Source: a virus
Lineage: Duplodnaviria > Heunggongvirae > Uroviricota > Caudoviricetes
IMG/VR virus record: IMGVR_UViG_3300021387_000074
DNA: 64,000 bases
Reading direction: 5' to 3' (one strand)
The translations under genes and the position numbers were made by a program. A model generated the notes under the pieces. The model ran no database searches, was not told the origin of the DNA, and worked only from the letters and a program-made list of their open reading frames with translations. Numbering within the stretch: the first letter of the stretch is position 1; the number at the start of each line of letters is the position of its first letter. Below, piece by piece: positions 1 through 64,000 of the stretch.

Positions 1-442
1 TTATTCTGACACAATTGCTCAATTAGCAGAAGAAAATGAAGCTTTAAGAAGAGAACAGGAAATCATGGAAGGCGCTCAAACTCTATCAGAACTTTTGGCT
101 CCTTACTCTGATAAGACACAAAAGTTGGTTCTTTCTTTGATTAAAGAAGGAAGCCCAGAAGAGGTAACAGAACAGTTCTACACAATTATGGAATCATTGC
201 AGGATGTTTTCGGCGAAGCTGAAGACAACAATGAAGACGATGACGACACAGATGATGAAGACAAAGGTTCTAAAAAATCTGGCGACGACGATGATGGTGA
301 TGACGAAGACGACGATGACGAAGACGAAGACGACTTAGACGAAGACTTCATTAATGAAGGATTTGACGGAGACGACGACGAAGACGACGGAGACGTTCTT
401 GGTTCTGTAAAAAACATTATGAAACAATATTCAATAAGATAA
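1..442 (+). CDS. Prohead core/scaffold protein (gp22-like), 5'-truncated by window edge
   Basis: Frame is open from position 2 upstream of the ORF-track start at 65; helical segment then a long D/E tract; lies directly before the major capsid gene. Confidence 0.65.
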   Translation, partial: YSDTIAQLAEENEALRREQEIMEGAQTLSELLAPYSDKTQKLVLSLIKEGSPEEVTEQFYTIMESLQDVFGEAEDNNEDDDDTDDEDKGSKKSGDDDDGDDEDDDDEDEDDLDEDFINEGFDGDDDEDDGDVLGSVKNIMKQYSIR

Positions 443-443
443 T
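436..443 (+). promoter_or_regulatory. Putative phage late promoter variant AAGATAAT
   Basis: One-mismatch variant of the recurring AAGTTAAT motif, followed by SD AGGAGG and the capsid ATG. Confidence 0.55.
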
Positions 444-459
444 TTAGGAGGATTTTTGA

Positions 460-1974
460 ATGTTAAATACTAACTTTATCGAAAAAAATCAGTATGAAGA
501 ACAGCTTAACAATAGATGGGATTGGATTACTGAAGACATCGACGATGCAGAAACAAAACTTAACACTCAGTTAGTTCTTGAAAACTCGTATCGTTATATG
601 ATTACTGAGGGATTAATCCCTAGATCTTGGCTCGAGAACAACGTTCTTTCAGAAGACGTTCTCGAAGAAGCTCCACAGATGAGAGGCGCAGTTGGTGATT
701 ATGTTATCCCTAAGGTAATGTTCCCAATCATCAGACGTGTTATGCCAGAACTTATCGCTAACAAATTGATTTCAGTTCAGCCAATTCAGCAGCCAACTGG
801 TGTAATCTACTACATCAACTATGACTACTCTACAACAAAGGGCGAAATCAAAGCTGGCGACGAATTCTCTGCTAACCCACAGCAGACAACACCTGCTTTC
901 GCTACTTGGTATTCAAGTGAAAAAATCGGACCATTCGTTGCAACTGTTGACAGTGCTAACGTTGGTGCAGACGCAAACGTTAAATTTGTTGGTGGAAAGG
1001 CTATTACAGACTTCCTCGGAACAGATGTAACAAAATATAAGATTAAACGTTTCGAAGTTTACAATACAACTACTGGTAAAGCTATTGCTACTGTTTACGG
1101 TGCAGCAGCTGGTGCAGCAGCAAATGTAACTTACGACGGAGTAAAGGGTGAATTCACTGTTAAAGTTCCAGCTTCAGCTATGGCTAGCGGAAAAGACAAT
1201 GCATTCAAGGCTTTCTTGGTTTATGATCAGGAAGGATCAAGCTTCATTCCAGAGATGGAATTCCACATCGACCACATGAACGTTGAGACAACTGAACGTA
1301 AATTGAAGGTTAGATGGACAAAAGAAGCTGAACAGGATATGATGGCTTACCACAAGATCGACGTAGAACAGGAACTTGTAAAAGTTGCAGCAGTTCAGAC
1401 AAACTACGAAATCGACCGTGAAGTATTGAGATTCATCGATGACCACATCATCACTGAACTTTCTCAGAGCCACAACTGGACAGACGACGCAGCAACAACT
1501 GGAAACAATACTCAGGGTAACTACCTTGATAGACATCGTTGCTTGGCACAGAAGCTTTACGCAGCTTCTACAAAGGTTGCAACATTCAACCACCTTGGAC
1601 CATGTGATTGGGCTGTTTCTTCTCCAAAGATTGCAGCAGTTCTTCAGATGCTCCCAGATTGGAAAGCAGGAGAAATTGCTAATGGTAAGACAACTTACTA
1701 CAACGCAGGTTCTCTCGGAAACGGTTCTTTGGCTATCTATGTAGATCCAAACAGAACTGGTGGACAGGAAGACGAACTTACACTTGGTTACAAGTCTAAG
1801 GATTCAACATACGGAGCTGGTGTAGTTTACTCACCATATGCTAACTGGATGTCAGGAACAGTTGTTAATCCAGACAACTTCAACAACATCCGTGGTTTCT
1901 TCAACAGATATGCTTTGAGCATGGCACCAAGAGGACAGTACAACTACGCTCGTGTAACAATCAACAACATCTAA
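460..1974 (+). CDS. Major capsid protein (T4 gp23-like)
   Basis: Motifs PIIRRVMPELIANKLISVQPIQQPTGVIYY, RKLKVRWTKEAEQD, EIDREVL, GYKSKDSTYGAGVVYSPY typical of gp23; SD AGGAGG. Confidence 0.95.
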   Translation: MLNTNFIEKNQYEEQLNNRWDWITEDIDDAETKLNTQLVLENSYRYMITEGLIPRSWLENNVLSEDVLEEAPQMRGAVGDYVIPKVMFPIIRRVMPELIANKLISVQPIQQPTGVIYYINYDYSTTKGEIKAGDEFSANPQQTTPAFATWYSSEKIGPFVATVDSANVGADANVKFVGGKAITDFLGTDVTKYKIKRFEVYNTTTGKAIATVYGAAAGAAANVTYDGVKGEFTVKVPASAMASGKDNAFKAFLVYDQEGSSFIPEMEFHIDHMNVETTERKLKVRWTKEAEQDMMAYHKIDVEQELVKVAAVQTNYEIDREVLRFIDDHIITELSQSHNWTDDAATTGNNTQGNYLDRHRCLAQKLYAASTKVATFNHLGPCDWAVSSPKIAAVLQMLPDWKAGEIANGKTTYYNAGSLGNGSLAIYVDPNRTGGQEDELTLGYKSKDSTYGAGVVYSPYANWMSGTVVNPDNFNNIRGFFNRYALSMAPRGQYNYARVTINNI

Positions 1975-1995
1975 TTTTAGAAATTAGTTGATTTA

Positions 1996-2027
1996 AACCC
2001 CGTTCGAAAGAGCGGGGTTATTTTTTT
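1996..2027 (+). terminator. Intrinsic terminator of capsid gene
   Basis: AACCCCGTTC-GAAA-GAGCGGGGTT stem followed by a T7 run. Confidence 0.9.
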
Positions 2028-2034
2028 GACAAAT

Positions 2035-2065
2035 AAAAAAGGCTACCAAATTTGGTAGCCTTTTT
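2035..2065. terminator. Bidirectional terminator downstream of flagellin
   Basis: A6-GGCTACCAAA/TTTGGTAGCC-T5. Confidence 0.85.
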
Positions 2066-2110
2066 ACTTTTCTCCTTTCTATGGCGAGAACCCCTCCGAA
2101 GTCGCCGTTT

Positions 2111-2959
2111 CTATTTTAACAACGCTAATACATTTTGTGATTGTGAGTTTGCTTGACTAAGCATAGCGACAGAAGCCTGAGAAAGAACCTGCTGCTTTGT
2201 ATATTCTACCATTTCAGTAGCCATATCAGCATCACGAATTCTTGATTCTGCAGCTTGTGTGTTTTCAGCTGCTACATTAATTCCTTTCTGTGCCATCTCC
2301 ATTCTGTTCTGATAAGCACCAAGATCTGCTCTCTGCTTATTAACATTTTTCAAAGCTTCATCAAGTGTGGCAATTGTTGTATTTGCCTCATCAGGTGATG
2401 AAATAGAAATCTGATTGTCTTCACCCTGGATACCTTTCAGCCCAAGAGCAGAAGCAGTCATTGTTCCTATATATGCTCTGATATTCTGATCTGCGTTTGC
2501 ACCAACCTGGAATTGCATTACAGTATCAGAATCTTTTGAGAATCTTCCAGTTAATAAATTCATTCCGTTAAACTGTGCTGAAGAAGCAATTCTGTCAACT
2601 TCTGCTACAAGCTGAGAAACTTCTACCTGAATCTGCATTCTATCTTCATCTGAGTATACACCATTTGAAGCCTGAACTGCAAGTTCACGAATTCTCTGAA
2701 GAACATCAGTTGTTTCTGCTAGATAACCTTCTGCTACCTGAACAAAAGAAACAGCATCTCCAATGTTTCTTGAAGCCTGATTAAGACCACGAATTTGAGA
2801 TCTCATCTTTTCAGATACAGCCAAGCCAGATGCATCATCACCTGCTTTGTTAATTCTTTCACCACTTGAAAGCTTTGCCATTGAATTCTGTAAGTTTGCC
2901 GCATTAATTCCTTCTTGGCGACTAGCAAACAAACTTGCCATATTGTGATTTATTACCAT
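2111..2959 (-). CDS. flaB: Flagellin, spirochaete FlaB-type filament core protein
   Basis: MVINHN start, [70 protein letters not shown]; 282 aa with only D0/D1 domains; VEVSQL and DRIAS motifs as in Treponema FlaB. Confidence 0.97.
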
Positions 2960-2963
2960 ATAC

Positions 2964-2979
2964 TACCCCTCCTTGGGTA
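2964..2979 (-). promoter_or_regulatory. CsrA-type hairpin containing the flagellin Shine-Dalgarno
   Basis: Minus strand TACCC-AAGGAG-GGGTA: 5-bp stem with ANGGAN hexaloop, 4 nt before the ATG. Confidence 0.65.
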
Positions 2980-2986
2980 TAAAAAA

Positions 2987-3014
2987 TTATCGGCAGATTT
3001 CTCTGCCGACTTTA
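2987..3014 (-). promoter_or_regulatory. Sigma28 (FliA/SigD)-type promoter of flagellin
   Basis: Minus strand TAAA-N16-GCCGATAA; exact -35 and -10 consensus; overlaps inverted repeat TCGGCAGA/TCTGCCGA (2990-3009). Confidence 0.8.
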
Positions 3015-3015
3015 A

Positions 3016-3405
3016 TTATTCGTCCCAATCAAAATCTTCTTTGGCTTCGGACGCTCTCGAAGCTGCAGTTGCAACTCCTTTTCTTGTGCTTTCTACTGGC
3101 CCAGCAATTTCACTTGCTTTTACAATTGCGTTTTTTTGGATTCTTCTCTTGTTAGTAACAGTGTCTTTTACTAGACCTGAATCATATATAAAATAACCGT
3201 TATCTAATTCGATGTAGTTTCCTTTCATTAAAACAACATAATCATCGTCTGATATTTCTTGCCCAGTAGTTATTGCACCTACTTGCCTAACCTTTGCTAA
3301 TCCTTTATTTCCGTTTGCGCCTTTTATGGCTTTTACAGTATAAGAATCAGCAAAAAGAAGACTTGTGAATAATGCTAAAAAAGCAATCACAAAAAGTTTT
3401 TTCAT
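3016..3405 (-). CDS. Small exported protein with signal peptide
   Basis: MKKLFVIAFLALFTSLLFA-DS type I signal peptide; C-terminal TAASRASEA plus acidic tail; SD AGAGGAG. Confidence 0.75.
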   Translation of the reverse strand: MKKLFVIAFLALFTSLLFADSYTVKAIKGANGNKGLAKVRQVGAITTGQEISDDDYVVLMKGNYIELDNGYFIYDSGLVKDTVTNKRRIQKNAIVKASEIAGPVESTRKGVATAASRASEAKEDFDWDE

Positions 3406-3425
3406 TTCGAATCTCCTCTTGTGTA

Positions 3426-3433
3426 ATTAACTT
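3426..3433 (-). promoter_or_regulatory. Putative late promoter AAGTTAAT
   Basis: Exact motif 20 nt upstream of the 3405 start. Confidence 0.6.
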
Positions 3434-3435
3434 TT

Positions 3436-3972
3436 TTAAATCAAATCCTCTCTTCCAATAAATGTCAAAGCCTTTGCACGATTTTTGTGAATTATATCAT
3501 AGTTAGGATATGACAACTTGCTTGTTCCGCGGGTATGAGAATAAATCTCTGGGAAGAAATAGCATCTTGATCTAATATAGAAGAAATTCCACAAATCTAA
3601 ATCCTTGTTTTTTATGGCTCTTCCATCCTTTCCTTCTTTTCTTGCGATTGCATCCTTCAATGCCTCTGCAATACCAACGATTGGAATATCGTCATCCTTA
3701 TTTGATTTATAAACAGAACCGATGAAAACTTCTCCATTTTCACCTTTAATTGCCACCAATGTTCCGCGTGGCTTCGTTCTTTCAAGCTGAAGTCTTCCGT
3801 TTCCAACTTCCTTTCCAATGAACCCGTCGCGAATTCTCAAAGAAATGAAACCGTTGTTTCCATGTTCCTTTCTAAATTCATCAACGAACTTCTGTGCTTC
3901 ATCTCGTGCTTTATTACGAGCTTCTCTTTTCTCTGCTGCTCTCTTCTTAGCAGCTTCTTCAAATTTATTCAT
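3436..3972 (-). CDS. Hypothetical protein
   Basis: 178-aa ORF with SD AAAGGAG, in a tightly packed operon. Confidence 0.8.
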   Translation of the reverse strand: MNKFEEAAKKRAAEKREARNKARDEAQKFVDEFRKEHGNNGFISLRIRDGFIGKEVGNGRLQLERTKPRGTLVAIKGENGEVFIGSVYKSNKDDDIPIVGIAEALKDAIARKEGKDGRAIKNKDLDLWNFFYIRSRCYFFPEIYSHTRGTSKLSYPNYDIIHKNRAKALTFIGREDLI

Positions 3973-3985
3973 CTTTTTCTCCTTT

Positions 3986-4360
3986 CTATTTTAATGTTAA
4001 ATGATTAGTCCATTCGTAAGTGCAATATACTTGTTTGGCCCACTCATACTTCTTTTCTTCTGCCATATTTTCGGGGCAGTAATGCATTGACGTAACTTCC
4101 ATAGCGGATTCAAGAGCTTTTCTTCTTACTAAAACATTATTAATATGTTTACTTTCAAAGAACTTATCAATCTTTAATGAAGTGTTTAAGGTTCTTTTAC
4201 CAAGTCCATCCATATGTAAGATTGCCGAAGCAAAACTCGGATCATTATTTAGTTCTTCAACCGCAGAAATAGCATCTTTTAAAAGACTTAAGTTATCAGC
4301 GTCCGTATAAACAATTCCGAGCCTTTTCATTTTTTCTTCAAGTTCTTTAATCTCACTCAT
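3986..4360 (-). CDS. Hypothetical protein
   Basis: 124-aa ORF abutting the radical SAM stop codon. Confidence 0.75.
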   Translation of the reverse strand: MSEIKELEEKMKRLGIVYTDADNLSLLKDAISAVEELNNDPSFASAILHMDGLGKRTLNTSLKIDKFFESKHINNVLVRRKALESAMEVTSMHYCPENMAEEKKYEWAKQVYCTYEWTNHLTLK

Positions 4361-4361
4361 A

Positions 4362-5681
4362 CTAAAAATTATAAACCATTACTGCATTTTTGTCAACACT
4401 TCCAACAGTTGATTGAAATCCTTCTTCGAATTTTTCCTCAGCATAAGATTTTCCAGATACACATGGTCTTGGCGCCCATTTAGACTCACATCTCTTTCCT
4501 TGCCTGAAATGGTCAAATTGTTCAACCCCAAGATTTTCTGATTGACAAAGATTTTGCAGCATCAAGACTTCTCCAACTGGAGGATTTTCGCCCCCACAGA
4601 GTTCTTCGTAGAATTTTAAAGTTTCTCTAGCTGCATCCCAAAAATTCCACTTTCTATGTTGATGGATTAATGGGTGCCTATCAAAATCTTGAAATTCTTC
4701 GTAAAATAGCATATCAGGGCCAATCATTGAATATGCGGCTTTATCACCATTCTTATATGTTCCCATACCAAATGTTGAATAGCCTTGTTCATGTTCCCAG
4801 GCCATATCTGACAATGAATTAATATAAACATTAAAATCATCAATAATTGGTGATTTTGGCTTATAAAGCCTTGTAGCGGCAACATTAAAATTGCCATTCA
4901 AAGTTCCTTCTGGGTTTATATAACCTGGAATATAAGTTCTTACCGCTCTGCTTATTCTTCTATAAACGTCTGCAGCATTAAAATTATCCAAGTTGTATTT
5001 ATTTTGATATAATACAGAGATAGTTATTTCATCTGGAAAGAAGCAATACTTATTTGTAAGTTTAAAAAGATCTTCCGTTAAAACATCATCCCAACCTTGT
5101 TTAGTTGTCCAATATGTTATAAGATCTATAGCGATATTCATATCTAAATCTCTAGCGTATTGCATACACTGAAAAGCGTTTTGGTAATCGGGGATTAATC
5201 TGCCTTGTTCTATTAGAATATCATTATCAAAAGTCTGAAAACAAAATATCAATGTAGTAAAATTATGACTTTTTAATACGTTGATAAACTCCTTAGTTAT
5301 TAAAGCAGGATGAAGCTCTATTATTTTTCTAGGAGCTTTTTCTAAATATTCAGGCATAGATTTTAGGTATTTATCAAAGTCTTCTGGCGACAAATAATTA
5401 GGGGTTCCGCCGCCAAAATTAACCATTTCTATTGCCTGATTTTTTAGAATACTGTCATACTCTTTGAAGAGATGTGGCATATAGTCAAAATAGAATTTTT
5501 GAACTTCTTCTTCTGTATGATTGCTTTTTGGACAACCTTTATGCATACAGTAGCCACAATTGGCTTGTGTTTTACAGAATGGATTATGTAGATATACGAC
5601 CGTTGGTCTAACGTTTTTTTCCCACATTTTTCTATAACTAACGATGTCTACTACATTTCCACTAAATTCTAACATTGCCAC
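4362..5681 (-). CDS. HemN/HemW-like radical SAM protein
   Basis: YLHNPFCKTQANCGYC (CX5CX2C), FGGGTPNYL, ELHP, FQTFD, IAIDLI; start could be the ATG at 5675. Confidence 0.85.
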   Translation of the reverse strand: MAMLEFSGNVVDIVSYRKMWEKNVRPTVVYLHNPFCKTQANCGYCMHKGCPKSNHTEEEVQKFYFDYMPHLFKEYDSILKNQAIEMVNFGGGTPNYLSPEDFDKYLKSMPEYLEKAPRKIIELHPALITKEFINVLKSHNFTTLIFCFQTFDNDILIEQGRLIPDYQNAFQCMQYARDLDMNIAIDLITYWTTKQGWDDVLTEDLFKLTNKYCFFPDEITISVLYQNKYNLDNFNAADVYRRISRAVRTYIPGYINPEGTLNGNFNVAATRLYKPKSPIIDDFNVYINSLSDMAWEHEQGYSTFGMGTYKNGDKAAYSMIGPDMLFYEEFQDFDRHPLIHQHRKWNFWDAARETLKFYEELCGGENPPVGEVLMLQNLCQSENLGVEQFDHFRQGKRCESKWAPRPCVSGKSYAEEKFEEGFQSTVGSVDKNAVMVYNF

Positions 5682-5881
5682 AACCCTGGTGGATTTTCCA
5701 CCTCATAATCATCAATTTCGTGTTTTCTCTTTGTTTTGATATTGATAAAGTTATTTGGCAATAGCTCAACTTTGTCTATCACCAAATCTCCATCAATTTC
5801 TACATAACTTTGTGCTTTGCCTTGATGAGCCCAATCTTGTAAAATATTACATAACTGGGCTACTGTCATATACTCACCCAT
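5669..5881 (-). CDS. Small hypothetical protein
   Basis: 70-aa ORF overlapping both neighbours by a few nucleotides. Confidence 0.65.
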   Translation of the reverse strand: MGEYMTVAQLCNILQDWAHQGKAQSYVEIDGDLVIDKVELLPNNFINIKTKRKHEIDDYEVENPPGLWQC

Positions 5882-6371
5882 TAGCTGTTCCTGTGGAGGC
5901 CCCGTAGCCTTTATTACCGCGCTCTGTTTCTCTATCTTCCCAATTTGCTTCTTCGGTAAATGGAATAAGAGTAGGAATTAACTGAGCAATTTTGGAACCT
6001 TTTTTAATAACAATTTTCTTAAACATATTGTTATTTCTAATTACAACTCCAACATTTCCAGTATATTCGATATCTACAACGCCTGCTTTTGTTGAAAGCT
6101 TGAGCTTGTAAGCGTTTCCACTTGTGTCTTTTATAAGAGCATAAGCGTTCCAACCTGCTGGTGGTGTCATCTGAATAGCCAAGCCAGTCTTAATAAGCAC
6201 TGTCTGATGCGCTCTAATTACCAAATCTTCATCAGAAAACAAATCAAAGCCTGCATCTGTTTCATGTGCTTTTTTTGGTATAATAGCGGTTGGTGAAAGC
6301 TTCTTCCATGCTACTTTTACTACTGTCTTTTTAGGTGTTTTTGGTTTTTTTTGATTACTTGTTTCTGCCAT
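5874..6371 (-). CDS. dut: Trimeric dUTPase
   Basis: Motifs AGFDL, DTSG (normally RSG), GVVDIEYTG, IAQLI, RGNKGYGAST. Confidence 0.9.
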   Translation of the reverse strand: MAETSNQKKPKTPKKTVVKVAWKKLSPTAIIPKKAHETDAGFDLFSDEDLVIRAHQTVLIKTGLAIQMTPPAGWNAYALIKDTSGNAYKLKLSTKAGVVDIEYTGNVGVVIRNNNMFKKIVIKKGSKIAQLIPTLIPFTEEANWEDRETERGNKGYGASTGTANG

Positions 6372-6562
6372 TACTCTGATGCCTCTTTAATACCTTTTTC
6401 GTTAAAAATCTTTCTAAGAGAGTCGATTGCTTCTCCCATCATTTTAGAAGCCTCGTCTACTGTTGGTGCTTCTGTTGTAACATCCATCTGGCCAGCACCT
6501 TTTGAGGTCTGTTTAAAATTAAGTCTGGCTCTTGTATTAGGAATATTTGCTGTATCTTCCAT
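6371..6562 (-). CDS. Small hypothetical protein
   Basis: 63-aa ORF, SD AAAGGAG, first gene after a sigma70 promoter. Confidence 0.75.
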   Translation of the reverse strand: MEDTANIPNTRARLNFKQTSKGAGQMDVTTEAPTVDEASKMMGEAIDSLRKIFNEKGIKEASE

Positions 6563-6584
6563 ACTTTTCTCCTTTCTTGACTAA

Positions 6585-6613
6585 ATTATACTAGAGCCAA
6601 TAATTTATGTCAA
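6585..6613 (-). promoter_or_regulatory. Consensus sigma70 (early) promoter
   Basis: Minus strand TTGACA-N17-TATAAT, exact consensus. Confidence 0.9.
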
Positions 6614-6619
6614 GTTAAT
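6612..6619 (+). promoter_or_regulatory. Putative late promoter AAGTTAAT
   Basis: Exact motif 16 nt before the ATG at 6636. Confidence 0.65.
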
Positions 6620-6635
6620 TATATTGGAGACTTAA

Positions 6636-9452
6636 ATGAAAAGTTTTAAAGATTTTGTTTTAACCGAAGATACAAACAAGCAAACATTCTTAGACAAATA
6701 TAAAGAAGACGCAGATAAGGCGATTAATGCCGTTAAACGCTTGCTCGCAAAAGCAAAAAAGGAAAACCTTAAAGATGTAGAAGACGCTTGTAATAATGTT
6801 CTAAATGCTGCTTCTGTTGTAACTGAAGATGACGAAGTAGACGGAAATAACGCTCTTGATACAGATACAGATACAGATACTACAGAAGAAAAAAGCCCAG
6901 AAGCAGAAGCTATTGAAAAGAAACTAAAAGAACTAGACGCTGTTGTTGCTAAACATGGCATTGATATCAATAAAATGTTTATGGACGCTTCTGAAATAGA
7001 GCAGGGTGATATCGCAGATCAGGTTATTACTTTTTTAAAAAAACTTGGTGCCGACAAAAATGTAATAATTGGTGCTAGTAATTCAATGCTAAAGTTCTTA
7101 AATAACGCCGACACAAACAAAGACAGAGTTTTTTCACCAGAAGAAATAAGAGAATTTGTTTCTGCAAAAGATAAAGCAAACTTGGCTGGCTCTGGAAAAG
7201 TAGACGAAACAGTTGCTAGAGTTTTACCATTTGTTTTATTTATTTTATGGGTAAACACAACAGCGCCAGATGTATTGCAGAAAGTAAGCGAAAAAACACA
7301 TGGTAGAGCACAAGGCGAAGGTGTTTCAGAAAACTTCAACTCTATAATTAAAGCTGTGTCAGACAAAAGACTGAAATTAGACATCAAAAACGAGCCATTT
7401 AAAATCTTAGGAAATAAATTTGTAAATGACATGCTTTCTGAAGACAAGTACAATGAGCTTGTAGATAAGTTGAATAACATAGCAAAAGAGATGAAAAAGC
7501 CTATCAAAAACCCTACTGAAAAGCCTACTTCACCAAGCAAGAATGAAACTAGCTCTCCAACAAACACTCAGTCTCAAGAAACTCCAAATAAGGCTAATGA
7601 AACAGAAACTCCTTCCAGTAATCAAGAAGAAACTTCTGAGACTCCTAAAACTTCTCCTGAAGGAGCTAATACCGAAGACGAAGAAGAAGTAAGAAACAGC
7701 ACTAAGGATTTAATTACAAGTCTTACAAGAGATTCAAAGAAAGAAGAAGTAAACGCTGCTATAGAAAAAGTATTCGGAACCGCCACAGATGCAAACGAAG
7801 ACAGTGATGCAAACAGAGGTACTGTATTTGCAAACTTAGTAGATGCTATAGAAAAAGCAAAGAAGAATAATCAATCTCTTTATGACGTTTCTCACACTAA
7901 AAAGAATGAAGACGAAGCTGAAGAAAAGCCAGAAGTACAAACAGAAGATTTCTTCTTTGATTGTGCAGATAACAAGCTTATAAATGAAACACTTGTTGGA
8001 AGAAAAATTGGTGCGGCTCTTGGTAGAGTAAATATAGGCAACAACGAGAGAAATACAAACTCTTGGAATAAATGTTTAATCGACCTTAGAAAGAAACAAG
8101 TTGCAACATTAAATAAAGCAAAAACAATTATGGCTAAAATGTTTGACAATATCAACTCTGTTTCTAAGAAAGGCAATCTTTTGGTAGACCTTAAAAAACT
8201 TGACTCTAACTATAAGTCAAGCATGACAGCCATTTTTATAGATTACAGAAAAGCAAACAGTTATAATGGCATTGGTGCTATGGCACACGACTTAAGAGTT
8301 GCTGGCTTAAAAGGTGCTAAAAAAGCAAAAGAGGCTGAAGAAAACTCAAAGTTTGGTCAAGAGTCTAAAATTATAAACCAGAACATAGAAAACAAAATTG
8401 AAAGCATAAACGCTCAGAGTTTGGACAAATATATCCAGGAAGATCTTAGAGATGTTTTTGCGTATGCTGTTTTAAATCAAAGCAATCCTATGGTTTTACA
8501 AGAGCCAGACGTTGACAGTGATACTGGAAAAATGACTGTTATAAAGTCAGCCTTTAATGCTGTAGCAAACAACAACGAAGTGTTTGGCGTTGGAAATGAA
8601 AGAGAACTTATGGTATTCCTTGGTAAGCTTTTGGAGAAATCTAAAGAAGATCAGGAAATTGGAAGATGGCTTGCTAACTATAAAGGTGTGTATGATAAAA
8701 AGAAGCTTATGAAACCAATCAGAAATGTAATTTTTGATCTTAACAAGGTTTCTGGTTCTATATCTAAGAAGTTATCTAATTCACCAGACCCTTATGCAGA
8801 TATTTGTTCTGCTCTTGGTTTAACACAAGAAAACTTGCACGAATGTGTTAAATCATTTAAGGAATATTATTTACTTACAGAACAATTATTTAAGAGAAAC
8901 CCTAAGCCACAGCAATCAGCTACATTCACTGATGAAGAGAAAAAATCTCTTGCAACATTGTGTTTGCTTGCAGCAGTTGGAAAGCCAAATGATCAAAAAC
9001 TTTCAGCTTTGAAGACACCTGCAGCATCAATTGTTTTAAGTAAAATAGGTAGGGATGAGGCAATTTCTCAACACTTAACTATAGATGACATAATCAAATC
9101 TGCTCAAAAGTTTGTTGAAGAAAATAGCGACAAGGTAAACAAGGCTGCTCAGGGACTTATGACTCTTATCAACAAAGAGCCACAACCACAACCACAGCCA
9201 ACAGAGCAACCAACAACACAACCACAGCAACAACAGCCTGCCGCTGGTCAAAATGGACAAACTAATGTAAACGACATATCGGCTCAAAACGACGACTCTG
9301 AAACTGGCGGAACAGATTATCACTATGCTGATGGTGAATCGGTTGTTACAACTCCACAAGCAACAGTAACAACTGGCGCGGTTGGCGGATACACAATCCC
9401 AGATAGGCTGACAAAACAACTAATAAGAAGAAGAATTAAATCATTTGTATAA
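6636..9452 (+). CDS. Large hypothetical protein, probable internal head protein
   Basis: N-terminus MKSFKDFVLTE resembles T4 capsid-targeting sequences; low-complexity P/T/E/S and P/Q linkers; late motif upstream. Confidence 0.6.
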   Translation: MKSFKDFVLTEDTNKQTFLDKYKEDADKAINAVKRLLAKAKKENLKDVEDACNNVLNAASVVTEDDEVDGNNALDTDTDTDTTEEKSPEAEAIEKKLKELDAVVAKHGIDINKMFMDASEIEQGDIADQVITFLKKLGADKNVIIGASNSMLKFLNNADTNKDRVFSPEEIREFVSAKDKANLAGSGKVDETVARVLPFVLFILWVNTTAPDVLQKVSEKTHGRAQGEGVSENFNSIIKAVSDKRLKLDIKNEPFKILGNKFVNDMLSEDKYNELVDKLNNIAKEMKKPIKNPTEKPTSPSKNETSSPTNTQSQETPNKANETETPSSNQEETSETPKTSPEGANTEDEEEVRNSTKDLITSLTRDSKKEEVNAAIEKVFGTATDANEDSDANRGTVFANLVDAIEKAKKNNQSLYDVSHTKKNEDEAEEKPEVQTEDFFFDCADNKLINETLVGRKIGAALGRVNIGNNERNTNSWNKCLIDLRKKQVATLNKAKTIMAKMFDNINSVSKKGNLLVDLKKLDSNYKSSMTAIFIDYRKANSYNGIGAMAHDLRVAGLKGAKKAKEAEENSKFGQESKIINQNIENKIESINAQSLDKYIQEDLRDVFAYAVLNQSNPMVLQEPDVDSDTGKMTVIKSAFNAVANNNEVFGVGNERELMVFLGKLLEKSKEDQEIGRWLANYKGVYDKKKLMKPIRNVIFDLNKVSGSISKKLSNSPDPYADICSALGLTQENLHECVKSFKEYYLLTEQLFKRNPKPQQSATFTDEEKKSLATLCLLAAVGKPNDQKLSALKTPAASIVLSKIGRDEAISQHLTIDDIIKSAQKFVEENSDKVNKAAQGLMTLINKEPQPQPQPTEQPTTQPQQQQPAAGQNGQTNVNDISAQNDDSETGGTDYHYADGESVVTTPQATVTTGAVGGYTIPDRLTKQLIRRRIKSFV

Positions 9453-9481
9453 AAAATAAGCCACCCATTTGGGTGGCTTTT
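9451..9481. terminator. Bidirectional terminator between convergent genes
   Basis: AAGCCACCCA/TGGGTGGCTT flanked by A and T runs. Confidence 0.85.
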
Positions 9482-9508
9482 ATTATGCGTGGGTGATTTC
9501 ATTACATC

Positions 9509-11674
9509 TTATTTCATTGTTGTAAATCCATTTTCATCTGCTTTTATTTCTATAACTTCCTGAATATTTTCCTTAACTGTTGGATTATGGCTAACTACAT
9601 AAACTCTAGCGTCTTCTGCAACATCTTCAAGAATTGATATCGCTGCTTTTATACCAAATTCATCCAAACCGTTATCAAGCAATTCATCTACTATTAACAA
9701 TCCAGACTGATTAGAGAAGAATACTCTACTCAAACCAAATAAAGCAAAAGCTGCTGCTATTTCCATTCTTGTTTTCTGTCCGCGACTCAACGAAGCAAAT
9801 GTTATCTTCTCCCCATCGCACTTTATTGTTTCTACCAAATCTTTGTCAAATTCTACTTCCATTTTTCTATCATTAAAGAAGAAAGGAAGATATTGATTAA
9901 TTTTCTCGTTGAAAACTGGAATCATTTCGCCAATAAAGAACTTTTTGAAACCATTCGATTTGTTAGAACAACATTCCTTAAGATACTCATAGTGCCTCTT
10001 TTCATATTCAATTTCTTCTAAGCTCTTTTTTGTTTCCTCTGTTTTTGACTTAAGTGCTTCGATATCTTCTTTAAGTTTTTCAACATAATCTTTGTTGTAA
10101 ACAGATTTAACACTTCCATTAACTGCAGTAATAATCAAATTGTTATCTGTTTTAATTTTTGCAAGTTCTGCCAGCTTATCGCCGATAGAATCAATATACT
10201 CTTCTGTATACTTAGGAAGATCAAGTTTAGACTTCTTCTCTTTAAGTTCTGTAATTTCAACAAGAAGTTCAGCCTGTTTTTTACAATTTTCTTCGTATGT
10301 TTTATCAAACTCAGCTTTGTGTTTTAAAGCATTCAAATACTTCTCGCGAACAACATCAGAGTTAGAAACAAAGTTCTTATCAAGATTTTCTCTAATCATA
10401 TTTACATCAGCAAGGAGAGTATCATAAGTATCCTTAAACTCTGTAAGGTTTACCTTTTCTTCCTCGAGCTGTTTATCAAAATCTTTAATATCTTCTTCAA
10501 GCTCTTTAATTTTCTTTTCAATAATCTCTCTTTTTCTAGCAGTTTCTTCTGCGTCCATTGGATTCCCACAGTATGGACAAATTGCCTCTTTTACTTTTGT
10601 CATATCTTCGTTCTGCTTTTTAAGTTCTTTTTCCGAAGCTTCTTTCTTAGATTTTAAGTTTCTTACTTTTTCCATTGAACTATCAAGCTGAACTTTTGAT
10701 TTTTCAATTCCACTTTCTCTTATTTTGATTGTTTCAAGATCTGCTTTATACTTTTCTTCTTTCTTCTTGTTTTCATCAAAATCAAAATCACCATACTTAA
10801 CCAGCAATTCTGATTCTTCTTCTGGGAAAGTATTTATAGAGTTCAGTTCGTCATGAAGCTTTTTCTTTTCTTTAATTTGTTTTTCATACTCTTCATTCAA
10901 AGTAGTATTAGAAAGCTTTGCTTTTTCAGCAGCGACATCTATGAATTCAAGTTCTTTTTCTTCAGCTTCAGCTTCTTCTATTTTCTTCTGAGCTTCTTCT
11001 TTTTGCTGCTTTAACTCAAGCAATTTTTCTTTTGCCTGCTTATTATAATTATCAAGGTTTTCTTGAGCAGATTCTTCTTTCGCTTTGCTTTCTGTATATC
11101 TAACCCTGGCCTCTTCTTCGCCTTTTTCTAACTCTTTTATAATTTTCTTTGCTTCTTCATAGAAATAAGAAATCTCTTTCAAACTTAAAATATTTTCAAA
11201 TATAGTAAGTCTATCTGTGTTATTTGCTTTAAAAAAGTCAGCATAAAATTCTGAAGAAAACACTGTAGAGTTTACAAAAGCAACATACGGCATTCCGAAA
11301 TACTCTACTATTTCTTCGTTTGTATCGGCAATGTTTTTACAAGAGATATCTTTATCGCCCTTAAACAGATAAACCTTATCTTTGTGGGTTGTGTGTGCGC
11401 GATATCTTAAAACTTTATAAACTTCGTCATCGTCGCCAACAAACTCTACAGAAACCTTACAATCTTTTCCAATCTTTCTGTTAACAACGTCTGCTACTTT
11501 TTCCTGTCTTGTTTTACCATAAAGAGCAAACAACATTGCTTCTATAATTGTAGACTTACCAACACCATTCTTTCCAGAAATATTTGTAATCCCATTTCCA
11601 GACAAATCAATTACTGTTTCTTGAGGACCATAACTGAAAAAGTTTTTAATACTTACAGATTTTATATATTTCAT
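9509..11674 (-). CDS. Rad50/SbcC-like recombination ATPase (T4 gp46-like)
   Basis: Walker A GKNGVGKS, coiled coil with CPYC zinc hook, signature LSRGQ, Walker B LLIVDE, H-loop VSH. Confidence 0.95.
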   Translation of the reverse strand: MKYIKSVSIKNFFSYGPQETVIDLSGNGITNISGKNGVGKSTIIEAMLFALYGKTRQEKVADVVNRKIGKDCKVSVEFVGDDDEVYKVLRYRAHTTHKDKVYLFKGDKDISCKNIADTNEEIVEYFGMPYVAFVNSTVFSSEFYADFFKANNTDRLTIFENILSLKEISYFYEEAKKIIKELEKGEEEARVRYTESKAKEESAQENLDNYNKQAKEKLLELKQQKEEAQKKIEEAEAEEKELEFIDVAAEKAKLSNTTLNEEYEKQIKEKKKLHDELNSINTFPEEESELLVKYGDFDFDENKKKEEKYKADLETIKIRESGIEKSKVQLDSSMEKVRNLKSKKEASEKELKKQNEDMTKVKEAICPYCGNPMDAEETARKREIIEKKIKELEEDIKDFDKQLEEEKVNLTEFKDTYDTLLADVNMIRENLDKNFVSNSDVVREKYLNALKHKAEFDKTYEENCKKQAELLVEITELKEKKSKLDLPKYTEEYIDSIGDKLAELAKIKTDNNLIITAVNGSVKSVYNKDYVEKLKEDIEALKSKTEETKKSLEEIEYEKRHYEYLKECCSNKSNGFKKFFIGEMIPVFNEKINQYLPFFFNDRKMEVEFDKDLVETIKCDGEKITFASLSRGQKTRMEIAAAFALFGLSRVFFSNQSGLLIVDELLDNGLDEFGIKAAISILEDVAEDARVYVVSHNPTVKENIQEVIEIKADENGFTTMK

Positions 11675-11677
11675 TTA

Positions 11678-12670
11678 TTACCCCTTCTTTACTCTCTTCA
11701 AAACTTCTTTAAAGCAACTAAGAAGTTTTTCATTATTTATATCAGACTTCTTTGTTTCTTTCAAGTATTTTACCATACTCACTGCAACACCTTCATTTGC
11801 ATCAATTTTTGAACGAATGGAAGTATCTGCTGTTTCGTTTTTTACAAATTTTGCATTAACTTCTACCGCGCCTTTTGATATCATTATATCACGAAGCTTT
11901 ACAAAGTTCTCTATTTTAGAATCAATAACAACATCGACAATGTTATTATTATAATCTATCGAACTATCAGTTAAAGCGTCAGATAAACTAACTTCTAAAT
12001 AATCTGGAGCATCTTTATATTCAACTAGTTCATAATCTGTTCCGTCAATAACGCAGAAATAATGTTCATGTTTTGAAGCTTCATCTCTTCTAGTTGCATA
12101 CTGAGAACCAGGGAAAACAATATTTCTTTTTTCTTGCTTTTTATGTAGATGCCCACTTACAACTAAGTCATAATGATCAAAACTGTCTTCTGTAAATGTT
12201 TTATCTTCACATTTTTTCTTTGGATTAAAATAAAAACCATCTACTTCCAAGTGTGTAATCAAAACTTGTCCTTTGTTTGGTAAGTCGGCTGGGTTCTGAG
12301 TATATGATAAGAAATCATAATCCACACCACCAATATTAATTGTTTCTGATTTTTTAATAAAATGTGCAAAAGATTTGAAAGCTTCGGCTAGACAATCGTT
12401 ATCATTGTTCATAGAATCGTGATTACCAACAATAATCAAAAGTTCTATACCACTTTCTTTAATTTCGAGAAGTTTATTAAAAAACGGAATAAACATTTGG
12501 TTTTTAATACTGTTAGAAGTATCGAACAAATCCCCGCCAACTACTATATGTTTTATTTGATTTGCTAAACAGTATTTCTTTAAATAGTCTAAGAAATTAA
12601 GACATTCTGTGAGTCTTAATAAGTCTTTGTTGATATGTAAATCACAACAAAATGCTATTTTTTCTGCCAT
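11678..12670 (-). CDS. Mre11/SbcD-like nuclease (T4 gp47-like)
   Basis: DLH, GGDLFD, GNHD, TH, SGHLH metallophosphoesterase motifs; start moved to the ATG at 12670, which has SD AAGGAG. Confidence 0.93.
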   Translation of the reverse strand: MAEKIAFCCDLHINKDLLRLTECLNFLDYLKKYCLANQIKHIVVGGDLFDTSNSIKNQMFIPFFNKLLEIKESGIELLIIVGNHDSMNNDNDCLAEAFKSFAHFIKKSETINIGGVDYDFLSYTQNPADLPNKGQVLITHLEVDGFYFNPKKKCEDKTFTEDSFDHYDLVVSGHLHKKQEKRNIVFPGSQYATRRDEASKHEHYFCVIDGTDYELVEYKDAPDYLEVSLSDALTDSSIDYNNNIVDVVIDSKIENFVKLRDIMISKGAVEVNAKFVKNETADTSIRSKIDANEGVAVSMVKYLKETKKSDINNEKLLSCFKEVLKRVKKG

Positions 12671-12708
12671 ACTTTCTCCTTTACGAAAAAAAGCATAACT
12701 CCGAAGCA

Positions 12709-13218
12709 TTAATCTGTCAAGAAAGTTAAACTTCCTTCTGGTACAATATCCCAAAGAGAATACTGTTCTATTTCTTTCTTAGATACTTTAGCCTTTTGTC
12801 TTTTACAGTTTATTATAAAATCTGGTTTTAAATTTTTCAATGTCCAACACTTCTTAAATTCGTTATCCCAATATTTATTAAATGTATAACATCTTCTAGG
12901 TATATGGAAAGTAACACCCCATACTTCCCCATAGTTATCAAATGTCATACCTTCTTTGAATTCTGACTGTAAGTGATTTTTTAAGTCTTCTTTGGAAAAG
13001 CCTAGTATTTCAGACCATCTAAATGGCCCATCATATTTTAAGCAATAACGAACATTTTGTTTGATATTCTTATCTATGCTTGAGACTTTATTCTTTTTTT
13101 TCTTTCTTGATAGGCAGGCTTTACAAATAGATTTATGTCCATCTTTTTTGCTTTTGTCTTTATGAAACTCGCTTAAATCCTTTTCCTGCCCACATCTTTT
13201 GCATCTTTTCTTTTCCAT
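12709..13218 (-). CDS. HNH-endonuclease-like zinc-finger protein, apparently degenerate
   Basis: CKRC...CKAC finger; HLQSEFKEGMTFDNYGEVW...CWTLKNLKP resembles a phage HNH family but lacks the usual DH and N residues; start taken at MEKKRC. Confidence 0.55.
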   Translation of the reverse strand: MEKKRCKRCGQEKDLSEFHKDKSKKDGHKSICKACLSRKKKKNKVSSIDKNIKQNVRYCLKYDGPFRWSEILGFSKEDLKNHLQSEFKEGMTFDNYGEVWGVTFHIPRRCYTFNKYWDNEFKKCWTLKNLKPDFIINCKRQKAKVSKKEIEQYSLWDIVPEGSLTFLTD

Positions 13219-13219
13219 C

Positions 13220-14029
13220 TTAGCTATAATAATTAACCAATTGGTCAATTATTTCATTTGTAAATTTAGGGAACTTAATTTTAAGCTCTGCTCTAAATTT
13301 CTCCTCGTTTGTTATTACCGTTTCTTCTATTTCTTTTTTTAGATTTCTGTATTTTTGGGCGGTTAATTCTACGATTTCGTCGGCACCTTTTTTTATTCTA
13401 TTGCCATACTTTTCATCGATTTCATCAATTATGTCTTTTCTTAAATATTGGATTTTATCTTCAAAAACTAACTTTGAGAGTAAGTAGCAATTTTCACCAA
13501 TTGCTTTAATTTCTGCTTCTGTTTTATCTTCAAAATGGTCAGCTCTGATTGCGCTGCAAATTTGATCTTTTAATGTTTCTTTAACTAAATCTACTAAGAA
13601 ACCATAAATAGTGATTTGATAGTTATCTTCTTGTGTTAGCTCTTCTTTTTTCTTTTTAAGAATATTACCATAGTCTAATTTTGCGATACCTACGCCACTT
13701 TCTATTCTTGAAGTAGCATATCTGACACAGTTATTAATTACTTCGTTTGTTTTTCTTTCTATTCCTTTGGACACTTCGTTCTTCCAGCTAATAATAGAAC
13801 TACTTAACAAAGCAGCATCTCTTATAATATCTGCTTCAAATTCTTCTCTGCTTTTTACTTCTTTTTTTCCAAGCTTGAGTTTTAAACCTTCTTTTCCAGC
13901 TTCTGCTTCTACGCCATTACCGTTCTTCGCTGCTTTTATTAACAATATTATAACTGGAATCGCTATAGCTACGAATACTCCTATTACGATAATAGCTATA
14001 ATTGGATGTCCATCAAAAAAATTCCACAT
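13220..14029 (-). CDS. Single-pass membrane protein (holin-like candidate)
   Basis: N-terminal hydrophobic helix IIAIIVIGVFVAIAIPVIILLI then soluble domain; ATG at 14029 follows SD GAGG. Confidence 0.6.
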   Translation of the reverse strand: MWNFFDGHPIIAIIVIGVFVAIAIPVIILLIKAAKNGNGVEAEAGKEGLKLKLGKKEVKSREEFEADIIRDAALLSSSIISWKNEVSKGIERKTNEVINNCVRYATSRIESGVGIAKLDYGNILKKKKEELTQEDNYQITIYGFLVDLVKETLKDQICSAIRADHFEDKTEAEIKAIGENCYLLSKLVFEDKIQYLRKDIIDEIDEKYGNRIKKGADEIVELTAQKYRNLKKEIEETVITNEEKFRAELKIKFPKFTNEIIDQLVNYYS

Positions 14030-14045
14030 TTTCAACCTCTACTAA

Positions 14046-14053
14046 ATTAACTT
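14046..14053 (-). promoter_or_regulatory. Putative late promoter AAGTTAAT
   Basis: Exact motif between a terminator and the membrane-protein gene. Confidence 0.6.
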
Positions 14054-14067
14054 AGTTGAAGTATAAT

Positions 14068-14091
14068 AAAAAAGGCTAGCAAACGCTAGCC
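14068..14091 (-). terminator. Intrinsic terminator of Hsp20 gene
   Basis: GGCTAGC/GCTAGCC stem with T6 on the minus strand. Confidence 0.85.
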
Positions 14092-14098
14092 CTAAACT

Positions 14099-14542
14099 TT
14101 ATTTAATTTCTACTTTTTTTATTTTATTTTCTAGTTTTTTTTCTCTTGCAGGAACGGATATTACAAGAATACCATCTTTGAATTCTGCATTTGCTTTTTC
14201 GAAATCGAATTTATCTTCTGGTATAAAATACTTATAAGAAAATTCTATATCTTTAAAAGTATCTACCAAAATCTTTGCTTTTGGTTTTGGTTTAAAAGCT
14301 TCTTCAGCTTCCCCTCTTTTTCTCTTACCGTAGTCTTTTGTAGTAGAAAGAATTAAACAGTCTTTTCCAAAAGAAATATCCAAGTCTTCTTTTGAATAAC
14401 CTGCCAAAGCAAACTTAAAAGTAACTTTGTTGTCTCTCTTAATTACTTTTAATGGCGGGAACGAAGGTACTGAATACTTAGTACCAGTAAAGAATGAATC
14501 GTCGAACAATTTCGACATCTCATCAAACAAATCATTAAACAT
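14099..14542 (-). CDS. Small heat shock protein (Hsp20/alpha-crystallin)
   Basis: SFPP..., FALAGYSKEDLDI, ANAEFKDGILVISVP, terminal VEI motif. Confidence 0.92.
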   Translation of the reverse strand: MFNDLFDEMSKLFDDSFFTGTKYSVPSFPPLKVIKRDNKVTFKFALAGYSKEDLDISFGKDCLILSTTKDYGKRKRGEAEEAFKPKPKAKILVDTFKDIEFSYKYFIPEDKFDFEKANAEFKDGILVISVPAREKKLENKIKKVEIK

Positions 14543-14579
14543 ATATATCTCCTTGCCTAATCCCTGACTTTACAGGCAA

Positions 14580-15296
14580 TCAGGACTTAAATTTCAGAAA
14601 CATCCCTACTGTTTTATCAAAATTAACTTTCTTTTTCCAGCTTTCATCTTTAGACATAACACTTATGGCACCCGCTATTGTTGCTATATAAACTGGTTTA
14701 ACTCCGACATAAACAGTATTATTTATTTTACTATATTTATATTCAAACATAGAAACAGAATCCATTTTTAAGTGTTTTCTTGATACATCTTCAACTATCC
14801 CGAAAATATTCTTTCTGAGTTCTGGATACTGCTTTAGTTTTCTTCTAAACCTTTCAGCGATATACTTACCATACTCAAACTCATTGCCATAAACAAGCAT
14901 CATATATGGTAATTGCCTACCAAGTTTGTAAGTTTTTGACATTCCAAGGGTAGCAAAAGTTGTATAATTTTTCAACCCATCTTCTAGCCAGCTATCTATA
15001 TCAAACACAAACTTTGAAATCTGGTTGTTAAAATCAACAAGTTTTATATACTTTCTATCCTGCGGTTTTATCCAGGCGTTTAACTTCTGTTTTAACACAT
15101 TCTGGTCTACTTTTAAATCACCAGTATGTGGCAAATTATTAAAACACATATTGTTAAAAGTAAAGATGTAAGTATCGCTCTGAATTCTTGAGCTAACAAT
15201 TAGAGGATTTATAGAAAAATCTGTAACTGGCTTACTCGAAACACCATCTAGCCTTCCTTGTAAGCCTTTAAGTGGATACAAGTTATCAGGAATCAT
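14580..15296 (-). CDS. Hypothetical protein
   Basis: 238-aa ORF translationally coupled to the upstream gene (TAATG overlap). Confidence 0.8.
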   Translation of the reverse strand: MIPDNLYPLKGLQGRLDGVSSKPVTDFSINPLIVSSRIQSDTYIFTFNNMCFNNLPHTGDLKVDQNVLKQKLNAWIKPQDRKYIKLVDFNNQISKFVFDIDSWLEDGLKNYTTFATLGMSKTYKLGRQLPYMMLVYGNEFEYGKYIAERFRRKLKQYPELRKNIFGIVEDVSRKHLKMDSVSMFEYKYSKINNTVYVGVKPVYIATIAGAISVMSKDESWKKKVNFDKTVGMFLKFKS

Positions 15297-17119
15297 TATT
15301 TACCCTCCAAAAAGGCCGCCAATTTTCCCTTTGCTCTGTTAATACTTGCTTCAAACTGTTTCAACTCTTCTTCACCATTTACTTCTCTAAAATCGCTTAT
15401 TGTATCTTCTAACTCCTTTTGGTCATCAAGAGCTTGTGTTTTACCAGTATAAGTAGTATTGTTTATTTTTTCTATCACATTGTTGATTTTGTTTCTGTCA
15501 ACTTTAGTAATTTTAGAACTACCCTTTGGATTAATTCTTCCCTCAAGCTGTTTCAATAATTCCTTTTCTTCTCCAGAAAGTTTCTTTCCTTTTGCGTCCT
15601 TTTTGATTTTATCTCTTTCTATTTCAAGATCTCTTATTGAGTTATAATCTTTTGACAAAGCCTCTTTTAGTCTTTCTCCAAAATCTTCAGAAGAGTCATT
15701 AGAACTTTGTCCTTTTGATATTTCACCAACACCTTTGAACATTGCTCCAGGATTTCTTAGCTCTTTAACTGTTAAGAAATTATTAAACAGTCTGTACTTT
15801 CTGCACAGAGCAATATCTTCTTCTGACATGACGCTTTTAAGCTTTCTTTCAAGCTGCTTAAGCAATCTATCCATTTCTTTTTCAGCTTGTATAATTTTCT
15901 CAGACTTAGCAAAATACTTTGTTTCTCCGAAATCTTCTGGTTTAATTTTTAAATACCAGTCGTCTATATTTCCAGAATATTCTTTTCCAGTTGATTTTCT
16001 TCCCCAAATCTTCTTTTCGAAGCTGTTTAGTTCAACGCTTCCTTTTAAAGAGATGAAGTTATTATACTTTTCTTCGTAAATTTTTTTAGCTGCTGCTATC
16101 GCATCGCCAAGAACTTTATCGTAAAATTTAATATAATCCTTATTTAAAGAACTACCTCTAATCTTCTTTATTTCTTCGCGTCTTAAAGCGTATAAAGCAA
16201 AAGCATCTTTGAATGAGCCGTGGTGATTACTATCTTCTGTCTTTTCACCTTTTGCGTAGCTATAACCTCTTTCTTGAAGATTTTTCAAATATAACTCAAG
16301 GTGTGCTCTTGAAAGATGTCCTGCTTTATAAGAATTCTTTCTACCAGTAACTCTGACTGCGTCTCCTTCAGCACGGTTTTCATCCTTTAAAAGATTAAGA
16401 GTTTTTTCTATTTCTGTAGAAGTTTTTTCAAGTTCTACGTCTGTCCAACCGCCAAGGTTCTTTCTTCCAAGACCAGCTTCGTCTAATATTTTTTCTATAT
16501 TAGCGGCACTTAAATCTATAAGTTTTCCATTTTTAAAATTATTGTATTTTTCTTCAGCGTCTTCCAAAGCTTCTCTGGCTTCTATTTGCTTTTTATTAAG
16601 ATCGTCATGATCTTTAAAATATGAACCTTTCTTTTCAATCTTTTTTCTTCCAGACTCTCTATATTTGAAGTAATCTTCTTTTGTCATTCCAAGAACTTCT
16701 TTGTTAGAAAGCATTCTATTTTTAGACACACTTCTCTTAATTATAGAATATGGAACCATTACATTCTGTCTGAATTTAGAAATTTCATTCACCATTTCAG
16801 CACCATATTTTCTATAAATTTGTGCCATTATCTTCTTTTGCTCTTTTGTTAAAGCATAAACTGTATCGTCGTCTTTATTTCCAGAACGGCCAATCGTTTT
16901 TGCCTTGATTTTTTCAGCGGCGGCCGATATATTACCAACGGCAGAACTGACTGGGTGAGAAATTTTTTCCATTTTAGTGCTTAATTTATCTACTACATTA
17001 TCCTTAAAAGCAAGGGCGGCAACTACTGGGCTAACACTAAAAATACCCTCTTCTATAACAACAATGTCGTCTATCTCTGCTTCATAAAGATTTTTATTGA
17101 TTATATCTTCTAACTTCAT
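15296..17119 (-). CDS. Hypothetical basic protein, possible head protein
   Basis: 607 aa, Lys-rich; acidic N-terminus ending VIEEG; late motif 3 nt before the ATG. Confidence 0.7.
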   Translation of the reverse strand: MKLEDIINKNLYEAEIDDIVVIEEGIFSVSPVVAALAFKDNVVDKLSTKMEKISHPVSSAVGNISAAAEKIKAKTIGRSGNKDDDTVYALTKEQKKIMAQIYRKYGAEMVNEISKFRQNVMVPYSIIKRSVSKNRMLSNKEVLGMTKEDYFKYRESGRKKIEKKGSYFKDHDDLNKKQIEAREALEDAEEKYNNFKNGKLIDLSAANIEKILDEAGLGRKNLGGWTDVELEKTSTEIEKTLNLLKDENRAEGDAVRVTGRKNSYKAGHLSRAHLELYLKNLQERGYSYAKGEKTEDSNHHGSFKDAFALYALRREEIKKIRGSSLNKDYIKFYDKVLGDAIAAAKKIYEEKYNNFISLKGSVELNSFEKKIWGRKSTGKEYSGNIDDWYLKIKPEDFGETKYFAKSEKIIQAEKEMDRLLKQLERKLKSVMSEEDIALCRKYRLFNNFLTVKELRNPGAMFKGVGEISKGQSSNDSSEDFGERLKEALSKDYNSIRDLEIERDKIKKDAKGKKLSGEEKELLKQLEGRINPKGSSKITKVDRNKINNVIEKINNTTYTGKTQALDDQKELEDTISDFREVNGEEELKQFEASINRAKGKLAAFLEGK

Positions 17120-17122
17120 ACT

Positions 17123-17130
17123 ATTAACTT
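17123..17130 (-). promoter_or_regulatory. Putative late promoter AAGTTAAT (leaderless)
   Basis: AAGTTAAT-AGT-ATG, no SD. Confidence 0.65.
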
Positions 17131-17137
17131 TCTAAAT

Positions 17138-17163
17138 AAAAAACCGCTTAGTTTCCTAAGCGG
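17138..17163 (-). terminator. Intrinsic terminator
   Basis: CCGCTTAG-GAAA-CTAAGCGG-T6 on the minus strand. Confidence 0.85.
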
Positions 17164-17220
17164 CCAGAAAGAAAGAAAAGATGAAAAGTTGTGCATTGCG
17201 CACATATATATCTTTCTTAT

Positions 17221-17252
17221 AAAAAATAAACCCCTCTATTTAAGAGAGGTTT
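17221..17252 (-). terminator. Terminator after DHH gene
   Basis: AAACCTCTCT/AGAGGGGTTT stem plus T-rich tail on the minus strand. Confidence 0.7.
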
Positions 17253-17259
17253 TAAGTCA

Positions 17260-19134
17260 TTATTTACTTTTATGATCGAAATCTTCATCAGAAGTTTGAA
17301 GTGCTTTTAAATCTTCTGGCGATACTGGGTAAAGTTTGTTTGTCCAATAAACAGCAGAATTCATTGCTTTCTTCATTGTGTTCTTTCTGATTTCTTCGTA
17401 CTTCTCAAGCTCTGGAGCTTTGTCGTTTAATACTTTGTTAACAATTTCAGAGTTAGAGCCTTTCTTCTCTTTAAGTTTTTTTGCTAACCAGTATTTGTCA
17501 TCTGTTACTTTAGAAGGCGGAGTAATTTTGTTAAATCCTTGGAACGACCAAATACCACCACTATGTCCACCATTCTTCTCTTTCATTTCGTCAATAACAA
17601 TCTTGATTTTCATATCATTAACGCCCTGAGATTTTAGGTATGTAGCAACATCTTGTAAAACATGTTCGTTAACTTCTGCAAAATTAACCTTACCTTTGTA
17701 AAGTGTAGATTTAGCAATCTGGAAGAATGTTCCCCAGTATCTCATAGAGAAAGGCATTCTTTGTCCATTTTCAGAGAACAAAGTTGTAGCATATCTAGTA
17801 TACTGAGTTTTAGGATCTTTACCGTTGAAAATAGCAAAGTTGTTATGAGCAATTACTTTACCTTTCTTGTCTTTAATTTCATCTCTAATGGCTTTAGCTT
17901 CTGCAGAACGTTTGCCCTTAATTTCTTCAAGTCTCTTTTCGTCTGCTTCTGTCTTATAACCAGATTTCATATTTTCAACATCTTTTGCGTTCTTTTTTCT
18001 CCAATCATCCAAACTCATAATTGGCGATGTTGGATTTCCACGTCTATCATATCTTTTATTAAGTTCTCCTGGGATTTCTGAAAGCAATTGTTTTGCTTTT
18101 TCTACTTCACCATTCTTTAAAGCAGAAACGTACTGCAACCTTTTGCCATTATAATTTGCTGCTTTTAAAGTATTTGTGTATAAAGAAACTAAACTTGGCT
18201 GCGAATTTTTAATAATCCAAGCTGCTGCATTTCTGTCTTTTTTACAAAGGTTATCATAGATACAAGCAACAATAGTTGCAAGATTCTTTTGTCTGTCTGG
18301 GCCAGTAAAATGTTTCTCCAAGAATACTGTATTCTTTAATTGAGCTTCTGTATAACCAGCGGAGTCAACCATTGAAATTGCTTTTAAGTCTGCCTGAGAC
18401 CAAAGACCAGGCGTGTATTTATTAGCAAAAAATTCTGCTTCTGATTTTGCTCCAGTTGCAATTTCTCCAGTTTTTCCACCAGACAAAGCGCCCTGCTCAT
18501 TTGAGTGGTGATCTGATAAGAACTGTGGATTTACAATTGGGAAAGAAAGCTCTTGTATGTTCTGCATTGTTGCTGGAGTAAAACCAGTAAAGTTCTTGTT
18601 TTTTGCAGCATATGCTTTTAATTCATTATAAGCTTTAAAAGCATCCAATAATTTCTTCAGGCTTCCGCTTGTAAATTTTCCAACTGGAACCTTGTAAGTG
18701 TCTATAATTTCTTTATCGAACTTTTCCTGAGAGTATGCTGTCCAATCACGCTGTAATAAATTTAACAACGCACGCGAATCACCCTTGAAATTAAACAAGG
18801 TATTCCAAACCTTAAATGGCTTTATTTTTGGCAATTTAGCAAAGTCGGTAACACCAACATACTGTCCTGGCTTACTCTGTCTAAATTTCTCAGTATGCAA
18901 ATCTTTCTCTTTATCATCATCTCCATACTGTGCGAATTCAACTGTAATTCTTTCTTTTGGTATACCCTGCTTAATAAGCTGCTGAACCATAGAAATTCCA
19001 GAAGTTACACCATCAAGGTCAACGTGGCAAACTACCTTTGCAGAAGTTGTTCCATGTGGAAGGTGCAAGCTTTCACTAATTATTTTATTACTAAAAATGT
19101 GATCAAAATTATTCAATAAATTTTCTGTTAGCAT
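17260..19134 (-). CDS. DHH-family phosphoesterase with DHHA1-like C-terminus
   Basis: HVDLDGVTSG (motif I), VTDF (II), SDHH (III), GGHSG; start reassigned to Met60 of the track ORF (19134), right after a late motif. Confidence 0.8.
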   Translation of the reverse strand: MLTENLLNNFDHIFSNKIISESLHLPHGTTSAKVVCHVDLDGVTSGISMVQQLIKQGIPKERITVEFAQYGDDDKEKDLHTEKFRQSKPGQYVGVTDFAKLPKIKPFKVWNTLFNFKGDSRALLNLLQRDWTAYSQEKFDKEIIDTYKVPVGKFTSGSLKKLLDAFKAYNELKAYAAKNKNFTGFTPATMQNIQELSFPIVNPQFLSDHHSNEQGALSGGKTGEIATGAKSEAEFFANKYTPGLWSQADLKAISMVDSAGYTEAQLKNTVFLEKHFTGPDRQKNLATIVACIYDNLCKKDRNAAAWIIKNSQPSLVSLYTNTLKAANYNGKRLQYVSALKNGEVEKAKQLLSEIPGELNKRYDRRGNPTSPIMSLDDWRKKNAKDVENMKSGYKTEADEKRLEEIKGKRSAEAKAIRDEIKDKKGKVIAHNNFAIFNGKDPKTQYTRYATTLFSENGQRMPFSMRYWGTFFQIAKSTLYKGKVNFAEVNEHVLQDVATYLKSQGVNDMKIKIVIDEMKEKNGGHSGGIWSFQGFNKITPPSKVTDDKYWLAKKLKEKKGSNSEIVNKVLNDKAPELEKYEEIRKNTMKKAMNSAVYWTNKLYPVSPEDLKALQTSDEDFDHKSK

Positions 19135-19137
19135 ATA

Positions 19138-19145
19138 ATTAACTT
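19138..19145 (-). promoter_or_regulatory. Putative late promoter AAGTTAAT (leaderless)
   Basis: AAGTTAAT-TAT-ATG, no SD. Confidence 0.65.
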
Positions 19146-19163
19146 TTACTTTTAATAACTTCA

Positions 19164-19317
19164 ACCGAGTGGACATTCTTGTCCACTCGGTAAAAATAAG
19201 AAAAATCTTATGAATATTTATGCAATAAAGTATATTAATTATTGCATATTTATACAACTTTTTGCATACCGAGTGGACAAATTTGTCGTGAGTCACGACA
19301 CAGATGTCCACTATGCA
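19164..19317. repeat. Non-coding element of nested inverted and direct repeats
   Basis: ACCGAGTGGACA at 19164 and 19268, inverse at 19180, TGTCCACT at 19305; TATGCAATAA/TTATTGCATA; TGTCGTGA-G-TCACGACA. Confidence 0.85.
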
Positions 19318-19343
19318 TAATACTAAGTAACAAGTAGGAAATT

Positions 19344-19367
19344 AAAAAAGACTGCAAAAGCAGTCTT
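19344..19367 (-). terminator. Intrinsic terminator
   Basis: AAGACTGC/GCAGTCTT stem with T run on the minus strand. Confidence 0.75.
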
Positions 19368-19372
19368 ATAAT

Positions 19373-19693
19373 TTATTTATAGAAAAACTTATCAATTATT
19401 TCAAGAACTTCTTTCAAATCAGTAGTTATTGTAGTATGATTTTCTATCCTTACGTAGTAAGTATTTCCGAAACAATAAACGATTGGATAAAAAGAAGAAA
19501 AACGATGTCCAACAAGAATCATTGGAGTATCCAACTGACTAAGAGACATACAAACTTTTAATTTATAACATTTGTCAATCGTATCTATGAAATTATTATA
19601 AGAATTTTGAGTATCGTTGTTTTTTAAAATTGCAGAAATTTTTCCTTTTTTAAGGTTTATTTCTACAATCTTTTTTACTGTTATTCTGTCCAT
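19373..19693 (-). CDS. Hypothetical protein
   Basis: 106-aa ORF preceded by motif variant AAGATAAA-TTAT-ATG and followed by a terminator. Confidence 0.65.
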   Translation of the reverse strand: MDRITVKKIVEINLKKGKISAILKNNDTQNSYNNFIDTIDKCYKLKVCMSLSQLDTPMILVGHRFSSFYPIVYCFGNTYYVRIENHTTITTDLKEVLEIIDKFFYK

Positions 19694-19761
19694 ATAATTT
19701 ATCTTAAGTTAGTCATAAAATTGATAAAATTCAAAATGAAGCAACTTTAAAGCAAATAAGA

Positions 19762-19789
19762 TTGACAAAAAAAGTCACGGTGGTAATAT
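19762..19789 (+). promoter_or_regulatory. Sigma70 promoter of nrdDG
   Basis: TTGACA-N16-TAATAT with TG extended -10. Confidence 0.7.
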
Positions 19790-19805
19790 ACACTATATCT
19801 AGTGT
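19790..19805 (+). promoter_or_regulatory. NrdR box
   Basis: ACACTATATCTAGTGT matches the palindromic acaCwAtATaTwGtgt consensus, upstream of nrdD; weaker copy at 19832-19847. Confidence 0.8.
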
Positions 19806-19820
19806 TTTATTATTTTAGAT

Positions 19821-19828
19821 AAGTTAAT
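19821..19828 (+). promoter_or_regulatory. Putative late promoter AAGTTAAT
   Basis: Exact motif 21 nt before the nrdD ATG. Confidence 0.55.
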
Positions 19829-19849
19829 ATTCCACTAGATAGAGGTTAT

Positions 19850-22384
19850 ATGAAAGTAATTAAAAGAGATGACAGAAGAGAAGAGTTTGATGAAGCAACC
19901 ATCTTCAAAGCAATCAAAAAAGCAAACAACAGTAAAGAATATCCTGTTGAAAAAGAGAAAAGGATTACGGACGACCAGATAATGGAAGTCGTAAAATGGG
20001 TAGTAAAAAAGATGCCAAAAGCTGTTGATGAAATTTCTGTAGAAGAAATTCAAGACTTGGTAGAAGACGGCTTGGTTCACAAAAATCACACAGAAGTGGT
20101 TCGTTCTTTCATTAAATACCGTGAAGAAAGAGCAAAGAAAAGATTCAAAAAATTTGCTGTAATTCAAGCAATGGAAGACAAATATTCTGGAAAGACTTGG
20201 GATAAGCAGAATGCAAACATTGATGGTTTGAGTTATGACGGTAAGGCTGGTGAAGCACACGGATTGCTTGACAAAGAGCTTGCACTTGACTATATGATCA
20301 CCGAAAAATTTGCAAAAAATCACAGAGATATGCTTGTTTATATCCACGATTTGGATAATTATAAAAAGGGAAAACCAAATTGTTTAAGCTTTCCAGCTGA
20401 TGATTATCGAGACCACGGAATGACAATTAAGATTCCAAAAGATATTCGTAGAGCAGGTTCTGTATCAACTGAATCTCAGTTATCACTTGTTGAACTTCAG
20501 TCGCAGTCAATGCCACAGTTCGGCGGTGTATCTTTAACACACTGGGATTTCACACTTGCTCCACTTGCAAATAAAGACTATTATAAATTCTATAAAAAGA
20601 ACTATGAAAGACTCACAGAAAAAGAATTGGATTATTCTTTCCAACCTTATTTATCTATAGATGATCCAGACTATGCAGCTTGCAATGCGAAAGCAGCTAA
20701 GTATGCAATGGAAGATTTGGAACAAGAAGTGCATCAAGCAATGGAAGGATTCTTGCACAATGCAAATACACTTCAGTCTAGAAGTGGAAATCAGCTTCCG
20801 TTTACTTCTGTAAATTATGGAACTGATACTTCTGCAGCAGGAAGACTTGTAACAACACAGTTGTTAAAGGCTTGGGAAGAAGGAATTGGAGAACTTGGTT
20901 TGTCTCCTATATTTCCTTGTGGTATTTTCCAATATAAGAAAGGAATTAATGATAAGCCTGGAACACCAAACTATGATCTTAAACAGAAAGCAATCTCTGT
21001 TCTTCCAAAGAGAGATTATCCAAACTTTGCAAACTGTGATTGGTCAGTTCAGAGAAAAGCATTTGAAAAATCTCAGGCAATCAAAGAGAAAGTTCTTTTA
21101 AGCCTTGACGAAAAAGATTTATACGAGTTGACAGGACTTGGCTCTGCAGTAACAAAGCAGCTCGGTTTCGTAGTTGATTTTGATGAAGGTGATTCTTACA
21201 AAATTACAATGAATGATACAGAACAGCCTTATGAAATGATGTCAACTATGGGTTGTAGAACTTATAATGGTTTTGATATAAACTTCACAGAAGACTACTT
21301 CAGAGAAGTAATCAGAAGAACTATCAACGACAAAACACCTCCAAGAGATATGCTTTGGTCAGGAATTCAGAAAGACGGACGTGGAAACATTGCCCCAGCT
21401 ACTGTAATTCTTCCAATGATTGCAATGAAAGCAAAACAGAAGGCTAAGGATAAGCCAGAGTATATAGTAGATTACTTCTTGGATTTACTTGAAAAGTATA
21501 TCGGTGATGCAAAAGATGAATTAATAGAAAGATTTAATTGGATTGCAGCACAGGGCCCTGAGTCTTCAACATTTGTATATGGAAACTGCACAATGAAAGG
21601 TTATGTTCCAGAAGAAGGAATTGTTTCCGCTTTGAAGCATGGAACACTTGCTATTGGACAGCTTGGTTTGGCTGAAACTCTTGAAATCCTTGTTGGATGT
21701 GATCAGTGTGATCCTAAAGGAATGGAAGTAGCAAAGAGAATCGAACAAAAATTCGTTGATAAATGTAATGAGTATAAAGAGCATTATAAGTTGAACTTTG
21801 GTGTTTACTACACACCAGCAGAGAATCTTTGTTTTACTGCTTTCAAAGCTTTCAAGAAGAAGTATGGTGATGTTGAAAATGTTACTTACTTTATAAATGA
21901 TAATGGTGAAAGAGTAGAAAAGTTGTTCTTTACAAACTCTATTCATGTTCCAGTATACAAGAAGATTTCACCTTTTGATAAGATTGATATCGAAAGTCAG
22001 CTGACTGGTTATTCTTCAGCAGGTTGTATTACTTATGTTGAAATTGGTGACGATGTAAAGCACAACCTTAAAGCAATTGAACAGATTATCGACTATGCTA
22101 TGAGTAAGGATATTCCTTACTTTGCATTAAACTTCCAGATTAACGAATGTACAAACTGTGGTAATACAGATAACCTTTCAGAAGATGTTGGCGTATGTCC
22201 AATTTGTGGAAGTCGCGATATAAACTGGCTTAGAAGAATCACTGGTTATTTAAACGGAAACTATCATACAAGTTTCAACGAAGGTAAACAGAGAGAAGTT
22301 GAGCTTAGACAAATACACACTAAATTTAAGAATATTAAGTTTGGTTGCAACTCTAACGTTGAATTGGAGAAATACGGAGTATAA
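19850..22384 (+). CDS. nrdD: Anaerobic ribonucleoside-triphosphate reductase (class III)
   Basis: N-terminal ATP cone (VIKRD), YIHDLD, NCL, MGCRT, GRGNI, YYTPAENLC, two CXXC, RRITGYL glycyl-radical motif. Confidence 0.97.
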   Translation: MKVIKRDDRREEFDEATIFKAIKKANNSKEYPVEKEKRITDDQIMEVVKWVVKKMPKAVDEISVEEIQDLVEDGLVHKNHTEVVRSFIKYREERAKKRFKKFAVIQAMEDKYSGKTWDKQNANIDGLSYDGKAGEAHGLLDKELALDYMITEKFAKNHRDMLVYIHDLDNYKKGKPNCLSFPADDYRDHGMTIKIPKDIRRAGSVSTESQLSLVELQSQSMPQFGGVSLTHWDFTLAPLANKDYYKFYKKNYERLTEKELDYSFQPYLSIDDPDYAACNAKAAKYAMEDLEQEVHQAMEGFLHNANTLQSRSGNQLPFTSVNYGTDTSAAGRLVTTQLLKAWEEGIGELGLSPIFPCGIFQYKKGINDKPGTPNYDLKQKAISVLPKRDYPNFANCDWSVQRKAFEKSQAIKEKVLLSLDEKDLYELTGLGSAVTKQLGFVVDFDEGDSYKITMNDTEQPYEMMSTMGCRTYNGFDINFTEDYFREVIRRTINDKTPPRDMLWSGIQKDGRGNIAPATVILPMIAMKAKQKAKDKPEYIVDYFLDLLEKYIGDAKDELIERFNWIAAQGPESSTFVYGNCTMKGYVPEEGIVSALKHGTLAIGQLGLAETLEILVGCDQCDPKGMEVAKRIEQKFVDKCNEYKEHYKLNFGVYYTPAENLCFTAFKAFKKKYGDVENVTYFINDNGERVEKLFFTNSIHVPVYKKISPFDKIDIESQLTGYSSAGCITYVEIGDDVKHNLKAIEQIIDYAMSKDIPYFALNFQINECTNCGNTDNLSEDVGVCPICGSRDINWLRRITGYLNGNYHTSFNEGKQREVELRQIHTKFKNIKFGCNSNVELEKYGV

Positions 22385-22387
22385 AGA

Positions 22388-22891
22388 ATGAGAATTGCTG
22401 GAATTATAGATGATGATATAGTAGACAGCGATGATGGCGTAGCAGTGAGCTTGTGGACAGTTGGCTGTCCACATCACTGTAAAGGCTGTCATAATCAAAA
22501 TCTTTGGGATTATGATGCTGGACAAGATATACCAATTAAAATGGTTATAGATGAATTAAAAGAAAAGATTAACAAGAATGGAGTTATGAGAAATCTTTCT
22601 ATTCTTGGTGGTGAACCTTTGGATCCACAGAATGTAAAAGACGTGGATAAAGTTCTTAAAGAAATTAGAGCGACTTATCCAAATATAAAGATATATCTTT
22701 GGACTGGCTATACATTCGAAGAACTTGAAAAAAGAGAAGATGTACGCGGCGCTTTAAGAAATGTAGATGTTTTAATAGAAGGAAGGTTTGTTGAAGAACT
22801 TAGGCAAGATTTACCATTGCGTGGCTCTTCAAATCAGAGAGTCTATGTTCGTGGAAAAGATTTAAAATTTTATACAGCCAGCAACGGCTAA
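22388..22891 (+). CDS. nrdG: Anaerobic RNR activating enzyme
   Basis: GCPHHCKGCHN (CX3CX2C), LGGEP, WTGY, RGSSNQR. Confidence 0.96.
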   Translation: MRIAGIIDDDIVDSDDGVAVSLWTVGCPHHCKGCHNQNLWDYDAGQDIPIKMVIDELKEKINKNGVMRNLSILGGEPLDPQNVKDVDKVLKEIRATYPNIKIYLWTGYTFEELEKREDVRGALRNVDVLIEGRFVEELRQDLPLRGSSNQRVYVRGKDLKFYTASNG

Positions 22892-22914
22892 AAAACCTTG
22901 GTTAAAATAGCCAA

Positions 22915-22953
22915 CTAATAGTTACATTAAAGATAATTTAGTGTAACTATTAG
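22915..22953 (+). promoter_or_regulatory. Hairpin abutting the RBS with late motif AAGATAAT in its loop
   Basis: CTAATAGTTACATTAAA / TTTAGTGTAACTATTAG (17 bp, one G-U); right arm runs into SD TAGGAGG. Confidence 0.7.
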
Positions 22954-22962
22954 GAGGAAAAT

Positions 22963-23529
22963 ATGGGATTAAAAATTTCAGATAGCAGATCTTTTAAATT
23001 GGAACCAATGAGAAAGAATCGTTTCTTATTCCAATTCTCTTCTGTTCCTGGAAATCAAACAGGTTTGGAAGAAGGACTTGCTTTCGTTGCTAAATCCGCT
23101 TCAGTTCCTACAATAAGCTTTGAAAAGACAACTACTAAACGTATTCATGAAGGTTTTAATACAGCTGGTATGGTTTCTTGGAACGACCTTAATGTAGTAT
23201 TCAATGATTTTATCAGAAATGAAAGTCAGTCAAGTAACGAAGTAGCAGCAGGCGATGCAATGTATAACTGGTGTTCTATGATTTACAATCCATTAACTGG
23301 ACAGATGGGTTATAAAACACAGTATGCAACATCTGCAACAGAAGCTCAGTTTGACCCAGCAGGAAATATCATCCGCGCTTGGAACATTTTTGGTATTTTC
23401 CCTACTTCTGTAGACTTTGGTGGAACTCTTTCTTATGATGATGCTGGAGCAACAGAAATCACTTGTACTTACGCTTATGATCTTGCTATTAAAGTAGAAG
23501 ATTCTAAGACAGCTAGTGAATCAGCTTAA
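22963..23529 (+). CDS. Tail tube protein (T4 gp19-like)
   Basis: EPMRKNRF, AKSASVP, AGMVSWNDLNVVF, WNIFGIFPTSVDFG-LSYD pattern; 188 aa. Confidence 0.88.
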   Translation: MGLKISDSRSFKLEPMRKNRFLFQFSSVPGNQTGLEEGLAFVAKSASVPTISFEKTTTKRIHEGFNTAGMVSWNDLNVVFNDFIRNESQSSNEVAAGDAMYNWCSMIYNPLTGQMGYKTQYATSATEAQFDPAGNIIRAWNIFGIFPTSVDFGGTLSYDDAGATEITCTYAYDLAIKVEDSKTASESA

Positions 23530-23549
23530 TGGTTTAAAAAACTATTGTC

Positions 23550-23580
23550 AAAAGGCTACCTATAATGGTAGCCTTTTTTT
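23550..23580 (+). terminator. Intrinsic terminator
   Basis: AAAAGGCTACC-N6-GGTAGCCTTTTTTT. Confidence 0.9.
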
Positions 23581-23584
23581 ATTT

Positions 23585-23592
23585 AAGTTAAT
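23585..23592 (+). promoter_or_regulatory. Putative late promoter AAGTTAAT
   Basis: Exact motif directly after a terminator, before the 23609 ATG. Confidence 0.7.
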
Positions 23593-23608
23593 ATAAAAGG
23601 TAGATTAG

Positions 23609-26600
23609 ATGGCAGAAAAAAGCTTAGCAGATACAATCATAGATAATTACACATACACAGATGATTGGAAAAATGAAAATAGCAATTATATAGGTAATGG
23701 CGATTGGACAATTCCAGCCAGACCAAAAACATTTACCACTCAGTTTATAGATATAGATAGATACTATAACCATTATAACGTAGTTTCTCCAAGAGTTGAA
23801 GTAGAATTTAGAACTGGCGATAGTGATGAGAGCTGGACTAATTTAAAACAATTGGTCTCAGACGGTGGATTTGTTTGTGAAGCCGTTTTGGAGAATGGTG
23901 TAAAGAAAGAAGTTATACAAAAAAATGACGTTTACACAATAGATGGCAAAGAAGTAAAAGTCGGAGACACTGTATCTGGCAGCAAGATAGTTTCAATAAA
24001 TAAGGTTTCATCAAACACTAACAACAACAATAACTATTTTGTTTCAGCAACTATAGAAGACACTGGTTATAGAACTTTGCAGCTCGAACTTTTTGATAGA
24101 ACATTTACAACAATACAGGCAATGTTATTTGAAGCAATAAAGCATGCCTCTGGTCAGCAAATAGAAGGCGCTGAAAAAACAAGCAATTCGAAAACAAGCT
24201 TTGATTTAGAGTTTGTAAAGATGCCAGCCTTAACAAGAAACAATATAAGAATAAGATATGGATATAACGATTCAGTTAATACTGTAGTTGATAAAAGTTA
24301 CTGGAGTGCTGCAGGACTTGACCACATTGGTTTCTATCAGGAAGATGGAAAGTATAGATGGATAAGTAGAGAGTTCAATGATAAAGACAAAAGACAAGGA
24401 CAGACTAACGGAAATGATAAAGAAATAGAATTGGACGATAAAGGAAACGCAACTTCTGTAGCACAGCAAAACATATCAACAGATAATGCTCTTTTCTATC
24501 TAAATAATCAGTCTACAATACTTGGCGGTTTTGAAGAATTTTATATAACAAATGTTCAATCTACACTCACAAACACTGGTATAAAATATAGTATCACAGC
24601 CGTTGGATCAGATGCTTTGAAATTAAACGGTTATAAATTTGTACAGAAATACGCTAACATCATAGATAAGCCAAAGAATGTTTTAGCTTCATTGATGAGA
24701 TGTTTTAATTTCTCTGGAAACGGTTCAAGTGCGAAGGCAAAAGACACAAACCAAACAATGATAAAACTTGTTTGGAACGACGACAAACCTCTCGCAGCCG
24801 CAAAGAAAATATTACCAACAAAAGACGGCTATAAAGCTTACAGCGCTGACGAGCAAAAGGAAGAATTAGATAAAGACAAATTAGTTTTAGCTGGTTATAA
24901 ACAAAAGCTCACAGTTGCTCAAAGACTTCTTGGATGTTTAACATCCGAACAAGGTGATGATTATGTAGCTGGTAGTATAATAGAACAAAAAAAGTTGTAT
25001 CCAGATTGGAAACTAACAGAAAGAATGGCAACAACTTCAAAAAGTTACAACTCAGATTTGTTTAACATTTCTAAAAAAAGTCCATTGTGGTTCAACTGTT
25101 ATGCCCAAGTAAGAGGTGTTATTCAAAATAGCTGGGACATTGCAAAAGAAGCATTTTTTGCTTACTATCTAAAAAACTATGGCTCATCAAGAATATCAAT
25201 AAAATTGGATGATGGTTATGATGCCACAACTGGAGTAAGAAAAGCGGTATATAACTGTGATGACACTGACGTTTCATTAGATGGTTATACATATCCTTGC
25301 ACTACTAACTCAAACTTCTTTTACTCTAGAATTGCGAGAGCAGTTTTGGCAGACACAATAGCAGACAATGTTTATAATTTTGAAGGCGCTTCGATAGTTG
25401 AAACAATAAATCAACACTATTTGGTAAAGAGCCAACAATTAAACAAAATAGAAGCAGTTAAAGAAATATTTAAAACTCTTCAAAGTTATGTAAAAACAAA
25501 CTTAGTCAAAGCAAAAGGTGGAAAACAATATTATATTAAGCTTCCAATCAGTTTTATTAATGCTTTAAATACAGACGCGGCTAAAAAAATGGCGAGAATT
25601 TGTTTCCAGCAAAAAAGTGGTGGTGCTAGACTTGGAAACATTAATGGTGATGGATGGACATTTTTTAGACCAGCTGATGATATGTTTAATAACTTGCCAG
25701 ACGCTGCTGGAAATGGCGATAGATATAGCAAAGATAGAGAAAGCTGGGCTAATAAACTTTTCTATAATTTAAAAGAAAAAGAAATAAAAGACGAAGATAT
25801 TGAAAAGGCTATCGAAAAAATAGATAAAACAGGTTCACCAGAGCCACAAGCAGAATATTCAAATATGGATGTGGCTTCGGTAGCAAACCTTGCCGTTGTT
25901 TTTTCATACGCAATTGGCGTTGCAGGAATGACTGGAAACGCTTCTGATACTAATAACACAAATGTATCAATAGATACTGGAGCTAAGCTAACTATAAAAC
26001 TTTCAGATGATGGAAATACAGAACAAAGTAAATATGGTTATGTTTGCTTTGACTTTACTCGTGCAGATGAAACATACAACGTTTCTGGTAAATATAAAGG
26101 TGGTGGAGAAATAAAATTCATACCGAACGATGAAGATGAAAGTATTTTAGTTAGAAAATATCTTGATGATATAACAAAAAATGAAAATTGTGACAGGTTT
26201 ATGATAAACCTTAACAGATGTTCTCAAAGCTTTAAGAACGCTTATGTTCTTGAGGAACAAGCAATAGAACAAGATACTAACTGGGCAGTTCTTAGCACAG
26301 AAGAACAATTAAATAAAATAAAAGCAGAAATAGATAAATTTGATTTCTCTTCTTACAAGGTTGAATTAAAGAACAAGTCTCAAATGGATAGTTCTTTTAG
26401 AGAAATTGACAGCTTTAATGGTGTTAGAAGTGGAAAAACAATATCTAAAGAATTATATGACAGAATTACAGAATACGCTCCAGCTGGATACGATAAAGAC
26501 AACAGTAGACGAGAACTTAAATTTGAAAAAGATGACTTTGTTAATTTAGCGAAAGATATAACTTCAGCCATAAGTAAAGTAAATGACAAATATAATGAAC

Positions 26601-27544
26601 TCGACAAAAAAACAAGAGATAACGAATCCGCTCTGTCTAATGATGAAATAACACTAAGTCTTGGTGGACCAGAGTCAGCAGTTGATAATACTAAATTCTA
26701 CAAATCTATTTCTTCATTGCTTAATGAGTTCTGCAATGCTTGCCCACCATATCACGATTACGAACAAGAAGCAGAAAGAAAAACTGCTTACGCAAAGGGT
26801 AAAAAACAAGAAGACGTTGCAGAATATGTGGACGCTGACGGTAATAAACAAACACTTGATTTAAAAGGAGAAGCTCCTACTTATAATCTCACTTGGGATA
26901 TTATTGGAAAATATAAAGATGGTAAGGGAGAAATCCCAGTTGTCGGACTTCACTACAGAACCCCAATAAAACCAAAGATGATGAGAGTTTATAAATGGGG
27001 TACTGGTAATCCAAATATGCACGCCGTAAAGAGTGTTAATATAACAACAAGCTCTGAGTTTGCTTTATTGAGTTCCGCAGCCAATTCAACACTTGAACTT
27101 GGGATAGGTGGAAAGAAAGTTGCAATCAAAGGTGTTAACAGAATGTCAAACACTACTGGTGCAAATGAAGGAGAGATACAGGCAGAGTATGACAACTATA
27201 AATCTAATGAGGAGCCAGCTTATTTCAAGAATATAGTAAGTGAAAACGATAAATACAGTATAACAGATGCTGCGTTCCAGTCTATTAATAAAGGTACAAT
27301 AACTTTATTGGGCGATCCTTCTTTAAGGTTTGGAGGATATATCAACCCAATGACTTATCCAATTTACTTAGATATAGATTTACAGAACGAAGGTGTTACT
27401 TGGAAAGAGAACAGAGCAACAAAGAGCACATTGTCTGGCGTTTATGTTGTTTCTAAAATTACTCATTCTATAAATACCCAAGGATATGTAACAACTTTGG
27501 AAGTTATTAGATACCCTGGAGTGAATGAAGTTATTTCAGTCTAA
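23609..27544 (+). CDS. Baseplate hub protein (gp27-like) with large insertions
   Basis: C-terminal GTITLLGDPSL...SGVYVVSKITHSINTQGYVTTLEVIR typical of hub/late-control-D fold; lies in the tail module. Confidence 0.65.
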   Translation: MAEKSLADTIIDNYTYTDDWKNENSNYIGNGDWTIPARPKTFTTQFIDIDRYYNHYNVVSPRVEVEFRTGDSDESWTNLKQLVSDGGFVCEAVLENGVKKEVIQKNDVYTIDGKEVKVGDTVSGSKIVSINKVSSNTNNNNNYFVSATIEDTGYRTLQLELFDRTFTTIQAMLFEAIKHASGQQIEGAEKTSNSKTSFDLEFVKMPALTRNNIRIRYGYNDSVNTVVDKSYWSAAGLDHIGFYQEDGKYRWISREFNDKDKRQGQTNGNDKEIELDDKGNATSVAQQNISTDNALFYLNNQSTILGGFEEFYITNVQSTLTNTGIKYSITAVGSDALKLNGYKFVQKYANIIDKPKNVLASLMRCFNFSGNGSSAKAKDTNQTMIKLVWNDDKPLAAAKKILPTKDGYKAYSADEQKEELDKDKLVLAGYKQKLTVAQRLLGCLTSEQGDDYVAGSIIEQKKLYPDWKLTERMATTSKSYNSDLFNISKKSPLWFNCYAQVRGVIQNSWDIAKEAFFAYYLKNYGSSRISIKLDDGYDATTGVRKAVYNCDDTDVSLDGYTYPCTTNSNFFYSRIARAVLADTIADNVYNFEGASIVETINQHYLVKSQQLNKIEAVKEIFKTLQSYVKTNLVKAKGGKQYYIKLPISFINALNTDAAKKMARICFQQKSGGARLGNINGDGWTFFRPADDMFNNLPDAAGNGDRYSKDRESWANKLFYNLKEKEIKDEDIEKAIEKIDKTGSPEPQAEYSNMDVASVANLAVVFSYAIGVAGMTGNASDTNNTNVSIDTGAKLTIKLSDDGNTEQSKYGYVCFDFTRADETYNVSGKYKGGGEIKFIPNDEDESILVRKYLDDITKNENCDRFMINLNRCSQSFKNAYVLEEQAIEQDTNWAVLSTEEQLNKIKAEIDKFDFSSYKVELKNKSQMDSSFREIDSFNGVRSGKTISKELYDRITEYAPAGYDKDNSRRELKFEKDDFVNLAKDITSAISKVNDKYNELDKKTRDNESALSNDEITLSLGGPESAVDNTKFYKSISSLLNEFCNACPPYHDYEQEAERKTAYAKGKKQEDVAEYVDADGNKQTLDLKGEAPTYNLTWDIIGKYKDGKGEIPVVGLHYRTPIKPKMMRVYKWGTGNPNMHAVKSVNITTSSEFALLSSAANSTLELGIGGKKVAIKGVNRMSNTTGANEGEIQAEYDNYKSNEEPAYFKNIVSENDKYSITDAAFQSINKGTITLLGDPSLRFGGYINPMTYPIYLDIDLQNEGVTWKENRATKSTLSGVYVVSKITHSINTQGYVTTLEVIRYPGVNEVISV

Positions 27545-27550
27545 GTTAAT
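27543..27550 (+). promoter_or_regulatory. Putative late promoter AAGTTAAT
   Basis: Exact motif 12 nt before the 27563 ATG. Confidence 0.65.
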
Positions 27551-27562
27551 TATAGGTAAAAT

Positions 27563-30500
27563 ATGGCAGATTTAACTCAGGAAGATATATCTAATCTAAC
27601 ATCCTCAATGAAAGAAATGACAAAAGTAATTGAGAACAATAACAAATTACTTTTAAAGTCTGGGGATATTTATAACAATACAAAGAATACTCAAAAAGAA
27701 ATCTCAAAGAACCTTGAGAAGCAAGGAAAGCTCTATAAGGATAATACTGCCGAAATAAAAAAGCAAAACGCATTAATACAAAATACAAAAGAATTAGCTG
27801 GAGATATTTTAAGCAGCTTTACAAAACTTAGTATAATCTTCACTTCTGGCGGAATTGTTGGTGCGGTAGGTAAAATAGTAAAAGACGCTATAAGTCTTGA
27901 TAACGTAACTACCGCCTTAGCTGCAAGAATGGGTAAGATGGTTCAGAAAGCTGAGCTTAAAGGAGCTGTAAACAGCTTGCAAGCCGACCTCGGAGCAACA
28001 TATAACGCAGCTGTCGGAATAGTTAGCACATTATCAAGTAAAAGATATGTAGATAATATAACTGAAGCCGCTAAGGGAGCAAACCTATTTAGCCGTGCAA
28101 CTGGTATGGGCTATGTAGAAGTAGCAAACCTTATGACAGAACTCAATAAAGGTGCTCACTTATCAACAAGTTCAATCAATGCAATGTTGACTGGAATTGT
28201 TAAGGTTCAGCAGAATATTGGTTTGTCTGAAGAGGGTATGGTTGCCGCAACAGAAAGCATTAAGAAAGCAGCCGTTAATATGTCTGCATTTGGCAAATCT
28301 TCAACTGATATACAGAAGATGGCAAACTATACAACTGCTTTGGTTGGTGCTATGGAAAAAGTTGGTATAGCGGCAGGCGATGCAGCACAGTTGGTAGATA
28401 GATTAACAGACCCAGATAGAATAGAAGACAATATTTTACTTTATAGCCAGCTTGGTGTTTCTATTGAAGACGCCCTTTCTGGAAACTTTGACTTGTCTAA
28501 TATGGATGGACAGTTGAAAGAAATGGCTCAGAGAATTGTAGATATGGGTCCAATCGCTGGTTCTCAGTTTGCTAAGTCTATGGGTATGAGCTATAAGCAA
28601 GCAACCCAAATGGCAAAAATGGAAGGCAATGAAGTTGCACAAGTAGGCGAAGCAGCTCAGACTGCAGAAGATGGCGCACTTGATACAATGCAGCAACTTG
28701 AAAAACAAACAGAAGGTTTTGGTAAATCTATGGAAACTGCCTTCAATAAACTTGAAGGTAAGATAAGAGGTTTGCCTAAGATTGCCCTAGTTGCTGGTGG
28801 CTTGTTAATTGCAACAATACTATCACAAGCAAAAAAGAAATTAATGGAGTTCTCACAAGACGTAACTTCGCCTAAACAAATGTCTGTACTTACAGAAGGT
28901 ATAGGCTCTGCAATTGCTCTTGGATTTAATAAAGGATTAAGTAAAGCAGGACAAGCATTACTAGAAACTGGAAAGGTGGCTAAGAGAGGATTAGAACAGT
29001 GGTTCGATTCTACAAAGGTTGGTGGCTTCTTTGATGGTACAGAAAAGAGAATTGATGCTTTGATGGCAAAAGCCAATCATAAAACATTCTCAGATGTATA
29101 CCTTGAGTCTGCAAGAAAAAACAGAGTGGATATGCTTAATGAGCATAAAAACCTTCTCGAAGATCAGAAGCAGGCAGAATTAAATAAACTCGAAGAATTA
29201 TTAGACGCAAAACAGAAAAAGATCCTCAGAGACAATAAAGATAAGGGCGCTGCTTTAAGTGTTATTAGCGGAATGGTAGCAAACGAAGAAGGTGGTGCAA
29301 CTGGGGCACAAGCCGCTAGATTAAAAGCAATTCAAGAAATTGTCAAGGCTTATCAGTCTGAAGAAAATCAGCAAAAGAGAATAAATACTGCTATTAGTAA
29401 AAGAGAAGCTGTTAGCAAAGAAGTTGCTAAACAGCAAGAGCAGGTAGCACAGGCTGCAGATAATTTAAGCAAAAAAGAAGAAGAGCTTGCAAACTTGCAA
29501 GAGGAAATTTCTAAAAACACAGAAAGAGAAGCAACTGCTAAAGCCGAAATGGAAAGGCTTGATAAGCTCATAGCTGAAGCCTCAAATCAGAAAACAACAG
29601 CTGGAAACGCATTGGCTAAAAAACTAAAAGAGCAAAAAGCAGAGCAAGAAGCAATCTTAAATGTTGCCGTAAAAGAAAAAGCAGAAAAGAAAGCATCATT
29701 AGATAGCGCTAACACAGCTATAAAATTAGCCCAAAGACATTTAGATATTGAAGAAGACAAACTAAGAAAAGCAAAAGATAACGAAAAAGTTCAAAGCAAA
29801 ATCTTTAAGCTAGCAATAGGTATTAAAGATAATATGCTTGCCGCCGCAGGTGCAAAATTCAATGCCTCTACTTTCGGAAAAGCATTTAATGCAGCAAAAG
29901 GCGCTGGTGCCTCAGGGTTTAAAGCAGCAGGAGCAGGAATTGGAGCACTCGCTAAGAAAGGAGCTGCAGGAGCTGGTAAAGCAATAGCTAGCGGAATTGG
30001 TGGAATCATGAAATCTCTCGGCCCTATGGCAATTGTTATGGCTATAGTTGGTAAATTTATAGATAAATTTAAACAGCCATTAGAGAACCTTATAGATAAT
30101 CTCGTTGAGTTCTTGACACCAGTTGCAGAATTATTGATTGATACTCTTGGGCCAGCTATTACTAAGATAGTAAAAGCGCTATTCCCACCGTTGTTGAGAA
30201 TATCTGCTCATATATTAAGCTTCTTAGGAGTAATCCTTACACCTATTAAACTCATACTAAAAGCATTGTCTCATTTGCCTGGAATTGGTAAAGCCTTTGA
30301 AGGTGTTAATGATGTAATAGAAACACTTACGGGGCCAGAACTAACCCAAGGTTTGTTAGATGCTGCAGACAAAATAGAAAACAGTGGAGACGACTTAACA
30401 AAAGCAGCTAAGAAACAAGAAGAAGTAGCCGACGGACAGCAAGAGGCAGCTAAGATTTCTGCGTCTGGAGGTGATTTAACACTTGTTGAATCTGCAAAAG

Positions 30501-30757
30501 TAAATAACGCAAACTCTCAAGCTTCTTCTACTACACAGACAACTTCAGAATCTTCCGCAGATGCACAGCTAAAAGATCTTGAGAACAAGAAAAAGCAGAA
30601 GAAAGAAGACAATTTCAGAGAATCTGTTGAAGCTAAGTTTGATAAAGTATGTAAAACTCTAGAGTCTCTTATAAATCTACTTGCAAGCCAGAACCAGAAA
30701 GAGTTCGTAGTTGGCCCAGGTGTACAGCAAATAAGTTTGGACACTGGAAATGAATAA
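27563..30757 (+). CDS. Tape measure protein
   Basis: 1064 aa, Ala/Gly/Lys-rich helical protein with coiled coil and hydrophobic amphipathic segments; tail context. Confidence 0.8.
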   Translation: MADLTQEDISNLTSSMKEMTKVIENNNKLLLKSGDIYNNTKNTQKEISKNLEKQGKLYKDNTAEIKKQNALIQNTKELAGDILSSFTKLSIIFTSGGIVGAVGKIVKDAISLDNVTTALAARMGKMVQKAELKGAVNSLQADLGATYNAAVGIVSTLSSKRYVDNITEAAKGANLFSRATGMGYVEVANLMTELNKGAHLSTSSINAMLTGIVKVQQNIGLSEEGMVAATESIKKAAVNMSAFGKSSTDIQKMANYTTALVGAMEKVGIAAGDAAQLVDRLTDPDRIEDNILLYSQLGVSIEDALSGNFDLSNMDGQLKEMAQRIVDMGPIAGSQFAKSMGMSYKQATQMAKMEGNEVAQVGEAAQTAEDGALDTMQQLEKQTEGFGKSMETAFNKLEGKIRGLPKIALVAGGLLIATILSQAKKKLMEFSQDVTSPKQMSVLTEGIGSAIALGFNKGLSKAGQALLETGKVAKRGLEQWFDSTKVGGFFDGTEKRIDALMAKANHKTFSDVYLESARKNRVDMLNEHKNLLEDQKQAELNKLEELLDAKQKKILRDNKDKGAALSVISGMVANEEGGATGAQAARLKAIQEIVKAYQSEENQQKRINTAISKREAVSKEVAKQQEQVAQAADNLSKKEEELANLQEEISKNTEREATAKAEMERLDKLIAEASNQKTTAGNALAKKLKEQKAEQEAILNVAVKEKAEKKASLDSANTAIKLAQRHLDIEEDKLRKAKDNEKVQSKIFKLAIGIKDNMLAAAGAKFNASTFGKAFNAAKGAGASGFKAAGAGIGALAKKGAAGAGKAIASGIGGIMKSLGPMAIVMAIVGKFIDKFKQPLENLIDNLVEFLTPVAELLIDTLGPAITKIVKALFPPLLRISAHILSFLGVILTPIKLILKALSHLPGIGKAFEGVNDVIETLTGPELTQGLLDAADKIENSGDDLTKAAKKQEEVADGQQEAAKISASGGDLTLVESAKVNNANSQASSTTQTTSESSADAQLKDLENKKKQKKEDNFRESVEAKFDKVCKTLESLINLLASQNQKEFVVGPGVQQISLDTGNE

Positions 30758-30765
30758 TTAGCGTA

Positions 30766-30773
30766 AAGTTAAT
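30766..30773 (+). promoter_or_regulatory. Putative late promoter AAGTTAAT (leaderless)
   Basis: AAGTTAAT-TAT-ATG, no SD. Confidence 0.65.
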
Positions 30774-30776
30774 TAT

Positions 30777-33700
30777 ATGAAAATTAAGCCAGCAAGTTCA
30801 ATAATAGATAATAAAACTAACGATGTGCTAGAAATGGAAGCAGGAAGCACAGATATTCCAAGATATGCTCAAGTAAATAATACTTTAAAGCCTTCAGTAA
30901 TCAATGGAAAAAAAGTAACATATTATAAAAGCTTAGAAAATAGCGATACTACATTCGAAGAACAAGCAGAAAAGGTCTCTAACAAAACAGCTTATACAAA
31001 AGTAACAAACAGTATAAGTAGTCAAGCTGGTCTAGACGTAAAAGAAAACAAGGTTTACAACGGCGATGAAACTGAATATGTTAACCGCTTAAAGAATAAA
31101 AGAAATTTTGTTAATAGTGGCAAAAGAGATGATAAAGATGAAAACCTCGAAATAAATAAAACTCTTGGTTTAAAAGATGACGCTAGCATCACTGCTTATG
31201 TTGATAGCAAAACACAGAAGCTAGGAGAAGGTTATTCATCTGATATTAAGTCAAGATTGGTAGGAATCTCAAAAAAGCCAAACGAAACACTTATCGTAAA
31301 ACAAACAGACGAATCAATTGAAGACGCCCCAGAACAAAAAGATTCACTAGAGTGGAATATTAAAAGCCAAAATTCAGATTTTGCAAAAGATGAAACAAAA
31401 TTCTCTTTAGGCGGAAAAGAACTTGAAACTTTCTCAACAGAATATATCAACACAACTGAAGACGTTTTCAATACTTCTAAAAGATTCAAGCCAATAACTT
31501 CTAAAATAGATGGCGGCGGATTGGTAAATAGTGATTACTACGGTTCTCAGGATAATGAACCTTCAAGCGATTTATGGACCAATACTAAAACAGCACTCGC
31601 TAAATCTACTTTAGGACTTGGTGTAAGTAAAGATCTTATCAATAAAGTAGCAGACCCAATAATGGGATTCTTTGGTATTGAAGGAAACGAAGAAGTTAAC
31701 GCTTTATCTTTAAGCATGACTTCTCTAGAACACTGGAAAGGTGAAAGAGCTAAGACATTCCATACAAAAGACTGGAAACCAAAAAATACTTTAAACACTG
31801 ATGCAAACGCGGCTGGTTCTATGGCAAGCGACCTTAGAGGTGAACTTGGAAGAACAACTGGTGGCTTAGGTGGTATTGCAGCAAAATCTGGAAACTCTTG
31901 GCTAACAGCTGGTGGTCAATTAGTTGATATGACTGTTGGTGCGGGACTTACAAATACTATTACCGACATAACTGGCAGTTTTGCTAAAGGCGTTGGCGAC
32001 GGTGAGTGGCAGCCAGAAGCAGATGAACTTGCAAACTTAAATACAGTAACAAAAGACACAATATATACCTCAAAACCTGGAATACGTTTCAAAGCAAAAA
32101 ACGGAATGGTTCAGAATGTAACAAGCAATCAAGATAGTGTTGCCATATTCGGAAAATCTGGATACACAAAGAACGGCGATTCTCTTAGAAACACTTATGG
32201 AACTTCCTTAGATTTGTTAAGAGGTAATCAGTTAAACGCTACAAGAACTTCTAAAATCAGAAGAATGATTCTCAATGAAGATAATGAGTTCAAGAAAAAG
32301 AGAATGGTTTATAACTTGAAAGAAGAAATAAACTCAGGCGGTTCTCTTTATAATTACCAAGAAGATTCAAATGGTTTCTTCTATTGGGAAAAGTCAGATG
32401 ACTTGTACACAAACTTCAATTTATCAAGCGAAGAAGCACAATTAATAACATTAATAAAGAATAGAAATACATACAATAAGACACTTGGATATATTTATAT
32501 TAGACCTTATTATAATTATGTTGACGACAAAACAAAACAAGATCCAGGAAATGGCTTAGGTCTTTTTGATATTCCATTTGAGTTTACACCTAATATTCAG
32601 GAAAGTGCTACTCAGGCTAATTATCAGCAAGAAACTCTCCTTGGAAGACTTGGACAATTCCAAATCTTTACAGGAACAAACTTGCCAACAGTTTCAATAG
32701 AACTACAATATATGGCTTTAGCTCCAGACAGCTTAGATGAACATGAAAGACAAGGAATGAACAAAGAATGGGGTACAGACGCTTGGCAATACTATTGGAC
32801 AAATAATAGAATTGAAGCAATCGAAATGAAACTTAGAAGCTTAGTATTTGCTGACTATGTTTCTGGTGATTATTTAATAAAGCCACCACTCGTAGAAATT
32901 CACTTAGAGAACGCTAGGGGACAAAACGCAGAGACAGTTGGAGATTTATACAAATACCCAATTGGTTCTAACGATCCTTCTACTGTAGGTGAAAGATATT
33001 TGCAATACTCTACATCTATACACGGTTCTGCTAGAAATAGATATAAGAAATATATAGTAACTTCTGTTCAAATAGACAAAATTAGCGACTCAGATATAAT
33101 CTACCCTTCTTTGTATGGAAGAGTTTATGATTCTAGTGTAAGTTCTAGTAATCCAATGTGGCATGTTAAGAATGCTGTAAATGGTGAAGAATCGGTCGAA
33201 GAAAGTGGAATATATGGTTATTCTGGTTATGCAAGAAAGAAAGGTTTCAAAGCAACCCTTTCTCTTACAGAAGTAACAGAAAACTTCTTGGATTTGGTTC
33301 CAGACTTTAAAGCTTATTATGATGCTTGGACTCTAAAAGATAGCGCCGCAGACATTGTTTCTCAATATGCTGAAGCTACTATAGGTAATAATAGTATGAC
33401 ACAAAGCGTTCAGTCAGCTTTACAAGACGCTTTGAGTATAGCTAAGAACACATTGATTAGCTCGGAAGAAAGACTCGACGCAATGTTTGAAGAGTATGAA
33501 AAACTAGCAAAACTTTACGCTAAATCTTTCACAACAAAAACAAAAGGCGGAAATGCTTATTGGAAAATAGGTATGTTTAATGATAGAGATGGTGGAGATG
33601 TTGAAAAAAATAAATTCAACTTTATTTCAACTGGAAATCCAGACGTTAATATCAATAATAAAAACAAGTCAGAAGAAGAAGTAGAATTAACAATGAACGC

Positions 33701-35693
33701 TTTGCTAAACAATTTATCTGATGGCGGAGTTAAAGCAAATATTAGTAATTTCTATAGATTCTATACAGACATAAATTATGATAAAACTGTAAAAGATCCT
33801 ATTAATTATCAAGAAGATTTAAAAGAAGCTGGAATAGAGTTCTATGACAAATCAGACATTAATAATAATCTTTACAGATTTGGTGAACAGTCATTATTGA
33901 ATGGTGAAAATCCTATACCAGCGGCAAAACCTGCAGGTGTTTATGATTTCTTACAGATAGGAAATGGCAATAAATACGCTTGGATGGTAGACAAAAATGG
34001 TTATGACGACTATCAAACAAAATATGGACACATTGACTCAGCCGCTTCTTTCGTTATAGCTGGAGATATAATTGCAGAAATAAAAAAATTATCTGGAAAA
34101 ATTACAGAGTTGGTAGAAACTGACAAATCTCCAACACAGGTAACAATAAAAGGGCAAACAGTTGAAGAGTATGTAGATAGTGAAATATCTATAGTTGAAT
34201 CTAAACTCAGCGCTAGAAAACAAATGCTAGAAGAAGTTTTGGACAAAACGAGAGAAATAACTCTTTATGGTAAGTCTGTAGAAGATGCTATAAATTCTGT
34301 TGGTGAAAAAGATAAAAAATTTGTAGAGCTCGCAAACAACTTTATTTCCTCAAATGAACCTACAGAAGAAAACGTAAAAAATTTATACAATCTTTGCGGA
34401 CATCTACAAAATAACAAAAACAAATTGTCTAAAATAATTACTGAAAGTCCAGAAGTAAACCCAGATGATTGTACTGCGGGAACTTATTCTTTGTTTGGAG
34501 ATAATTCAATAATGAAGCTTATAGAAGGTAAAAACTTCAGTGGTTTTATTAATGAAACAAACAGATACGATATAACTTCAACAGAAGCTATTATAGAGAG
34601 TTCTGGTTTTAAAGATAAAGAAGTAAAAAGGTTAAACACATATCTCGAAAAGTTTGATACAAGAAAATCTTTTATCAAAGCAGAAAAGAGATGTATATTT
34701 AAAAACATTCTTACTTTGATTGGTGTATTTAGCGACTCTAAAATAAAAGGTATAAAAGCTTCTAAGCAATCAATAATAAAAGAGAAAGGTATAGTTAGCG
34801 GCGGAGACGTTTTCTCAGAACTTACCAAAGAAGATTTAATCATTTGGGCAGATAGTGGAGAGGTAATAGAAAACCCACTGACATTTAGTACATTCTCAAC
34901 AAAGTATTCTGTTATAAGTTTAAAGAAGATATTAGAAGCAATCGTTGAAGGATATAACACTTGTAGAAATTTATTGTTAGAGCTTGTAGACGAAAACAAA
35001 GATTTAGTTGGTGGTATCCCAACTGACGGAATTGAAGCAATAGATATCAAAGGTGAGCTTAAGAAAGCATTACTGTCTTTCAGCAACGAAGTAACTGGAC
35101 ACGGCACAACAGTAAATTCAGACGGAACTCACCAAGACGCCGACGAATCTAAAGCAGCTTCTACCGCAAACGAAGATAAAAGCATAGAACCACAGATAAA
35201 AGATCTTTTTGAAACAATAAAAGAAAAGATTGTTACTGGCTTTACAAAAATGGAAAAGTTGGTATTTATATGTGAAAATATCTTCAGTAGAAACTCGATA
35301 GAGCAAAGAATGAACGAGCTTTATAATGAAGAGAATGACAAGAAAAACGGAAACGTTAAAAAGGAAAACATAAGCGGTGGCGCAACTAACGCAAGTGGCG
35401 CAAAATACTTTAGCTATGGTATAGATAATGAAGCCGAAAGAGGAGCAAAAAAAGACAATGGAACATCGGCATACCTACCTTGTTATAAAACAAACAAAGG
35501 AACAAGCTTGTTAAAAGAAGTAGAGTTTAACGGTAGAGACGAAGAATTCGCAAAAGAGGGCTTAAGTAAAGATGGACACGGAACCATTTATTGTGCTTAT
35601 GTAGACCAACAGCAAAGTAGAACACTTGCAGCCAAGCTTGATACAGCTAACGGAACATTTGCTTACGAAACTTACAACAAGTTATCTGGCTAG
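30777..35693 (+). CDS. Large tail protein with central tube-initiator (gp48/gp54/GpU-like) domain
   Basis: IPFEFTPNIQES..ANYQQETLLGR..QIFTGT..PPLVEI motif pattern; lies between tape measure and gp53-like genes. Confidence 0.55.
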   Translation: MKIKPASSIIDNKTNDVLEMEAGSTDIPRYAQVNNTLKPSVINGKKVTYYKSLENSDTTFEEQAEKVSNKTAYTKVTNSISSQAGLDVKENKVYNGDETEYVNRLKNKRNFVNSGKRDDKDENLEINKTLGLKDDASITAYVDSKTQKLGEGYSSDIKSRLVGISKKPNETLIVKQTDESIEDAPEQKDSLEWNIKSQNSDFAKDETKFSLGGKELETFSTEYINTTEDVFNTSKRFKPITSKIDGGGLVNSDYYGSQDNEPSSDLWTNTKTALAKSTLGLGVSKDLINKVADPIMGFFGIEGNEEVNALSLSMTSLEHWKGERAKTFHTKDWKPKNTLNTDANAAGSMASDLRGELGRTTGGLGGIAAKSGNSWLTAGGQLVDMTVGAGLTNTITDITGSFAKGVGDGEWQPEADELANLNTVTKDTIYTSKPGIRFKAKNGMVQNVTSNQDSVAIFGKSGYTKNGDSLRNTYGTSLDLLRGNQLNATRTSKIRRMILNEDNEFKKKRMVYNLKEEINSGGSLYNYQEDSNGFFYWEKSDDLYTNFNLSSEEAQLITLIKNRNTYNKTLGYIYIRPYYNYVDDKTKQDPGNGLGLFDIPFEFTPNIQESATQANYQQETLLGRLGQFQIFTGTNLPTVSIELQYMALAPDSLDEHERQGMNKEWGTDAWQYYWTNNRIEAIEMKLRSLVFADYVSGDYLIKPPLVEIHLENARGQNAETVGDLYKYPIGSNDPSTVGERYLQYSTSIHGSARNRYKKYIVTSVQIDKISDSDIIYPSLYGRVYDSSVSSSNPMWHVKNAVNGEESVEESGIYGYSGYARKKGFKATLSLTEVTENFLDLVPDFKAYYDAWTLKDSAADIVSQYAEATIGNNSMTQSVQSALQDALSIAKNTLISSEERLDAMFEEYEKLAKLYAKSFTTKTKGGNAYWKIGMFNDRDGGDVEKNKFNFISTGNPDVNINNKNKSEEEVELTMNALLNNLSDGGVKANISNFYRFYTDINYDKTVKDPINYQEDLKEAGIEFYDKSDINNNLYRFGEQSLLNGENPIPAAKPAGVYDFLQIGNGNKYAWMVDKNGYDDYQTKYGHIDSAASFVIAGDIIAEIKKLSGKITELVETDKSPTQVTIKGQTVEEYVDSEISIVESKLSARKQMLEEVLDKTREITLYGKSVEDAINSVGEKDKKFVELANNFISSNEPTEENVKNLYNLCGHLQNNKNKLSKIITESPEVNPDDCTAGTYSLFGDNSIMKLIEGKNFSGFINETNRYDITSTEAIIESSGFKDKEVKRLNTYLEKFDTRKSFIKAEKRCIFKNILTLIGVFSDSKIKGIKASKQSIIKEKGIVSGGDVFSELTKEDLIIWADSGEVIENPLTFSTFSTKYSVISLKKILEAIVEGYNTCRNLLLELVDENKDLVGGIPTDGIEAIDIKGELKKALLSFSNEVTGHGTTVNSDGTHQDADESKAASTANEDKSIEPQIKDLFETIKEKIVTGFTKMEKLVFICENIFSRNSIEQRMNELYNEENDKKNGNVKKENISGGATNASGAKYFSYGIDNEAERGAKKDNGTSAYLPCYKTNKGTSLLKEVEFNGRDEEFAKEGLSKDGHGTIYCAYVDQQQSRTLAAKLDTANGTFAYETYNKLSG

Positions 35694-35701
35694 GAGGAAA
35701 G

Positions 35702-35995
35702 ATGTTAAAGAATACATTTGTAGATAATATTTACTGCAATGAGCTTGATACAGATATTAAAGGTTTTCTAAGGGCAGACCAGCTAAAAATACTGAGAGAA
35801 CATAGCACAGTTGGGTATGTTCTTCAAGGTATGGAATTCAGACCAGATAAAGTAGCAGCTTACTACTTGGGTGATGAAAGACTTGGCTGGGCTATATCTG
35901 CAGCCAGTGGATTTATCAACGGAATTAAAGATTACAGAGAAGGAAGAAAGATATCAATACCAACTAATGAAGCGTTTATATTATTAGGAGAATAA
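35702..35995 (+). CDS. Baseplate wedge LysM-like protein (gp53/GpX-like)
   Basis: EFRPDKVAAYYLGDERLGWAI...GRKISIP; SD AGGAGG. Confidence 0.75.
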   Translation: MLKNTFVDNIYCNELDTDIKGFLRADQLKILREHSTVGYVLQGMEFRPDKVAAYYLGDERLGWAISAASGFINGIKDYREGRKISIPTNEAFILLGE

Positions 35996-35997
35996 AG

Positions 35998-37212
35998 ATG
36001 GAAAGAAGCGGAGCAGTTTTTGAATGTGTTGTTGTAGACAACACTTGCTTTTGGAAAACTGGAAGAATAAAAATAAGAATTTGTAAGTCAACTTCCGTGT
36101 CAGAAGGCGCGGAAGATTTCTCTATAAACCCACAATACTCAAGAAACTATAACAAAGAGAATTTTGGTGGGAATGAAGACGAGAACTTAGAAGGTGACGG
36201 AGTTATTGACCACGACGACTATGCAGAGTTGTCTACTTGTATGGGCGGCGCTTATGACGCGGGAATGTTTTACTTACCTCAGCCAAACACTCACGGATTA
36301 GTAACAAATATTTACTGCGCAGGAATGAACAAACCAAGATATGTATGGTTAGGCGCCTTAATGACAACAAACCCAGCATACAATGTTGTATTAAATCCAG
36401 TAGATGAAGCGGATTACATATCAGATATAAATATGCCTTCTGACAACCTAGATACGCATAACGGTTTAAATTCTTCTCAATTAAATCTAGAGAAGCCAGA
36501 AAATAGAAATCATGCAATAATCTTTAAGCAGAAAGAAACTTATTGGTCTAAAGACGACAAAGGAATGGCTTCGGATAGAATACAAAATAATGACGATTCC
36601 AAGGAAAGTCTTAACTGGGGAAAAGTTCCAACCCTTAATATGGCTGTTATAGATAAGAGCAGAACATTTATAACCCACAATATGTACGACAAGGACAACA
36701 ACTATTTAGGTGTTGCAAAAATAGACATAGATAACGAAAATGGAGTATCTATAAACTTCAATAAGACACAAGACGATGAATACTTTGAAGCAAGTATGGA
36801 AATTCTTACAAACGGTACGGCTAAACTTACAAGTAATTATAATAATAAAATAATGAATAAGTTTGAAGCCACACCTGAAGACTTAACAATTCTCCATAAG
36901 GAAGACGACGCAGAAGGTAGCATAGTTCTCACAAAAGGATTAAACCCAGATGACGGACATATATTAACATTGTCATTAAAGAATGCGGGCGATAAAACAG
37001 AAACTATAGAATTAAAGAAAGGAATGATAAATATTATTTCTTCTAAGGATATAACATTAAACCCAGGCCCTGGTAGTGGTAATATTATAATTGGTGGTGG
37101 TTCTGGAACTAACTATTTATTGGCTTATCCAAGTAATGGTATTGGTGGTTCTGGAGCTATCTCGAACTTCGAAGCGGGTTCGGTAGTAGCTTGTACAAAG
37201 ATTAGGGTATAA
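35998..37212 (+). CDS. Baseplate central spike protein (gp5/GpV-like OB-fold)
   Basis: VVVDN...GRIKIRI...GMFYLPQ...WLGAL N-terminal pattern, beta-rich C-terminus. Confidence 0.7.
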   Translation: MERSGAVFECVVVDNTCFWKTGRIKIRICKSTSVSEGAEDFSINPQYSRNYNKENFGGNEDENLEGDGVIDHDDYAELSTCMGGAYDAGMFYLPQPNTHGLVTNIYCAGMNKPRYVWLGALMTTNPAYNVVLNPVDEADYISDINMPSDNLDTHNGLNSSQLNLEKPENRNHAIIFKQKETYWSKDDKGMASDRIQNNDDSKESLNWGKVPTLNMAVIDKSRTFITHNMYDKDNNYLGVAKIDIDNENGVSINFNKTQDDEYFEASMEILTNGTAKLTSNYNNKIMNKFEATPEDLTILHKEDDAEGSIVLTKGLNPDDGHILTLSLKNAGDKTETIELKKGMINIISSKDITLNPGPGSGNIIIGGGSGTNYLLAYPSNGIGGSGAISNFEAGSVVACTKIRV

Positions 37213-37216
37213 AATT

Positions 37217-37243
37217 AAAGCCGTGGAAAACCACGGCTTTTTT
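37217..37243. terminator. Terminator between convergent genes
   Basis: AAAGCCGTGG-AAAA-CCACGGCTTTTTT. Confidence 0.88.
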
Positions 37244-37244
37244 A

Positions 37245-37883
37245 TTAGAACGACTCTTCAATAATTGATTTTAGCGTTCTTGATTTTGAGTTAACGTCTT
37301 CACTCAACATTTCCGATTCGTATACTGTATCTGAGACTGCTGCTTGGCAAGATGGTGAACCTACAACGTCAATAGAAATAATTTTAAGTCCTGGACAAAC
37401 TTCAACAATAGGTCTACCTTTAGATCTTGCTCTAACATCTTCTGTAAGAAGTGGACCATTGTAAGGTTTTACTTTACCAGAACATCTAGTAGAGAAGCAA
37501 ATTTTGAAACCAGATTTTGCAAGTCCTTCAACTGTCTTACCAGCTTCTGTAAGAGTAGGAATTGCTTTTCCTTCAAGTCTTCCAGCTTCTTCATTCCAGT
37601 TAAGTTCTGGGAATGTAACAGCAATTCTTTCAAGGTGAACCTTTGGATCGCTAGCATGTTCAAGCTCTCCAAATACTGGCTGTCCAGAAGTTTTAGCAGC
37701 TTCAATAGCAGCAAGACAAGCCTCTCTAAGAACTTGCTTTGGATAAACTCTAAGGTTTCTATTTATTTTGTCTGCTTCAGAAAGGACTCCTCTAAAGCAA
37801 ATTTGCTTTTTACCATCTCTTATTTCTTCTTCGGCTAATATACTAAACTCATCGGTAAACTCTTCATTAATTAAGTCTTCCAT
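37245..37883 (-). CDS. Prohead core protease (T4 gp21-like)
   Basis: NRNLRVYP, GELEH, FSTRCSG, IDVVGSPS catalytic motifs. Confidence 0.92.
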   Translation of the reverse strand: MEDLINEEFTDEFSILAEEEIRDGKKQICFRGVLSEADKINRNLRVYPKQVLREACLAAIEAAKTSGQPVFGELEHASDPKVHLERIAVTFPELNWNEEAGRLEGKAIPTLTEAGKTVEGLAKSGFKICFSTRCSGKVKPYNGPLLTEDVRARSKGRPIVEVCPGLKIISIDVVGSPSCQAAVSDTVYESEMLSEDVNSKSRTLKSIIEESF

Positions 37884-37897
37884 TTTATACCTCTTTA

Positions 37898-37976
37898 ATT
37901 AACTTAGTGCACAACTTCCAAAAATTGACTATGTTTTTTAAAAGGACCTTCTTCGATTAAAAAGTCATAAGTTAAT
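37898..37976. promoter_or_regulatory. Divergent pair of late motifs (37898-37905 minus, 37969-37976 plus)
   Basis: Exact AAGTTAAT on each strand, each pointing at its adjacent gene. Confidence 0.7.
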
Positions 37977-37996
37977 ATGTAAATGGAGAATATATA

Positions 37997-38488
37997 ATGG
38001 CAACATTACAAGACATTTTCAATACAGTTAGATATGGAGAAGAATACTGCAAATTCCAGCAGGTTAAAAAAGCAATAGAAGAGAACTACGATGAAGATAC
38101 TAAAATTTTTAGTGCTTCTGGAAGAATCAAAAACTTGTGTGGTTGTATGACTTTGAATGAAGAATATGAAAGAATCGTTAATCATATCTGCAACAAATGT
38201 GAGTCAGTAGAAAAACGTCTTTATAACGAAGACGTTATGAGCCCACAGTATAAAAAGATTCAGGCTGTATCTATTCTTGAAGACTGTAACAAAATCACAG
38301 CAAAAGCAAACAAGAGAGGAACTTACGAAACACTTCCTTCTAAGAAAGAGTTTGCTAAAATTGTAGCAACTGCAAAATACTTTGTAGAAAACTACCTTGA
38401 CGATAGCGCAGTTCTTAAAGAAAGCAGCAATGCAGAATTCAACAGATTTATCAAAGAGGAAAGCAACTACATTTCACAGGTACTATAA
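37997..38488 (+). CDS. Hypothetical protein, possible head core component
   Basis: 163 aa, several hydrophobic-X-E sites (LNE, LKE, IKE); SD GGAG. Confidence 0.6.
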   Translation: MATLQDIFNTVRYGEEYCKFQQVKKAIEENYDEDTKIFSASGRIKNLCGCMTLNEEYERIVNHICNKCESVEKRLYNEDVMSPQYKKIQAVSILEDCNKITAKANKRGTYETLPSKKEFAKIVATAKYFVENYLDDSAVLKESSNAEFNRFIKEESNYISQVL

Positions 38489-39213
38489 TGGATAAGGTAA
38501 TCCTAGAAAGCAAGGAAACTGAAAAATTTATAATTGATAATGCATATAAGCACTTCTCTAAAGAAAAGAAAAACCCTCTTACTATTAAAGAAAACACAGA
38601 AGTAATAGAAGAGGGTATTAAGTATTTTAAAACTTCACCACGTCTATACAAACTAGCATTAAAACTCGAAAAGAAATCACAAAAATTTAATGAAGAAACT
38701 AAAGAGTTTAAAACAATGAATGAATTAGTTATGAAGATTAATGCCCTTGCTAACAATCTTGAACTCCTAGAGGATAAATACTATTTAGGAGATAAAAAGC
38801 AGAAACTAATGGTGAAAGCAGAATATCAGGCTACATTAAAGCAGTACAGTTCAATAATCAAAATGATGAAAAAGAGCGAAGTTGTAGACGTCCTTAAAGT
38901 AACTGGCAGCTTGGCTTGCACAGTAGCTTCAATGGCTTTACCTTATATAGCAATGAGCAAGTTCTTACCTAACCTAATGAGTGTAAACGCTATAGGAGAG
39001 GAAGCAGATACTATGAAAAAGGCTTGGCTTTACTGTAAGAGAGCAGGAGCTTTTACCTTATTTGGTTTACCTATTAAAATTACGAGAGCAGGTATAAATG
39101 CCTTAACAGGCGACGCCGAAACAAAGATACTAGCAAGAACGGATAGTCTACTAAAGACTTCTAATATAGACACAAAAGGATATGACGAAGACGAGCTTCA
39201 TCAATTAAGTTAA
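38488..39213 (+). CDS. Hypothetical protein, possible head protein
   Basis: 241 aa; VILE and VIEEG sites; hydrophobic C-terminal helices. Confidence 0.6.
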   Translation: MDKVILESKETEKFIIDNAYKHFSKEKKNPLTIKENTEVIEEGIKYFKTSPRLYKLALKLEKKSQKFNEETKEFKTMNELVMKINALANNLELLEDKYYLGDKKQKLMVKAEYQATLKQYSSIIKMMKKSEVVDVLKVTGSLACTVASMALPYIAMSKFLPNLMSVNAIGEEADTMKKAWLYCKRAGAFTLFGLPIKITRAGINALTGDAETKILARTDSLLKTSNIDTKGYDEDELHQLS

Positions 39214-39216
39214 AAT

Positions 39217-40110
39217 ATGAAAGGAGAAAGAAAGATGACAGAACAAGAAGAATTCGAAAAAGAAGCAAAGAAAATGCCAAAGATCGACATGACTAAAATA
39301 GCAAACGTTGAGGCTTTGGATTCAGGTACAAGAAAAGCAATCACAGCAGCAGCAGAATCTTCTAGAAGAAAAAATAAGAAAAAGTTCAACTTCCAGGAAG
39401 CAATGGCATTCCCACTACCATCTGGTGGAAAGTTCTACCAGGATGCAGAAGACGAGGATTTGAGAAACGGTATTATTAAACTATATCCATTCTCTATTGC
39501 AGACGAGGAAATCATTACAAACAAAACATATTTAAAGAATGGCACAATGTTTAGAGTATTGTTTGATACTTGTATGGCTTCAAACTATGATGCAAAAAAG
39601 CTCTTGCAGTTTGACGCTCTTTATATTATGTACGTTCTTAGACAAATCTCTTACGGCGACGACTATAACTTTAGTGTTAAGTGCGAGCAGTGTGAAGAGG
39701 AGTTCGACTGGTCTATGAATATTTCAGATATTGAATGGGCAGAGCTTCCAGAAGACACAGTAGACGAAAGAGAGATTGAACTTCCAGTAAGCCACTATAC
39801 AGTTACTATGTCCCTTATGAGATTAGGGCTGGAAGAGCAGCAGGAAGTTATCAAGAAGAAATACCAGTGTTCTGAAAAAGTAGCAATTCTTATCTCTAAC
39901 ACTACTTCTATCAAGGACGAGAATGGAGAGGAACTTAATCCAGCAGACTGGGCTGACTTCTATGCAGAACTTCCTACAAAGGATAGAAACGTAATCAATA
40001 AGTCTTTTGAAGGAACTAAACAGGAGCCAAAGATTACTATTAATTGTCCTAACTGCGGTTCTGAAATCACATTCAACGTTCCTATCTCTGAAGACTTTTT
40101 TCGTATATAA
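39217..40110 (+). CDS. T4 gp26-like hub/tail assembly chaperone
   Basis: LPSGGKFY, LRQISYG, two CXXC, terminal DFF; true start may be 39235 after SD AAGGAG. Confidence 0.8.
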   Translation: MKGERKMTEQEEFEKEAKKMPKIDMTKIANVEALDSGTRKAITAAAESSRRKNKKKFNFQEAMAFPLPSGGKFYQDAEDEDLRNGIIKLYPFSIADEEIITNKTYLKNGTMFRVLFDTCMASNYDAKKLLQFDALYIMYVLRQISYGDDYNFSVKCEQCEEEFDWSMNISDIEWAELPEDTVDEREIELPVSHYTVTMSLMRLGLEEQQEVIKKKYQCSEKVAILISNTTSIKDENGEELNPADWADFYAELPTKDRNVINKSFEGTKQEPKITINCPNCGSEITFNVPISEDFFRI

Positions 40111-40339
40111 AAATCCCCCACTAGAAGTCATAAGACACAATACTATGTCATTAGTACATTATGGCTTCTCTAGAGAGGAAGTAATGTGGATGCCAGTAAC
40201 GGAAGCGCAAGACTACATACTTCTTATTAACCAGCAGATAGAACGGGAGAATGGAGAGATAGAGTCCCCAGAACACCAGCAAACAGATACACCAACTGTT
40301 AATGATGTATTCAAGGGAAGCTTTAAACCACATATTTAA
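40097..40339 (+). CDS. gp51-like extension, probably reached by +1 frameshift
   Basis: SLVHYGFSREEVMWMPVTEAQDYILLINQQIERE in the +1 frame; no SD-led start; T6C run at the junction. Confidence 0.6.
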   Translation, partial: FFVYKNPPLEVIRHNTMSLVHYGFSREEVMWMPVTEAQDYILLINQQIERENGEIESPEHQQTDTPTVNDVFKGSFKPHI

Positions 40340-40345
40340 AACAGC

Positions 40346-40373
40346 AGCGGGTTCGGAATGGACCCGCTTTTTT
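40346..40373 (+). terminator. Intrinsic terminator
   Basis: AGCGGGTTC/GGACCCGCT stem with T run. Confidence 0.85.
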
Positions 40374-40377
40374 ATTA

Positions 40378-40385
40378 AAGTTAAT
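40378..40385 (+). promoter_or_regulatory. Putative late promoter AAGTTAAT (leaderless)
   Basis: AAGTTAAT-AAGT-ATG directly after a terminator. Confidence 0.7.
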
Positions 40386-40389
40386 AAGT

Positions 40390-42177
40390 ATGAGATGGGC
40401 TTTAAAAACAGAAACAAAAGATATAACAAGTGCAGAAGATTCTAGTCTTCAGTCTACACAAGTAAGACGTAAAACAATAACCACTAAAACTCAGTATATC
40501 ACAGTAGGAGATATCGTAGGAGCAGCTTCTTCTATGGCAGGAGCTGTAAAGAACGTTGTAAGAAAAATACCGAGCTATATAAATATATTTAAGAATAACG
40601 GCGATTTAGCATCAGCAAATCTTGCCCAAGTAGCACTTAATATAGCAACGCCTTTAGCAGGCATTATCCAAGGCGCAGAGATTTACAAAAAATTAATGAA
40701 TGTTGTAAATGTATTAACTCCTATTATGAAACTTATAGCAAGAGGAACAGGAGTTTGGTGTTCGCCAGGAAATGCAGCAGATATAGCAAACATTATCCTT
40801 GGTACAGTACAGCAAATCTTAGTAGCAGTAGTTACTCAAATCATTATAGCGCTTAAAGACTGGGTATGGAATTTCGAGTTTAAGCTTAGAGATATAACAA
40901 CAGAGAGTTCTATAGTTATCACTAAGAACCTTAAAGGAACAGCAACTAGAATAAACAAGAAAGTATATACTTCATTAAATTACTCTACGCTTAATCAAGG
41001 ACTGGACGTACAATCCCTAGCAGGAGGTTCTGGAACAGGAGGTTTTACTTCTTCACAGACACAGTTAAGCCAATTAATAGACCAACTAAATGAGCAAGCA
41101 AAGGTATCTGCTTCACTTGCGGGGCAAGCAGAACAAATCAAGAAATTAATGGCTGCAGGACTTCATCCAGCATTTGGCGACTCTTGGATTACAGAATACC
41201 AGTTAGATAATGAACATCTTAGAGAGTTTAAAGGAAGCACTAATAACAATGGTATACAGTATTCCACTATTGAGAACGGCAAGGTAGTCTGGAAGCAAAG
41301 CGATAAAACAGATGGCTCATTCTGCTGCTTTGGTAAGATAGGAACAGGAGCTAATGTTATATATCTAGCAGGTTCAGCCCCTTGGATTTACAAGACTGAT
41401 TTAAAACTTAACGAAGATGAGGAATGGCATAAAGACTCTCATGCTATGTATGATAAGGATTATTATATATACGACAGCGTAAAAGATGCAGAGAGAAAAA
41501 ATGCTAACTTTCATAAGGCTAGCAAATACCTTAAGGATAGTATAGATATACAAACTCAAACAACCAAGAAAGCAGTTCGCTGTTATACAGTAGATAACCC
41601 AACAGAAAACCCTATAGGAATTTGGTATAGTATAGATAATGGAGAGCACTGGATGCAGTCTAATATAACAAGTGCTTATATTGGCTCATTCTTTGAGTAT
41701 ACCGAGAAACCAGGTTATCCAACTACCGCAGTAGCAGCAGATTATAACTACGGCGGATTACTGTATAGTACTGACGGCAATAACTGGACACCATCTAAGA
41801 CAGCAGGAAATGACTTAAACTATGGGCGCTTTATAGACCTTAAGGATTTAAAGAGTGAGAAATTTAGAACTAATTCAGTAGATATAACAGCAACCGCTAC
41901 TATAACAGCAAAGGTATATGTTCTCTCTCACGCTAAGGCAGCAGGAGGAGTAGAGGTATCAATTAACCCAGTAGATATTACTACTAATAATAGCGAAGTA
42001 CTTGATAGGATTAGAGAGATACTTGATTACATACACCATAATTATAATAACTACAATAATGACCCTTACTACCTAAGAAAGTTTGACGATGCTTTCTGGA
42101 GCCAACTTATTTCAGATATAAAGGCAAACACTTATAAAATGGAAAACGCCATTAGAGGAGATAGAATAATTGAATAA
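40390..42177 (+). CDS. Putative virion protein with hydrophobic helices and Asp-box (BNR)-like repeats
   Basis: WYSIDNGEHW, LYSTDGNNW; hydrophobic N-terminal helices. Confidence 0.6.
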   Translation: MRWALKTETKDITSAEDSSLQSTQVRRKTITTKTQYITVGDIVGAASSMAGAVKNVVRKIPSYINIFKNNGDLASANLAQVALNIATPLAGIIQGAEIYKKLMNVVNVLTPIMKLIARGTGVWCSPGNAADIANIILGTVQQILVAVVTQIIIALKDWVWNFEFKLRDITTESSIVITKNLKGTATRINKKVYTSLNYSTLNQGLDVQSLAGGSGTGGFTSSQTQLSQLIDQLNEQAKVSASLAGQAEQIKKLMAAGLHPAFGDSWITEYQLDNEHLREFKGSTNNNGIQYSTIENGKVVWKQSDKTDGSFCCFGKIGTGANVIYLAGSAPWIYKTDLKLNEDEEWHKDSHAMYDKDYYIYDSVKDAERKNANFHKASKYLKDSIDIQTQTTKKAVRCYTVDNPTENPIGIWYSIDNGEHWMQSNITSAYIGSFFEYTEKPGYPTTAVAADYNYGGLLYSTDGNNWTPSKTAGNDLNYGRFIDLKDLKSEKFRTNSVDITATATITAKVYVLSHAKAAGGVEVSINPVDITTNNSEVLDRIREILDYIHHNYNNYNNDPYYLRKFDDAFWSQLISDIKANTYKMENAIRGDRIIE

Positions 42178-44245
42178 CGAAAACTATAAAGGACAAGCCA
42201 ATAATGAATATGCAATATACCAGACACTTGATAATGGTAGAACCTGGACACCACTTGATATTGAAGTAGGTAAAAGCCTTACTTTATCAGACAGAATTAT
42301 ATACGGTTCTACAAGCAATCAAGGACTTAGATACTCAGACGATGAAGGAGTTACAATAGTTCCATCTGACCATCCAAGTGGAAACTATGACGGCATTACT
42401 TATGTAGATGAAACCCCTAAGAAAGTATACGCTCATAATATAGATACTGGAATGTTACTAGTATCTACCGAAGAAGGAAAGGACGGTATAGGTTCTGAGT
42501 GGGCAGAAGTTTGCAACATCCCAGAAGGAGATATAGATAATATAAAGGTTGTAGACGGTAAGGTTTATATAAAGACTAGTGACGGTTTAACAACTATTGA
42601 AAATAGTAATGTAGAAACTTTCCCAACTGCTAAACTGGAAAACGGAGAAATAGTAAGTGATAATTTAGACTCTTCTGATTATCCAGGAATTCTCGTTTAT
42701 ATTCTTAACTGTATTCTTCTCCCAAAACTAACAGTCAACCTAACTGGTATAAAAGACCCAAATGAAATGTCTCAGTTCTTAGACGGTATAACATATGGAA
42801 ACTTAAGCTATAACTCTTTCTTCTCTAATAACCAATTATTTAATGGCGCTTCAACTTCTAAAGACTGGACAGAAGATGATTATAGATCTTTACTAGGAAT
42901 GTTTCCTATAGAACTTAAGACAGAAAGCTTCTTAAATTCAGATTATATCGACCCAGATACTCCTATTCTTTTAGGTAATAATAAAATTGATAACTACCCA
43001 ACTCTTAAAAGCACATTAGATATAATTGATAAGATACTAACAATTAAAAGAGAAAACGCTATTAAGAATATGGCTAAGAGTATAGCAGAAGTCGGCCTAG
43101 AGGAACCAGAAGTTCAAGCACTTGAAGATTTAGATTTGAGCCCAGAAGAATATGAGAACGCAGTTTATATGCAGAAATTATTCTTAGATGTTCAGAAGAG
43201 TTCCATAGTTTCTATTATGAGCACAGCTTTAAACTCTATTTATACTTTCGATACTGGTAGAAAAGTTGCATTGCTTAGAGCCGCTATCTATGAAACAGTA
43301 AACAGAAGCGCTGGTGCGGTTCAGTATCAATTAAAGAATATAGAGAAGAAATTGGATAACCCAGATTTCACAATTACAGATAATGACTTATCTCTAAACT
43401 ATGATTTCTCTACTGGGCTAGAAACCGCTTTATCTAATTACTTTAATATAATCTTTAATAACATAGGTAAATATTTTGACGAGTCTACTTCAGGTAATAA
43501 AGAGGCCGCAGCAGTTTGGTATAAAAATGATTTTAGAGAAGACGCCCTAAGCGATTTACGCTCTACAGTTAAGACAATTAGTTTTAAATTTGAAGACGTT
43601 TTGCCAGAAGGTTTTAAAGAGTCAATCGAATCGGGTTTGAGAGAGGCCATTGAATACAATAAAACACGCAATGCCTTTATCTCTGAAATAGAAAGTATAC
43701 TTACTGATGAAAGTGTTAATAGTATAGACACAAGTGTAATCGTAAATAAAGATTTTGCGGACGGTGTTAATGCTATACAAAATCTAACTAAAAGAGAAGA
43801 AATAATAGACGCTCTAAACAATATAAAATACAAGTCTTATGAATATACAAACGTAGAGAATATAAAATCTCTTACAAAACAATATATAGAGAACGTTTAT
43901 AATTACTTAGTAGATAGAATTAAAGCCATTTTAGATGAAATAAAGTATGAAGAATATAATACAAATGAAGATGAAGATAGTAATAAAGACAGAGAAGCTT
44001 TAGAGATAGCCCTTATAGAAAAGTTTAAGAGTAGAGCCTTAGAGTTATTAGAAGTAATTTTTAATAAACATTTAGACAATATAGAGAGTGGCTATGACTA
44101 TTACTATGAAATGATAGATAGAAAAATAAAAGAAAGTCTTAATGGTGGTAGTATAGATAATTTAGATAAATACCTTAAAGATATTGGTAGTAATAATTTT
44201 ATATTACTAAAGAGTGCTTGGCTCAGTATGTGCGGGAGAATATAA
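42170..44245 (+). CDS. Putative virion protein with N-terminal Asp-box-like repeats
   Basis: YQTLDNGRTW, RYSDDEGVT; TTG start after SD GAGGAG; acidic helical C-terminus. Confidence 0.6.
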   Translation: MNNENYKGQANNEYAIYQTLDNGRTWTPLDIEVGKSLTLSDRIIYGSTSNQGLRYSDDEGVTIVPSDHPSGNYDGITYVDETPKKVYAHNIDTGMLLVSTEEGKDGIGSEWAEVCNIPEGDIDNIKVVDGKVYIKTSDGLTTIENSNVETFPTAKLENGEIVSDNLDSSDYPGILVYILNCILLPKLTVNLTGIKDPNEMSQFLDGITYGNLSYNSFFSNNQLFNGASTSKDWTEDDYRSLLGMFPIELKTESFLNSDYIDPDTPILLGNNKIDNYPTLKSTLDIIDKILTIKRENAIKNMAKSIAEVGLEEPEVQALEDLDLSPEEYENAVYMQKLFLDVQKSSIVSIMSTALNSIYTFDTGRKVALLRAAIYETVNRSAGAVQYQLKNIEKKLDNPDFTITDNDLSLNYDFSTGLETALSNYFNIIFNNIGKYFDESTSGNKEAAAVWYKNDFREDALSDLRSTVKTISFKFEDVLPEGFKESIESGLREAIEYNKTRNAFISEIESILTDESVNSIDTSVIVNKDFADGVNAIQNLTKREEIIDALNNIKYKSYEYTNVENIKSLTKQYIENVYNYLVDRIKAILDEIKYEEYNTNEDEDSNKDREALEIALIEKFKSRALELLEVIFNKHLDNIESGYDYYYEMIDRKIKESLNGGSIDNLDKYLKDIGSNNFILLKSAWLSMCGRI

Positions 44246-46165
44246 ATGGGAAGAACTTATAATAGTGAATCGGCTAGAAGAATTGGTTCTGCTGATAAGT
44301 TGAAATTTATAAAAGATTATTATGATGAGAGAGAGAATATACGGGTTCGTGGAAGTTCTACTCTTAGTAATTTATATGATGAGAACTATGATGACACAGT
44401 GCTTAGAAATGTATGTTTAGAGTGTGCCTCGCAAATCAGAGATGCTTATTATGAAGGTGCTGAGTTGGTTGGTATGACTATGGATACTGGTAATCCTGGG
44501 TATACTTGGGTAGAGGCTAGTAGTTATTATCTAACTGGTTATGCGCCTGGTGTTAGTGAAGTTAGGGGGCTAGACAATACTCTTTATAATTATCCGCTTA
44601 AAGACTTATGTGGAATATGGGATATGTTTAAGAAATATTCTTCTAATAGAAATGAAGAGATGACTTCTTGGGCGGCTTTAAAAGTATTTGATGATCACTT
44701 TGCTCGTGTAAGACAAATAACAAAATACACACAGAAATATGAAACCGTTATGAAAGATGCGAATCTTAGTGGTGGATTACTAAGGGGATATAGTTTAAGT
44801 AAGAAGTACGAAGTTGTAGTAAAAGATACAGAGTTCAAACAATGGGATACAGATCCTAAGCCTATACTTCCTAGTATCTCAGACTTTAGGGGCTTAGTAA
44901 GTATGAATGGTAATTCTAAATCTGTTGTAAGCCTTTGCGATTCGCTAACTTATATGATTGCTAACATTAGTAGTTCTGAACCTAGTTGGGGAAACAAATT
45001 ACTTATAAGTTCTTATACTGGTTCTAATAGTTATGCTGATGCTATTGCGGAGAATCTTACAGAGGCTGAGGCTGATACATTAATAGCTGAACTCCCAGAG
45101 TATTTAACATTTGAAGACGGGTATTTATTTATTAATGGAAAGAAAATAAGTGTAAAGAAAGAAGTACAGACTCCTGGAGATATAAAGAATCCATACGCTA
45201 ATAATTTTAACACTGCTAGTCCAGATATAAAGAAAGAGATTTATAATTATTACCCAGAGATATATAGGGATAATATCTATAAAGTAACTGTTAGGGTATT
45301 TGTAGAACAAAAGACTAATTATGTTGATGAGCCAAACAGTGCGAGAATTCCTTATAAGAGAAGAATTAGTGATGCGGGAATACAGAGTTCTTGTAAAGAT
45401 TTACAGCGGGCCCTAGAGAATGCTTACTCGGTTTATCTAAGTGCTGAACCAAATACAAGATGTGAGACTGGTGAGCCAACTATTTTCTACGAAGACAAGA
45501 TTAACAGAATAAAAAGTGTAGTTAAAAACTCTGGCGCTTCTGCGGAAATACTTCAGAGAGTTAAGGCGTTATGCGGAGAGATAAAAGCTTGGGCTAAGAC
45601 TAGAGGAAAAGACTTATATAAACAAACAATAGATGACAATAATGCTGGTGAATATATAGAGGCTCTTAGAAAAAGACTTGATAAGAATACTGGTACTATA
45701 ATGAGATGGTATCAATCTTTAATAAGTATAGATGAAGAGTACAGAAAAGTACAAAAGAGTTCTGATATGACTAACTATGCTATTAGAGATATGCTTGTAA
45801 CTAAAGCCGTAAATACTGACGACCCGAACTTATTCTTAAATCAGAATTGTCCTAGATACATAGACGTAGAGATGCCAGACTCATTGTATAATACTCTTGG
45901 TTATACTTTTAACAAAGGCGATACTATTTACATTGTAGATGACATTCATTCTGAAGTTGTTTCTAAGGTTGTAAATATAGAAATAATTTCTGTAAGTTCT
46001 ACTGATTATAGTAATGTAAATCTTGAAGATTATAATGGTGGAAAGATGAATGGAGCTATGACTAAATATAAAAACGCATACAGAATAACTCTAGATAAAA
46101 ACTTGCCAAACTATTACAGTAATGGTAATGACGTATCGACTTTAAGGGTTATGAAAATAATATAA
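44246..46165 (+). CDS. Hypothetical (putative baseplate-associated) protein
   Basis: 639-aa ORF abutting the previous stop, just before the gp25-like gene. Confidence 0.65.
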   Translation: MGRTYNSESARRIGSADKLKFIKDYYDERENIRVRGSSTLSNLYDENYDDTVLRNVCLECASQIRDAYYEGAELVGMTMDTGNPGYTWVEASSYYLTGYAPGVSEVRGLDNTLYNYPLKDLCGIWDMFKKYSSNRNEEMTSWAALKVFDDHFARVRQITKYTQKYETVMKDANLSGGLLRGYSLSKKYEVVVKDTEFKQWDTDPKPILPSISDFRGLVSMNGNSKSVVSLCDSLTYMIANISSSEPSWGNKLLISSYTGSNSYADAIAENLTEAEADTLIAELPEYLTFEDGYLFINGKKISVKKEVQTPGDIKNPYANNFNTASPDIKKEIYNYYPEIYRDNIYKVTVRVFVEQKTNYVDEPNSARIPYKRRISDAGIQSSCKDLQRALENAYSVYLSAEPNTRCETGEPTIFYEDKINRIKSVVKNSGASAEILQRVKALCGEIKAWAKTRGKDLYKQTIDDNNAGEYIEALRKRLDKNTGTIMRWYQSLISIDEEYRKVQKSSDMTNYAIRDMLVTKAVNTDDPNLFLNQNCPRYIDVEMPDSLYNTLGYTFNKGDTIYIVDDIHSEVVSKVVNIEIISVSSTDYSNVNLEDYNGGKMNGAMTKYKNAYRITLDKNLPNYYSNGNDVSTLRVMKII

Positions 46166-46172
46166 AGTTAAC
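46165..46172 (+). promoter_or_regulatory. Late motif variant AAGTTAAC (leaderless)
   Basis: AAGTTAAC-TGT-ATG, no SD. Confidence 0.55.
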
Positions 46173-46175
46173 TGT

Positions 46176-46526
46176 ATGAGTTCAGACAATATTGGTTTAG
46201 GCTTTTATGATGAAAACGGAATAACTTTTCAGACAGAAGGAAAGCATATAATAGAAAACGTTAAAAGAATTCTCACTACACGTCGCGGAGAAAGAATAGG
46301 CAACTTATCTTTCGGAAGTGATGTTTCAAAATATTTATTTATGCCTGACTTAACAATAGATGATTTAATAGCTGAAATCGTTAACAGTATTAAGAGATGT
46401 GAGCCAAGAGTAACTGTTGAAGAGTGTTCTCTATATTCTAGAAAAGACTTTGATACAGTAGTAATAGATTTGAAGCTAAGGCTTAAATCTTCTGGTGAAA
46501 TACTAGAAACAAGTGTAGAGTTATAG
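46176..46526 (+). CDS. Baseplate wedge/sheath initiator (gp25-like)
   Basis: ILTTRRGER...FGS...YLF...IKRCEPRV. Confidence 0.92.
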   Translation: MSSDNIGLGFYDENGITFQTEGKHIIENVKRILTTRRGERIGNLSFGSDVSKYLFMPDLTIDDLIAEIVNSIKRCEPRVTVEECSLYSRKDFDTVVIDLKLRLKSSGEILETSVEL

Positions 46527-46534
46527 GAGTAAAG

Positions 46535-49500
46535 ATGTCAACACAAGTATTAACAGAGTTACCAAGAATACAACAGGCTGGTATGGACTTTGATACAGTA
46601 ATATCAGAAATCAAAGACATACTTGCAAATAATCCAAACTGGGCAGAGAACTGGCCAGAGTTTTATGATTCAGAAGCAGGAACTATGCTTATCCAGCTTA
46701 TGGCATGGGTTATGGATAATATGTCAACAAAGCAAGATGTTCTTGTAAATGAGATGTTCTTATCTACAGCGCAAGACGACAAGAATAAGTTGAAACTTTT
46801 AAAACAGATTGCGTATAATCCTAGACTTGCAAGCTCTTCAAAGGTTGCGGTAAGAATAGATTTCTCAGAAATGCCTACTACATTCACTTACGTTACTCCT
46901 CCAAGAACTATTATATCTAATAGGGTTAATGAGATTTTAAGATTTAATTCTAAAGATATAAATGGTGCTTCTATACCTTGGGAGATACTTTCAATCTCTG
47001 ATGGCAAACCAGACTATCTTGACTCTGTTATAGTAAAGCCAGGACAGATTACATATGAGACAGATAAAAACAACAACACCATTTATGCTTTGCAAGGTGA
47101 AACAAAATATAAAGAGTTTACAACAGAAACAAGCGACGGTGCTTTCTTTGATTTACAAGATTCAAATATAGCTGCGGACTCTATTCAGGTTTATATTACA
47201 AAAACAATGAAGCAACTCATTGAGGTTTCTTCTTTTGTAAATAAAGATGCTTTGGATAAATCTTTACCATATCCATATGTTATAGAAACAAATGAAGACA
47301 GAACTCTTAGATTGAGATTTGGAAACAAGAGTATTTTAAATGAATCAAGACTTCTTCCAGCTGGAACTACTATTTCTGTTTTCTACAGAACAACAAAGGG
47401 TAGTGTAGGAAACATAAGCCCAGGGTTTATGAATGCGGCTGTTTCTTTAAAGGATGATGAGGGTAATTATTGGGGAGCAACAATTACTAATGATTTGCTT
47501 GCTAATGGTGGAACAGATGAAGAGACAATAGAAGACGCAGTACTTAACGGACCACTTTCTTTGAGAACTATGGACCGCGCCGTAACACCACAAGACTATA
47601 ATATTATCCTTGATAGAAACCCTAATGTATTTAAGTCTAAGACTTATACATCTACAAACCAGCCAGATGGTTTCTTGAATTATTATGGTAGATACATTAA
47701 CCCACAAGAGGCTTTCTCTTTAGTTCTTTTAAATAAGAACTACAAAGACGTTCCATCTTCTGAGTATAACAACTTCCCTTGGATTACTTTAACAAAAGAG
47801 CCAAGACTTAATGAGAAGTATGTTTTTGATAGTGGTGATTATGATAGTAATTGTTCATACTCAACTACCTACTACAATATGTCAATCGTTCAGAGAGATG
47901 CTTCGATTAAATCATTTAAAAATGCAACAATTGTTAGTTTGAGTGATGACTTTAATAATGCTTTGTATAATGCAAATGGCTCGGAGAATGCTTTACTTAA
48001 ACTTAAACTTTCTACAGAGAAGATTGCTTCTAACTTCTTTGATGATATAGAATTCAGTCTTGTTTATCCTAACAACTATTCTGGTGCTAGAAATTCTGTA
48101 CTAACAATGGCTAATAACTATTTAGCTGCAGATGATAATGCCAAGTTTGTAACTGCATCTGCTTATGATGCAGCAACACCAATAGACGTAAATAAAGGTA
48201 GATACATAACAGTTTCTTTTGATAATAAAAAAGCAATAACAATTGACCTTTGGGTAGATAGAGGAACTGATGAGTTTGGCGCTTACAACGATTCAGAATA
48301 TTATTTGTTGTGGACAAACACTGGAGATTTAAACGCAAAAGAAGTATGGGGAACAAATAAGACAAAGGTTGCAGCTTCTCACAGAAATGGTATTGTTGAA
48401 ATCATTAACCAGTCTTTAGCACAACTTGAGATTGGAGAGGGGCAGGAGTTTGAAGAATATACAAGCGATACTTCTTATCAGTATTTCAACTTAAATATGG
48501 TAAGTGAATATGCCCCACTTCCAGCATTGCAGAGTGATGCTTACGAGTTTACTCTTTCAGTTAACGGCAAAGATTATAAGTTTAAAATGTCTAATGCTTT
48601 GTGGGTAAATGCTTGGAACGCAATGAACGCAGGTGTTTTAATACCAACAGAGTATAACTGGAAAAGTACAAAAGGTATGGCAATAATGCTTAACTGGATT
48701 TTCCAAGAGAATGGTGGTGAACTTAAAGTATATGACACAACACAAGCCAACTGGGTTGAGCCAGAAGGTTTCCCACTTGCGGGGCTACACGCTGAAAGTC
48801 TTCAGACTTTAATCTTTGATACAGACTCAGACAATGACGACGATACAAACTTTAATAGCGTTTATAATGCTTACGACTTGGCAATCAGAACAGTTGACCC
48901 AAGAATGCTTGTAAATAAAATTTATACAGATAATAATGGTGTTACTCATAACCTAAAAAATGTTTTATGGTTAGACGATAGTTATTATGTTGGCTTTAAT
49001 ATGTTTGGACACACAATTAAAGGAAACGCTAACCAAGCAACTTCCTTGAGAGAGCTTATCCAAGAACCAACACAGGGTGCTAACTATAACAACCTTGCTT
49101 CTTTTGAACTTATCTCAGACGATAGTTCGCTTGGATGGTTTAAACTTACTTCGCCAATTAAAGGAAACTCTTCAAGTATTAGTTTTAGATTTAATAATTC
49201 TAATGGCGGAGATTTTATGAAAGGAGTATTAAACTTATATTTCAATAATAGTGGATACTCTTACAAAGCATATGGTGTTAAGAAAGCATACTTGGTTAAG
49301 AATGACGCCTTGAGAGTTTATATCACACAAGATGGAAATGAAGCGACAATAGAGCAGAGAGTAGATGCTGGTAATGTAATCTTTGAAAACTCTTGTATTT
49401 ATAATACTTATGACTTCACACAAATCTTTGCAAACTTTAAAGTTTCAGAAAGTGATAGTATAGTTCTTGGAAGTGTTTATGACAACTTCTACTACAGCGG

Positions 49501-50797
49501 TAATGAAGCAATAGATTCATTACTTAAGAAAGAAATTGCTGGTATTGTTGGACAGTATATGGGATATACAATACTTGCAAACGGTGTTAAATCTTATTAT
49601 ATAGACGAGAACAAAACAGACCTTGATGTAAGATTTACTTCAAAGCCACAAGACACTAACTCTTTGTACGCTATCAGCTCTGATCTTGATGTTGTAAAGA
49701 GTGATAGAGTAAAACTCCTTACTGCTTGTATCACTGCTCCAATTAACGGAACAATTGTTATGCAGATTGATGACAATGAACCAATAATTGCAGACTTATC
49801 TACTTGCAAAAACGGTACAGAGATAACTGATTTACTCTTGAAACTTTTAAAGAACACAGAAGCTACTTCTGATTTAAACACAAATAGAAATACAATTGTA
49901 AGAAATTCTTACACTTGCTTGAATCAAATACAGATACAGAACCTTAACAGAAATAATGGTAGTATCAAGTTCTCTTATTTGAATGGCACAGAAGAGTCTA
50001 CTAATGATTTAGCATATAGACAATTCCTTGGAACAAACAAGACAAACACAGAGCTATATAACCTTTATCCTATTGAGTCTGTAGATAGTGATTGTGTTAA
50101 ATACATAGACGAAGAGGAATATTACTTCTGCCCTACAAGAGATAAAGACTTAGTATTCAGATACAGAAAGCTTATGGAAGAAATAAATTCTGAAACTGGT
50201 GAGTCAACTATTGTTAGCCGCCCCGCAGACTTCTACATAACAATAGAAGGTGCTTCAAATGGCGACCAGAATTCTTATAGATTTGTTTTGCATAAAACAG
50301 AGAACTCTAGATTCCCAGATACTTATTTCTATGTACACTTTATCAACGACAAATCTTATGACTTTGATAGTAATGGTAAAATAAAAGAAACAGACGAAAC
50401 AATATTACAGTCTTATATGGATAAATATAAAATCTCTGGAACTGATATAACATTTATTTCACCTTACTTTAGAACATATGATGTTGCGGCTACAATTAAA
50501 TACAACGCTAACTTCTCAGAAGCTGAAGTTGTACAGGCTGTAAACAAAGCAGTTGATGATATCTGTAATATAAAATACTCAGAGATTGCTGGTTCTATGT
50601 CAAGAGCGAAAATCTTAAAAGCCATTATGAACTGTGATGGTGTAGAAGATTGTAAGATTACTTACTTTGGCTATGACTACGATGGTGGTTCTCCTTCTAC
50701 AGATACATTAACCGCAGACTTCTATGAAATTCTTTGCTTGAATGATTCTGACGGCTCTTCTTCTGGAAAGATTTTTACATTTGAAATGGTTGGATAA
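46535..50797 (+). CDS. Baseplate wedge protein (gp6/GpJ-like) with large insertion
   Basis: MDFDTV, NEMFLSTAQ, LRFGN, GGTDEET, DRAVTPQDY; C-terminal GVEDC domain. Confidence 0.88.
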   Translation: MSTQVLTELPRIQQAGMDFDTVISEIKDILANNPNWAENWPEFYDSEAGTMLIQLMAWVMDNMSTKQDVLVNEMFLSTAQDDKNKLKLLKQIAYNPRLASSSKVAVRIDFSEMPTTFTYVTPPRTIISNRVNEILRFNSKDINGASIPWEILSISDGKPDYLDSVIVKPGQITYETDKNNNTIYALQGETKYKEFTTETSDGAFFDLQDSNIAADSIQVYITKTMKQLIEVSSFVNKDALDKSLPYPYVIETNEDRTLRLRFGNKSILNESRLLPAGTTISVFYRTTKGSVGNISPGFMNAAVSLKDDEGNYWGATITNDLLANGGTDEETIEDAVLNGPLSLRTMDRAVTPQDYNIILDRNPNVFKSKTYTSTNQPDGFLNYYGRYINPQEAFSLVLLNKNYKDVPSSEYNNFPWITLTKEPRLNEKYVFDSGDYDSNCSYSTTYYNMSIVQRDASIKSFKNATIVSLSDDFNNALYNANGSENALLKLKLSTEKIASNFFDDIEFSLVYPNNYSGARNSVLTMANNYLAADDNAKFVTASAYDAATPIDVNKGRYITVSFDNKKAITIDLWVDRGTDEFGAYNDSEYYLLWTNTGDLNAKEVWGTNKTKVAASHRNGIVEIINQSLAQLEIGEGQEFEEYTSDTSYQYFNLNMVSEYAPLPALQSDAYEFTLSVNGKDYKFKMSNALWVNAWNAMNAGVLIPTEYNWKSTKGMAIMLNWIFQENGGELKVYDTTQANWVEPEGFPLAGLHAESLQTLIFDTDSDNDDDTNFNSVYNAYDLAIRTVDPRMLVNKIYTDNNGVTHNLKNVLWLDDSYYVGFNMFGHTIKGNANQATSLRELIQEPTQGANYNNLASFELISDDSSLGWFKLTSPIKGNSSSISFRFNNSNGGDFMKGVLNLYFNNSGYSYKAYGVKKAYLVKNDALRVYITQDGNEATIEQRVDAGNVIFENSCIYNTYDFTQIFANFKVSESDSIVLGSVYDNFYYSGNEAIDSLLKKEIAGIVGQYMGYTILANGVKSYYIDENKTDLDVRFTSKPQDTNSLYAISSDLDVVKSDRVKLLTACITAPINGTIVMQIDDNEPIIADLSTCKNGTEITDLLLKLLKNTEATSDLNTNRNTIVRNSYTCLNQIQIQNLNRNNGSIKFSYLNGTEESTNDLAYRQFLGTNKTNTELYNLYPIESVDSDCVKYIDEEEYYFCPTRDKDLVFRYRKLMEEINSETGESTIVSRPADFYITIEGASNGDQNSYRFVLHKTENSRFPDTYFYVHFINDKSYDFDSNGKIKETDETILQSYMDKYKISGTDITFISPYFRTYDVAATIKYNANFSEAEVVQAVNKAVDDICNIKYSEIAGSMSRAKILKAIMNCDGVEDCKITYFGYDYDGGSPSTDTLTADFYEILCLNDSDGSSSGKIFTFEMVG

Positions 50798-50803
50798 TAT
50801 AGT

Positions 50804-50847
50804 TCTTTGCTCCTAAAAGTTAATTATAAGATTTTTAGGAGCAAAGA
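50804..50847 (+). promoter_or_regulatory. RBS-sequestering hairpin with late motif AAGTTAAT at its loop
   Basis: Perfect 15-bp inverted repeat TCTTTGCTCCTAAAA / TTTTAGGAGCAAAGA covering SD AGGAG and the A of ATG; motif at 50817-50824. Confidence 0.85.
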
Positions 50848-53800
50848 TGACATTTATAGAGCCTTCTCTAGAAAAGGTATTTCAAACATTAGTAGACAAC
50901 AACGAATTAATAAATCATTTAAAAAGCCAAGATTACTTAGTTACTAAAAGTTCTTTGTATGATACATATACAAGAGAACAAGTACAAGACATGGAAGTTG
51001 CTATTTACACCAACAATGTAAACACTCTTTATGAATTGGCTCAGGTTCTATTAAACTTTTCTGACGAAATAAAAAATAATCAAATATGGTATCTCTTAAG
51101 CCACAAGATTGCTTGGCAAGAAATTAGTGCTTGTATTGGTATAGAACCAAAATATTTAAATCCAGAAACTTATAAACTCATAATGTATACTTACAAGTAC
51201 TGCGTTGTTTCTTCATTCTTCCAGAACAATAAAGATAGATTCATTCCAGAAGCTGACTTCCTTGAAATGGAGAAGAATAGTGTTGGCAGTGCTTTCTATG
51301 ATGCTATGGCTAAAGAGTTTGATAAACTCGATGAAGTAATTAATAAGTGTCTTGAATACAGAGATTATGATACTATTCCTTACGACTTAATAAACTATCT
51401 CACACAGCTTCTTGGTTTTGAGAAGAAAGACATAAATGCCGATACAGAAACAGAACAAAGTTTTAGAGAGCTTGCTAAAAACATATTAGACATATATAGA
51501 ATAAAAGGTACAAACTATTCATTTGAATTATTCTTTAATTTCTTAGGTTTCAATATTAAAATAAGTGAATACTATTTTGATAGACGTTTGTATTACACAA
51601 CAAGTAATGCTGGTAACGAAGAAACAGAAACTTCTAACAATGCTGAGTTTGAATACTATTTGACAACTGTAAATCCAGCTGACAACAAATTGCCAAACAT
51701 TGGTATTAGTGAGATTGTTTCTCCTAGCGATATAACACCTCAGTATTCCCTTCTTGAGTTTAATAAACTCTGCCAAGAATACGGCCCAGCCGCTGTTCTT
51801 GGTTATTCTCCAATTTACCCAGTTTATAACAGTAATGGTGATTTAATAGAATACAAGAAATACGAAGGCAAAGTTTATAAATACTTTAAGACTAATGTTA
51901 TATACTACACAGTTGGTGTAGATATGAGCAATCCTACAGAGAAACAATTAACTGCCGTAACTAAATATTTGGAGTTCTTAACACCTTCATACGTTATGAG
52001 AACTATCAAGGTAAATACTTATAGTGAGAAATCAGAAGAGCCTATAGGATTTGACGGCGATGGTAATGAAACTCCAGATGCTTATGGAAACTATAATGCA
52101 TTCCAAATGCTTGATAGTGAAGACTGGTCACAGCATTTTAAAGATGAATATACGTCTAGTTCAACTAGCGGTTTGCTAAAAGTAACAGACGAAAACAATT
52201 ACGACGGAAAAGAAGAAACTTATAAGACTTACACAAACTCTGTTGGAACAAATAAATTCAGATTGCCACTCGGAAGAAAAACAATATCTAAATCTGTTAG
52301 TAGATATTTGCATGGCGGCGATGGTGTTAATAAGCCAGGTGCTAGAAGATTGAAGTTCTATATCCTACATACACTTGATGGTGTAGAAACTGACGACTGG
52401 GGCGCACAAAATGTTATCATAGCACCTTATTATACAGTTCCACCATTCGTTGGCGCTGAGAACTATACAACTATCAAAAATGCTTGGGATAAACCAACTA
52501 AGAAAATAAACTTAACTGGTGGTGATGGTGAAGGTGGAGAAGAATGTTTAAAGACTCAAATCAGAGATGCTGATTTGAGAACTGCCGTTAATTATGTTAC
52601 AGATAAAACAATTGATGATTTCATACAAGAGGCAGAGTTTAATGAACTTAAATATGGTAAAACATTCGCTAAGAAACTTGTAAAGGTTAGAACTATTGCT
52701 TATGGAACTGGTAAATATAAAAGCGCTTATGATGCTTACTTATGGGAATTTAACCAGAACAATACTCACATTTGTAATATAAGTTGCCCATTCGGAACAT
52801 TTAATAAAGAAATACTTCATAAAGATGAAACTGCTTCTAACAAATCAACATTTGACACAGAACTATATGAAGATTCTTTAATATCTAATTATAGCAAGAA
52901 TGATATCCTTAAGAACCTAAATTTCGGTGACTATGTTTTAGGATACTCTGGTGATTTAAATAGTGGTAAATTAAATCTTTACAGATATGGATATACTCCT
53001 TACCCAATCGCTGGTGATAGCAATCAGTATGCCGCTACTTATCTAAATTACTTGAATAGTTTTGAGTATGAAGTAAAGAAAGATTATAATGGAACACTTA
53101 GCAATGTTGAAAGTGTTAATCTTCCGACTAGTTATATAACAAAGCAAACTGTTTTGGAAGCACAGCAGTATGTTGATCAACTTAGAGAAGGAATGATAGA
53201 GGCGGCAAATAGCAAGCCACAAAGTGACTGGCTGCCTTTAGATTATATAACAAGCAAGTTGTTCTACATTGCTGCAGATGGTGAATACTACAGAGCTGTT
53301 AAGGTTCCAGCTTATAATGGTATTTCTAATAACACATACCCAAGTGGAAAAAATCACAACTTCTCAACATTGAATGAAGCTCTTACATACTTCAATAACA
53401 ATCCAGATGAGAAAGTAAATAATGCAGAATTCTATGTTAGTTCTACAACAGATAAAGGTTTATATACATTTAAGTATAAGAACAGAATTAACGGTTGCTT
53501 GATATACTCTACTGCAGATGAGAAACTTTATTATGTAACTGGTTCTTCAAGACAAGATATTAAAGAGATTAAGAATTGGTTCGGAAACCTTTCTATCAAC
53601 TCTTATGTAGAAGACTCTGATGGAGAATATTATGAAGACTCTAATGGTCTTATGAATAAATATGTTAATGGAGTAACAGCTAGTAAACGCTATTCTCTTT
53701 CTGCAAATGGTAATATCGTAAAAGCAGAAATAAATAAATATGATTACTATTGGAAAGGTTATGACGAAGCAGCCGACGAAGAAGATTTTATCTTCTACAA

Positions 53801-56800
53801 TTCAGAACATAAGATTACTTGGCCAGAACTTAATTTAAAGAATGAAGTAATCTCAAGACCTATAAAAAGAGAAACAGACTTAGATTTTGATGAAGACGCT
53901 GAGAAATATAATATTACTTACGACAGCTTAGTTTCTGGTTCTCGTCTTATTGGTGATGATATAAAGAATAAATTCAAAATTGTTTCTGGTGTACCAACAT
54001 ATTATAACACTTTTGGACAGAGAATTATTGACGAAATTTCTTTGAGAACAATAGATAACTTTACTCCAAATGAGCACGTTGATTGGTATAAGGAAGACTT
54101 GGATGGCCACGTTAGAGGTTTGTTGTCTATCATAGAAAACGCAATGAAGGAATTAACAAATTCTCCATTTACAAGAGAGTTTGTATTCTACTCTAAAGCC
54201 TCTGACTTCTTCCAAGATTATTATAGAATTGTTATTCTAGGAAACTATTCTAAAGAATCTATTCCAAGAGAGATACTTGAAAGATTAACAAACAAATCTT
54301 ACAACTTAATAGAAGATGCTGATATAACACAGGTGTTGAAAGATAGAATAACAACTTACTATAACCAAGCCGTTAATCAGTGTGCTGATAGACTTGACTC
54401 TATCTCAAAAGATAGAGTTTATTACTCTTTCATTGAGAACTGGCGTGATACTATAAAAATTAAACTTCCAGATTGGAGAGAGAAAGGAACTTTAGTTCTT
54501 GACGATAATGGCGAAATTGATGGTGAAGCTATGTTCAAAGACCCATTAAGTTTGAAAAATAACTATGGTGCTAACAACTCAAAACAGATAGCTGGCAAGT
54601 TCTATTTCGATGAAAGAACAGCATTTATTGCAAAAATAAATGCAAAGATAACTGACTTAAAGAATAAGTATGGTGATAACATAAACTTTGATTTCACTAC
54701 AGAAGATAGAACTGCTCTTCTTGGTAAAGATGCTTACTCTTTGACAGTTAATGGTTCTCCAAAATTCTTTGAAGTTTCAAATTTTGCTTATAATTATAAA
54801 ACATATAAGGATGTTAAAACTCTAAGAATAGAAGATGAAATTACATTATCATATGATTCTATCTACAACTTCTATATACCTTACTCTTTAAATTATGGTC
54901 TTGGTGTATATTCAAAAGACTTCTATGGTGAACAAAGAGATATTTACTCAGAGTTTACAGAAATGTTTGACTTGCTTCATGGCTTCTCTAATGGAACTGT
55001 ATCTAAAGAAGAAGTAAATAATTTCTTAAAGAACTATTATTATAAAAAACTTACTTCTTTATTTAGAGAAGCGCCAATTGCCGATGAAGAACCATTAACA
55101 ATTGAAACTCAAGGTAAAAAGCCTACAAAGGTTTATCCAAAGCTTGTGGAAAAGCTTGACGGTAGAGGTGGCTTCTTTGGTTCACCTTGGACATTGCTTT
55201 CTACATTCACAAATAATGGTAAGTATTATGGAAATGCTAAACTTAATTTCTATAAGACAGAAATTAAAGTTAGCGATAATTACCAGAAAACAACTATTAA
55301 GTTCTTTGTAAAGAAAGAAGACTTTGTTAAATGTTTTGGCTATGACTTTAACAGATACTACAAAATGCTTGACTTAAGTAAAATTAATTCTTCTGAAGAA
55401 GTAGCTAAGCTTTCAAAGACAATTGAGGAAATGTACAAGAAACAGTTTGCTTGTATTAAACCAACATTCCAGTTTAGGAGAAATATTTACGATATTTCTC
55501 GCCCTTCAAACTGGCAGTCTTCAAGAAGAAACTTTGAGGTAGAGTTCGCAACTGCAGAAGTAGAAAATACTGACAGTAATTATAAGCCAATAACAAATGC
55601 CTCTGGTTATGTAATTGGTCTTGATGGTTTAAGACTTAACACGCCAGAAGAAATAAAGGCAAGACTTGAAGAAAGTAGTGATATAATTATAACAGTTGTT
55701 GATACTACAATTACTCCTGGCCTTAGACTGAACGCAGATAAAGATTTCTTCAAAGATATGAACGAAGATGAAGAAAGTAATATCTATGGTTATTTGACAG
55801 TTAAGAAGCTTACTCAGAAATTTATAGATAACTACATCTCAAAATGCTATTCTGCAGATTGGATTGAGAAAGACTCAGAAGGTGAGCCAACAGAATATAA
55901 TTCTTTTGGTGATGATAGAAATATAAATATTACTTCTATAAACAAAGCCGTAACAGAAGACAATTATGAAAACTATTACAACTCTGTTATTACCGAAGAC
56001 AAAATTCACGACGAGGAAGTTGCACAGTTTAATGATGTTGGTAGAGTATTAACAGATAACGGTTATGTTCAGTTTGACAAAACTAAGACTCTTGAAGACC
56101 AAGGTTTAACTCCAATTTATAAAAAGGTTCCAGAAAATAAAGTTTACTTGAGTCACCTTGATAATAAACTTGTGTCTGTTGCTACATTTATAGATGAACA
56201 TAATGATAGCAAAAGAATTATAAATGATGATGTTAAAGTTTATTACAACTCTAGTGGTAAACTCTGTGTAGAAATTCCTTCTTCAAGAATTCACACTGGT
56301 AATATTACAAAAATAAGATTGTTCTTTAAATCTCTTTATGTTAATATTGCTACTAGAAGTATTTTTTCATTTGCTTCGTTTGGTAAATTTAAATTTGCTT
56401 TTGCAAATAAAGCCATAGCTAGAGCTGTTGTTTCAACAATGCATCAAACTAATAGATTCTTTAAGCTTGCGAGAGTTATTGGACAAAAAGTAACTTCAAG
56501 ATTTAATATATCAAAAAATTTTATAAGCGGTTCTAAAATTGGTAAATTATTTACTAGAATTAGAGCTGTGTTTACAAATAAAACTTCTTATTTCCTTTTC
56601 AAGAGCTCTGGAAGCGAAGTATACTCAAGAAATAGCATTAGAAGTATTGTTTATCACAGTATCAGAATTGCTAAAAAAGTTATTACTTCTAGCACTAGTT
56701 TTGTTTTGAAAAAAATTATGTTGGCTATTTATGTAAAACTTAATAATATTGTTTCAAAAGCTTCAATAGCTACTCCTACTAAATATACTTCTATAAATAT

Positions 56801-57641
56801 ACTTGAAAAATTAAAGCTTGAAGTAATTAAAGGAATTAGTGCTACTATTAAATTTATTCTGTTCTTAAAAGAAGAAGATATTGAAAATAGAATTTTGGTT
56901 CCTATTTTTATTAATTACGATTATACAAAATATTATCGTCCAGGTGAAAAAAGAAAAGAACTTACTATTTATGAACAATATGTTACTAATGAGCATATTA
57001 CAACAACTGATTATAGAACTCTTGAATTTGATTATTTAACAAGTTCTCCAAAAGTAGCAATTACCGAAATGGTAGATACAGATGGGGACGAAAATACTCC
57101 AAAAGAAGAAATGCCAGGATATACTATTTTAATTCCTTGGTGGAAGTTTGAGCTTAATGAAAATGGCAATAACTATTTATATCCAGATCCTGAAGCAGCT
57201 GGTAGCTGGCAGAGAGTTTGGGAATCTCCAAGACAAGGTTTCTGGTTCATAGTTGAAAAAGAAGTTGAGACAATAAAAAAAGATGCAGCAAAATTAAAGG
57301 TTTATATCCCAAATAAAATAGCAAAACTTTTGCGAACAATTACTACTAGATTGAGTTCTAGAACTTACCTTAAAGTTGCTAAACCTAATATTAAAGTAGG
57401 AAGCACATCTGGAAAAGGAACGCTTGTAGAGAAGATAATAGGCAAAGGTGAAGCAGCTTTCACCGTATATGTTCCTACTTCTAGTAGCAATGTTGAAAAC
57501 TATTTGTATACTGCGTCCGAAGCTGAAACACTTGGATATGGAACATATGTTCCAGCTTCTATTTGTATGCTTAATAAACCAGCAATTGTTTCTACTGGAA
57601 CTGCTGGAAACATTAGTCAAAGTGGAAATATATTAAGATAG
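50847..57641 (+). CDS. Baseplate wedge protein (gp7/GpI-like), 2264 aa
   Basis: DTIPYDLINYLTQLLG...IYRIKGTNYSFELFFNFLG pattern; follows the gp6-like gene. Confidence 0.72.
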   Translation: MTFIEPSLEKVFQTLVDNNELINHLKSQDYLVTKSSLYDTYTREQVQDMEVAIYTNNVNTLYELAQVLLNFSDEIKNNQIWYLLSHKIAWQEISACIGIEPKYLNPETYKLIMYTYKYCVVSSFFQNNKDRFIPEADFLEMEKNSVGSAFYDAMAKEFDKLDEVINKCLEYRDYDTIPYDLINYLTQLLGFEKKDINADTETEQSFRELAKNILDIYRIKGTNYSFELFFNFLGFNIKISEYYFDRRLYYTTSNAGNEETETSNNAEFEYYLTTVNPADNKLPNIGISEIVSPSDITPQYSLLEFNKLCQEYGPAAVLGYSPIYPVYNSNGDLIEYKKYEGKVYKYFKTNVIYYTVGVDMSNPTEKQLTAVTKYLEFLTPSYVMRTIKVNTYSEKSEEPIGFDGDGNETPDAYGNYNAFQMLDSEDWSQHFKDEYTSSSTSGLLKVTDENNYDGKEETYKTYTNSVGTNKFRLPLGRKTISKSVSRYLHGGDGVNKPGARRLKFYILHTLDGVETDDWGAQNVIIAPYYTVPPFVGAENYTTIKNAWDKPTKKINLTGGDGEGGEECLKTQIRDADLRTAVNYVTDKTIDDFIQEAEFNELKYGKTFAKKLVKVRTIAYGTGKYKSAYDAYLWEFNQNNTHICNISCPFGTFNKEILHKDETASNKSTFDTELYEDSLISNYSKNDILKNLNFGDYVLGYSGDLNSGKLNLYRYGYTPYPIAGDSNQYAATYLNYLNSFEYEVKKDYNGTLSNVESVNLPTSYITKQTVLEAQQYVDQLREGMIEAANSKPQSDWLPLDYITSKLFYIAADGEYYRAVKVPAYNGISNNTYPSGKNHNFSTLNEALTYFNNNPDEKVNNAEFYVSSTTDKGLYTFKYKNRINGCLIYSTADEKLYYVTGSSRQDIKEIKNWFGNLSINSYVEDSDGEYYEDSNGLMNKYVNGVTASKRYSLSANGNIVKAEINKYDYYWKGYDEAADEEDFIFYNSEHKITWPELNLKNEVISRPIKRETDLDFDEDAEKYNITYDSLVSGSRLIGDDIKNKFKIVSGVPTYYNTFGQRIIDEISLRTIDNFTPNEHVDWYKEDLDGHVRGLLSIIENAMKELTNSPFTREFVFYSKASDFFQDYYRIVILGNYSKESIPREILERLTNKSYNLIEDADITQVLKDRITTYYNQAVNQCADRLDSISKDRVYYSFIENWRDTIKIKLPDWREKGTLVLDDNGEIDGEAMFKDPLSLKNNYGANNSKQIAGKFYFDERTAFIAKINAKITDLKNKYGDNINFDFTTEDRTALLGKDAYSLTVNGSPKFFEVSNFAYNYKTYKDVKTLRIEDEITLSYDSIYNFYIPYSLNYGLGVYSKDFYGEQRDIYSEFTEMFDLLHGFSNGTVSKEEVNNFLKNYYYKKLTSLFREAPIADEEPLTIETQGKKPTKVYPKLVEKLDGRGGFFGSPWTLLSTFTNNGKYYGNAKLNFYKTEIKVSDNYQKTTIKFFVKKEDFVKCFGYDFNRYYKMLDLSKINSSEEVAKLSKTIEEMYKKQFACIKPTFQFRRNIYDISRPSNWQSSRRNFEVEFATAEVENTDSNYKPITNASGYVIGLDGLRLNTPEEIKARLEESSDIIITVVDTTITPGLRLNADKDFFKDMNEDEESNIYGYLTVKKLTQKFIDNYISKCYSADWIEKDSEGEPTEYNSFGDDRNINITSINKAVTEDNYENYYNSVITEDKIHDEEVAQFNDVGRVLTDNGYVQFDKTKTLEDQGLTPIYKKVPENKVYLSHLDNKLVSVATFIDEHNDSKRIINDDVKVYYNSSGKLCVEIPSSRIHTGNITKIRLFFKSLYVNIATRSIFSFASFGKFKFAFANKAIARAVVSTMHQTNRFFKLARVIGQKVTSRFNISKNFISGSKIGKLFTRIRAVFTNKTSYFLFKSSGSEVYSRNSIRSIVYHSIRIAKKVITSSTSFVLKKIMLAIYVKLNNIVSKASIATPTKYTSINILEKLKLEVIKGISATIKFILFLKEEDIENRILVPIFINYDYTKYYRPGEKRKELTIYEQYVTNEHITTTDYRTLEFDYLTSSPKVAITEMVDTDGDENTPKEEMPGYTILIPWWKFELNENGNNYLYPDPEAAGSWQRVWESPRQGFWFIVEKEVETIKKDAAKLKVYIPNKIAKLLRTITTRLSSRTYLKVAKPNIKVGSTSGKGTLVEKIIGKGEAAFTVYVPTSSSNVENYLYTASEAETLGYGTYVPASICMLNKPAIVSTGTAGNISQSGNILR

Positions 57642-57672
57642 ACTACAAGTTAAAATTAAAAGGAGAAAATAG

Positions 57673-58266
57673 ATGGCTTACGTAGCACATGACGTTTATC
57701 AAAATGGAATAAATAGTGAGGTTTTTAACCCAGAAAAACCAATTTATATTGCTTTGGTAAGTAGTATTGACAGAGGAGCTAGTGATGAAAATATACTTAG
57801 AAGTATTTTAGCGGTTTCTGAGCTCAGATCGGGTTCTGGTACCGCCTCAGATAATACAACTAGCGAAGAAACAGGTACTCCTACTATTCAAAATAAAATT
57901 GGATCATTTAACTCAAAGGTTTTGAGTCTTTTGTCTGTTCCTTACAACAGAACAAAATCTATAGAGGGTGACTCAAACTTTACTTATTGTAATGCTCAAG
58001 ATTCAACTACACAGGGAATAAGCAGAGTTGCTAATGGATTTGCTATTATACAGTTTACTGGAAATGCTGCAGACCTTGTAGCTTACGAAGTAGATAACGG
58101 CGGTAGTAGCAATACTCAGATTAAATTTAAAGGGCCAGTAATCACACCTGCTACTGCTAGTAAAAACAAAGTTTTGATTGTTGGTAACTTGACTTCAAAT
58201 CCAACAATCAACAAAGATTCTAACTTTATGTTTGGTGGAGCACAGATAACATTTACTGAGGCATAA
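57673..58266 (+). CDS. Hypothetical tail/baseplate protein
   Basis: 197 aa; motif variant AAGTTAAA (57647) and SD AAGGAG upstream. Confidence 0.7.
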   Translation: MAYVAHDVYQNGINSEVFNPEKPIYIALVSSIDRGASDENILRSILAVSELRSGSGTASDNTTSEETGTPTIQNKIGSFNSKVLSLLSVPYNRTKSIEGDSNFTYCNAQDSTTQGISRVANGFAIIQFTGNAADLVAYEVDNGGSSNTQIKFKGPVITPATASKNKVLIVGNLTSNPTINKDSNFMFGGAQITFTEA

Positions 58267-58457
58267 TGAACAACAACGAGAACAAAAACTTCTTTGATGG
58301 TATTTTTGCCGTTAAAGAAGTTATCAGAAAGGTAGATGCAAAAGGAAATGAAACAGCAATTGTGCTTCAACTCGACAACAACCATGATTTGGCTGGTTCT
58401 TTAATTAATGGCCAAAAAATAGTTCTTAGTAGCTATGAAACAAGAATAAGAAGGTAA
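58266..58457 (+). CDS. Small hypothetical protein
   Basis: 63 aa, TAATG overlap with previous gene. Confidence 0.6.
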   Translation: MNNNENKNFFDGIFAVKEVIRKVDAKGNETAIVLQLDNNHDLAGSLINGQKIVLSSYETRIRR

Positions 58458-58459
58458 AA

Positions 58460-59740
58460 ATGTTAAAAGATATACTATCAAAATTTCAGAACAATAAAGT
58501 AAAAGACCCTCTTAATGTTAATATTATGGACGGTTTTGTAGACATTAAGGGCTATAAAGTTTCAGATGATGGAACAAAGAAACTTATTTATCACGATTGT
58601 GGTGATAACGTTGTAACTGACTGGATGAGACATACTATTATGGTTATGCTTACTGGCTCTGTTTTTTCAAAAAATGGAAACTGCTCTTTGTCAAACCCTA
58701 CACCAGTTTTCAGTAGACAGTCCGAAGCTGCTTTTAGTATGCTTGGCCAAAATGATTCATATCACACAGCCAAAGATTCAAGAATTGTTAATGGAGCAAC
58801 AGTTAATACAACTGGTAGAAACCTTGATGGTTATTTGCTTAATGGAAAACAATACTTTTTTAATTCAAGTGAAATAACAGAAAAATACAGTAGACCAGCT
58901 AGCAGTTTAGCAAACGAAAATCTTTATGCTTACTTCCCAACAAAAGTTCTTTTCGGAACTGGTAAAGAGTATTCTTCTTGGGATGTTTTGCAAACAGAAA
59001 ACGAAACTGCTAACGCCACTTGGTATACAGAAATGCTTAATAGTTATGGTGGAGATGTAACAACAGCAAAGAATAACTTCGATACAAATATCGACATAAC
59101 CTGTAATACATTCTCTGGTTCTATTTCTAAGAATATCTATTCTGGAAACGGAAATATTACAAAGATGAGAACTGTAAACGACCCAGATACTTCTTCAAAT
59201 ATTATTTCAACAACTTCAACAATGAATAAAAACTATGGTGTAGTTGGAGCAGTTAAAACTTTCTACTTTGATGAAGTGTCAGACGCAGATTATTTGCAAA
59301 CTACTTTATCTGATAGTGGTAAGTTGCTAAAGCCTATTAACCGTGGAGTTGGTAGACCTTGCTTTATTTATTTTAACACACCACAGGAAAACTTACATAC
59401 AAAAGAAGGTTGGGATGATCCATCTGCAGCAGAAGTTTCTTTGTCTAAAGATAACTCAAGTTCTTACTTGAATAAAATCACATTCTCTATAACTATGCCA
59501 GCACAGTCTGCAGCAGATAATGCAGTAGGTAGATACTATCCTTATAATGGTTATACACTTAAACAGATGGGATTGTATAATGACGCACTGCTTACAACTG
59601 GGGTAGATGCTTCTAACGACTTAAACAACTATGCTTATAACAATATGAAACATGGTATGCTTTTGGCAGTTAAGAATATTACTTCTTTCCAGAAAACAGC
59701 AGACGTAGAATTGAAACTTACTTGGACATTGACAATCTAA
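58460..59740 (+). CDS. Baseplate/tail-fibre attachment protein
   Basis: DNVVTD...FGTG...KQMGLY...KTADVELKLTWTLTI resembles tail-fibre N-terminal/collar domains. Confidence 0.6.
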   Translation: MLKDILSKFQNNKVKDPLNVNIMDGFVDIKGYKVSDDGTKKLIYHDCGDNVVTDWMRHTIMVMLTGSVFSKNGNCSLSNPTPVFSRQSEAAFSMLGQNDSYHTAKDSRIVNGATVNTTGRNLDGYLLNGKQYFFNSSEITEKYSRPASSLANENLYAYFPTKVLFGTGKEYSSWDVLQTENETANATWYTEMLNSYGGDVTTAKNNFDTNIDITCNTFSGSISKNIYSGNGNITKMRTVNDPDTSSNIISTTSTMNKNYGVVGAVKTFYFDEVSDADYLQTTLSDSGKLLKPINRGVGRPCFIYFNTPQENLHTKEGWDDPSAAEVSLSKDNSSSYLNKITFSITMPAQSAADNAVGRYYPYNGYTLKQMGLYNDALLTTGVDASNDLNNYAYNNMKHGMLLAVKNITSFQKTADVELKLTWTLTI

Positions 59741-59749
59741 GGAGAAAAG

Positions 59750-60058
59750 ATGACATTACCTGAATGGGGATATTGGTGGCTTAATTACAACAGAGGTGAG
59801 GCTGGTGGTTATGCTTGTTTTTATCCAGACGATATAGACAAAGACCACAACCTTCTAAAGTTGGTAAATGGTTTAAAAGAAAAACACAAGCACGATTTTG
59901 TTTTTAAAGATAATAAAATAATTTTTGTCGGTTGTGTAAATGGCAAAAAGCCATATTTAAAATTTGTCAGTTATGAAGATAACGGCAAAGAATTTTGGGA
60001 GCTCTTCCTAACGGAAGATGAAACCATCCCACCAGTTAATATGGAAAAATTTTACTAA
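59750..60058 (+). CDS. Hypothetical protein
   Basis: 102 aa, SD AAGGAG. Confidence 0.75.
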   Translation: MTLPEWGYWWLNYNRGEAGGYACFYPDDIDKDHNLLKLVNGLKEKHKHDFVFKDNKIIFVGCVNGKKPYLKFVSYEDNGKEFWELFLTEDETIPPVNMEKFY

Positions 60059-60061
60059 TAT

Positions 60062-60088
60062 AAAGGCTGCTTAAAGGCAGCCTTTTTT
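60062..60088 (+). terminator. Intrinsic terminator
   Basis: AAAGGCTGC-N6-GCAGCCTTTTTT. Confidence 0.88.
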
Positions 60089-60095
60089 ATTTATA

Positions 60096-60103
60096 AAGTT
60101 AAT
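60096..60103 (+). promoter_or_regulatory. Putative late promoter AAGTTAAT
   Basis: Exact motif after a terminator, before the 60131 ATG. Confidence 0.7.
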
Positions 60104-60130
60104 TAAAAGAAAGACTAGGAGTATCAATAA

Positions 60131-63100
60131 ATGAAATATAAAAGCTATGAAAACTCAGCTGAAGAATTTGCATCTGGTTTGAACACAGAACTTCTTTCAT
60201 CAAGAGACAACGTTTCTGCAAGAAGTGTTAATAGACCTTTAATTAATATATTAGAAAATCAGGAAAGTAATTATAATTTAATACAGACACTTTTAAAAAC
60301 TGTTTATGGAAACTCGAATGGTATTGTGCCAGACGTTTTGGAAAATTTTGCTCCAGAAGGTTTCGAAATTGGTTCTTTCAAAAACGACGCAAACAATTAT
60401 TTTATTAGAATTCCAACTGGAATGATGCTTCTTAGCAAATTAGTTTCAGAGGATTATACAGATAATAATAGTAATCCATTCTTAAAGAAAGGTGATTACA
60501 AATACAAGGATAACGTTCACAGTGGAGATTTCTTGGATGACAATCTACATTCTTTTGTCATAGAGAACAAACCAGAAATCAACCTTTACGAAAGAGAGCT
60601 CGCAAATCTTATCAATCTTGACCTTACAGATTTAACAAACGATTTAAGAATTTATCAGAAACTAGTTCCTATGACTGTAAGGGTAGAAATTATAGACGAC
60701 TCTGGAAACCCAAGATTGAGTGCTAATGGTTCTCCAACTTATGTTACAGATAATAACAGTAAAACTATTTACTTAGCAAAATCTGGACTTGGAGATCTTG
60801 ATGTTTACTACGGAAATACAAGGGCCACAATTAACAGCTATAACTATTCTACAACTTATGATAAAACAACAAATGGTGAAACAGATAATTTAAACGATGA
60901 AGTTATAAAACAAACAGTTACTTATAGAGAGAATCTTCAAGTAAAAGCTGGTAGTACTTATACAAGTGATATCTCAAAAGCTCTTATTCTTAAAGACGCA
61001 AGTGGTAACGAAAAGGTAAGAACTGGTTATTACATGAACGTTGTTAGAGCAACTTCTGGTGATGATGAAATAACTTGGTTGCCAAATAAACAGCAATTAG
61101 CACACTGGGATGTGTTCTTACCAGAATTACAACTTGGTAGTAGCACAGACGTTATTGCTAATTTTTATAATGAAAATAATGAATTAGTAGAAACTATAAC
61201 TTTCTTCTATACTGATTCTTTGACACAACAGGAATTAAATGATAAGTTTTTCGGAGAAGTTCTTTATTATTCAAAGAATTTTAATGTAGAGAAAATCCAG
61301 GCTAACGATGAAACTGGAAACCCAATCATTGGTACAAGAATTTCAGTAAAGAATGATAGTAGTTATTATGATAACTACAAAATGACTATTTCTTACTCTA
61401 CAGTCGAAGCATCTGGTACAGTAACAGACAATTATAGAGACGCTATAACAAATCAACCAATTAATAATCTTGCAATAACAAAAGCACAAGACCAGCAATA
61501 TTTTACAAATATCTTTGATTTGACAAATGCTTTCTTGGGTTGTTTCAGCTCTTACTTTGTAAATATTACAAATATCTACAACTATTTAAATCTTGAAACA
61601 ATTATAAAGATTGCAAATATTAGACAGAGCTATGCTTTGTATTATGATTTAGATGGAAAACTGGAAAACCAAACAAATGATAAATATGACAAAACTGGTA
61701 GATTTTATTTAACAACAGACAAAACATTAAGTGGTAACTTTGTTAAACTTTTTGAAATAGACGTAGAGCCAAATAACGTTCTTCCAAATAACCCAGTTGT
61801 TAAAAGTGTTAAGAGTTTCTTTGACCCACTTGATAGAAGACTGATTTCTACAAAACGTGCAGAACTTAATTCTTTGCTTTCTACAACAAGAACAGAATTA
61901 AATAATTATGTTCACATTAAAGATGCTGACGGTAATCGTGAAATAGAAATGACAGAGAAGTTTAGTGATGCTAACAACGAGCAGATAAGAATTACTTCTC
62001 CAATTACAAGAATTACAGATGTTAAAGACTCAACAACACATAGCTCTAAGGCTACAGATGGTTGGACAGATTCGGGCGAAGGTGACACACTTTCAGATTT
62101 CTTTGAGGAATCTTATGAAGTTATTAACACAACAAAGCCAGAGGATGATTCAGGATTCAGAAAATATATTCATAATACTACTTCTGGAAAGAAGGGAATT
62201 GTTATAAACAAGAATAAAGGTATCTCTATTTTCAACTATGATAATTCATTAATAAGTGGAAATAAATACTCTTATTCTAGATACAAGCCAATAGAAATTA
62301 GTTCTTCTATGGGAAATATAAACTTATTTAACACTAGCAACGAAAATGGAAGAATTAATATTGCCAACTTTACAGACTCTAACAGTAACATTGTAGATAT
62401 TAAAGGTAAGGCAAGAATAAGAAGCAAAAATAACGACCAGCTTGTTATTAAAAAAATTGGCGACATAAACAACTTAGAAAACTCAGCAAATATTATTTTC
62501 CAGGTTGGCAACTCTAAGACAAAGAATGACACAGACTCATTAAATTCTAGTAATAATGCTCAGAATGCTGTTATGGGTCAGCTTAAATTCATTAGCGGAA
62601 CTACTGGTAATAATAATACAAATATTGTTGACGAAAACAGAATTGCTAGTCTTGATATAACTGGTATTGGTGGTGGAACAAAAGCAGAACTTAAATCTAT
62701 TTTTGAAGCTAGAAATACAAAGAACTTTGCAGGCGAAGGAAAACTTGCAATTTCTTCTTACTCAAGCATTGTTCCAAATAACAATACTATAACTCTTGGT
62801 TTCCCAGTTAACAGTAGATCTTATAAATTTGAAAGCAACTATATTCCTTACGTTACTGGAGAAGATGTAGATGCAAACATTCTTGCTTCTATTAAAAAGA
62901 GTGGTAATAATTATACTGGAACTTCTACAGAGTATATTGGTAATGAAAACCGTTGGGCAGCAGCTTTCATAAACCGTGGTTATTTTGGAAGAATTATTCT
63001 TTCTGATACAGCAAGCGATATAAAAAACACCGACGCCAGAAATGGTGCTTTAAGACTTGGAAACTCTAATATCTTTGATGTTTCTTCTTTGTTTATTAAC

Positions 63101-64000
63101 AAGACAAGAAGAACTATAAACTTTGATAACCAAATTTCCAACACATCTGAAAATACAATTTACTCTAATTATTCTAACGATATTTCTGTAGATGGTTTGT
63201 TCTTCTTCCTTAACAGAAAGCTTGGAACAACTATAAACACAGATATTAATCAAGAACCAGCAGACGCTATAAACTACTGCGCTCTTGGTTTGAAAACAAA
63301 TGGTGCTCATATTAACAAAAATGCTTACATCTATAGACAAGCATTTATAAATGTTAACAATGGTGATAATGCAAGTACAACAGAAAATAACAGTAGTCTT
63401 GTTGTAAAAGGTCAGACTGTTTTAAACGGCGAACTTATTATTGGTAAAGATGCAGAAACAATTGACGATACTGCAGAACATACTTCTTCAACTTCTATTA
63501 TCAGAAACAGTAGCGATAAATATAAGAAGTATAATGAAGAGTATTTCACAACAGATAACAGTTTACATCTTTTGGAAAAAGACGGAGATGAATATCTTAA
63601 CGAAAACAAAGCAAACTGGCTATATGAGTTTGTAAACTTTGGACATTCTTATTTTGAAAAGGATATAACTGTAAAAGGTAAGTTTACAGAAAATACAGTT
63701 CTTAATAGAACTTTAACAATCTTAAACCATAATTACGCAAATTATGACTACAATGAAATAACACCAAATTGCCCTACAGGAGATGCACGTAAGGTTACTA
63801 AAACAGTTGTTGACTCTTATGATAGTAGTAGCAATAAACTACCAAGAAACAACGTTTCTTTCGATATTGAAAGCGGTTTAATCAAGTTTGGTAGCAACAC
63901 TCAGAAACTTGAGATGGATGACCAGTCTGACTTAGAACTTTATGGCTCTCAATGGATAAAGAGAAGACTTGAAATTAATGCCGACGGATCTGTTTTAAGA
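60131..64000 (+). CDS. Large tail-fibre-like protein, 3'-truncated (missing from ORF track)
   Basis: SD AGGAG; MKYKSYENSAEEF...VNRPLINILENQ; same frame reads open at the window end (RRLEINADGSVLR); Asn/Thr/Ser/Gly-rich. Confidence 0.7.
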   Translation, partial: MKYKSYENSAEEFASGLNTELLSSRDNVSARSVNRPLINILENQESNYNLIQTLLKTVYGNSNGIVPDVLENFAPEGFEIGSFKNDANNYFIRIPTGMMLLSKLVSEDYTDNNSNPFLKKGDYKYKDNVHSGDFLDDNLHSFVIENKPEINLYERELANLINLDLTDLTNDLRIYQKLVPMTVRVEIIDDSGNPRLSANGSPTYVTDNNSKTIYLAKSGLGDLDVYYGNTRATINSYNYSTTYDKTTNGETDNLNDEVIKQTVTYRENLQVKAGSTYTSDISKALILKDASGNEKVRTGYYMNVVRATSGDDEITWLPNKQQLAHWDVFLPELQLGSSTDVIANFYNENNELVETITFFYTDSLTQQELNDKFFGEVLYYSKNFNVEKIQANDETGNPIIGTRISVKNDSSYYDNYKMTISYSTVEASGTVTDNYRDAITNQPINNLAITKAQDQQYFTNIFDLTNAFLGCFSSYFVNITNIYNYLNLETIIKIANIRQSYALYYDLDGKLENQTNDKYDKTGRFYLTTDKTLSGNFVKLFEIDVEPNNVLPNNPVVKSVKSFFDPLDRRLISTKRAELNSLLSTTRTELNNYVHIKDADGNREIEMTEKFSDANNEQIRITSPITRITDVKDSTTHSSKATDGWTDSGEGDTLSDFFEESYEVINTTKPEDDSGFRKYIHNTTSGKKGIVINKNKGISIFNYDNSLISGNKYSYSRYKPIEISSSMGNINLFNTSNENGRINIANFTDSNSNIVDIKGKARIRSKNNDQLVIKKIGDINNLENSANIIFQVGNSKTKNDTDSLNSSNNAQNAVMGQLKFISGTTGNNNTNIVDENRIASLDITGIGGGTKAELKSIFEARNTKNFAGEGKLAISSYSSIVPNNNTITLGFPVNSRSYKFESNYIPYVTGEDVDANILASIKKSGNNYTGTSTEYIGNENRWAAAFINRGYFGRIILSDTASDIKNTDARNGALRLGNSNIFDVSSLFINKTRRTINFDNQISNTSENTIYSNYSNDISVDGLFFFLNRKLGTTINTDINQEPADAINYCALGLKTNGAHINKNAYIYRQAFINVNNGDNASTTENNSSLVVKGQTVLNGELIIGKDAETIDDTAEHTSSTSIIRNSSDKYKKYNEEYFTTDNSLHLLEKDGDEYLNENKANWLYEFVNFGHSYFEKDITVKGKFTENTVLNRTLTILNHNYANYDYNEITPNCPTGDARKVTKTVVDSYDSSSNKLPRNNVSFDIESGLIKFGSNTQKLEMDDQSDLELYGSQWIKRRLEINADGSVLR

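Follow-up and report, generated by a model that had tools for sequence, protein, structure and literature searches.

Large phages that probably infect gut Treponema carry a putative FlaB3-type flagellin gene under purifying selection

The viral DNA studied here (IMGVR_UViG_3300021387_000074; "the window" denotes the whole stretch of 64,000 nucleotides) encodes an intact flagellin that, judged from its sequence, is a spirochaete FlaB and that appears, by loop length and absence of the S152 site, to be of the FlaB3-type paralogue. The gene, phage flaB, is under purifying selection, with a dN/dS of about 0.09. We consider it fairly probable that the phage FlaB is exported and built into the host filament by way of host sigma-28 transcription, CsrA/FliW-tuned translation and glycosylation. 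A wider proposal is put forward tentatively: that large phages which infect gut spirochaetes and do not integrate have maintained a flagellin lineage of their own over a span roughly equal to that of the FlaB3 radiation among the gut Treponema sampled, that they wired it into the sigma-28 and CsrA-FliW circuits and built it into the periplasmic flagellum (some with a FlaA sheath of their own) to control swimming, and that flaB is common enough among them to be contested by homing endonucleases.

The phage protein resembles treponemal FlaB3

The initial annotation had named the product a spirochaete FlaB from its size and its VEVSQL and DRIAS motifs, and this identity held. Both motifs and the TLR5-recognised segment are present, the nearest relatives lie in Spirochaetota, and the protein consists of the D0/D1 core only, with no D2/D3 domains, its 282 residues falling within the spirochaete range of about 280-286. 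VEVSQL and DRIAS are reported as glycosylation motifs in T. denticola (PMC7431986). The reading frame (282 codons, no internal stops) matched both Pfam flagellin domains, Flagellin_N with E 5.8e-43 (146.7 bits, cut-off 26.6) and Flagellin_C with E 9e-26 (90.5 bits, cut-off 23), in agreement with its description as a full-length flagellin free of frameshifts.

The best PDB matches of phage FlaB were 9PIL and 10PP, T. denticola FlaB3 (TDE1475, 285 aa), with E of about 5e-115. FlaB3 is reported to form the thin unsheathed distal filament of T. denticola and to be marked by a shorter H3-S1 loop and by glycans on S115, S126, T137 and T167 with none on S152 (PMC13439194; bioRxiv 2026.02.04.703737). 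The loop at 140-150 has nine residues in the window protein and in all 133 database relatives, whereas it has 14 in 71 of 71 FlaB1-type proteins; column 147 is V in phage FlaB and S in all 71 FlaB1-type proteins, and there is no equivalent of S152. All 14 phage loci have the glycan acceptors S115, S126 and T137; T166, which corresponds to T. denticola T167, is present in 7/14 phage loci and 132/133 relatives, and the window protein has all four. The likeness to Treponema FlaB3 thus comprises the short loop, the missing S152 site, the acceptors and a moderately supported nesting of the phage proteins in trees given below. The phage protein also differs from host FlaB3 in being at most 78% identical to any sampled host gene, in 13 clade-diagnostic residues that set phage FlaB apart (G67-D68-A69 among them) and in a variable C-terminal tail.

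Residues that make filament contacts in FlaB are named in PMC13439194. The longitudinal contacts are Q88, R91, E92, D106 and E221 and the lateral contact is R219; all are invariant in the 14 phage loci and 133 database relatives except D106, which is kept in 13 of the 14 loci and in all 133 relatives. R240 is replaced in six of the 14 phage loci, these being distant alleles. N233, invariant in all groups, aligns with N237 of T. pallidum, a residue reported to be required for FliW binding (PMC12327847).

At seven positions of the TLR5 segment (Q88, R89, R91, E92, L93, V95 and Q96) all 20 aligned rows, phage and host, have the same residue. This does not favor the suggestion, made in the initial annotation, that the phage changes how the animal senses infected cells. 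That phage flagellin alters the way in which TLR5 or the inflammasome senses infected cells or their lysates seems to us very improbable, although the TLR5 segment is present and the variable C-terminal tail is a region that flagellin sensors read. The FliC of FRphi, an Enterobacter prophage, is reported to lower TLR5 activation (bioRxiv 2025.07.22.666180). However, the TLR5 segment and the nearby glycan sites of phage FlaB are the same as those of the hosts, the protein has no outer domains, unlike FRphi FliC, and its tail variation coincides with endonuclease insertion points.

Genomic setting and assembly

The window phage, a virus of the ruminant gut, is by its gene content (Gp23 capsid, S77 protease, tail, baseplate and gp46/47-like nuclease), assigned to the T4-like myophages. 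The 42 window proteins scanned included dUTPase, gp46/47-like SbcC/D nuclease subunits, endonuclease VII and NrdD/G, and the structural genes included those for S77 prohead protease, tail tube, and baseplate hub and wedge proteins; none of the 42 was a second flagellar protein. These results bear out the initial description of flaB as convergent with the major capsid gene and flanked on both sides by phage genes (dUTPase, SbcC/D, protease, tail tube and baseplate among them), and its terminator is matched by a predicted terminator-like hairpin on both strands. That hairpin is also kept in relatives L015, L017, L148, L169 and L170. Five terminator-like hairpins were found in 1900-3500 against 0.8 expected.

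Table 1 Position of phage flaB, its neighbors and predicted signals in the window
Feature	Position	Strand	Remarks
Major capsid protein, Gp23 family	460-1974	+	PF07068 E 2.4e-55, phrog_138 E 2.8e-55; convergent with flaB
Terminator-like hairpin, end of capsid transcript	1996-2019	+
Terminator-like hairpin, 13 pairs, bidirectional; predicted flaB transcript end	2036-2065	both
5-bp direct repeat	2076-2080	+	Partner copy 2998-3002; flanks joined here in flaB-less L017/L152
Phage flaB, intact putative FlaB3-type spirochaete core flagellin, 282 aa	2111-2959	-
C-terminal D0 tail, codons 244-282	2111-2230	-	Most variable part among close relatives; exchanged blockwise
5-bp hairpin, AAGGAG loop on Shine-Dalgarno, predicted CsrA-type site	2964-2979	-	From fold
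Exact sigma-28 (FliA) promoter consensus TAAA-N16-GCCGATAA	2987-3014	-	ATG 27 nt downstream
Hairpin plus T-run within promoter	2989-3010	-	Terminator-like for upstream gene
orf129, 129 aa, hydrophobic N-terminus	3016-3405	-	No family match
AAGTTAATTA motif, candidate phage promoter	3424-3433	-	Precedes orf129, not flaB, in window

The neighboring orf129 is optional beside flaB, being absent in L148, L015 and the contig from run X5. Its Atlas neighbors score 0.92-0.93 and their commonest phylum, on few records, is Spirochaetota. Relatives of orf129 with a conserved C-terminal end recur in other phages close to flaB or to the site that lacks it (L012:4275-4682 and L017:7332-7736).

The evidence that bridges the junctions consists of assembled contigs rather than raw reads, from runs X2-X5 of four studies (P1-P4), all of them DNA-type or unlabeled. 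Part of 1500-3500 was present in 20 of the 24 runs listed (11 studies, labeled gut, bovine gut or sheep gut, or coded). A single 11,094-bp contig of X2, from a study shared with the possible source run, covers 400-4500; two X3 contigs (1457-2227 and 2226-3694) together span both flaB junctions; an X4 contig (2768-4500) crosses the upstream junction; and one 27.7-kb X5 contig takes in the capsid gene, flaB and the sequence up to 4500. Both junctions, which the initial annotation had proposed for checking, are therefore bridged by contigs from four studies. A chimeric assembly is ruled out by these contigs and by the independent loci L148, L169 and L170.

Capsid-centered scans gave 23 viral and 39 metagenome loci, with duplicates between the collections kept. 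Among the eight distinct close relatives with enough flank, six have flaB at the same site (L015, L016=L150, L147, L148, L169 and L170, of which L147 may be the source), with alleles as different as 62% identity. The gene is missing in the other two, L017=L152 and L149 (1,076 bases of flank there), and was found at the capsid site in 0/29 more distant capsid loci. A flaB elsewhere, L004:6001-6845 of the 386-kb record G003, has a frameshift near codons 44-46 and is either a pseudogene or an assembly error; it and the fragments L013 and L207 were excluded from trees and counts.

Ancestry and selection

When each of the 338 T. bryantii-genus genomes was compared, the best host flagellin match was 78% identical to phage FlaB. 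The best 80 GTDB loci, which belong almost entirely to gut Treponema, gave a maximum of 77% (38 of 64 parts scanned). The near-identity to one host flaB that would betray a recent event was looked for and not found, and recent pickup from one host, or host contamination, is ruled out by this 78% maximum. The flaB alleles of phage contigs are 80-98% identical to that of the window, and identities of 86-99% were obtained with the 120 best-matching database proteins; those placed in trees (24 and 10) fall on the phage side. GenBank phages gave 12 matching records, all below 60% identity and none a close relative.

In a quick tree of 109 rows the phage clade of 24 rows (14 phage loci and 10 proteins of unknown context) had an SH-aLRT support of 98, and the FlaB3-type placement one of 82. 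A mixture-model tree of 40 rows, built without the last 42 residues, kept 10 of 12 phage rows together (91/92) and nested phage flaB among the FlaB3-type genes of gut Treponema with moderate supports (85/89, 86/90 and 81/85). L201/L203 and L011 fell outside the main phage clade, and as the long branches of L011, L015 and L202 are unsure we do not claim a single origin for all phage flagellins. The trees indicate that capture of flaB by phages is old and probably happened more than once. L011:6001-6813, in the complete 142-kb record G127, encodes a 270-aa flagellin that is 48% identical, has two GGA hairpins and adjoins a DNA polymerase III alpha gene in a different phage; it is probably an independent capture from another host group.

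Records of the phage clade reach 386 kb and include one complete 301-kb genome; the relatives L148, L153 and L161 are of 165, 223 and 198 kb. As a Gp23 match was found in only one of five large flaB-bearing records, flaB is probably common to different large-phage lineages.

Nei-Gojobori dN/dS was 0.066-0.18 in eight of nine phage pairs, with dS from 0.16 to 1.95, and 0.29 with the divergent L015 allele; five host flaB pairs gave 0.037-0.115. Neutral evolution, the other sign of a passing acquisition, is thus not what the phage pairs show. Together with the strongly supported phage clade and the presence of the gene in relatives, this upholds the stable capture proposed earlier. The GC3 of flaB, 0.234, is like that of three of four phage genes checked and, as it lies inside the host range of 0.22-0.67, it is not decisive on origin.

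Endonuclease genes and exchange of flaB ends

Endonuclease genes lie directly beside flaB in four distinct arrangements (L008-L010, L015/L016, L169 and L201). L015/L016 retain the promoter and 3' flank of the window, with 57 of the last 60 coding bases identical; an endonuclease gene of phrog_655 and, after it, a flaB of 62% identity lie between the two. A related endonuclease gene lies ahead of flaB in L008-L010 and there is none in L007; L201 has one as well, whereas in L169 the endonuclease gene directly follows flaB. The L169 and window genes match at 27-29 of every 30 nucleotides and then, after codon 250, at 13-15 of 30. The X5 contig has an insert of 800 letters within 2118-2154, near the 3' end of flaB; the insertion point (codon 269) is where the tails of P0045, P0124, P0133 and P0134 diverge.

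Among 83 close phage-clade proteins, 2137 of 3403 pairs were at 90-97% identity. The difference within these pairs is 0.18 for residues 244-282, 0.096 for residues 136-195 and 0.015-0.021 for the D1 helices; in host FlaB3-type pairs of equal relatedness (291 of 2775) the corresponding values are 0.075, 0.172 and 0.028-0.104. In six listed proteins a body of 97-99% identity carries a tail of 47-65%, and those exchanged tails that were tested are still recognized as Flagellin_C (66-68 bits, against 90.5 in the window). No endonuclease gene was matched beside flaB in 110 host flaB loci. Most phage alleles, including that of the window, also have none alongside. Free-standing endonucleases are reported to cut a neighboring conserved gene in genomes that lack them (PMC6083498; PMC10055350), and it is likely from these patterns that free-standing homing endonucleases cut the ends of flaB and drive the exchange of alleles and tails. 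In L017 the flanks are joined via the 5-bp repeat and half of the promoter hairpin is kept, which points to deletion and to flaB being an accessory gene.

Such findings could be read to mean that flaB brings no benefit and spreads solely through the endonucleases, since these genes adjoin it in four arrangements and one deletion and one frameshifted copy were observed. We find this scarcely credible: a dN/dS of about 0.09 at dS up to 1.95 largely refutes it, the swapped tails remain recognizable as Flagellin_C, and most alleles, the window's too, have no adjoining endonuclease gene.

The distribution of differences bears also on receptor or superinfection control, in which thin filaments of the FlaB3 type might extend out of the cell and act as phage receptors, which the phage allele would mask or replace. 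The initial annotation set receptor masking aside because spirochaete flagella are periplasmic. This was too quick, as higher FlaB3 is linked to protruding flagella, together with lower motility, in T. denticola (bioRxiv 2026.02.04.703737). Alleles as different as 62% identity also occupy one site in close relatives. Nevertheless, we regard the idea as improbable. The surface loops (136-195) vary less in the phage clade than in host FlaB3-type pairs (0.096 vs 0.172), existing filaments are not quickly replaced, and receptor control is reported as tested and not supported in the Enterobacter system (bioRxiv 2025.07.22.666180).

Control signals

Phage flaB is preceded by TAAA-N16-GCCGATAA, an exact copy of the sigma-28 promoter consensus that the initial annotation had not mentioned; this was the one match in the window (3014-2987), against 0.01 expected. 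The consensus is also present ahead of flaB in L148 and L170 and ahead of the endonuclease gene of L015/L016. A scan for the pattern gave eight loci, three of them known relatives and five unrelated chance matches. In T. denticola, TTAA and CCGATAA elements are reported for the sigma-28 promoter of flaB2, a sigma-70-like promoter for flaB1, and CsrA sites near the ribosome sites of both (PMC9481697).

The sigma-28 pattern was found in the leaders of 6/15 phage flaB genes, 51/70 host FlaB1-type genes, 1/79 host FlaB3-type genes and 1/34 other window genes, and a GGA loop in 12/15, 70/70, 11/79 and 4/34, respectively. The FlaB3-type gene of gut Treponema comes second in a pair and usually lacks its own promoter, whereas the phage gene stands alone with its own consensus and GGA hairpin. 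The leader counts therefore suggest that in the phage a FlaB3-type coding sequence has been placed under controls of the FlaB1 style. The strict pattern is nevertheless absent from nine of the 15 phage leaders, and since the window promoter overlaps a terminator-like hairpin, the latter could partly explain its conservation. The 27-nt promoter-to-start stretch of the phage has one hairpin, whereas 66/70 host FlaB1-type leaders have two or more; two of five pairs in the GGA hairpin showed two-sided change in four sequences, a weak signal. Note that in the gut Treponema FlaB1-type gene (L037-L116) the consensus, where found (51/70), lies about 165 nt upstream.

Contigs from RNA libraries of two studies (X16 and X18) contain phage-type flaB with flank and also the capsid gene, a weak hint that phage flaB is transcribed. 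The RNA-library pieces listed do not bridge the terminators, although DNA contigs do. RNA depth over flaB was left unused because it is inflated by host flagellin contigs, and missing cover over 8-12 kb was given no weight.

Flagellin and FliW form a textbook pair, and an alternative that we judge unlikely is that phage FlaB stays in the cytoplasm, where it would bind FliW and FliS and free CsrA to act against host flagellin or other GGA mRNAs, diverting resources to the phage. N233 is invariant as such a decoy would have it, FliW was found in 4/4 treponemal genomes tested and none of five phage records has a CsrA gene. In Borrelia, cytoplasmic FlaB is reported to sequester FliW with release of CsrA (PMC12327847). 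However, a mere sink would not need the lattice contacts, the glycan acceptors and the whole N-terminal half that are under purifying selection. The predicted CsrA-type hairpin of the flaB leader itself would limit output, the C-terminal D0 region that chaperones contact is the least conserved part, and sheath FlaA also occurs in relatives.

Companion genes, lifestyle and host

FlaA-family genes lie near flaB in L003, L007 and L012, and three of five flaB-bearing phage records gave a FlaA family match. Neither Pfam nor tblastn found FlaA in the 64-kb window, and a FlaA scan of viral contigs returned nothing beyond the query's own locus. CsrA was not found in any of five phage records. No TnpB-like family was present among the 42 window proteins or 112 neighbors of related loci; PF07282 (TnpB-like) occurs in two of five records, in G126 at a distance of at least 12 kb from flaB.

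No tyrosine integrase (PF00589) was found in the window or in 10/10 phage records, only three of which are at least 90% complete. The phage is thus likely lytic-type, as the initial annotation had it, with the qualification that G128, a relative with an 81-82% identical capsid protein, is classed as a provirus by IMG/VR; its 54 ORFs scanned contain no integrase and include phage-type replication genes. L254 (G394:C115), an 8.8-kb contig with a capsid of 59-63% identity, was assigned by binning to a genome from the T. bryantii genus. None of its ORFs is a host gene, and it may be a prophage fragment or a mis-binning.

These two records speak for lysogenic or carrier-state conversion, in which the phage would persist and its flagellin alter motility over generations, as with FRphi in Enterobacter. 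Control by sigma-28 and CsrA would also suit a living, growing host. We nonetheless give this reading little chance, given the lack of a tyrosine integrase in the ten records and among the G128 ORFs, the lack of host genes on the binned contig, and the lack of a TldR-like gene beside flaB.

The host is probably a gut or rumen Treponema, as relatedness and sample origins indicate. The earlier proposal of a Treponema host accordingly stands in the form of a Treponema-like host, but not as T. denticola. A CRISPR search with two 19.9-kb structural stretches against the 338 genomes found no spacer match: there were weak matches in 21 and 24 genomes, and none of 20 loci examined lay in a repeat array. 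Scoring only two candidates per genome, it was a weak search.

Proposed route into the host filament

In the mechanism that we favor, host sigma-28 polymerase would transcribe phage flaB, host CsrA and FliW would tune its translation as they do for host flagellins, and host glycosyltransferases would modify the product. The phage FlaB would then leave through the host flagellar secretion system and join the tip of a periplasmic filament, extending or repairing the thin unsheathed distal part. In this way motility would be sustained or altered in the infected cell as host gene expression falls off over the drawn-out infection by a large phage, and the FlaB1-style controls would raise the FlaB3-type share of the filament. 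Homing endonucleases, which likely cut flaB ends and drive swaps, would form a separate, selfish layer. Export and assembly are supported by the kept filament-contact, glycan-acceptor and FliW residues, by purifying selection and by FlaA in relatives.

Several observations weigh against this mechanism. Filaments are long-lived, which makes it doubtful what is gained within a single lytic cycle. At its site the gene can be dispensed with (two of eight close relatives and all 29 distant loci are without it), and the 386-kb record holds a frameshifted copy. The C-terminal D0 tail, on which filament and chaperone contacts depend, accepts swaps that leave as little as 47% identity, and R240 is replaced in six of 14 loci. 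FlaA is absent from the window, nine of 15 leaders lack the strict sigma-28 pattern, and the CRISPR search found no spacer that links the phage to a host.

The direction of the effect may also be a slowdown, given the link of higher FlaB3 to lower motility in T. denticola. Replacement of flaB2 by flaB3 is reported to have had no significant effect in that organism (PMC9481697). Of the three functions that the initial annotation had offered, motility remodeling or supply fits best and action on the regulatory circuit is a real rival, whereas altered sensing by the animal fared poorly.

Relation to known systems

The closest published case is FRphi, whose FliC-P is reported to enter the Enterobacter filament and change motility (bioRxiv 2025.07.22.666180). 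As in FRphi, the phage encodes a full flagellin related to that of the host, and the window locus may work in a like manner. However, FRphi is a temperate siphovirus of hosts with external flagella; its flagellin has enlarged outer domains, and host fliC is silenced by the RNA-guided TldR. The window phage is a large T4-like myophage with a periplasmic-type D0/D1 flagellin, no TldR alongside and no integrase found, and its relatives have co-captured sheath FlaA. As TldR is lacking next to flaB, the phage type differs and the flagellum is periplasmic, the window locus is not a member of the FRphi system.

By analogy, phage flaB would be the flagellar counterpart of cyanophage psbA, which together with F-CphI is reported as a host-derived accessory gene of a T4-like phage with a free-standing endonuclease alongside (PMC6083498). 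The differences are that flaB is structural, that the enzymes are of the phrog_655 HNH/NUMOD3 type, that no intron was seen and that cleavage is deduced from swaps. The FliS-flagellin-FliW-CsrA switch reported in Borrelia and Bacillus (PMC12327847; PMC9481697) is a third parallel: the phage keeps the FliW-binding Asn and a predicted GGA-loop hairpin at the ribosome site, although with one hairpin rather than the two or more of host FlaB1-type leaders.

In the literature searched (mostly open-access, main texts) no paper on a spirochaete-phage flagellin was found, and the published phage flagellins are solely those of temperate prophages in Enterobacter, where external flagella are remodeled with TldR. 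The accessible main text of bioRxiv 2025.07.22.666180 makes no mention of spirochaetes, Treponema or FliW.

If the favored mechanism is true, a virus with no detected integrase steers the organelle of motility and shape of a cell that it probably kills. Phage flaB genes would then also be natural alleles for testing how FlaB paralogues sort into thick and thin filaments, which is named as an open question in bioRxiv 2026.02.04.703737. They could be used as host markers for rumen phages that are uncultured, and in metagenomes and metatranscriptomes of the gut they may be counted by mistake as Treponema flagellin.

Other features of the window phage

The motif AAGTTAA(T/A)(T/A)A, a candidate phage late promoter, has nine matches in the window against 4.7 expected (4 of 100 shuffles were as high), located at 3424-3433, 6612-6621, 19136-19145, 27543-27552, 30766-30775, 37896-37905, 40378-40387, 50817-50826 and 60096-60105. 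They lie mostly 2-35 nt upstream of start codons on the same strand, and similar motifs also precede the endonuclease genes of L015 and L169.

The NrdD gene (19850-22384) gave two separate matches to its profile, one over 1-401 and one starting at about 418-508, which suggests an insert such as an intein. An ORF of 938 codons at 6636-9452, with no family match and a Gln/Pro-rich tail, lies on the plus strand amid a minus-strand block and is only 26% identical to its L148 counterpart, whereas neighboring genes are 96-98% identical. A gene with a weak radical-SAM match (4362-5681) is 47-66% identical among relatives, with flanking genes at 82-98%, and by this pattern appears to be another exchanged module. 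Relatives whose neighboring genes are at 96-98% identity share only 81% in the capsid protein, with a dN/dS of 0.18-0.19, values which indicate that the capsid diversifies faster than flaB.

Follow-up and report, generated by a model that had tools for sequence, protein, structure and literature searches.

The closest described phage system is FR-phi, in which a flagellin gene of an Enterobacter prophage, fliC_P, reportedly runs under the FliA/sigma-28 programme of the host (bioRxiv 10.1101/2023.11.30.569447) and its product FliC_P is reported to remodel the flagellar filament (PMC13418256). As described there, FR-phi is a temperate siphophage of enterobacteria, hosts with external flagella; its flagellin has variable D2/D3 domains, and it encodes an RNA-guided repressor of host fliC. 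The locus described here shares with FR-phi a phage-encoded, full-length flagellin with conserved D0/D1 domains, a predicted tie to the host sigma-28 programme, and a proposed filament remodelling. It differs in belonging to a T4-like phage, in encoding a spirochete FlaB made of D0/D1 only, in carrying a CsrA-type site on its leader, and in having FlaA homologs in related phages. No FR-phi-type TldR lies beside the flagellin gene, and there is no TnpB-like gene among the proteins scanned in the window, by which we mean the whole 64-kb stretch of DNA analysed. The phage locus would work like FR-phi but is not a member.

On bacterial chromosomes, flagellin output is controlled by CsrA and FliW in circuits described for hag of Bacillus subtilis (PMC6529632), flaB of Borrelia burgdorferi (PMC12327847), and flaA of Campylobacter jejuni (PMC4894983). 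In the published outline, flagellin in the cytoplasm sets CsrA free, and CsrA in turn shuts flagellin leaders (PMC12327847). Like the phage gene, these have a CANGGANG hexaloop over the Shine-Dalgarno (SD) sequence and a conserved Asn in the flagellin. Whereas the reported circuits are chromosomal autoregulation, usually with two GGA hairpins, the phage gene has one site, a leader of 21 nt, and CsrA and FliW that the host would supply. The csrA-tldR-fliC loci of Clostridia also place CsrA on a stem-loop of the flagellin 5' UTR in isoform control, but they are host-encoded, have their own csrA and TldR, and belong to neither a phage nor a spirochete, as far as the published account describes them (PMC13418256).

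Among spirochetes, FlaB3 of Treponema denticola is reported to form the unsheathed distal part of the filament, and FlaA is described as Sec-exported and coating the filament core (PMC13439194). The phage flagellin resembles T. denticola FlaB3 (PDB 10PP) in its short central loop and in the same four glycosylation positions (PMC13439194). The reported location of T. denticola flaB3 is a sigma-70 operon (PMC9481697), whereas the phage gene has its own sigma-28 motif. It is also unlike the gut Treponema counterpart of FlaB3 (host flaB paralog A), which has no sigma-28 motif within 300 nt in 78/78 loci and from which the phage flagellin forms a separate lineage.

We consider it probable that the DNA upstream of the phage gene controls a compact flagellin cassette: host sigma-28 would transcribe it, host CsrA/FliW would hold its output down, and its FlaB3-like subunits would join the periplasmic filament. 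This would extend phage flagellar remodelling from temperate enterobacterial phages to apparently lytic spirochete jumbo phages, and it suggests a phage gene plugged into the host sigma-28 and CsrA-FliW circuit. Spirochete flagella are hidden in the periplasm, so that immune escape and simple receptor masking are not obvious benefits. A first-pass annotation of the DNA knew of no described phage system of this kind. That is too broad, as prophage fliC_P under host FliA/sigma-28 has been published; the spirochete, apparently lytic, CsrA-gated form is the part for which we found no precedent. A literature search, mostly of main texts readable without subscription, returned no phage-borne spirochete flagellin, no lytic-phage flagellin, and no CsrA site on a phage flagellin.

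Results and Discussion

Phage context and likely host

The window is 64 kb of T4-like phage DNA that also encodes tail tube, baseplate, and prohead protease genes, together with NrdD and SbcCD-like genes. The flagellin gene (2111..2959, minus strand) is convergent with the gene for a T4-like major capsid protein, Gp23 (460..1974, plus strand; E 2e-55), which sets the phage context, and a sequence scan places a bidirectional intrinsic terminator between the two (2036..2065). Because the flagellin gene adjoins that for Gp23 in the window clade, its product could be imagined as a virion part, a filament on the capsid. This is extremely unlikely: the two genes lie on opposite strands with the bidirectional terminator between them, other phages carry flagellin far from the capsid gene, and the host flagellar control signals described below would be pointless for such a protein.

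Upstream of the flagellin gene, the minus strand encodes a 129-aa protein with a signal-peptide-like start (3016..3405). The protein looks secreted and has a conserved C-terminal motif; it matched no Pfam or PHROG family, and the ESM Atlas gave no explanation beyond a FecR-like assignment at 0.77. Homologs occur near the flagellin in locus L012 and without flagellin in L017, and presence or absence of the gene is independent of flagellin.

Kinship of the flagellin-bearing records to the window phage is not established, since the window capsid protein had no match in five such records and Gp23 was matched in 1/5. The PF00589 tyrosine integrase was found in 0/5 related records (two of them complete). 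One related record is labelled a provirus, but the 37 kb of it that were read look phage-like.

The best 80 genome matches of the flagellin are 72-77% identical and mostly labelled Treponema, and T. denticola FlaB3 (PDB 10PP) is the closest among solved structures (385.8 bits, vs 375 and 368 for 286-aa entries). Among GenBank phages, the best match is 44% identical over the full length, and all 12 matches are in unannotated records. From the Treponema labels and the FlaB3 match we infer that the host is a gut Treponema, an assignment that protein similarity makes likely. The likely hosts have the machinery that the first-pass annotation had invoked: each of five candidate Treponema genomes has three flaB genes, a FliA over the cut-off, and FliW, and csrA directly follows fliW in the one Treponema locus read. 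A search of the phage DNA for fliW and csrA, which the same annotation had proposed, found neither in the 64-kb window nor in 4/4 related jumbo records, so host proteins must be used.

A sigma-28-type promoter that contains a hairpin

The first-pass annotation had described a sigma-28 promoter and a CsrA-type hairpin in front of the flagellin gene, and the promoter is exactly as described. On the minus strand, the -35 element TAAA (3011..3014), which also precedes host flaB paralog B in 5/5 genomes, is followed after a 16-nt spacer by the -10 element GCCGATAA (2987..2994). A tract of T6 (2986-2981) and A2980 lie between the -10 box and the SD stem, and the distance to the -10 box places the predicted transcription start at 2980, giving a 21-nt leader. 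These elements fit the sigma-28 consensus TAAA-N15/16-GCCGATAA, and the promoter pattern has a single match in 64 kb, with 0/100 shuffles giving any. For comparison, the T. denticola flaB2 promoter is reported as TTAA plus CCGATAA (PMC9481697).

Both the sigma-28 and the CsrA-type signals are conserved and flagellin-specific when 18 phage flagellin loci are compared with 228 control phage genes. The 18 loci are the window, four close relatives, 12 other spirochete-type flagellins, and a single flagellin not of the spirochete type; the set omits the truncated L013 as well as L006, L009, L010, and L016, which are duplicates. A relaxed sigma-28 pattern, written after the loci had been inspected, lies directly before the flagellin at 9/18 loci and ahead of an inserted endonuclease gene at two more. 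Only 1/228 control genes has it, and that one is the inserted endonuclease gene. The earlier idea that the gene is expressed only while the host flagellar programme is on fits these signals, but the seven loci (7/18) without a sigma-28 motif count against it. Across five whole jumbo records, the strict pattern has three matches vs seven for a reversed control, the flagellin match being the only one of the three upstream of a gene. A DNA scan with the 5' part of the promoter gave eight matches, namely three known loci and five unrelated ones.

The first-pass annotation missed a terminator-like hairpin inside the promoter (2981..3010, minus strand), with 9 bp, a GAAA loop, and then AA-T6. The stop codon of the gene upstream immediately precedes it, its arms (3010-2989) are the promoter spacer and the -10 box, and its T tract ends at the predicted start site. 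None of 200 shuffles is as stable (z -5.5), and L141 keeps the hairpin with a G-U change. We take it to be a likely, leaky intrinsic terminator at the end of the operon upstream. This minus-strand operon, which ends at the flagellin promoter, would be driven by two perfect sigma-70 promoters (TTGACA-17-TATAAT; 6585-6613 and 4368-4396).

Contigs from RNA libraries contain capsid and flagellin pieces of the phage. In run X1, the flagellin piece (142 nt) has one mismatch, and the capsid pieces are identical. Runs X3 and X4, which hold identical contigs and are counted once, have pieces over the whole flagellin gene of a related strain; one of these bridges the spacer hairpin, so insulation is at best leaky. 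In two other runs, contigs end shortly before the hairpin, at 3022 and 3029, and run X15 has an 800-base insertion near the flagellin 3' end. Because these data are assembled contigs, no start or level is readable from them and uncovered stretches prove nothing, and DNA carry-over is possible.

With the -10 box forming the 3' arm of a strong hairpin, the sigma-28 match might be a mere by-product of a terminator; the flagellin gene would then be reached by read-through at the end of a phage sigma-70 operon, and only its CsrA site would matter. The perfect sigma-70 sites upstream (at 4396 and 6613), the bridging RNA contig, and the loci that lack the motif would agree with this, which we nevertheless judge very unlikely. 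In L001, L002, L005, L007, and host paralog B (5/5), the same -35/-10 pair encloses AT-rich spacers with no palindrome, so the hairpin does not account for the promoter. The motif also stays where the upstream gene has been lost (L141) or an endonuclease gene has been inserted behind it (L015, L008).

A CsrA-type hairpin over the Shine-Dalgarno sequence

The leader elements lie exactly where the first-pass annotation had placed them. The hairpin (2964..2979, minus strand) has the stem arms TACCC (2979-2975) and GGGTA (2968-2964) and presents the SD sequence in a C-AAGGAG-G hexaloop (AAGGAG, 2974-2969), upstream of the ATG at 2959. It is the predicted minimum-energy fold (-6.4 kcal/mol). Its stability alone is unremarkable (z -1.0; 35/200 shuffles fold as well), so its significance rests on conservation. 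The CsrA consensus CANGGANG, as given in PMC4894983, occurs within 70 nt upstream of the start at 18/18 phage flagellin loci vs 0/228 control genes, and a stem of at least 4 bp surrounds it at 12/18 vs 1/228; at the other six of the 18, the GGA is flanked by only weak stems. Covariation of the stem, proposed earlier as a check, is present: across 12 leaders, 78% of cells are paired and there are 17 double changes, which is reached in 0/500 shuffles and is above all slid controls. The structure used was the fold of the window itself and the rows share ancestry, so the shuffle count is not a probability. Host CsrA would be expected to bind here.

The window clade has one ANGGA in 70 nt and no second GGA hairpin of the kind a CsrA dimer would use. 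Two hairpin-like GGA sites are present in L003, L007, L165, and L166, and in host paralog B, whose leader is about 160 nt long, vs 21 nt in the phage. Host paralog A, whose protein is nearest to that of the phage, has CANGGANG in 78/78 loci and a sigma-28 motif within 300 nt in 0/78; as paralog B lies upstream of it, the two may have the B promoter in common. As far as its sequence tells, the phage gene combines a coding sequence like that of paralog A with a sigma-28 motif of its own and a one-site leader cut to 21 nt. One-site and two-site leaders, and alleles with and without the promoter, make up a natural test set for flagellin isoform choice.

Two further RNA features were seen. In the host loci L037-L116, flaB paralog A is preceded over about 200 nt (e.g., L047:1300-1500) by a conserved multi-stem leader, in which the fixed words GGTCTGAAAC and GGCGCA alternate with varying stems and are followed by a hairpin with a CATGA-type loop. 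It is present in nearly all of 80 Treponema loci, has no Rfam match at gathering level in the eight host loci tested, and is a candidate for an undescribed cis-regulatory RNA. Past the flagellin stop codon in the window, a small hairpin with a CGGA loop (2083-2106) and a further AAGGAG just behind it are possible extra CsrA-type sites of the 3' UTR. Rfam gave nothing above gathering in window 1900-3600 and nothing at E 0.001 in four phage loci.

An old phage lineage of FlaB3-like flagellins

The gene encodes an intact FlaB3-like core flagellin (D0+D1) of 282 aa, which belongs to a phage-specific lineage. Purifying selection spans the whole protein in codon comparisons: dN/dS is 0.05-0.14 in 7/9 phage pairs; the two that involve endonuclease-linked alleles have values of 0.19 and 0.32. 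Among phage copies, N-D1 is the most conserved region (80% identity). Residues S115, S126, T137, and T/S168 are kept in 11/11 phage copies, and these four positions match glycosylation sites reported for FlaB3 (S115/S126/T137/T167-type; PMC13439194). Q88, R91, E92, and R219 are invariant, and D106 is present in 10/11 copies. The lateral-contact residue R240 is V or I in 6/11 copies. Variation between near-identical phage alleles is concentrated in a swapped surface-loop tract, codons 155-189 (2393..2497, minus strand), where 34/39 differences between the window and L140 fall.

In an unrooted 50-row tree, the phage proteins lie outside host paralog A (97/96 branch) and outside paralogs B plus C (100/100). 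They are not nested in the host FlaB3 clade, with no phage row on the paralog A side of the 97/96 branch, and the 14 phage rows do not form a supported single group (43/0), L165 being the cause. The tree holds 26/80 host A rows, omits L011, and uses L004 as an open C-terminal ORF only; the distant L011 flagellin and the frameshifted L004 reading had given long branches in an initial tree. The GC3 of the flagellin gene is 0.23, against 0.23-0.37 in neighbouring phage genes and 0.35-0.52 in 6/7 host copies. Its phage-like GC3 and its place outside the host clades mark the gene as an old resident and not a fresh capture.

It is therefore highly improbable, and largely refuted, that the gene was taken neutrally and recently from a host together with its signals, or that the locus is an assembly chimera. 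The patchy presence of the cassette among relatives would suit a capture, as would the copy in L004 (6001-6848), which is 87% identical to that of the window and has a 1-base frameshift at codon 44 that reflects either a pseudogene or a sequencing error. A neutral newcomer would not, however, have dN/dS far below 1, the base composition of its phage neighbours, a position outside every sampled host paralog clade, or a leader so much shorter than that of host paralog B. Against a chimera, the same context recurs in the independent contigs L140, L141, and L143 and in run X15.

Homologs of FlaA point to filament building. Pfam matches to FlaA (PF04620) lie beside the flagellin or in the same record at L003, L007, and L012, with weaker likeness at L004 and L013. 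A search of five related records found FlaA in 3/5; none was found in the 64-kb window. Since FlaA is Sec-exported and coats the core, its presence fits the building of a filament and not a cytoplasmic sponge. A profile of the phage FlaA had no match in 3/4 records searched, those three being 6-70% complete. The phage FlaA-like family (L003:7501-8331, L007:6961-7773, L012:8705-9538, L013:721-1563, L151:1270-2103) consists of proteins of 270-280 aa with signal peptides and 24-59% mutual identity, shorter than host FlaA.

The subunit might instead be exported and assembled into a filament that is faulty or stalled, so that motility stops, which would save energy or block further phage dependent on flagella or motility. 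The phage copies do form a separate lineage that is more divergent (69% mean identity) than host paralog A (85%, seven sequences), with the R240 substitutions and an endonuclease-linked allele (L015) that is only 63% identical. We regard such interference as rather unlikely, given that the polymer contacts and glycosylation sites are conserved, that a FlaA partner suggests building and not breaking, and that the published prophage flagellin is reported to improve motility (PMC13418256).

A predicted FliW contact and the FliW-CsrA partner switch

The conserved C-terminal segment of 17 residues that the first-pass annotation had pointed out as a FliW-binding region is present in the phage protein. 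Its invariant Asn is N233 (AAEN), kept in 11 phage and 7 host sequences, while N228 varies. N233 of 282 lies 49 residues from the C terminus, as does N255 in the 304-aa Hag; this Asn is numbered N255 in Hag and N237 in T. pallidum (PMC12327847). A complex model of the flagellin with FliW (T. bryantii as stand-in) scores 0.84 vs 0.00 for the best of three controls and predicts a contact at codons 228-240 (2240..2278, minus strand) centred on Asn233 (2261-2263). Model runs agree in at least 65% of contacts, with a partner pLDDT of at least 84. The mark used is reached by 116/157 solved complexes and 2/215 mismatched pairs, and a pass may reflect likeness to known pairs. By this prediction, which accords with the binding proposed earlier, the phage flagellin can probably enter the FliW-CsrA partner switch.

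The first-pass annotation went further and suggested that the protein could soak up FliW and free CsrA, reprogramming host translation. As a purpose, this would make the protein a cytoplasmic decoy, with the freed CsrA repressing host translation for the benefit of the phage. Besides the invariant N233 and its predicted contact, such a role would draw on the published behaviour of the circuit, which is described as about 1:1:1 and hypersensitive to flagellin level in B. subtilis (PMC6529632), and in which cytoplasmic FlaB of Borrelia is reported to sequester FliW and release CsrA (PMC12327847). The rest of the evidence makes a decoy quite unlikely. Selection is not focused on the FliW site, which has 70% identity vs 80% in N-D1, and host copies keep the same site, so its retention is the default for any flagellin. 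The residues for filament contact and glycosylation, which serve a periplasmic function, are kept, and the Sec-exported FlaA of related phages has no role in a cytoplasmic sponge. A CsrA site on the phage's own leader would make the release of CsrA self-limiting and shut the decoy off.

Because the phage leader has a CsrA site, the loop would also set an upper limit on the phage protein. Such a limit is reported to prevent disorder in the cytoplasm of B. subtilis (PMC6529632), and by analogy avoiding such disorder is a plausible reason for the phage to keep it.

A different use of the same switch would be replacement of host subunits by titration. Phage flagellin would bind FliW, and the freed CsrA would shut the two-site host flaB leaders more tightly than the one-site phage leader. 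With growing numbers of phage genomes, phage subunits would then take over the exported stream from those of the host. A jumbo phage that is apparently lytic would in this way rebuild the distal spirochete filament through the host homeostat alone, and CsrA would do here what TldR does for FR-phi. We give this a minor but appreciable chance; L003, L007, L165, and L166 keep two sites, which counts against its generality.

We favour a course in which the phage gene is tied into host flagellin homeostasis. Host FliA would start transcription at about 2980 when the late flagellar programme is on, and the overlapping hairpin would likely stop most transcripts from upstream shortly before they reach the flagellin start. 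The flagellin would be translated while FliW holds CsrA, and thus only while the cell exports flagellin. The subunits would be exported, likely glycosylated, and added at the filament tip. Binding of FliW and release of CsrA would then be the host's normal feedback acting on a phage gene and preventing the build-up of unexported flagellin. The weakest step concerns purpose, for which we favour the sustaining or altering of the filament and motility during a long infection, probably in the distal unsheathed part.

An optional, mobile cassette and other phage flagellins

The flagellin cassette is optional and mobile, judging from related loci. Downstream DNA of 2.5 kb or more is available for 12 of the 23 capsid-anchored loci, and 2/12 carry flagellin. 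In L017, which lacks the cassette, the -35 element and the 5' hairpin arm are joined to the downstream terminator region at a shared AGAAA, a junction most simply read as a deletion.

An HNH homing-endonuclease gene (phrog_655) lies between promoter and flagellin in L015/L016 and in L008-L010. The two versions (L015:4733-5575 and L008:5119-5979) are 36% identical and belong to two different phage lineages, and in both the linked flagellin allele is divergent. The new leader of these HNH-linked flagellins again has two GGA sites, the CsrA-type sites being rebuilt in the end of the inserted gene. Homing endonucleases at the flagellin in two phage lineages hint that the gene matters to these phages. 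Between the old leader and the HNH gene, L008 has a non-coding insert of about 330 nt (4790-5118) with two GGTCTTTAGCC hairpins and no Rfam match, which we take to resemble IS200/IS605 ends or an intron remnant.

Flagellins that are not of the Treponema type occur in the viral records L011, L165, L167-L174, L176, L184, L186, and L200. By eye, L167, L170, L171, and L174 have a short csrA-like ORF directly upstream of the flagellin, and L168, L173, L176, L186, and L200 look like one further phage group. Directly downstream of the phage flagellin in L166 lies an intact TnpB (5160-6524); it was considered as a TldR and rejected, as its D-E-D residues are kept.
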